Shown: positions 1 through 24,266 of the stretch, one piece after another
Numbering within the stretch: position 1 is the first letter of the stretch
Layout of the letters: every line of letters starts with the position of its first letter
Notes under the pieces: generated by a model
The model's input: only the letters and a program-made list of their open reading frames with translations
Database searches by the model: none
What the model was told of the DNA's origin: nothing
IMG/VR virus record: IMGVR_UViG_3300032216_001963
Coordinates: 1-24,266 of that record
From: a virus
Lineage: Duplodnaviria; Caudoviricetes
Reading direction: 5' to 3' (one strand)
Length of the DNA: 24,266 bases
Made by a program: the position numbers and the translations under genes

Positions 1-1188
1 GCTGGTCGTCCAGTTAAAGAAGCTAAAAAAGTCAAAGAAGACGAAGTTGAAGAAGGTGGTGCTTTTGGTAACGCAGTTCGTAAAGCCAAAGCAGACGGTA
101 TCCAACCCGGCGAAAAGATCAAGGTAGGTGGAAAAACATATCCAGTTAAAGAAAACACCAGTGCTGATTTAATGAAGCGTTGGGCAGATATTTTTGAAAC
201 TGAGGACGATAAACTTGCCAACAAAGACTACGATGATGATGGCAAACTTGAAACTGGCAAAGAAGAACATGCTGGTTCAGTAGACAAAGCTATTAAAAAA
301 TCTCAAGGCAAAGATGATACAGAAACTGTCAAAGAAGAAACCGGCAAGTTTGACAAGAAGGATACTACTTGGACAGACAAGAGTGGTAACAAGCACCCTG
401 CTCAACGTGTCACACGCAAGACTGATGATCTAGCACAAGGTACTGAAGACGAGCGTCGTAAGGCAAAAACCATGCCTGGTAAAAAGGACAAAAAGCCCTT
501 GGGCGAGAGTATGGATGAGTGCATGGACGGTGGTGATGGTGGCATGGAAGACAACTTCAGTATCAACAGCAGCATGGACAGCAGCGGCCATAAGAGCGTG
601 AGCATCAGTGCTACTGGTAGTAAAGCCGACGAACTGACTGCAATACTTAAAAATGCCGGATTGGGTGTCATGGGTGGCGGTGACGAAGAACATGTAGAAA
701 TGGGTCATGACGACCATGGTGACATGGGCGGTGACGTTGAAGTAGTGTCAGTGCCATTGGCTCAGCATGATGGATATCAAGCACCTGATCATGAAGAAGA
801 AATGGATGAGGAAGCAGATGCTGGCGGATTTGATCGTGCCACTACAGCACCGCATGCTCAGACACAATCTGTTGGTTCACAAATGCACCAAGGCAACGAT
901 TTAAATCGTGAAAAAGACATGCACAAGCATAGCTATCGTCAAGGCGACAACCCCATGGCCATGGAACAAGTGCAAGCACTGGAAAGACTAGAGCGTGAGC
1001 TGATGGAAGAACTATCTGCTCTCAAAGTCGTGAGCGAAAAGTACATGGGATTTGGCAAAACAGTTGGCGCCTTAAAGAAACAAGGTGGTGTTAAAAATCC
1101 AGAAGCTCTAGCAGCATCAATTGGCCGTAAAAAGTATGGCAAGAAAAAATTCCAAAATGCAGCCGCCAAAGGTAAAAAGTTAGGGTAA
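1..1188 (+). CDS. Acidic/low-complexity phage protein, putative head-internal or scaffold-type protein (5' truncated by the window)
   Basis: Frame is open from base 1 (AGRPVKEAKK...) through the ORF-track ATG at 172, so the gene starts upstream. D/E/K-rich with many (V/L/I)xE sites and a basic C-terminal module (KNPEALAASIGRKKYGKKKF). Confidence 0.6.
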   Translation, partial: AGRPVKEAKKVKEDEVEEGGAFGNAVRKAKADGIQPGEKIKVGGKTYPVKENTSADLMKRWADIFETEDDKLANKDYDDDGKLETGKEEHAGSVDKAIKKSQGKDDTETVKEETGKFDKKDTTWTDKSGNKHPAQRVTRKTDDLAQGTEDERRKAKTMPGKKDKKPLGESMDECMDGGDGGMEDNFSINSSMDSSGHKSVSISATGSKADELTAILKNAGLGVMGGGDEEHVEMGHDDHGDMGGDVEVVSVPLAQHDGYQAPDHEEEMDEEADAGGFDRATTAPHAQTQSVGSQMHQGNDLNREKDMHKHSYRQGDNPMAMEQVQALERLERELMEELSALKVVSEKYMGFGKTVGALKKQGGVKNPEALAASIGRKKYGKKKFQNAAAKGKKLG

Positions 1189-1190
1189 TT

Positions 1191-2075
1191 ATGAAAAGTT
1201 TAAAAGACTATATTGCTGAAACCGAAACCCGTCAAGTAACCGAAGGCATACTTGACTGGGCCAAGAAGATCTTTACTCCTAAAGATCCTACACCACAGAC
1301 TCCTATTACTGCCGCTGATATTGATGCAGGTATGAAGGATCCTGAATTTGTTGCACAAATACAAAGTGCCGCGGCAGCGTTGGGCATGACTCCTGCTCAA
1401 CTAGTGGCACAGGTAAAACAACAACTCGGCCCAGCGCCAGCAGCAGCGCCAGCAGCCCCCGCAGCAGCATCACCGATAGCTGCGTACTCTCGAGCCTTAG
1501 CACCAGCTGCACCAGCTGCACCAGCCGCGCCTGCACCAGTCGCAGAAAGCATGGAAGCTGGTGGCACTTTTGAACATATCTGCAAAACATTCAAGCGTGA
1601 TGTTAAAGATTTTCAAACTACTGGCAACATGAGCGACCACTTGTATGATGCACTATATGACTACTACTTTGACGACATGCCATATGGCGTTAAGAAAGCT
1701 CGTGATGGTGATCCTTACGAGTGGATCGGTGACAGATTCCAAGAAGACCTAGAAGGTCACTTTGGAAGTGGCGTCGCTGAAATGGTACGGTTAGCCGGCT
1801 TGCCAACTGTGCAAGATGAAGGTATCGAAGACGAGCCAGCATTCTTGCGCAAAGGTAAAGCTGGTATAGGCAACTTCCCAGCACCTATTTTGCCACGCCC
1901 AGAAACCAAAATCAAACACTCACCAGTACGTCCAGAAAATATTCCAGCTGTGAAACGTGCAGGCCCAGTTAACCTAGACCAGGTGCGCGACAACAGTGAC
2001 AAAATGAGCGATTTAGCAACCCTACGCCGCATGGCCGGTTTGCCTGATCGTCCTGCACACGGATCTCCACTGTAA
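1191..2075 (+). CDS. Hypothetical protein, putative virion internal protein
   Basis: 294 aa. N-terminus MKSLKDYIAE resembles the T4 capsid-targeting sequence. Ala/Pro linker, a YFDDMPYGVKKARDGDPYEW module and two RxAGL motifs. Confidence 0.6.
   Translation: MKSLKDYIAETETRQVTEGILDWAKKIFTPKDPTPQTPITAADIDAGMKDPEFVAQIQSAAAALGMTPAQLVAQVKQQLGPAPAAAPAAPAAASPIAAYSRALAPAAPAAPAAPAPVAESMEAGGTFEHICKTFKRDVKDFQTTGNMSDHLYDALYDYYFDDMPYGVKKARDGDPYEWIGDRFQEDLEGHFGSGVAEMVRLAGLPTVQDEGIEDEPAFLRKGKAGIGNFPAPILPRPETKIKHSPVRPENIPAVKRAGPVNLDQVRDNSDKMSDLATLRRMAGLPDRPAHGSPL
1500..1539 (+). repeat. Imperfect 9-bp coding tandem repeat (gcaccagct)n encoding an (APA)n linker
   Basis: gcaccagctgcaccagctgcaccagccgcgcctgcacca lies inside the 1191-2075 ORF. 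Confidence 0.7.
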
Positions 2076-2464
2076 TGAAATCACGTGAGTTTATTACCGA
2101 ATTGAGCGTCAAGCCAGCTGGCAAGTTACATCCACATGTAGATGATGCGCATCAAGGTTCTATACTCATGCGTGATGTGGGTGGTTATGATCGCACATAT
2201 CATTTGAACCGTATCATGATGGCCGCAGCCATTGCCGATGGACAGAGCAAAAAACCAGTAGATATGGACGCCAGTAGCTTTATTGAAAAATACAACGTGG
2301 CTTTTCCCTACACTGACGAAGAACACCTGATGGTGTTCCAGGCTATGGCTACTATCCCCACTGACGGTGGTGAATTATCAAAACGTGCCAAGAGCAAAGA
2401 ACCCGACGATACCAACAAAACCAGTCCCTTGGTCAAGCGCCGGCGCAACCAATACGGAGTTTGA
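2075..2464 (+). CDS. Hypothetical protein, putative virion internal protein
   Basis: 129 aa, coupled to the upstream stop (TAATG). N-terminus MKSREFITE is CTS-like and the C-terminus is basic. Confidence 0.65.
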   Translation: MKSREFITELSVKPAGKLHPHVDDAHQGSILMRDVGGYDRTYHLNRIMMAAAIADGQSKKPVDMDASSFIEKYNVAFPYTDEEHLMVFQAMATIPTDGGELSKRAKSKEPDDTNKTSPLVKRRRNQYGV

Positions 2465-2465
2465 C

Positions 2466-2783
2466 ATGAAAATGATGCGGGTCACTGCGGCCATGTTCAA
2501 CGAACAAGAGCCAGAGATACCAGATGCAGTACTGAGCGAAAGCGACCCTATACAGAATCTCAAGCGCATGGCTGGTATGCCAACAGACAATCACAGCGCA
2601 GATGATTCGGGCAGAATGAGTCCAGTAGGTAACATTGCTGGTCCCAGCAACCAAGAGCGTCGCGAACTCGAAAGAGAATACAAAATAAAAACCGGAACCC
2701 CTGAATGGTTCCGGTTATGGTTTGCTAAACCAGACCTCACCGGCGAAGAGCCAGTGGATCCTAAGACTAAGCCCAGCCGTTGA
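2466..2783 (+). CDS. Hypothetical phage protein
   Basis: Start moved from 2367 to ATG 2466, which has GGAG at 2456-2459 and follows the previous stop directly. 105 aa with an LKRMAGM motif and IKTGTPEWFRLWF. Confidence 0.65.
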   Translation: MKMMRVTAAMFNEQEPEIPDAVLSESDPIQNLKRMAGMPTDNHSADDSGRMSPVGNIAGPSNQERRELEREYKIKTGTPEWFRLWFAKPDLTGEEPVDPKTKPSR

Positions 2784-3306
2784 CTGCGGCGTCACCAATG
2801 CCCAGGTACTTGTGCCACGTTGGGTGACCAATATGGAACGTGCTGTTACGCCACTGCCCAATTAGATTGTAGTAATCGGGCTTGAACGGTGCTCGCAAGG
2901 GTTTGAGCAACTTGCTGCCCTTGCGGTGGTTACAGGGCTTGCAAGCAGTTACACTATTTTCCCAAACAGTCTTACCACCACTGCTGCGTGGAATCACGTG
3001 GTCCAGGGTTAGGTCGCGTGGATCAAATGTTTCTGCACAGTATTGGCACTGGTACAAGTCGCGCAAGAACAAGTTCTGGCGGCTAAACTTTACTGACTTT
3101 TTGTAGTTAAAGTATTCCTTGGAAACACAAACACTGGGCATTTCAATCGTGAGGTGCTCGCTTCGTATTTGACGATCTGGGTAGGTTTCAATTACTGTAA
3201 CTCTATCCAAAAACATAAGTTTAACGGCATGCTGCCAACTAACTACGCTGAGTGGTAGGATTGAAATAGGATTGAAATCGCTGTTGAGTAAGAGTGTCTG
3301 TGACAT
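2767..3306 (-). CDS. HNH endonuclease (McrA/HNH_5-like)
   Basis: RDLYQCQYC...LTLDHVIPRSSGGKTVWENSVTACKPCN gives two CxxC zinc pairs plus the DH...N...N core. Likely start ATG 3306 (MSQTLLLN). Confidence 0.9.
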   Translation of the reverse strand: MSQTLLLNSDFNPISILPLSVVSWQHAVKLMFLDRVTVIETYPDRQIRSEHLTIEMPSVCVSKEYFNYKKSVKFSRQNLFLRDLYQCQYCAETFDPRDLTLDHVIPRSSGGKTVWENSVTACKPCNHRKGSKLLKPLRAPFKPDYYNLIGQWRNSTFHIGHPTWHKYLGIGDAAVNGWA

Positions 3307-3363
3307 AAGTATATTTAACAAAGAAATCAACCTAGATTTTAACATATTATAGAATAATTGTCA

Positions 3364-4929
3364 ATGGCTAAACCATTAGAAAACGTATTAGTTAAAAAGC
3401 CCAACAGGGTAGAAACTTGGAGCGAGCAACAGATTCGGGAGATCATGCTGTGTGCCGATCCCGAAACTGGGCCACAATATTTTCTTGAAAACTTCTTCTA
3501 CATCCAACATCCCACCCGCGGCGGCATCAGATATGTGCCCTATGAGTATCAGAAGCGTCTAGTAGACTCTTACCATAGTTACAGATACAGCATCAATTTG
3601 ATGCCGCGCCAGACTGGTAAATCCACCACAGCAGCTGGCTACCTGTTGTGGTACGCCATGTTTGTGCCTGACAGTACTATTCTAGTAGCAGCACACAAGT
3701 ACACAGGCTCGCAGGAAATCATGCAGCGTATTCGTTACGCATACGAATCGGTACCGGATCATATACGTGCAGGTGCAGTAGACTACAACAAAGGTAGTCT
3801 AGTGTTTGATAATGGTAGTCGTATTGTCAGTGCCACCACTACAGAAAATACCGGGCGTGGTATGAGTATTTCGCTCTTGTACATGGACGAGTTTGCCTTC
3901 GTGCGTCCCACTATTGCTAAAGAATTCTGGACCAGTATTAGTCCCACCCTGGCCACTGGTGGTAAGTGTATTATTACCAGTACCCCCAATAGTGACGAAG
4001 ACCAATTTGCTGAGATTTGGCACAAGGCCAACAAGTGCGTGGATGCGCATGGCAACCCTACCGAATTGGGACAAAATGGTTTCAAAGCATTCCGCAGCTA
4101 TTGGGAAGAACATCCAGACCGTGATGAGACTTGGGAATCAGAACAGCGCAGCCAACTAGGCGAAGAACGCTTTGAGCGTGAGATGAACTGTAAGTTCTTG
4201 ATCTTTGATGAGACCTTGATCAATTCATTCTGCTTGTCTGCACTGGAAGGTGTTGACCCCTTATACAAGCAAGGGCAGGTGCGCTGGTATCAAAAGCCCC
4301 GACCCGGGCATCAGTATCTTATTGGCCTAGATCCCAGCTTGGGCACAGGTGGTGATCCGGCTGCTATACAGGTATTGGAGTTGCCCGGCTGCATACAAGT
4401 AGCCGAGTGGCAGCATAACAAGACCAAAATACAACAGCAGGTGTCTATCCTTAAAGAAATATGTCAGTTCATATATGATGAGATACGAACTGAAACAGAC
4501 ATCTATTACAGTGTAGAAAACAATACACTGGGCGAAGCTGCCCTGATTAGCATCAGCGAAATAGGTGAGGAAAACATACGTGGCACTTTCATGAGCGAGC
4601 CAATTCGTGCAGGTCATAGTCGTGCATATCGTAAAGGATTTACCACCACCAACAAGACCAAACTGGCAGTTTGTGCCAAGTTTAAAAACATGCTGGAAAC
4701 TAAAAAGTTGACTATTAACAGTAGTAATCTCATTAGCGAGCTTAAGACATTCGTGGCCGCAGGCTCTGGTTATGCTGCCAAAATAGGCGAAACTGACGAC
4801 TTAGTCATGTCTTTACTGCTGACTATGCGCATGATTTCGGTCCTGCAGAACTATGATCCCAAATTGGATGCTAGACTACGTGAAACTGGCGAAGACATGA
4901 TCATGCCCATGCCATTTGTTATGATTTAA
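3364..4929 (+). CDS. terL: Terminase large subunit (T4 gp17-like)
   Basis: YQK Q-motif, Walker A MPRQTGKST, Walker B LLYMDEFAF, ITSTPN coupling motif, and RNase H-like nuclease acidic motifs IGLDPS and DDLVMS. ATG at 3364 preferred over TTG at 3358. Confidence 0.95.
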   Translation: MAKPLENVLVKKPNRVETWSEQQIREIMLCADPETGPQYFLENFFYIQHPTRGGIRYVPYEYQKRLVDSYHSYRYSINLMPRQTGKSTTAAGYLLWYAMFVPDSTILVAAHKYTGSQEIMQRIRYAYESVPDHIRAGAVDYNKGSLVFDNGSRIVSATTTENTGRGMSISLLYMDEFAFVRPTIAKEFWTSISPTLATGGKCIITSTPNSDEDQFAEIWHKANKCVDAHGNPTELGQNGFKAFRSYWEEHPDRDETWESEQRSQLGEERFEREMNCKFLIFDETLINSFCLSALEGVDPLYKQGQVRWYQKPRPGHQYLIGLDPSLGTGGDPAAIQVLELPGCIQVAEWQHNKTKIQQQVSILKEICQFIYDEIRTETDIYYSVENNTLGEAALISISEIGEENIRGTFMSEPIRAGHSRAYRKGFTTTNKTKLAVCAKFKNMLETKKLTINSSNLISELKTFVAAGSGYAAKIGETDDLVMSLLLTMRMISVLQNYDPKLDARLRETGEDMIMPMPFVMI

Positions 4930-4930
4930 G

Positions 4931-4937
4931 ATAAATA
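4931..4937 (+). promoter_or_regulatory. T4-late-like promoter core ATAAATA
   Basis: gATAAATA in the short intergenic gap, 5 nt before ATG 4943. The motif recurs before several genes. Confidence 0.6.
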
Positions 4938-4942
4938 TTCTT

Positions 4943-6415
4943 ATGCGCGAAATAAACAAAATATCCCAAGACCTCTTTGACCTAATACGTTCACGATTTG
5001 AACATGTCAGTATCGGTAAAGATTCCGGTGAGAGTACCGACAATCCTGAAGACGCGAGATTCTTTAATTTTGATTATGTGACCAAGGGTGGGACAAATTA
5101 TGGTAATATCACCATGACCCTGGTTGATGATACTGCGCTCAAGGTCATGTTTACTAAAAAAATTGCCGATGATCTTGAACCAGAACAAAAGCAAGAGTGG
5201 TACGGATTCCTAAAAAATCTAAGAGGATTTGCCAAACGTAACATGTTACAGTTTGATGTTAGGGATCTCACTAAGAACAACTTGACAGTTAGAGATTTAA
5301 AACACGTGAGCAAGGTCAGTGGTGCATTGGACGCAGATGACTTAACCGAAAGCCGCATGTTTGGTAACACTCGTACCAGCTACCAGGACATTGGCGCAGT
5401 TAAATTGTTAGTGCGCCATACCGGACACATCAATCTCGAAGAACACGGCGCCCGCACTAGAAACATAGAAAGCATCTTTGTTGAAACTCAGCTTGGTGAA
5501 AGGTTCTTATTGCCTTTCAAACGCCTACCTGAAGCTAGAGCCATGGCACGTCATATCTCCAATGGCGGTATCATTCAAGACGAAATTGGGCAGCACATTG
5601 TTGAATGTGTAAATGAAATGAGCAGCATGCGTGTGTTTGTACGCAACATGAAACATAGAGTATTTGAAGATGCAGAAACCAGCGACATGGTAGAAGCAGC
5701 GATAGAGCGCTACACTGAACTGCGTACCAACTTGGTACACATGAGCGGACAGCGTGGTTACCAGCAGGTACAAGAAACCATAAAAACACAAACTCAATCC
5801 ATCATGGAAGATGAGTTTGACCTGGACCAACTCAAAGAGCGCTTTGTTAAACGGGTATTTGACGATCGCCTAAGCGAAGCACTACCGCATGTGTATCGCG
5901 CCTACCGCAATCGCCAACGTGCCATGGAGAATGCCTATGTTGCTGAGTTTGATAATTGGGCCAATGAGATAACAGAGGGCAATTGGCAGTTGCCTGATGA
6001 GGATATCGATCAAGAAGACTTAGCCGAAATAATGGGTAAACCACTAGCGGCTGGTATAAATGGATCAGATGCTATTGGGGCACTAGGTGACATTATTGGT
6101 TCAGACAGCCTAAGTGATGACCTATATGACTTTGCCCAAGAACAAGGTGCTGATGCAGATGCTCGAATTGTAGTAATTGGTTGGCTACGTGACAATCACT
6201 ACGAGGACTTGGCAGATGAATTTGCAGCCCAAATTCAACCACCTGCTGATCCCATGCAGCCCAATCCAAATCAATTGACTCCACAGGCCAACCAACCTGG
6301 TCCTCAGAGTCCACAGCAGGCTGCTGATGAAAAGGTGCCAACCGTGACACCACCCATGCCAAACGAGAGCATAGACCATTTACGCCGCCTAGCAGGTTTG
6401 GCGAAAAAAGTTTAA
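4943..6415 (+). CDS. Hypothetical protein (acidic, possibly virion-associated)
   Basis: 490 aa ORF behind a late-type promoter, with a P/Q-rich tail ending in LRRLAGL. No catalytic motif recognised. Confidence 0.7.
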   Translation: MREINKISQDLFDLIRSRFEHVSIGKDSGESTDNPEDARFFNFDYVTKGGTNYGNITMTLVDDTALKVMFTKKIADDLEPEQKQEWYGFLKNLRGFAKRNMLQFDVRDLTKNNLTVRDLKHVSKVSGALDADDLTESRMFGNTRTSYQDIGAVKLLVRHTGHINLEEHGARTRNIESIFVETQLGERFLLPFKRLPEARAMARHISNGGIIQDEIGQHIVECVNEMSSMRVFVRNMKHRVFEDAETSDMVEAAIERYTELRTNLVHMSGQRGYQQVQETIKTQTQSIMEDEFDLDQLKERFVKRVFDDRLSEALPHVYRAYRNRQRAMENAYVAEFDNWANEITEGNWQLPDEDIDQEDLAEIMGKPLAAGINGSDAIGALGDIIGSDSLSDDLYDFAQEQGADADARIVVIGWLRDNHYEDLADEFAAQIQPPADPMQPNPNQLTPQANQPGPQSPQQAADEKVPTVTPPMPNESIDHLRRLAGLAKKV

Positions 6416-6422
6416 ATTTCGC

Positions 6423-6471
6423 TTGCGATCATAAATACTTTTGTTATATACTAGCGCGGTGCTAGTATGTA
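6423..6471 (+). promoter_or_regulatory. gp32 upstream region: possible sigma70 promoter (TTGCGA-18-TATACT), nested ATAAATA and an inverted repeat
   Basis: TTGCGA 6423-6428, ATAAATA 6431-6437, TATACT 6447-6452, hairpin tatatactagc-gcggt-gctagtatgta 6445-6471. Confidence 0.5.
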
Positions 6472-6513
6472 TCTAGGCACATAAAGACCATCTTAATTTA
6501 TAAAGGAAACATC

Positions 6514-7509
6514 ATGGCAACATCTTTAGCAGAAATTCGAGCAAGACTTCAAGCAAACGAAGGCCGTACAGGCAAAACCCAGAACAGTGGTAGTGACAAT
6601 GCGATCTACGCACACTGGAACATCCCAGAAAATGCAAGTGCTAAGGTAAGATTCTTACCCGACGCAGACTCTAAGAACACATTCTTCTGGATTGAACGTG
6701 CAATGATCAAATTGCCGTTTGCCGGCATCAAAGGACAATCAGACAGCAAACCCGTTACTATCCAGGTTCCCTGTGTAGAAATGTGGGGCGAGGCTTGCCC
6801 GATCCTAGCAGAAGTTCGCGGATGGTTCAAGGATCCATCACTAGAAGATATGGGTCGTAAATATTGGAAGAAGAAAAGCTACTTGTTCCAAGGCTTTGTA
6901 CGTGAGAACGCACTCAGCGACGACGCTACTCCAGAAAACCCAATCCGTCGTTTTGTGATCAGTCCACAAATCTTCAACATCATCAAGAGCGCACTCATGG
7001 ACGCTGAGATGGAAGAAATGCCCACTGACTACACACGTGGCTTGGACTTTACTATCAGCAAGACCAGCAAAGGTGGCTACGCTGACTACAACACCAGCAA
7101 GTGGGCACGTAAAGAAACTGCTCTAACAGCAACCGAACACGAAGCTATCGACAAGTTTGGACTCTACAACCTGGCAGACTTCTTGCCTAAGAAGCCTAAC
7201 GAAACCGAACTCAAGGTAATCAAGGAAATGTTCGAAGCCAGTGTTAACGGAGAGCCCTATGACGCAGAGCGTTGGGCTGCTTACTACAAGCCATATGGCT
7301 TGAAGACCGAAGGCGCTGCTCCAGCAGCAGCCGCAGCACATGGCGTGACCGAAGACGACATTCCTGCATTTACTCGTGCTGCTGCACCAGTAGTAGAGGA
7401 TGACGAAGATGATGCTCCTGTAGCATCTGCACCAGTGGCAGCACCTGCCGCAGGTGGTAACAAAAAGGCCGAAGACATTTTGGCCATGATCCGTAGTCGT
7501 CAGAAGTAA
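6514..7509 (+). CDS. Single-stranded DNA-binding protein (T4 gp32-like)
   Basis: KVRFLP, C..W...CPI, GLDFTISK..GGYADYNTSKW and an acidic/Ala-rich tail. AAGGA RBS. Lies directly upstream of uvsX. Confidence 0.85.
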   Translation: MATSLAEIRARLQANEGRTGKTQNSGSDNAIYAHWNIPENASAKVRFLPDADSKNTFFWIERAMIKLPFAGIKGQSDSKPVTIQVPCVEMWGEACPILAEVRGWFKDPSLEDMGRKYWKKKSYLFQGFVRENALSDDATPENPIRRFVISPQIFNIIKSALMDAEMEEMPTDYTRGLDFTISKTSKGGYADYNTSKWARKETALTATEHEAIDKFGLYNLADFLPKKPNETELKVIKEMFEASVNGEPYDAERWAAYYKPYGLKTEGAAPAAAAAHGVTEDDIPAFTRAAAPVVEDDEDDAPVASAPVAAPAAGGNKKAEDILAMIRSRQK

Positions 7510-7573
7510 AACAAGGCCAGGGCCTCTGCGGGTTGATCTCCGTACGCCCTGGTTATCTATTAGGAGTATAGTC

Positions 7574-8641
7574 ATGGCAAAACCATTTGACGTTTCAAAG
7601 TTTAGAAAAACAATCACCAAGGCCATCGATGGTATCGGCTTTGGATTCAATGATCCCACAGATTGGATCAGCACAAACAATTACGCATTGAACTACTTGA
7701 TCTCAGGTGAGTTCAACAAAGGAATTCCACTAGGCAAAGTAACAGTATTTGCTGGTGAATCGGGAGCAGGCAAGAGTTTTATCTGCTCGGGTAATCTTGT
7801 CAAGAACGCACAAGCACAAGGCATCTATGTGATCTTGATTGACACAGAAAATGCACTAGATGAAAAGTGGCTACATGCCTTGGGCGTGGACACTAGCGAA
7901 GACAAACTGCTCAAGTTGAACATGGCCATGATCGATGATGTGGCCAAAATGATCAGTGAGTTTGTCAAAGAATACAAGTCAATTGCAGAAGATCAGCGCC
8001 CCAAGGTCTTGTTTGTACTAGACAGTCTTGGTATGATGTTAACACCCACAGACGTTAACCAGTTTGAAGCCGGAGATATGAAAGGTGACATGGGTCGTAA
8101 GCCCAAGGCACTCACAGCACTGGTTCGTAACTGCGTGAACATGTTTGGTAACTTGAACTTGGGTCTAGTGTGTACCAATCACACATACGCAAGTCAAGAC
8201 ATGTTTGATCCCGATGACAAGATCTCAGGTGGACAAGGCTTCATCTATGCATCAAGTATTGTTGTTGCCATGCGCAAATTGAAATTGAAAGAAGATGAGG
8301 ACGGCAACAAGATCTCTGAAGTCAAAGGTATCCGTGCAGCATGTAAGATCATGAAAACACGCTATGCCAAGCCCTTTGAATCGGTACAGGTCAAGATCCC
8401 TTATGAGACAGGTATGAATCCCTATTCAGGATTGACTGACTTGATTGAAGGTCGCAATCTTTTAAAGAAGGAAGGCAATAGTTTGGTATATACTACTGCT
8501 GATGGCGAAATCATCAAGAAATTCCGCAAAGCGTGGGAACGTAATGATGATGGTTGCTTGGATCGGGTCATGGCTGACATTGAAGCCAATCCTGGGCAAG
8601 CACAATCTGCATCGGTTACTATTGAAGAAACGGAAGAATAA
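7574..8641 (+). CDS. uvsX: RecA-like recombinase (UvsX)
   Basis: Walker A GESGAGKS, IDTENAL, Walker B FVLDSLG, TNHTY, SGGQGFIYASS, KTRY. AGGAG RBS. Confidence 0.93.
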   Translation: MAKPFDVSKFRKTITKAIDGIGFGFNDPTDWISTNNYALNYLISGEFNKGIPLGKVTVFAGESGAGKSFICSGNLVKNAQAQGIYVILIDTENALDEKWLHALGVDTSEDKLLKLNMAMIDDVAKMISEFVKEYKSIAEDQRPKVLFVLDSLGMMLTPTDVNQFEAGDMKGDMGRKPKALTALVRNCVNMFGNLNLGLVCTNHTYASQDMFDPDDKISGGQGFIYASSIVVAMRKLKLKEDEDGNKISEVKGIRAACKIMKTRYAKPFESVQVKIPYETGMNPYSGLTDLIEGRNLLKKEGNSLVYTTADGEIIKKFRKAWERNDDGCLDRVMADIEANPGQAQSASVTIEETEE

Positions 8642-8871
8642 TGAGCTTAGAAGTTGATGCCCTGATTGAGACCTACACAGTTCTCAAAGAATATGTGCCT
8701 GCTAAAGAACGCCAGGCGGCTGCCGATGCACTAATGAGCATCATGGTGGACCTACTAAATGACATTGATTTGAAAGAATTGATATCTGTAGATTCGTACC
8801 TGCGACGCAGTTATGAAGAATATGCAGGTGACGCTGACACAGACGAAGAATACACTGACTACGAAGACTAA
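8641..8871 (+). CDS. Small acidic hypothetical protein
   Basis: 76 aa, coupled to uvsX (TAATG), between uvsX and uvsY. Confidence 0.7.
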   Translation: MSLEVDALIETYTVLKEYVPAKERQAAADALMSIMVDLLNDIDLKELISVDSYLRRSYEEYAGDADTDEEYTDYED

Positions 8872-8873
8872 TC

Positions 8874-9329
8874 ATGTGGTATAACCGTGTGGTAGGCGAT
8901 ATTGGCCAACTAGCGCCTTTCATTACCTACTATGAATCTGAGCTAGAAGCTGCCAAGCGCGAAGTACATATTTTTGGTGTGGTGGAAAAGAACATTTCTA
9001 ATCTACCGGGCACAACTGAACAGCGGTTCAACCAGCTGCAAGAAATTGAAGCTGTGTTGAACTTCTTGAACATACAGTTAAAGAAGATACGTCGCCGACA
9101 TTTTCAAAAGTATCTGGAAGGATATCAACGTGCCTTGACCAGTAGAGATGCTGAAAAGTACGTGGATGGCGAGGACGAAGTGATTGATTATGAGACCATT
9201 ATTAATGAGGTTGCCCTGCTGCGCAATCGCTGGTTGGGCATCATGAAAGGGCTCGAAAGCAAGAATTTCATGCTGGGACACGTGGTTCGCTTACGTGCAG
9301 CAGGCATGGAAGACATCACAATCAACTAG
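8874..9329 (+). CDS. uvsY: Recombination mediator UvsY-like protein
   Basis: 151 aa helical protein with DAEKYVDGEDEV and IMKGLESKNFML motifs typical of UvsY-like proteins, in synteny with gp32 and uvsX. Confidence 0.7.
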   Translation: MWYNRVVGDIGQLAPFITYYESELEAAKREVHIFGVVEKNISNLPGTTEQRFNQLQEIEAVLNFLNIQLKKIRRRHFQKYLEGYQRALTSRDAEKYVDGEDEVIDYETIINEVALLRNRWLGIMKGLESKNFMLGHVVRLRAAGMEDITIN

Positions 9330-9336
9330 ATTCTGG

Positions 9337-9365
9337 TTGACAAGGGCCCAAAACTGTGTTATAAT
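9337..9365 (+). promoter_or_regulatory. Consensus sigma70 (early) promoter with extended -10
   Basis: TTGACA 9337-9342, 17-nt spacer, TGn-TATAAT 9360-9365. Overlaps ATAAATA at 9364-9370. Confidence 0.85.
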
Positions 9366-9392
9366 AAATACATGTATTCGGCGAGGTCCACT

Positions 9393-9542
9393 ATGAAAAT
9401 TGTTGTAAAAATCCCACAGAATCCGCAGCCCCGTGCTCATCGGGTCCTGTTCGATCGCAACTTGCCGTTCCGTGCTCGTGTGGCAAAATCACAGCTGGAA
9501 TATCGTCGTCAACCCAAGCATCGCCATGCGCACCAGGACTAA
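9393..9542 (+). CDS. Small basic protein, ArfA-like (49 aa, not in ORF track)
   Basis: MKIVVKIPQNPQPRAHRVLFDRNLPFRARVAKSQLEYRRQPKHRHAHQD, with GAGG RBS at 9383-9386. First gene after the promoter. Confidence 0.6.
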   Translation: MKIVVKIPQNPQPRAHRVLFDRNLPFRARVAKSQLEYRRQPKHRHAHQD

Positions 9543-9546
9543 GCCT

Positions 9547-9744
9547 ATGCAGGTAAACAGCGTTACCCGTTACAGCAACGAGCACTATCGCTTGATGTCA
9601 GTGCAGCACACTGAGCAGCGTCATGCTGAACAACGAATAGAAGAACGCAGGACCAAAATTCGGCATGAGGTCAGCGAAGCCGAACGGGTCGCACAGAATC
9701 GACGCATGAATCGCGCCGGACAAAACATAGACAAATTCGCCTAA
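9547..9744 (+). CDS. Hypothetical protein (65 aa, C-terminal GQNIDKFA)
   Basis: Start moved to ATG 9547, just after the 9542 stop. Charged helical body. Confidence 0.6.
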   Translation: MQVNSVTRYSNEHYRLMSVQHTEQRHAEQRIEERRTKIRHEVSEAERVAQNRRMNRAGQNIDKFA

Positions 9745-9748
9745 CTCA

Positions 9749-10213
9749 ATGCCAAAATTATACATGTTAGTAGGAGTGCCATGCTCGGGAAAAAGCTCAT
9801 GGCATTGTGACCAAGAATGGCTGCAACATGCTGCCTATGTCAGCACCGATCGCTACGTAGAAGAATACGCCAAGAACATGGGCAAGACCTACAGCGAAGT
9901 GTTCAATGAAGTCATGCCCAAGTGCGTGGAATACATGACTGGAGATGTAGTTCACGCCCGTGAAGCAGGCCAGGATATCGTTTGGGATCAGACCAGTACC
10001 ACTCGTGCCAGCCGTGCCCGTAAGTTTCGCATGCTGCCCGATTACCATGCCATTGCAGTGGTGTTCCGCACCCCACCACGAGATGAATTGGATGTACGAC
10101 TTAGCGGCCGCCCAGGCAAGCACATTCCCAAAACAGTCATTGACAGCATGATCCAAGGTTGGGACGAGCCCGAACTGGAAGAAGGCTTTGAAGAAATATG
10201 GTACGCTGCTTGA
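9749..10213 (+). CDS. P-loop kinase (AAA_33 / polynucleotide kinase-like)
   Basis: LYMLVGVPCSGKSS Walker A, VSTD, IVWDQT, R..R, and C-terminal EEGF. Confidence 0.85.
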   Translation: MPKLYMLVGVPCSGKSSWHCDQEWLQHAAYVSTDRYVEEYAKNMGKTYSEVFNEVMPKCVEYMTGDVVHAREAGQDIVWDQTSTTRASRARKFRMLPDYHAIAVVFRTPPRDELDVRLSGRPGKHIPKTVIDSMIQGWDEPELEEGFEEIWYAA

Positions 10214-10238
10214 CATAGGCGCAGAACACTGTTATAAT
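10210..10238 (+). promoter_or_regulatory. Consensus sigma70 (early) promoter with extended -10
   Basis: TTGACA 10210-10215, 17-nt spacer, TGn-TATAAT 10233-10238. Confidence 0.85.
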
Positions 10239-10263
10239 TGTTTAACCAACCAGGAGAATAGCA

Positions 10264-10500
10264 ATGTACAAAACAGTTTACACCGAAGTGGAAGTTGATG
10301 TCAACATGTCAGAGTTTGACACCGACGACCTGATCGAAGAGTTAGAAGCCCGCGGCTTGGATTACAATACCAAAGGTGTAGATGCCGATGAGATGCGAGT
10401 GTTGCTGGAGTCAATCTGGCACAAGCGTCGACTGGGCAATCCGGATTATCAACGAGAACTGGATCAACTAATCTACGGAGTACTTGGTCGAATCATCTAA
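10264..10500 (+). CDS. Hypothetical phage protein
   Basis: 78 aa, AGGAG RBS, VEVDV...FDTDDLIEELEARG. Confidence 0.75.
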   Translation: MYKTVYTEVEVDVNMSEFDTDDLIEELEARGLDYNTKGVDADEMRVLLESIWHKRRLGNPDYQRELDQLIYGVLGRII

Positions 10501-10513
10501 TACCGGGGTCACT

Positions 10514-10864
10514 ATGACAGGCTGGAACACAATCAAACACATTCGTTCTATTGAAGAACGTGCCGATCAACTGGGCATGAAGTTGGCTCCCTATCGGCAT
10601 GATCACGGGCACGGTGAAAATGTAGCATTGGTCCCAAAAGACAATGACGTATTGCCTATCTACACCCGTGATGCTATTTTGTTTGCTGGGTCATTAGAAG
10701 CAGCCGATCAGTTCATGCAAGGTGTGCTTTGGGCACGAGAATATGACCGCATGGTGGTCGATAAAAACATTGATGCCAAGCGAGCTCGTAAAGAACAAGA
10801 TGAACGCAACAAGCAGTTGGTTCGACGACTATCGGACAAAAAACTAGATTTGGTGGGAACATGA
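10514..10864 (+). CDS. Hypothetical phage protein
   Basis: Start moved to ATG 10514 (MTGWNTIK) to avoid overlap. ATGA coupling to the next gene. Confidence 0.7.
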   Translation: MTGWNTIKHIRSIEERADQLGMKLAPYRHDHGHGENVALVPKDNDVLPIYTRDAILFAGSLEAADQFMQGVLWAREYDRMVVDKNIDAKRARKEQDERNKQLVRRLSDKKLDLVGT

Positions 10865-11271
10865 CGCTAACCGAGCACAGCACCAACCGTCTGCTAGAAA
10901 CTTTTGCGCAGTGGCATGTTGAACATGAATATCACCAGCACGTGACCAGCTATCTAGTACATGGTTTTGACCCAGGTAGCTTTTATACTGCGGTATTTGC
11001 CAACGACTTCGCCGGCGCCATGCGTTCGAGCCATCCCGGTAATCAAGTGGATGGTCTAAAAAATCTAGCAGGGTGGATGCAGGAACGCATGCCACAGGAA
11101 TCCTGGGGCAGTCGTGAAGCAGTTAAACGCTGGCTGGCGCTTGACGAGGCTGAACGTAGAGCTGTACTGGAATATCACCAGCTGGTATATGATACCAAAA
11201 CAGAAATGTGGTTGGTGCTTAAAGATGAGCCAACTACCGATCCCTATGAAGATGAGATATATTGGCCATGA
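10861..11271 (+). CDS. Hypothetical phage protein
   Basis: 136 aa, YLVHGFDPGSFYTAVFAND...PQESWGS. ATGA-coupled on both sides. Confidence 0.7.
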   Translation: MTLTEHSTNRLLETFAQWHVEHEYHQHVTSYLVHGFDPGSFYTAVFANDFAGAMRSSHPGNQVDGLKNLAGWMQERMPQESWGSREAVKRWLALDEAERRAVLEYHQLVYDTKTEMWLVLKDEPTTDPYEDEIYWP

Positions 11272-11498
11272 ATAAGTTACCGCATCTGAGATGGCATCCG
11301 GATCCCACATGCCCGCTGGGTGTTAGTGGTCAAGCAAAATTGGTTGCTGACTACGATCACATGGACCGCAGATATACCAACCAACGTATGCGAACACTGA
11401 TGCGTGAATTAGATCAATTGGCAGTTAGACGTGACTATTTTGTAAGTGAAGATGCATTAGTTGAATTGTATAGAAAACATTTTGGAATTGAAAAATGA
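11268..11498 (+). CDS. Hypothetical protein
   Basis: ATG 11268 overlaps the previous TGA, and the stop overlaps the next ATG. Confidence 0.55.
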   Translation: MNKLPHLRWHPDPTCPLGVSGQAKLVADYDHMDRRYTNQRMRTLMRELDQLAVRRDYFVSEDALVELYRKHFGIEK

Positions 11499-11776
11499 GC
11501 ACTGAAGAAGATAAATTCAAGCATAGCAAGCGTCTACTAAAAGATGAAAATGCCATCAACAAACAATTAAAACTTGCCAAGGAATTTGGAGTTCCTGTCA
11601 AGGAACCACATAAGTTCGCCAAACAGCATGCCCTGGATTGCGGCAACCCGCAGTGCCTGCTATGTTCAAGCGAAAAAGTACTAGGGAAAAAGACCATCAA
11701 AGAACGACGCTTTGAGCAAGATGTAGATACACGAACAGATCGACGCAGTAACGGAGTAGAACCCAATGAAGAATGA
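11495..11776 (+). CDS. Small basic protein with Cys motif (possible Zn-binding)
   Basis: 93 aa, HALDCGNPQCLLC, K/R-rich. Confidence 0.7.
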   Translation: MSTEEDKFKHSKRLLKDENAINKQLKLAKEFGVPVKEPHKFAKQHALDCGNPQCLLCSSEKVLGKKTIKERRFEQDVDTRTDRRSNGVEPNEE

Positions 11777-11954
11777 TCCTGTAAAACAGCGCATGAGCGA
11801 GCTCATGGCACCAATAGATCAACAAATTCTCATGTGCGACACTAGAGAAGACATGCTCATGATGGCATGTGCCATGATGCAGCGCACAAACGAAATATTT
11901 GAATCTCATCTGGGCATTGAGGGTAGGAAACAGATGTACAAGGATCAGGTATGA
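11766..11954 (+). CDS. Hypothetical protein
   Basis: 62 aa, Met-rich, GGAG upstream, ATGA coupling to the next gene. Confidence 0.6.
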   Translation: MKNDPVKQRMSELMAPIDQQILMCDTREDMLMMACAMMQRTNEIFESHLGIEGRKQMYKDQV

Positions 11955-12439
11955 AAATATATTTAGACATGGATGATGTTGTTGCTGATTGGATGGTGGC
12001 AGCTAGAGATATAGTTAAACGCAATTGGAATTACGGCGAACACATACCCGATGAAGATTGGGACAAGGTCAAAGCCAAGGAGCGTTTCTATCGCGACTTG
12101 CCGGTCAAACCCGGTGCTGAGTATCTAGTGGAATACTGCCGTGCAGCAGTTGACGCTGGGAGGGCTGATGGATTGTTCTTCCTGACAGCCCTACCACACG
12201 ACTACAGCGTACCCTATGCAGCACAAGACAAGGTCTGGTGGGCGCACGAACGTTTCCCGGGTATTCCTGTGTTCTTTGGACCATTCAGTCATGACAAATA
12301 CAAGCATTGTCGGCCGGGCGATATCTTGATTGACGACCGTACCAGCAACTGCGTGGAGTGGGAAAATGCAGGCGGACATGCACACATCTATCGCACCTGG
12401 GCAGAATGCCAACCTTGGCTTGAGGCGCAGTTGACATGA
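11951..12439 (+). CDS. HAD-family 5'(3')-deoxyribonucleotidase (NT5C-like)
   Basis: HAD motif I IYLDMDDVVADW, FLTA, K..W, and motif IV ILIDDR..N..EW..AGG. Confidence 0.85.
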   Translation: MKIYLDMDDVVADWMVAARDIVKRNWNYGEHIPDEDWDKVKAKERFYRDLPVKPGAEYLVEYCRAAVDAGRADGLFFLTALPHDYSVPYAAQDKVWWAHERFPGIPVFFGPFSHDKYKHCRPGDILIDDRTSNCVEWENAGGHAHIYRTWAECQPWLEAQLT

Positions 12440-12702
12440 TCAATATTGAGTTCAGTATATCCAATCCTTTCAGTGAAAGATTTGGTCATATACTACTGCG
12501 CCACGGATCTATTACTGGTAATAAATCATGGGAATTCAATATCTATCGTGGCACAAATATCTTCACCATGCTGTTTAGATATACTGCTAGACAAGATCAT
12601 GCTGGTCTGAGACTGCAATTTGGGCTGTTTGGTTACGAGTGCGATCTGCATGTATACGATACACGGCATTGGGACTATAAAGAAAATCGCTGGCACAGAT
12701 AG
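12436..12702 (+). CDS. Hypothetical phage protein
   Basis: 88 aa, aromatic and beta-rich (DHAG...YDTRHWDY), ATGA-coupled. Confidence 0.7.
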   Translation: MINIEFSISNPFSERFGHILLRHGSITGNKSWEFNIYRGTNIFTMLFRYTARQDHAGLRLQFGLFGYECDLHVYDTRHWDYKENRWHR

Positions 12703-12717
12703 ATAGTTAAATACTGT

Positions 12718-12969
12718 GTGGACTTTCAAACAACTGCAAGAGAACTGCTAGACGAGTGGGAACTGTATCGCACAGCCCGTCCTCGCGAGCATGTGCTCAG
12801 CATACAGTTTGATAAAGATCAGCTGGGCAATTGGGCCTTGCAACTGCGCCGGGCCATGATGTGGGGCAGTGCCATTGAACTAGCCGAAGCCTGCTATCAA
12901 TTCGAGCAGCGGCTCACACGTTTCAAAGACAACATAGTGATTGAACTGTTGACAAATGGTTCAGTCTAG
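12718..12969 (+). CDS. Hypothetical protein
   Basis: 83 aa, GTG start 4 nt after TTAAATA (12707-12713). Confidence 0.6.
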   Translation: MDFQTTARELLDEWELYRTARPREHVLSIQFDKDQLGNWALQLRRAMMWGSAIELAEACYQFEQRLTRFKDNIVIELLTNGSV

Positions 12970-12982
12970 ACATAAATACTTT

Positions 12983-14179
12983 ATGTCCGAAATCCGCAAA
13001 TTAATCAACATCGTTAGTGAAGCGCCAGATCCACTAAAGAAGGAAATCATCAACACCGTCAGGAGTATTGATGACGAAACCCTACTGTACAAGGTACTCA
13101 ACACCTTAAAAGCCGGCAACATAGAAGAACGCATAGCCAGTGTGATTGGTCACGATGCCGATGCCAAGGCATTCTTAGAGCGCATAACAGAAATCATCGT
13201 AAAAATTCCCGCACCTGTTGAAGAAAAGAATGCCTTCTTGGATCAGTATTCAAAGGGCATAATCAACACCAAGTTGTTGCTCGGTGGCAAAGCTAACAAT
13301 TTCCTACAACTAGTTGGCGGCAATAATTTTGCCAAAGAACTGTTTAAAATATTAAGCACCACCCTGGTATCACAGGGTGTAGGTCCTGGCGAAGTTGCCT
13401 TGGCGGTACTGAGTCCAGAGATCAAGTGGAGTGGCCGTGCAGTAGGTGGCGGTGACGTACAAATTGGCAAGCTGGCAGTAGAAGTTAAAACCAGTGTCAG
13501 CAGCGGCGGCCGCTGGATCAATGCACGTAAAGCTAGAATGAACATGGCTGGCATTGAACAAGCCATTGTTGATGCCGAAATTGAAACCCTTAAAAAGGTC
13601 TACAAACAGAAAAATCCCATGCCCATGGGCTTGCCGGCTCGCCTGAATCCCGAATACTGGGTCACCAAGGTGCGTCCGCAAATTGATCCCAAGTTCCTAG
13701 AAGACTGTGTTGAGCACATGGCCAATGGGCTGTTTAATCACGTGGACAATTCACAGTATCAAACTGCGCTGTATAATGGTAGTGCTGCTGAAATCAAGGA
13801 AGCCATCCTTGCTGTGGGATTTGAAAACTACAAAGCCTACTCACACTTTGACGGTATCTTGATGATGGACGTGGGTAGTGAAACAGCACGTTACTTTAAA
13901 GACTATGACAGCATGGCAGGTAGTATCAAGTCGGACACTCCTTATATCTACGCACCAGAAGCCGAAGGCATGCCCAAGGTATCTCTAATGCCAGTCGAAG
14001 GCGTTAGTGCCACACCTGCCAAAGGCAAAGGCAAGCCCGGTTCGGTACCAGCACAGGACGACACGCCGGCAGCAATGAAGAATCCCGAAGCCAGCATGAG
14101 TGCCGATGATATAGCACCAGACGCACCTGCTGAGCCCAAACCACTAGCAGATCGAATAGGTAGACGCAAAAGAGCTTGA
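12983..14179 (+). CDS. Putative PD-(D/E)xK nuclease-fold protein
   Basis: Start moved to ATG 12983 after ATAAATA 12972-12978. GVGPGEVAL...GGDVQIGKLAVEVKT fits E...D...ExK. N-terminus MSEIRKLINIVSE, low-complexity tail. Confidence 0.55.
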   Translation: MSEIRKLINIVSEAPDPLKKEIINTVRSIDDETLLYKVLNTLKAGNIEERIASVIGHDADAKAFLERITEIIVKIPAPVEEKNAFLDQYSKGIINTKLLLGGKANNFLQLVGGNNFAKELFKILSTTLVSQGVGPGEVALAVLSPEIKWSGRAVGGGDVQIGKLAVEVKTSVSSGGRWINARKARMNMAGIEQAIVDAEIETLKKVYKQKNPMPMGLPARLNPEYWVTKVRPQIDPKFLEDCVEHMANGLFNHVDNSQYQTALYNGSAAEIKEAILAVGFENYKAYSHFDGILMMDVGSETARYFKDYDSMAGSIKSDTPYIYAPEAEGMPKVSLMPVEGVSATPAKGKGKPGSVPAQDDTPAAMKNPEASMSADDIAPDAPAEPKPLADRIGRRKRA

Positions 14180-14204
14180 CAACCAGCTAGCGTTCTAGTA
14201 CAAT
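14176..14204 (+). promoter_or_regulatory. sigma70 promoter upstream of the tRNA
   Basis: TTGACA 14176-14181, 17-nt spacer, TACAAT 14199-14204. Confidence 0.75.
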
Positions 14205-14213
14205 AGACTTAAT

Positions 14214-14290
14214 GCGTTGATAGCTCAGTTGGTTAGAGCAAGCGACTCATAATCGCTGGGTCACAGGTTCGAGCCCTGTTCGACGCACCA
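14214..14290 (+). tRNA. tRNA with CAU anticodon (elongator Met or Ile2), CCA encoded
   Basis: Acceptor GCGTTGA/TCGACGC, D arm GCTC-AGTTGGTTA-GAGC, anticodon arm AGCGA-CTCATAA-TCGCT (CAT 14248-14250), T arm ACAGG-TTCGAGC-CCTGT, ACCA end. Confidence 0.95.
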
Positions 14291-14302
14291 TTTACTTATA
14301 AA

Positions 14303-14848
14303 ATGAACATTTATACCATAAATGATTTATCCAATGTCAAGGTAATAGAAATCTTAAAAAAAGAGTTCAGTCAAATAACTGACCCTGACATAATCTCCAA
14401 CTACCACCCCGACTATGCCCACGTACCGGGCAATTTGTTCTACATACTAGAGCAAGGCCGTTACCTAGTAGGAAAATATTACGTGATAGTTGATGCTGAC
14501 GATAAATTCGTTGCCAGCGCAGGGTGGAATCGTTACGAACTTGATCATACTGTTGCTCTGCTGCTGACCAGGATGTATGTGAGTCCGCAGCACAGAACAC
14601 AATATTACATAGGTAATCTAGTGTTACCAAACATGTTGGTAGAAGCTGCCGATTACCAGCATAAATGGATCACTTGCAACGAGCACAACAGCATGATCTA
14701 CCAATGGTTTTATAGAGCATCGCAGGGCCGTCGCACCACCATGTTTACCAATTGGCCCGATATCTACAAAAAATTCAAGCCAATTGGTAAAAAGACTATA
14801 TACTATACAGAGCAATATGTTGCCAAATTTAATGAGACCATGACATGA
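14303..14848 (+). CDS. GNAT-fold N-acyltransferase
   Basis: YYVIVD..KFVASAGW...LLTRMYVSPQHR matches GNAT beta strands and motif A. Confidence 0.65.
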   Translation: MNIYTINDLSNVKVIEILKKEFSQITDPDIISNYHPDYAHVPGNLFYILEQGRYLVGKYYVIVDADDKFVASAGWNRYELDHTVALLLTRMYVSPQHRTQYYIGNLVLPNMLVEAADYQHKWITCNEHNSMIYQWFYRASQGRRTTMFTNWPDIYKKFKPIGKKTIYYTEQYVAKFNETMT

Positions 14849-15060
14849 CTGATGATGAAAAAATAAAATTTATCGAAGACGCTATACTGCAAGTAACTAA
14901 GAAATCAATAAAAATAAAACCAGAGGACCGACTACTAGATCTAACTCTGGATTCTCTTGATATTGTAGAGCTGGTGATGTATTACGAAGACAAGATCGGT
15001 ATTGAGCTAGATCCAGAAGTTAGGGTCATGACAGTCAATGATATGATGGTGTTGATGTAA
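14845..15060 (+). CDS. Acyl carrier protein
   Basis: 71 aa, acidic, LDLTLDSLDIVEL with the phosphopantetheine site Ser37, then EDKIGIEL and TVND. Confidence 0.9.
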   Translation: MTDDEKIKFIEDAILQVTKKSIKIKPEDRLLDLTLDSLDIVELVMYYEDKIGIELDPEVRVMTVNDMMVLM

Positions 15061-15998
15061 TGAATTTTACGCATAATAATCATTTAACCTATAGCATTGG
15101 TGATAGATTATTTGGTGTTAGGGAAACGCCTTACGAAAAATTTAAGGTCGCCGCGGGCAAAATTGATCTTGAATACTATAAAACCAGTAACTGGTTAAAT
15201 GAGCAGTATCGCACAGCCGCTATCATATCGCAAGAATTTGGTAAAGATCTGGTGTTGATGTTTAGTGGGGGAACCGACAGTGAAATTTGTCTCCGTGCCT
15301 TGCTGCATATTGGAATAAAACCCAGAACTGTATTCATTAAATTCAAAAATAATTATAATTTAGGTGATTATACGATAGCTCAACAAATTGCCGACGAACT
15401 TGATATAGAATTAGAAATTGCAGAAATTGATGTAATCGACTTTTACCGCAGCGGACAAGCATACGAACTAGCAGGCGAAATTCATTGCCGGCAAATAGCA
15501 TACCTGACAGTATATAAAACTATTTTGGATATGCAAATGCCAGCAGTTATGGGGGGAGAAATGTTGCTAAGGCGGCACGTTGATCCTATTGGCAGCAAAT
15601 GGTATTATTGTTTTAGGGAAAACGAAGATGCTAGTGCCATGCGTTTTGGGTTGAAATACAATATCCCACTAGTCAATGAGTGGTTTAGTTACACACCTGA
15701 GATGATGGGCTATTACATCGAGCATCCATCGATACAACGACTAATAACTGAAAGATTTAATTATAAGTTGGCTAGTGTTAGTTCTAAAAACGCCATACTA
15801 CGAACACTAATGCCGGCAATAGTTGATAAAGTGAAAACACACGGTTACGAGAATCTAATGGGATTCAATGGCGAGACTTATAGAAGATTAAATCAAAGTC
15901 ATGTTAAGAGGTTAGCATCCAACTTAGATGGCATTTTTATTGATGAATTAATGATTCAATTATTTGGAGAAGATTATGTCGGTGGTCAAGCTCGATAG
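15060..15998 (+). CDS. PP-loop (adenine nucleotide alpha-hydrolase) ATPase, asparagine-synthetase-like or amide ligase
   Basis: VLMFSGGTDSE PP-loop, AQQIADELDIEL, and C-terminal K.ILR...K.K.HGYE. No glutaminase domain. Confidence 0.7.
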   Translation: MNFTHNNHLTYSIGDRLFGVRETPYEKFKVAAGKIDLEYYKTSNWLNEQYRTAAIISQEFGKDLVLMFSGGTDSEICLRALLHIGIKPRTVFIKFKNNYNLGDYTIAQQIADELDIELEIAEIDVIDFYRSGQAYELAGEIHCRQIAYLTVYKTILDMQMPAVMGGEMLLRRHVDPIGSKWYYCFRENEDASAMRFGLKYNIPLVNEWFSYTPEMMGYYIEHPSIQRLITERFNYKLASVSSKNAILRTLMPAIVDKVKTHGYENLMGFNGETYRRLNQSHVKRLASNLDGIFIDELMIQLFGEDYVGGQAR

Positions 15999-16575
15999 TT
16001 CGCATGCAGAAGCAGTCAAGGGCCTGTTTCAATCTAAAAAATATATGGGTGTTGATATCAACAGCCCCGATTTTGCCAACAACGGCAATGGTGAAATATT
16101 CAATGCAACATTGTATAACATTTTTAGCTCTAACTATCTTGGAGGATTGGAAGACTTTCATGCATATGGCTATTTAGAAAACGACCAAGTGGTTGCACTT
16201 ATTTCTTTTTATGAGAGTCACGAAGAGCCCGCCTGGTATTACACCATATATCGCAGCAGCGGCGACAATAATAAATTAAGAGATGTGCTTGATGCAGTAA
16301 TAGCCCACAATGAAGCTAAAGGTAGGTTAAAATTTTATACTTTGGTACATCAAGCGCACAGCAAGCTGCTGAGAAGATTTCATTGGAGTAAATACAATAA
16401 CGACAGGTACGGATACTTTGATGAATTTCTAGTTCCTAGTAAGAACAAATGTTTTTATACTAACTCATGGGAATTACTGTTCAAGAGATTTCTAGTGCCC
16501 AAGGATAGTGTAGTACGCTGTAACTATTTAAAGCAAGAATATAGAACAGTCTTGCCAATTGGCGGTAATTTGTAA
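15976..16575 (+). CDS. Hypothetical protein, possible second GNAT-like fold
   Basis: ATG 15976 with GGAG RBS. MSVVKLDSSHAEAVKGLF...HAYGYLENDQVVALISF follows the GNAT N-terminal pattern, but motif A is weak. Confidence 0.5.
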   Translation: MSVVKLDSSHAEAVKGLFQSKKYMGVDINSPDFANNGNGEIFNATLYNIFSSNYLGGLEDFHAYGYLENDQVVALISFYESHEEPAWYYTIYRSSGDNNKLRDVLDAVIAHNEAKGRLKFYTLVHQAHSKLLRRFHWSKYNNDRYGYFDEFLVPSKNKCFYTNSWELLFKRFLVPKDSVVRCNYLKQEYRTVLPIGGNL

Positions 16576-17363
16576 TGTTTAAAAATATATCTAAGTCATT
16601 TTGGTTTCAATTTGTCCCGGGCATGCTATTGGGATTCATAACCATATTCCTACTGGCAACAGGAGTTATTCCTGCTTACTATCTAATTGCTACGTTTATC
16701 ATGTGGATACTAGTATGCGGACTTGGGATAGCAGTGGGATATCATAGGATTTTTAGTCATAGGGCAATCAGTTTACCTACTTGGAAAGAAAATATAATAT
16801 TATTCTTTGCCACATTTGCAGGACAAGGTGCCAGCATATTTTGGGTAGCATTGCACCGCGGATACCATCATCCCTATTCTGACACAGAAAAAGATATACA
16901 CAGTCCCATAGCCTATAACAAGTATCAGGCATTTGTTGGTTGGTATCATAAAATCACTGAGGCATCAAATTTTATAAATTTAAAGTATGCAGTCGACCTA
17001 CTAAGAAAACCCAATCATATATGGTTCCACAAACATCATTTGACTATACTTTGGGGTGTTCCTTTGCTAGTAGCATTAGTAGATTGGCGGCTGGCACTGA
17101 CTGCTTTTTGTCTAGTTACCTGCATAGGACTCACACAGGATAATCTAGTCAATGTATTTGGGCACTACCGGGGCTGGTTTGGTTACAGGAACTTTGATAC
17201 TAGAGATAACAGCCAAAATAATTTTATACTGGGCTATCTTGCATGGGGGCAAGGTTGGCACAACAATCATCACCATGCTCCGGGATCTTTTGATTTCGGA
17301 TCAGGTGTGAGTAAAAACTGGTGGGAGTGGGACCCTGCTAGGATTTTTAAACCATTCTTATAA
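16575..17363 (+). CDS. Membrane fatty acid desaturase (delta-9/OLE1-like)
   Basis: Three His boxes HRIFSH, HRGYHH and GWHNNHH, hydrophobic segments, and WWEWDP. Confidence 0.93.
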   Translation: MFKNISKSFWFQFVPGMLLGFITIFLLATGVIPAYYLIATFIMWILVCGLGIAVGYHRIFSHRAISLPTWKENIILFFATFAGQGASIFWVALHRGYHHPYSDTEKDIHSPIAYNKYQAFVGWYHKITEASNFINLKYAVDLLRKPNHIWFHKHHLTILWGVPLLVALVDWRLALTAFCLVTCIGLTQDNLVNVFGHYRGWFGYRNFDTRDNSQNNFILGYLAWGQGWHNNHHHAPGSFDFGSGVSKNWWEWDPARIFKPFL

Positions 17364-17364
17364 C

Positions 17365-17907
17365 ATGACTGTTTATTTCAAAAAAATTGATTCTAGTATT
17401 TTGCCACTTCCGCCACTGGATCCTGATAGTATCAAAGGTGAAATGAAATTTCATTACGGCCATCCTCGCTATTTTGAAATAATTGATCAAGCCTATTTAG
17501 AATCGTTAACAAGAGTATTTAAAATACCACCTGTACACTACTTCTTAGTTGAAGGTCATGGTCATTTGCTGCCTCACTATGATAATGGACAAGATAGTTG
17601 TCTTAATTTTTATATTCGCCCAGGCGGTTATACTACTAGTTTTTGGAAACCAAAAGAAAATGCTAAAAAACGAGTGAGCAGCAGATATGATGCAGCAACT
17701 GATACCACTCGGGAAGTTGCCATTGGATACCACTACGAAGATTTAATATTAATAGATCAATTCCAGGCACAAGATGGAGAAGCATATTTTTTAAATATAG
17801 CAGAAATTCATTCAGTGGAGGGCGCCGCCCCAGAAAAGCCCAGGGCATTTATACAATTACAATGGGACATGACCATGGACGAATTGTTAACAGCACTAGA
17901 TTTTTAA
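17365..17907 (+). CDS. Putative Fe(II)/2OG-type (DSBH) oxygenase
   Basis: LLPHYD, CLNFYI, AYFLNIAEIHSV and PRAFIQL give HxD...H...R. Confidence 0.6.
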   Translation: MTVYFKKIDSSILPLPPLDPDSIKGEMKFHYGHPRYFEIIDQAYLESLTRVFKIPPVHYFLVEGHGHLLPHYDNGQDSCLNFYIRPGGYTTSFWKPKENAKKRVSSRYDAATDTTREVAIGYHYEDLILIDQFQAQDGEAYFLNIAEIHSVEGAAPEKPRAFIQLQWDMTMDELLTALDF

Positions 17908-17910
17908 ACA

Positions 17911-18696
17911 ATGAAAATTCACAAGTTAACTCCCGCCATTGGCGCCGAAATCTCCGGCGTTGATTTGTCACAGCCGCTGACACCCACAACTGTGTTGGAT
18001 TTAAAAAATGCATTAATTGATAATCGCATGATATTTTTCAGAGATCAAAAAATAGAGCCCGAGTACCTACCCAAAGTTATTACTCAATTTGGTGAAATGT
18101 ATATACACCCATGGGAAAAAAAATACAACAACAATCCCGAAATTGGATATGTGTTTTCGGGAGAACACACGACGTTTACTGATGTTGATGGAAAATTCAT
18201 GCACTCCGATAGAACAGCAGCGGCAGAACCTCCCAGGACCTCCATGTTGTACATTACTGAATGCCCGCCTGTTGGTGGTGACACAATATTTGTCAACACC
18301 TCTAAGGTCTATAATCAGATGGATGATGGTCAAAAATCATTTCTTTCTTCATTATCGTCGTTGCATGTTGCTCCTGGCAAAAATAGAGACTCAGGTGATT
18401 ACACTGTGGGAGCAACCCATCCAGTCATCGCCACACGGCCCGAAACACAAGAAAAATATTTAAATGTCAATGAGATGGCTTCAGTCAGCATAACACGTTT
18501 GAAATCAATGGAAAGTAATAGTTTGTTATCAAGACTTTTCCACACACTGCGTCATCCTCAATATTCTTGTAGACTGCGTTGGAGTCCCAATACTGTAGCT
18601 TGGTGGGATAATTTTGGTTCACAACATCAGGCCATATGGGACTACTATCCTGCCCGTCGAGTTGGTTACAGGGTTCTTTCTAAAAATCTTTATTGA
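17911..18696 (+). CDS. TauD/TfdA-family Fe(II)/2OG dioxygenase
   Basis: LTPAIGAEISGVDL, IFFRDQ, HSD, PPVGGDTIF, HPVI..RPET, WDN...QH.A and R..YRV. Confidence 0.92.
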   Translation: MKIHKLTPAIGAEISGVDLSQPLTPTTVLDLKNALIDNRMIFFRDQKIEPEYLPKVITQFGEMYIHPWEKKYNNNPEIGYVFSGEHTTFTDVDGKFMHSDRTAAAEPPRTSMLYITECPPVGGDTIFVNTSKVYNQMDDGQKSFLSSLSSLHVAPGKNRDSGDYTVGATHPVIATRPETQEKYLNVNEMASVSITRLKSMESNSLLSRLFHTLRHPQYSCRLRWSPNTVAWWDNFGSQHQAIWDYYPARRVGYRVLSKNLY

Positions 18697-19352
18697 ATGG
18701 CGTAGGCATTACCTATCTCTAAAGATTTAATGCTGACCCAAGGTGGTTGTGTTATAATCCATTGAATGGTTTCTGCTAGATATTCTGCGCTCATGGGCGT
18801 GTAAGATTTAAAATTATAATTTTCATAAACATCTTTTGACGGGCTAGCTGGTCCCCCAGAAGAAATCATGTTGGTGTCTACCACTTGCGGTTCTAGGCTA
18901 GTTATCATAACAGGCTTTTCCCGGTAATTTGATAGATTATTGCTTAAATTCTTTATAAACAACTTAGACGCCTTGTAACATAATTCACCAATGCCAGATT
19001 TTGGTCCACCCGATATATTAGCTGCCCAGCTGGATATGTTAATTATGTATCCTGATGACATTTTTTTATAAAAACTCACCAATAAAAATCCTGCCGATGC
19101 TACGTTGGTATTTAATAATTCGTTTACAGGCACACTGCCGTTGACTCCTGCATTGTTAATGAACACTTGGGGAGTATACTTATTAACTAGCATGCTTCTG
19201 AATTCGGGATTGTTTATGTCTCCAACCTCAGTTACAAATTCTCCAGGAGTTCTAGACACTCCTATAATTTCATATGAATCTTTAAAATGTTTTGCGCAGG
19301 CCAGACCTATGCCGCGGCTGGTGCCAGTTATTAACATTATTGGTTTAGACAT
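18690..19352 (-). CDS. Short-chain dehydrogenase/reductase (SDR)
   Basis: ITGTSRGIG, INNAG, INISS, catalytic YKASK, and P..VDT. Confidence 0.9.
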   Translation of the reverse strand: MSKPIMLITGTSRGIGLACAKHFKDSYEIIGVSRTPGEFVTEVGDINNPEFRSMLVNKYTPQVFINNAGVNGSVPVNELLNTNVASAGFLLVSFYKKMSSGYIINISSWAANISGGPKSGIGELCYKASKLFIKNLSNNLSNYREKPVMITSLEPQVVDTNMISSGGPASPSKDVYENYNFKSYTPMSAEYLAETIQWIITQPPWVSIKSLEIGNAYAIQ

Positions 19353-20010
19353 TTTTTGTTTTCTCTAGTATTTCTTCCCAGGGATGATGTATTCGTGCGC
19401 TGACGATCAATCTTCTCTCGCCGTCTCGTTCTATGCAATGCGCAACTTCGCTTCTTACAAAATCACCAGACTGTCCTTTTTTAGAAAGTTTATCTGTCGA
19501 ATAGTCTGCAGGGCCTATTAAGTCGAATTTTTCTTTGGCAGTATTGCCAATTACTTGCCACCTTTTAATGGTATCGGTCTCAATATATTCAATCATGTCA
19601 TGATCCATGCCTATGTTCCACCAATGCATTTTAGAATTTTCGTTGCCATACACTAATACATTAAACCTGCCAGGTAGAGGTTTATCCCATGGGGTATTGG
19701 CACGATTGAATCCAGGAGAATCAATGTGTGGATTTTCTATAGAAATTGTTTTAGATTCAATTTTATAAACAAACATCTGAATATAGGTATCAGGTAATCC
19801 TAGTCTGCTTAAAAAATTTGTCAATTGCACAGCCGGCGGCGACGTTTGAAATGCTACGGTGTCACTGTGAATGGGATCTTTAAAAATTGGACCCCCTGCC
19901 TCAGGATAAGTCCTATCAAAATTATCAATGATGGCAGGGCAATGTGTATCAAGCCAGGCCATTGATTCCTCATTGAATTTAAAATCTACATTAACATGCG
20001 GTTGTATCAT
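19345..20010 (-). CDS. Putative Fe(II)/2OG-type oxygenase (paralog A)
   Basis: NPHIDSPG, RFNVLV, FVRSEVAHCI, RRLIVSAR give HxD...H...RxxxS. Confidence 0.6.
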   Translation of the reverse strand: MIQPHVNVDFKFNEESMAWLDTHCPAIIDNFDRTYPEAGGPIFKDPIHSDTVAFQTSPPAVQLTNFLSRLGLPDTYIQMFVYKIESKTISIENPHIDSPGFNRANTPWDKPLPGRFNVLVYGNENSKMHWWNIGMDHDMIEYIETDTIKRWQVIGNTAKEKFDLIGPADYSTDKLSKKGQSGDFVRSEVAHCIERDGERRLIVSARIHHPWEEILEKTKNV

Positions 20011-20648
20011 TGTTTTGTTTTCTCTAGTATTTCTTCCCAGGGGTGGTGTATTCGTGCGCTGACGATCAACCGTCTTTCTCCATCACGTTCTATAGAATGA
20101 ACAATGTCAGTCCTTACAAAATCGCCAGTCTGGTCAAATTTAGACAAGTTATCAGCCGAGTAATCTGGTGGTCCTATTAGATCAAATTTTTCCTTCATAG
20201 TATCGCCAATCACTTGCCACCTCTTGCCAAAATTTGGAACATCTACGAATTGAATTGCAGGATGGTGTACATCCCGATCCCACCAATGCATTTTAGAATT
20301 TTCGTTGCCATAAACAAGTACATTAAATCTGCCAGGCAACGGCTGCATGCCCGGAGTATCGATATGTGGGTTTTCTATAGAAATAGTCTTAGATTGCACC
20401 TTATATACAAACATGTGAACATAGGTGTTAGTTAGTCCTAAATCGTTTAAGAATTTTTTTACTTGTACAGCTGGTGGTGATAATTGAAAAGCAACAGCAT
20501 CATCGTGCCCGGGACTGTTAAAAATTGGTCCACCGGATTCTGGAAACTTCTCGTCAAAATTTTTGATGATCGAAGCGCAATGAATATCAAACCATAATTT
20601 TGAGTCCTCATTGAATTTAAATTTCACGCTGGTGTGGGGTGGTATCAT
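20007..20648 (-). CDS. Putative Fe(II)/2OG-type oxygenase (paralog B)
   Basis: NPHIDTPG, RFNVLV, FVRTDIVHSI, RRLIVSAR. Clear tandem paralog of 19345-20010. Confidence 0.6.
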   Translation of the reverse strand: MIPPHTSVKFKFNEDSKLWFDIHCASIIKNFDEKFPESGGPIFNSPGHDDAVAFQLSPPAVQVKKFLNDLGLTNTYVHMFVYKVQSKTISIENPHIDTPGMQPLPGRFNVLVYGNENSKMHWWDRDVHHPAIQFVDVPNFGKRWQVIGDTMKEKFDLIGPPDYSADNLSKFDQTGDFVRTDIVHSIERDGERRLIVSARIHHPWEEILEKTKQ

Positions 20649-20654
20649 TGTTAA

Positions 20655-20662
20655 TATTTATC
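20655..20662 (-). promoter_or_regulatory. T4-late-like promoter GATAAATA (minus strand)
   Basis: tatttatc on the plus strand, 6 nt upstream of the 20648 ATG. Confidence 0.6.
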
Positions 20663-20706
20663 AGGTTATGGATACATGTTAAATTGCAATCTGGCGGTAA
20701 ACACAG

Positions 20707-20714
20707 TATAAATA
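20707..20714 (+). promoter_or_regulatory. T4 late promoter consensus TATAAATA
   Basis: Exact TATAAATA in the divergent intergenic region before 20737. Confidence 0.65.
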
Positions 20715-20736
20715 TTAGTACTCGTTTTAATAGATT

Positions 20737-21336
20737 ATGCCAACATATCCCAAAAATCGTCAGTGGTCAGTACTAGAGGGATACTCTCCAACAGAAAACC
20801 GTACTAGGCTAATGCAAAACCTTACAGGGTTTGAAGATAGTTACACTGAGCTGATTCACAATCATCATGAATTCGATCTCCACTGCGGCGCACAAACTCC
20901 TCTTGCACCGCGGGCGCTGGCTTATTTACAGACTGGACCCCTAAGAGAGTGTGTGACTCTTTACCTAGTCGATAACAGTCAAAACGAGAAATTAGTTGAT
21001 GCGACCCAGTTTTCTAAAACATTTGCACTTTTGCATGATCTCAAGAGCCACGTAGAGGCAGGCAATACTAGAAGGCTTACAAAAGCATACGTGACAAAAT
21101 TAGGTGCCGGCAAACAGATATATCCACACAGTGATACTGCGGCTCCATATTTTAACAATATCGAACGCTATCAATTCTATTATACAGGTACTAGTGAAGT
21201 CTCACAGATAATAGATAATACTCTGTTTCCTGTTAAACCCGGCGATCTATATTATTTTGATCATAGGCAAATACACTCGTATCACAATAATAGTTCTATA
21301 GACTTGATATTGATGGTATTTGATTTAGCTATATAG
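20737..21336 (+). CDS. Aspartyl/asparaginyl beta-hydroxylase-like Fe(II)/2OG oxygenase
   Basis: AYVTKLGAGKQIYPHSD, RYQ, GDLYYFDHRQIHSYHNNS, LILMVFD. Confidence 0.7.
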   Translation: MPTYPKNRQWSVLEGYSPTENRTRLMQNLTGFEDSYTELIHNHHEFDLHCGAQTPLAPRALAYLQTGPLRECVTLYLVDNSQNEKLVDATQFSKTFALLHDLKSHVEAGNTRRLTKAYVTKLGAGKQIYPHSDTAAPYFNNIERYQFYYTGTSEVSQIIDNTLFPVKPGDLYYFDHRQIHSYHNNSSIDLILMVFDLAI

Positions 21337-21338
21337 AC

Positions 21339-21965
21339 ATGTTTGATGCAGATTTGTTATTTAAAAAAATAGCTGACAGTGTGCCGGCATTGTTTGATAT
21401 TGAAGAACTGGAAAAAACTTTTATAGAAGACCAGTTCAATCCAATTGAAGAACCGATAATACATCCGTCAGGAAAACCACATTGGCAGTATTATATAAAA
21501 ACACAGCTCTATGTGGCAAGAAACATGTCTAACACATTTCCAAGTGAGATGAATAAGATTTGTGAACAACTAAAATGTATTCAGAACCAGTGCAAGGCTG
21601 ACGATTTTCTTAATAAGAATTCGCTAGTGAAAGAATTCTGTTCGAGCCCGATCACAGCAGAAAATATAAGTTTTATAAAAATACCACCAAAAAATAAAAA
21701 TGCTACAGGGCACACGATACAGCCCCACTGTGATATCGGACGCAAGCTGGCTCTCAATATAGGTTTAAAAAATTCCAACTCTTGCACTACTCATATAATC
21801 GATTCTACGACTGCTACTGATTTTTCAAACCATGAGCAGTATTCATATAACATGAATGATGGGGAGGCATGGTTGCTTAAAGTGTCAAATGCACATGCAG
21901 TAACATCTCACAGTGATACTGTTTCTAGATATATACTAACTTATACAGTAGCAAATATAAAATAA
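21339..21965 (+). CDS. Putative Fe(II)/2OG-type (DSBH) oxygenase
   Basis: IQPHCD.GRKLALNI, GEAWLLKVSNAHAV and RYILT. Same motif layout as 17365-17907. Confidence 0.6.
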   Translation: MFDADLLFKKIADSVPALFDIEELEKTFIEDQFNPIEEPIIHPSGKPHWQYYIKTQLYVARNMSNTFPSEMNKICEQLKCIQNQCKADDFLNKNSLVKEFCSSPITAENISFIKIPPKNKNATGHTIQPHCDIGRKLALNIGLKNSNSCTTHIIDSTTATDFSNHEQYSYNMNDGEAWLLKVSNAHAVTSHSDTVSRYILTYTVANIK

Positions 21966-21976
21966 AAGGATTAGCC

Positions 21977-22654
21977 ATGATTAATCACAAATCAATTAGA
22001 CTAGCAGACGCACAAACGATTTTAGCAGAAATAGAAAACGACACCAATCCAAATTGGTTCCGTCCCAAAGGGAAACCTGGTAGTCATGGTGTTGTCCCTG
22101 GAGATTTTGACTTGGGTGCAATGAAATTTATTAATCGAAATTTAAATTATTTTTATTTTATAAACATGATATCACACGCACTTAAAAATGATTTTGAATA
22201 CAACCCCAGTTTCCCTAGAGCGTTGGATTTTTGTAACAAAATGCGCAGCGTCCTTGACGAGCCAGGACCGTTTGGTAGGATGTGTGTGTGGAATTTAGAT
22301 GCATACTGTAAATTATTGCCGCACGTGGATGCATGGGAATATCACAAACAAATTAAGAGATATATACTATGTGTTAGTACACATGCCGGAGATGAAGTTT
22401 TGGTGCGCATTGCCGGCGAAAAAGTTGATATTGAACAGGGATTATTATTTAATTTTGATCCTTCGACGGATGTACACGAGTTTGTAAATTATACCAATCG
22501 TCCATTTTATTTTATTGGGTTTGACTACTGGAACGTTGAAAAACTGGCCCAGTCAAGCGCAAAATATAATATCACTAGTGATACAGTAATACCATACAGC
22601 GAAGGCTACTACGGTGGGCATGGGTATACTACTGAGTTTATGAGCCCCGAATAA
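21977..22654 (+). CDS. Aspartyl/asparaginyl beta-hydroxylase-like Fe(II)/2OG oxygenase
   Basis: GRMCVWNL...LLPHVD..EYH..IKRY, GLLFNFD...HEFVN, FIGFD. AAGGA RBS. Confidence 0.65.
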   Translation: MINHKSIRLADAQTILAEIENDTNPNWFRPKGKPGSHGVVPGDFDLGAMKFINRNLNYFYFINMISHALKNDFEYNPSFPRALDFCNKMRSVLDEPGPFGRMCVWNLDAYCKLLPHVDAWEYHKQIKRYILCVSTHAGDEVLVRIAGEKVDIEQGLLFNFDPSTDVHEFVNYTNRPFYFIGFDYWNVEKLAQSSAKYNITSDTVIPYSEGYYGGHGYTTEFMSPE

Positions 22655-22669
22655 CAAAGAAAGAAAATT

Positions 22670-24010
22670 ATGTTTTGTAAAACAGTTTGGAATGGACTAC
22701 ACATCTTGCCTGATGGATACATCAGGCTCTGCTCAATTGGACAAAATACTGATCCAAAATTAGACATGCAACGTTGCCGCGATCGCGACGGTAATGTCAT
22801 GCATATACTGACGCACAGTATACAGGATATCATGAATAGCGACAAGCACAGGGAAGTCAGACGCCTGAATGTTGCTGATCCCACAGCTTGGAGCCCACAT
22901 TGCGACTGCTGCGAAAACAGAGAAATCGTTACTGGATTTGACAGGAGTCATAAAAATAAAAGTCGCAGAGTTTACCTCATGAGGATTGAAGATGATGTGG
23001 CTGCAACTGAAGAAAATCATCTCAGCAACGGCATGTCCGAAGATGGCAGCATTGACTGGATGCCCAGTTCATTGGATATCAGATTTGGCAATCTGTGCAA
23101 TCAGAAATGAATTATGTGTAGTCCTGTATACAGCAATCTGTGGTATGAGGAATATTCCAATTACTATGGCGATTTAAAATTTGGGCAAGGGAATAAAATT
23201 GTTGTAAAGAAAGACGAGCTAACTAAAAAATGGATTGAACCTATGGAATTGCAGTGGTATGATGATCCTAGATGGTGGCCCAAATTTGAATCAATGATGC
23301 CGTACCTAAAGCACATTTACATTACCGGCGGTGAGCCCATGGTTACTCCTGCTCATGATGTCATGCTGGATAAATTAATTGAATCGGGTTATGCAAAGAA
23401 TATCCTGTTAGAGTATGATACTAATTGCAGTGCAGTCAATGATAAAATAGCCCAACGTTGGTTCCACTTTAAGAAAGTAGAAATACGTGGTAGCATGGAT
23501 TCAATTGAGCAGGAATACGAAATCATTAGATTCCCGGGCAATTGGGACAAATTCCAAAAAAATGTTAAAAAATTAAAACAGTATGAAATTGATTCAAACC
23601 GACAAATCGAGCTGCTGGCATTGAGTACTTGTTTTCAGATGTCAACTATGTGGACTATCATGGAAGCTGAAGAGTGGTGCAAATCTGTTGGAATTCCATT
23701 CCATATGCGTTTCCTTGAAGGGCCAAAGATGCATTCAGTCACTTCCCTATCAGACGATGAAAAAATGGCATTAATAAATCACTACGAGAAATACACCGAT
23801 ACCAGTGAAAAAGCCGTCATGATAGTTAGACACTTAAAAAATCACATGGGACCTAAATTTGGCGACCCCAATGAAGTGAAAAAATTTATTAAATTTATGG
23901 ATTATCTAGATACAACTAGATCCACTAGCTGGAAAACAGTATTCCCTAAAGTTTACGAATTAATCAAGCATTACCAAGTAGACGTCCCAGCTACTGTGCA
24001 GACTATCTAA
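22670..24010 (+). CDS. Radical SAM protein with N-terminal SPASM/twitch-like Cys domain, in-frame TGA at codon 147 (candidate selenocysteine)
   Basis: ORFs 22670-23110 and 23114-24010 are in the same frame, separated only by TGA+ATT. Joined they read LDIRFGNLC-NQK-*-IM-CSP (CxxxCxxC), then YITGGEP, YDTN and SMDS. N-terminal C...W..LHILPDGYIRLC...CDCC. 446 aa if read through. Confidence 0.85.
23122..23151 (+). promoter_or_regulatory. Stem-loop downstream of the in-frame UGA, candidate bacterial SECIS
   Basis: UCCUGUAUACAG-CAAU-CUGUG(G)UAU(G)AGGA: 12 pairs by hand (2 G-U, 2 bulged G), starting after an 11-nt spacer from the UGA at 23108-23110. Confidence 0.45.
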
Positions 24011-24020
24011 AATACAAACT

Positions 24021-24028
24021 GATAAATA
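24021..24028 (+). promoter_or_regulatory. T4-late-like promoter GATAAATA
   Basis: Intergenic, upstream of the AAGGAG RBS (24037-24042) and ATG 24049. Confidence 0.6.
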
Positions 24029-24048
24029 ATTACATTAAGGAGATACGC

Positions 24049-24266
24049 ATGTACATCATAACAAAGACAACTACTAAGCCAGCAGAAGCACAATGGTTCA
24101 GCCAAGCTAATCCAGCAGTATACGCTCAATTACGTGCATGGGAACAAGCACAGCCAGGTTTTTGCCATATCATTGCAACTAGCAAAACTGATACGGAAGC
24201 CGTTCAAGAGTTTGAGTTTAAGACTGAAGCTGACTATCAGGCATATTTGGTTGCTCTAGAAACCAA
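24049..24266 (+). CDS. Small protein, possible ABM-like dimeric alpha-beta barrel (3' truncated, not in ORF track)
   Basis: Strong RBS, open to the window end: MYIITKTTTKPAEAQWFSQANPAVYAQLRAWEQAQPGFCHIIATSKTDTEAVQEFEFKTEADYQAYLVALET. QPGF and F.TEADYQAY recall the ABM pattern. Confidence 0.6.
   Translation, partial: MYIITKTTTKPAEAQWFSQANPAVYAQLRAWEQAQPGFCHIIATSKTDTEAVQEFEFKTEADYQAYLVALET

Follow-up and report, generated by a model that had tools for sequence, protein, structure and literature searches.

Enzyme-rich islands have long been noted in large aquatic phages, and in the literature consulted we found none of this kind to which a chemical product is assigned. The window considered here (the whole 24,266-nt stretch of DNA analyzed, from an uncultured, large, lake-type phage) carries such an island at 14303-24266, with 15 consecutive, mostly enzyme-like genes (intergenic gaps of -23 to +88 nt, Table 1) on a contig that also encodes a terminase, an ssDNA-binding protein (gp32), UvsX and UvsY. 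What might these enzymes make, and do they act as one pathway? The initial annotation, whose description of the gene content we confirmed (the last gene runs past the window edge), had answered with a single dedicated pathway built around a phage carrier protein.

Table 1. Features of the enzyme island and its left flank.
Feature	Coordinates	Strand	Remarks
Sigma-70-like promoter match (11/12)	14176..14204	+	5' of tRNA and core operon; consensus match only
tRNA, CAT anticodon	14214..14290	+	Left edge of island, at G+C drop
GNAT-A, predicted acyl-thioester N-acyltransferase (181 aa)	14303..14848	+	Core slot; R90, R98, N129 invariant
Acyl carrier protein (ACP, 71 aa)	14845..15060	+	Optional; PF00550 over cut-off, DSL serine
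Asparagine-synthetase-like PP-loop ligase (312 aa)	15060..15998	+	Core; synthetase domain only; predicted fold
GNAT-B (199 aa)	15976..16575	+	Core; directly 3' of ligase; predicted GNAT fold
Membrane fatty-acid desaturase (262 aa)	16575..17363	+	Core; PF00487, three His boxes
2OG-Fe(II)-type oxygenase	17365..17907	+	Accessory; H71, D73, H149, R160
TauD-family dioxygenase	17911..18696	+	Accessory; PF02668; H98, D100, H239
Short-chain dehydrogenase/reductase (SDR)	18690..19352	-	Accessory; PF00106; TGxxxGIG, NNAG, YxxxK
2OG-Fe(II)-type oxygenase	19345..20010	-	H95, D97, H191, R199/200
2OG-Fe(II)-type oxygenase	20007..20648	-	H95, D97, H184, R192/193
Back-to-back ATAAATA motifs	20655..20714		20661 on -, 20708 on +; predicted late promoters of two tailoring operons
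AspH-like cupin	20737..21336	+	H131, D133, H180; usual distal Arg absent
2OG-Fe(II)-type oxygenase	21339..21965	+	H130, D132, H186, R197
AspH-like cupin	21977..22654	+	H116, D118, H167; usual distal Arg absent
Twitch-domain radical SAM enzyme (446 aa)	22670..24010	+	Single gene; NF033640
~100-aa protein, N-terminal part	24049..24266	+	Truncated by window end; ATAAATA motif at 24022

A Four-Gene Core Recurs Across Phages

Overall, a four-gene core (ligase, GNAT-B, desaturase and GNAT-A; ~2.9 kb, or 3.1 kb including the ACP) recurs in dozens of other phages. Among 49 dereplicated loci, GNAT-B was detected in 49, the desaturase in 48 and a GNAT-A slot in 46, counts that are conditional on the ligase since each locus was picked by it. 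The GNAT-A slot is occupied by GNAT-A itself (37 loci) or by a distant homologue, f24 (nine loci), never by both, and in P0257 a GNAT-B-like domain appears, as read by eye, to be fused with an oxygenase-like domain. Pairwise identities of the four core genes covary (rho 0.21–0.48; 0/300 permutations), with no such covariation between core and two backbone genes (rho 0.15 and 0.01; n = 17), and the four slots are maintained over 50–75% ligase identity despite altered gene orders. Absence of co-occurrence across related phages, which the initial annotation had named as evidence against its pathway, is thus not what we observed for the core; however, near-universal slots number only four, so that the 15 genes do not form one fixed unit. 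The island is reducible to a conserved four-enzyme core that can be directly expressed and assayed.

Predicted Chemistry of the Core

The desaturase scores over the PF00487 cut-off and displays the three His boxes (HRIFSH at residue 57, HRGYHH at 94, HNNHHH at 229) and membrane segments (hydropathy 2.41) expected of a membrane di-iron fatty-acid desaturase. Family matches are weak or lacking for the PP-loop protein and both GNATs, and GNAT-A was assigned from language-model features, a weak Pfam match and motifs. The Q/RxxGxG/A motif (beta4-alpha3) of acetyl-CoA-dependent GNATs was found in 0/69 GNAT-B and 0/53 GNAT-A sequences. GNAT-A retains the VxPxxR-type Arg98 as well as Asn129, and GNAT-B has five invariant residues (C182, E150, R144, R171, R190) and a short unconserved loop in place of the usual CoA-binding loop.

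The ligase (starting MNFTHNN, PP-loop at residue 69) has a PP-loop synthetase domain and no glutaminase domain, and no N-terminal Cys was seen in the alignments. In predicted-fold comparisons AsnB ranks well above TilS, TtuA, MnmA and QueC. The nearest characterized class is that of the PP-loop amide ligases asparagine synthetase B, beta-lactam synthetase and carbapenam synthetase (PDB 9b6c, 1ct9, 1jgt, 1q15). It differs from the AsnB class in its length, in the two absences just mentioned, in its low identity (10–15%) and in its coupling to a GNAT-fold gene. At least 775 clustered relatives were counted in public metagenomes; our searches found the ligase solely in viral or unassigned sequence. 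Pattern scans of GTDB gave no full-length copy, and neither did 400 genomes sampled from a single class.

The ACP Is Optional

The ACP occurs in 22 of the 49 loci and is absent from 27, with at least eight gain or loss events on the ligase tree, and none was found in a core-bearing 524-kb record rated complete, which argues against a design centered on a phage carrier protein. One locus (L029) has the ACP fused to GNAT-A, and another (L045) includes an AcpS gene within the island, the same family being present in L059. ACP identity covaries with that of the ligase, desaturase and GNAT-B (rho 0.46, 0.40 and 0.34, respectively), and not with that of GNAT-A (rho 0.07, 74/300 permutations).

In JamABC-type and polyyne thiotemplated desaturation cassettes, a small ACP adjoins a membrane desaturase and is linked to a fatty acyl-AMP ligase. 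The window likewise pairs a phosphopantetheine-serine ACP with a membrane desaturase, but only 22/49 loci carry the ACP, and here an AsnB-like ligase and two GNATs form the core. No fatty acyl-AMP/acyl-ACP ligase (PF00501) was detected in the window, beyond which the island continues; two of five large records encode one, far from the cassette. Taken together, co-occurrence, purifying selection and folds support a dedicated viral pathway of acyl transfer and amide formation, as the earlier proposal had it; its 15-gene unit and ACP-centered design are not supported.

Accessory Enzymes Are Variable

Of the 49 loci, 3 carry the window's TauD subfamily (23 carry a TauD of some kind), 4 the SDR and 13 the twitch radical SAM. 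The two minus-strand oxygenases are tandem paralogues, of which L022 has a single copy. The seven oxygenases first annotated include five that look like complete 2OG-Fe(II) enzymes, and two (the AspH-like cupins) that keep the HxD...H triad without the distal Arg found in 42/75 family members. No membrane-like segment was detected in the window's tailoring enzymes.

In the assembly, an in-frame TGA (23108-23110) splits the radical SAM gene where CxxxCxxC should have its second Cys. A sequencing run that is possibly the source has C at 23110 (TGC), and Cys is encoded here in each of the 18 other matches, hence its treatment here as one gene. Its C-terminal part alone scores 189.8 (NF033640 cut-off, 170), and the protein combines the N-terminal twitch domain and radical SAM domain of this family, with nothing essential differing. 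Its identity does not covary with that of the ligase (rho 0.14, 37/300 permutations). A selenocysteine radical SAM was considered and rejected, as 0/18 other matches have a stop at this site and the probable source run has TGC.

Variable islands of 2OG-Fe(II)/cupin oxygenases and further tailoring enzymes are similarly described for the S-SSM6a clusters (PMC7824862) and for pelagimyophage host-recognition islands (PMC7029224), in passages that do not mention the ligase/GNAT-B pair. The prediction for jumbo cyanophage S-SSM6a is of a biosynthetic cluster centered on carbamoyltransferases, a methylase and a halogenase (Iyer et al., 2021, PMC7824862).

Late-Type Motifs

Three of the 15 genes (the SDR and two oxygenases) lie on the minus strand, which implies at least three transcription units. 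The motif TAAATA was found 5' of 150/234 operon-first island genes (vs. 13% in shuffles), 29% of other operon-first genes and 1/14 replication genes. In phage CBB, ATAAATA at structural genes is a predicted late promoter (PMC5259590). A first, weaker structural control had the motif in just 5/23 cases, and in a 524-kb relative it precedes 6/7 PHROG-named head or tail genes vs. 1/8 DNA-metabolism genes. Only 29/63 core operons carry it: in the window, the tailoring arm does, and the core does not, lying instead behind the sigma-70-like match and tRNA. Since TAAATA is frequently located 6–10 nt 5' of the start codon (83 cases), it may be something other than a promoter.

What Could the Island Make?

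It is tempting to propose, tentatively, that, late in infection, the four core enzymes assemble an acyl group that is unsaturated and amide-linked, for attachment to the surface of progeny virions, and that swappable accessory enzymes tailor it. An acyl thioester would come from host acyl-ACP, host acyl-CoA or the optional phage ACP; the desaturase would oxidize the acyl chain, GNAT-A would N-acylate an amine, and the ligase would adenylate a carboxylate and form a second amide without glutamine, with GNAT-B, coupled to the ligase, giving or taking the acyl group. Oxygenases, SDR and radical SAM enzyme, exchangeable around the core, would then tailor the acyl-amide, and the product would go onto a surface structure of progeny virions.

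Genomic surroundings bear on this reading. In the cultured pelagiphage Mosig (MT647606), a GNAT-A-like gene (E-value 1.7e-9) adjoins tail-fibre genes, in a region that also includes a desaturase, TauD, two AspH-like genes and radical-SAM-type genes. Mosig was the only cultured phage found with a partial counterpart of the island, and it lacks both the ligase and GNAT-B. In two loci (L032 and L033), genes of sugar-pathway type, an epimerase among them, come after the core, and L033 has a glycosyltransferase as well. Some loci are flanked by baseplate-type genes and many lie among nrd and tRNA genes; no acceptor gene was consistently linked to the core across loci. A more specific and rather doubtful version is that a widespread group of large freshwater phages lipidate their own particles by means of a virus-specific core, with unsaturated acyl-amides on virion proteins or glycans diversified by exchangeable oxygenase and radical SAM cassettes, in the manner of O-antigen islands. 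If the product is placed on virions, phage surfaces would have a chemical layer about which little is known and which could affect host range and persistence in water.

Because the desaturase is a membrane enzyme, however, a lipid product would fit it better. The core could possibly, if somewhat doubtfully, make an unsaturated aminolipid or N-acyl amide, free or resident in the membrane and lipid-like or signal-like in kind, that alters the host envelope, lysis or neighboring cells. A free lipid would count as a natural product of phage origin, made with new enzymes of amide formation. The near-universal desaturase, its frequent paralogues, the covariation of the ACP with three core genes and the small-molecule substrates of the nearest ligase folds are all consistent with it. 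The ornithine-lipid/aminolipid pathway (OlsB/OlsA/OlsC/OlsD/OlsE) uses a GNAT-fold N-acyltransferase, AspH-like hydroxylases and a di-iron membrane enzyme, and the AspH-like enzymes LpxO and OlsC hydroxylate lipids. The island echoes this logic, but its hydroxylases are soluble and an amide ligase is obligatory, and neither an OlsB-family GNAT nor an OlsA-type O-acyltransferase was matched in Pfam/NCBIfam among window proteins and 55 neighbor representatives. The late-type motifs, moreover, suit a product destined for progeny, as in the virion-surface reading. Pfam matches to a lasso-peptide RRE (B1) or transglutaminase-like protease (B2) were also lacking among 30 window proteins and the 55 representatives.

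That the island merely collects unrelated host-takeover enzymes acting singly (protein acetylation, membrane fluidity, 2-oxoglutarate turnover) appears improbable. The strong variation of accessory genes and the lack of radical SAM covariation would fit, as would the host-2OG role proposed for cyanophage 2OG oxygenases (PMC3037559). However, the four slots persist across reordered genes with a one-for-one GNAT swap, and L022 retains 11 island genes in order at 61–88% identity.

That the enzymes modify nucleic acid, either the bases of phage DNA or tRNA, is less probable still, even though PP-loop enzymes, GNATs, 2OG oxygenases and radical SAM enzymes are all known there, the tRNA adjoins the core, many loci lie near tRNA arrays, and several conserved residues of GNAT-B are basic. 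GNATs (Mom) and AlkB-type 2OG oxygenases figure in nucleic-acid modification in one survey (PMC7824862).

Continuity of the Locus

The initial annotation had called for a check of assembly across position 14290 and had named a chimeric contig as evidence against its pathway. A single 7,690-nt contig matches 11958-19647, spanning this position with zero differences and even depth, although it possibly derives from the source sample and would then not be independent evidence. The gene family found upstream in the window also directly precedes the same core in three loci (L028, L032 and L033), a CAT-tRNA-like sequence also lies immediately 5' of the core in the latter two, and the core sits on a UvsX-UvsY backbone in L005, L032 and L033. 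Joining of a host fragment to a phage contig is therefore scarcely credible despite the sharp fall in G+C at the tRNA (46.6% 5' vs. 38.6% 3'), the more so as the ligase is present in 74 viral loci and no full-length copy was found in the GTDB pattern scans or the 400 sampled genomes. At the right edge, the family of the truncated ~100-aa protein is found in 26/75 loci and has a weak IsdI-type match (E-value 0.035), a lead only.

Assembly and exchange of the island

The IMG/VR record and the window have the same length, i.e., one 24,266-nt viral contig whose left part encodes terminase, a virion structural protein, a ssDNA-binding protein, UvsX and UvsY. Its terminase is nearest to those of Pseudomonas phage PA5oct and kin (54%), then to Phosso, Atu_ph07 and GAP32-like jumbo phages, and is 61–72% identical to those of three of the five large cassette-bearing records (the remaining two are partial, with no terminase match). 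Short pieces related to the window occur in three lake-water metagenome runs (two studies). The enzyme island adjoining this backbone begins beyond a tRNA at which G+C drops from 46.6% to 38.6%, and its genes are consecutive, as initially annotated; three of them lie on the minus strand.

Continuity across position 14290, which the initial annotation wanted confirmed, is borne out by one 7,690-nt contig of metagenome run X1 (depth 10.1) matching 11958–19647 with zero differences, and overlapping X1 contigs extend to the window end and past it. X1 may itself be the source run of the window; independently of it, the same upstream gene family directly precedes the same core in loci L028, L032 and L033. 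Many backbone proteins of L033 are 96–100% identical to those of the window, versus only 28–61% for the core proteins where BLAST aligned them, while in L022 the flank is unrelated and 11 island genes keep order and orientation (61–88% identity). Together, these comparisons indicate that the island is real and that a tRNA marks the site where it moves as a cassette; a host fragment misjoined to a phage contig is very improbable. The 407-aa protein upstream carries, near residues 165–178, what we take to be a motif resembling a PD-(D/E)xK nuclease site; since homologues with ~30% identity immediately precede the cassette in L028, L032 and L033, it may be linked to cassette exchange.

Coordinates of features in the window and in compared loci (L-numbers)
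Feature	Position	Remark
Left-arm proteins	1–2783, 4943–6415	several end in or contain repeated RR(L/M)AG(L/M)
407-aa protein	12956–14179	no family match
Sigma-70-like match	14176–14204	upstream of core
tRNA	14214–14290	ARAGORN: Met(CAT); anticodon arm presumably resembles lysidine-type Ile2 tRNA
Enzyme island	14303–24266	fifteen genes; intergenic gaps −23 to +88 nt
Acyl carrier protein (ACP)	14845–15060	
Tandem paralogous oxygenases	19345–20648	two, vs. one in L022
ATAAATA, back to back	20661 (−), 20708 (+)	before the two tailoring operons
ATAAATA, third	24022	
TGA in radical SAM gene	23108–23110	
T-x-T-R-P protein	24049–24266	~100-aa family
tmRNA genes near cassette	L004:1083–1531, L011:4656–5049	two carrier phages
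GNAT-A–ACP fusion	L029:9237–10004	natural
TctC/Bug-type protein	L040:13554–14453	example
AcpS-type phosphopantetheinyl transferase	L045:14536–14895	inside island
Radical SAM (twitch), three DUF6071, carbamoyltransferase	L103:17048–22624	cultured jumbo phage RsoM2USA (MG752970.1); all annotated hypothetical

Gene content

Family matches in Pfam and NCBIfam identify the ACP, desaturase, TauD, SDR and twitch radical SAM proteins, and two genes have AspH-like matches. All seven proposed oxygenases possess an HxD...H triad, but the products of genes 20737 and 21977 lack the distal Arg of 42/75 family members and could represent a different sort of cupin, which leaves the count of seven doubtful for these two. 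All 14 complete island genes have pN < pS (reference L022, or L012 for GNAT-A), e.g., 0.18 vs. 0.89 for the ligase and 0.06 vs. 0.56 for TauD against L022, the weakest contrast being gene 21339 (0.48 vs. 0.75), compared only to a 33%-identical paralogue. The tandem oxygenase pair is a local duplication.

The radical SAM gene is broken by a TGA precisely at the second Cys of CxxxCxxC. Selenocysteine is ruled out, as 18/18 other matches among the loci have Cys and the X1 contig reads C at 23110 (TGC), indicating an error or minor allele. X1 differs from the window at 8 positions in 20283–24266, which suggests errors or strain mixture in that assembly stretch.

A conserved core and exchangeable tailoring genes

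Ligase searches yielded 74 IMG/VR loci and 775 clustered proteins; with the window, the 75 loci reduced to 59 when dereplicated at 95% ligase identity. Counts rest on the 49 that extend 4 kb or more to each side of the ligase and leave out the remaining 10. Within 4 kb of the ligase, GNAT-B was present in 49/49 loci (immediately 3′ in 48), the desaturase in 48 and GNAT-A in 37; 9 others had a remote homologue of GNAT-A (HHalign probability 91%), and no locus had both. Co-occurrence across related phages thus holds for the near-universal core, but not for the window's TauD subfamily (3/49 anywhere in the locus; any TauD, 23), SDR (4) or twitch radical SAM (13; B12-type, 16). Again anywhere in the locus, further PP-loop paralogues were found in 25/49 loci, and 43 encode one or more related oxygenases. 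Among themselves, the four core proteins covary in identity, but not with two backbone genes. That the island's enzymes are independent of one another is improbable. Overall, this is a widespread, uncharacterised, phage-borne cassette, putatively for an acyl-amide, with a core of four enzymes and exchangeable tailoring genes.

The ACP lies within 4 kb of the ligase in 22/49 loci, and on the ligase tree (58 rows) requires 11 gains or losses, of which branches with good support impose at least 8. Its identity covaries with ligase, desaturase and GNAT-B, not with GNAT-A. The core-bearing 524-kb record, rated complete, lacks the ACP family, AcpS, AMP-ligase and ketosynthase. AcpS genes of one family lie within the island, beside ligase and desaturase paralogues, in L045 and L059; both loci also encode an ACP at a greater distance (in L045, its second). 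Protein P0257 fuses a GNAT-B-like to an oxygenase-like domain. In two carrier phages (L101, L102), an AMP-binding enzyme is encoded well away from the cassette; in L102 its gene adjoins one for a twitch radical SAM protein.

Candidate late-promoter motifs

TAAATA lies upstream of 150/234 operon-first island genes across loci (shuffles, 13%), compared to 1/14 replication genes and 126/429 other genes. In the 524-kb relative (32 selected proteins), it precedes 6/7 PHROG-named head or tail genes vs. 1/8 DNA-metabolism genes; a first structural-gene control gave 5/23. Only 29/63 core operons bear it, it is absent from the window's core, and 83 motifs sit just 6–10 nt ahead of the start codon. ATAAATA is a predicted late promoter of structural genes in phage CBB (PMC5259590); the PA5oct paper, in the sections covered, gives only sigma-70-like motifs (PMC7318152). 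The T-x-T-R-P family (N-terminal motif; the window and 26/75 loci), usually behind ATAAATA (8/9 in one subfamily), has weak likeness to IsdI/Dabb barrels and could be a pathway enzyme or virion acceptor.

Possible product and relation to known islands

An acyl-thioester donor would supply an acyl group, followed by desaturation, N-acylation and ATP-driven amide bond formation (substrates and order being inferred), then variable hydroxylation, reduction and radical chemistry. The favoured, though tentative, reading is that the acyl group is attached to progeny virion proteins or glycans. It draws on the late-type motifs, cassette exchange, soluble tailoring enzymes and the sugar-pathway-type genes that follow the core in L032 and L033. 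It also draws on the cultured pelagiphage Mosig, where tail-fibre genes have as neighbours a GNAT-A-like gene, a desaturase, TauD, two AspH-like genes and radical-SAM-type genes, though searches of Mosig detected neither the ligase nor GNAT-B. A free or membrane aminolipid is a somewhat less likely product. The comparisons with the ornithine-lipid pathway and with JamABC break down at the defining genes. Nucleic-acid modification is highly unlikely. Were the cassette to lipidate virions, its novelty would be much greater.

The cassette is a variant of an already known kind of phage enzyme island. Reported examples include a cyanophage cluster with carbamoyltransferases, halogenase and 2OG/cupin oxygenases, predicted to decorate capsules or make a metabolite (Iyer et al., PMC7824862), pelagimyophage host-recognition islands varying by radical SAM cassettes, desaturase plus FabF in freshwater pelagimyophages (both PMC7029224), ACP, AcpS, AspH and TauD in cyanophages P-HM1 and P-HM2 (PMC3037559), and an ACP island in flavobacterial jumbo phages (PMC13573597). 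The Mosig announcement, in the text covered, leaves its island undiscussed (PMC7892664), and no description of the ligase/GNAT/desaturase core was found in the covered parts of the literature on phage enzyme islands, whose supplements may bear on the point. Near the island, 17 loci together encode 20 solute-binding proteins of the TctC/Bug type.
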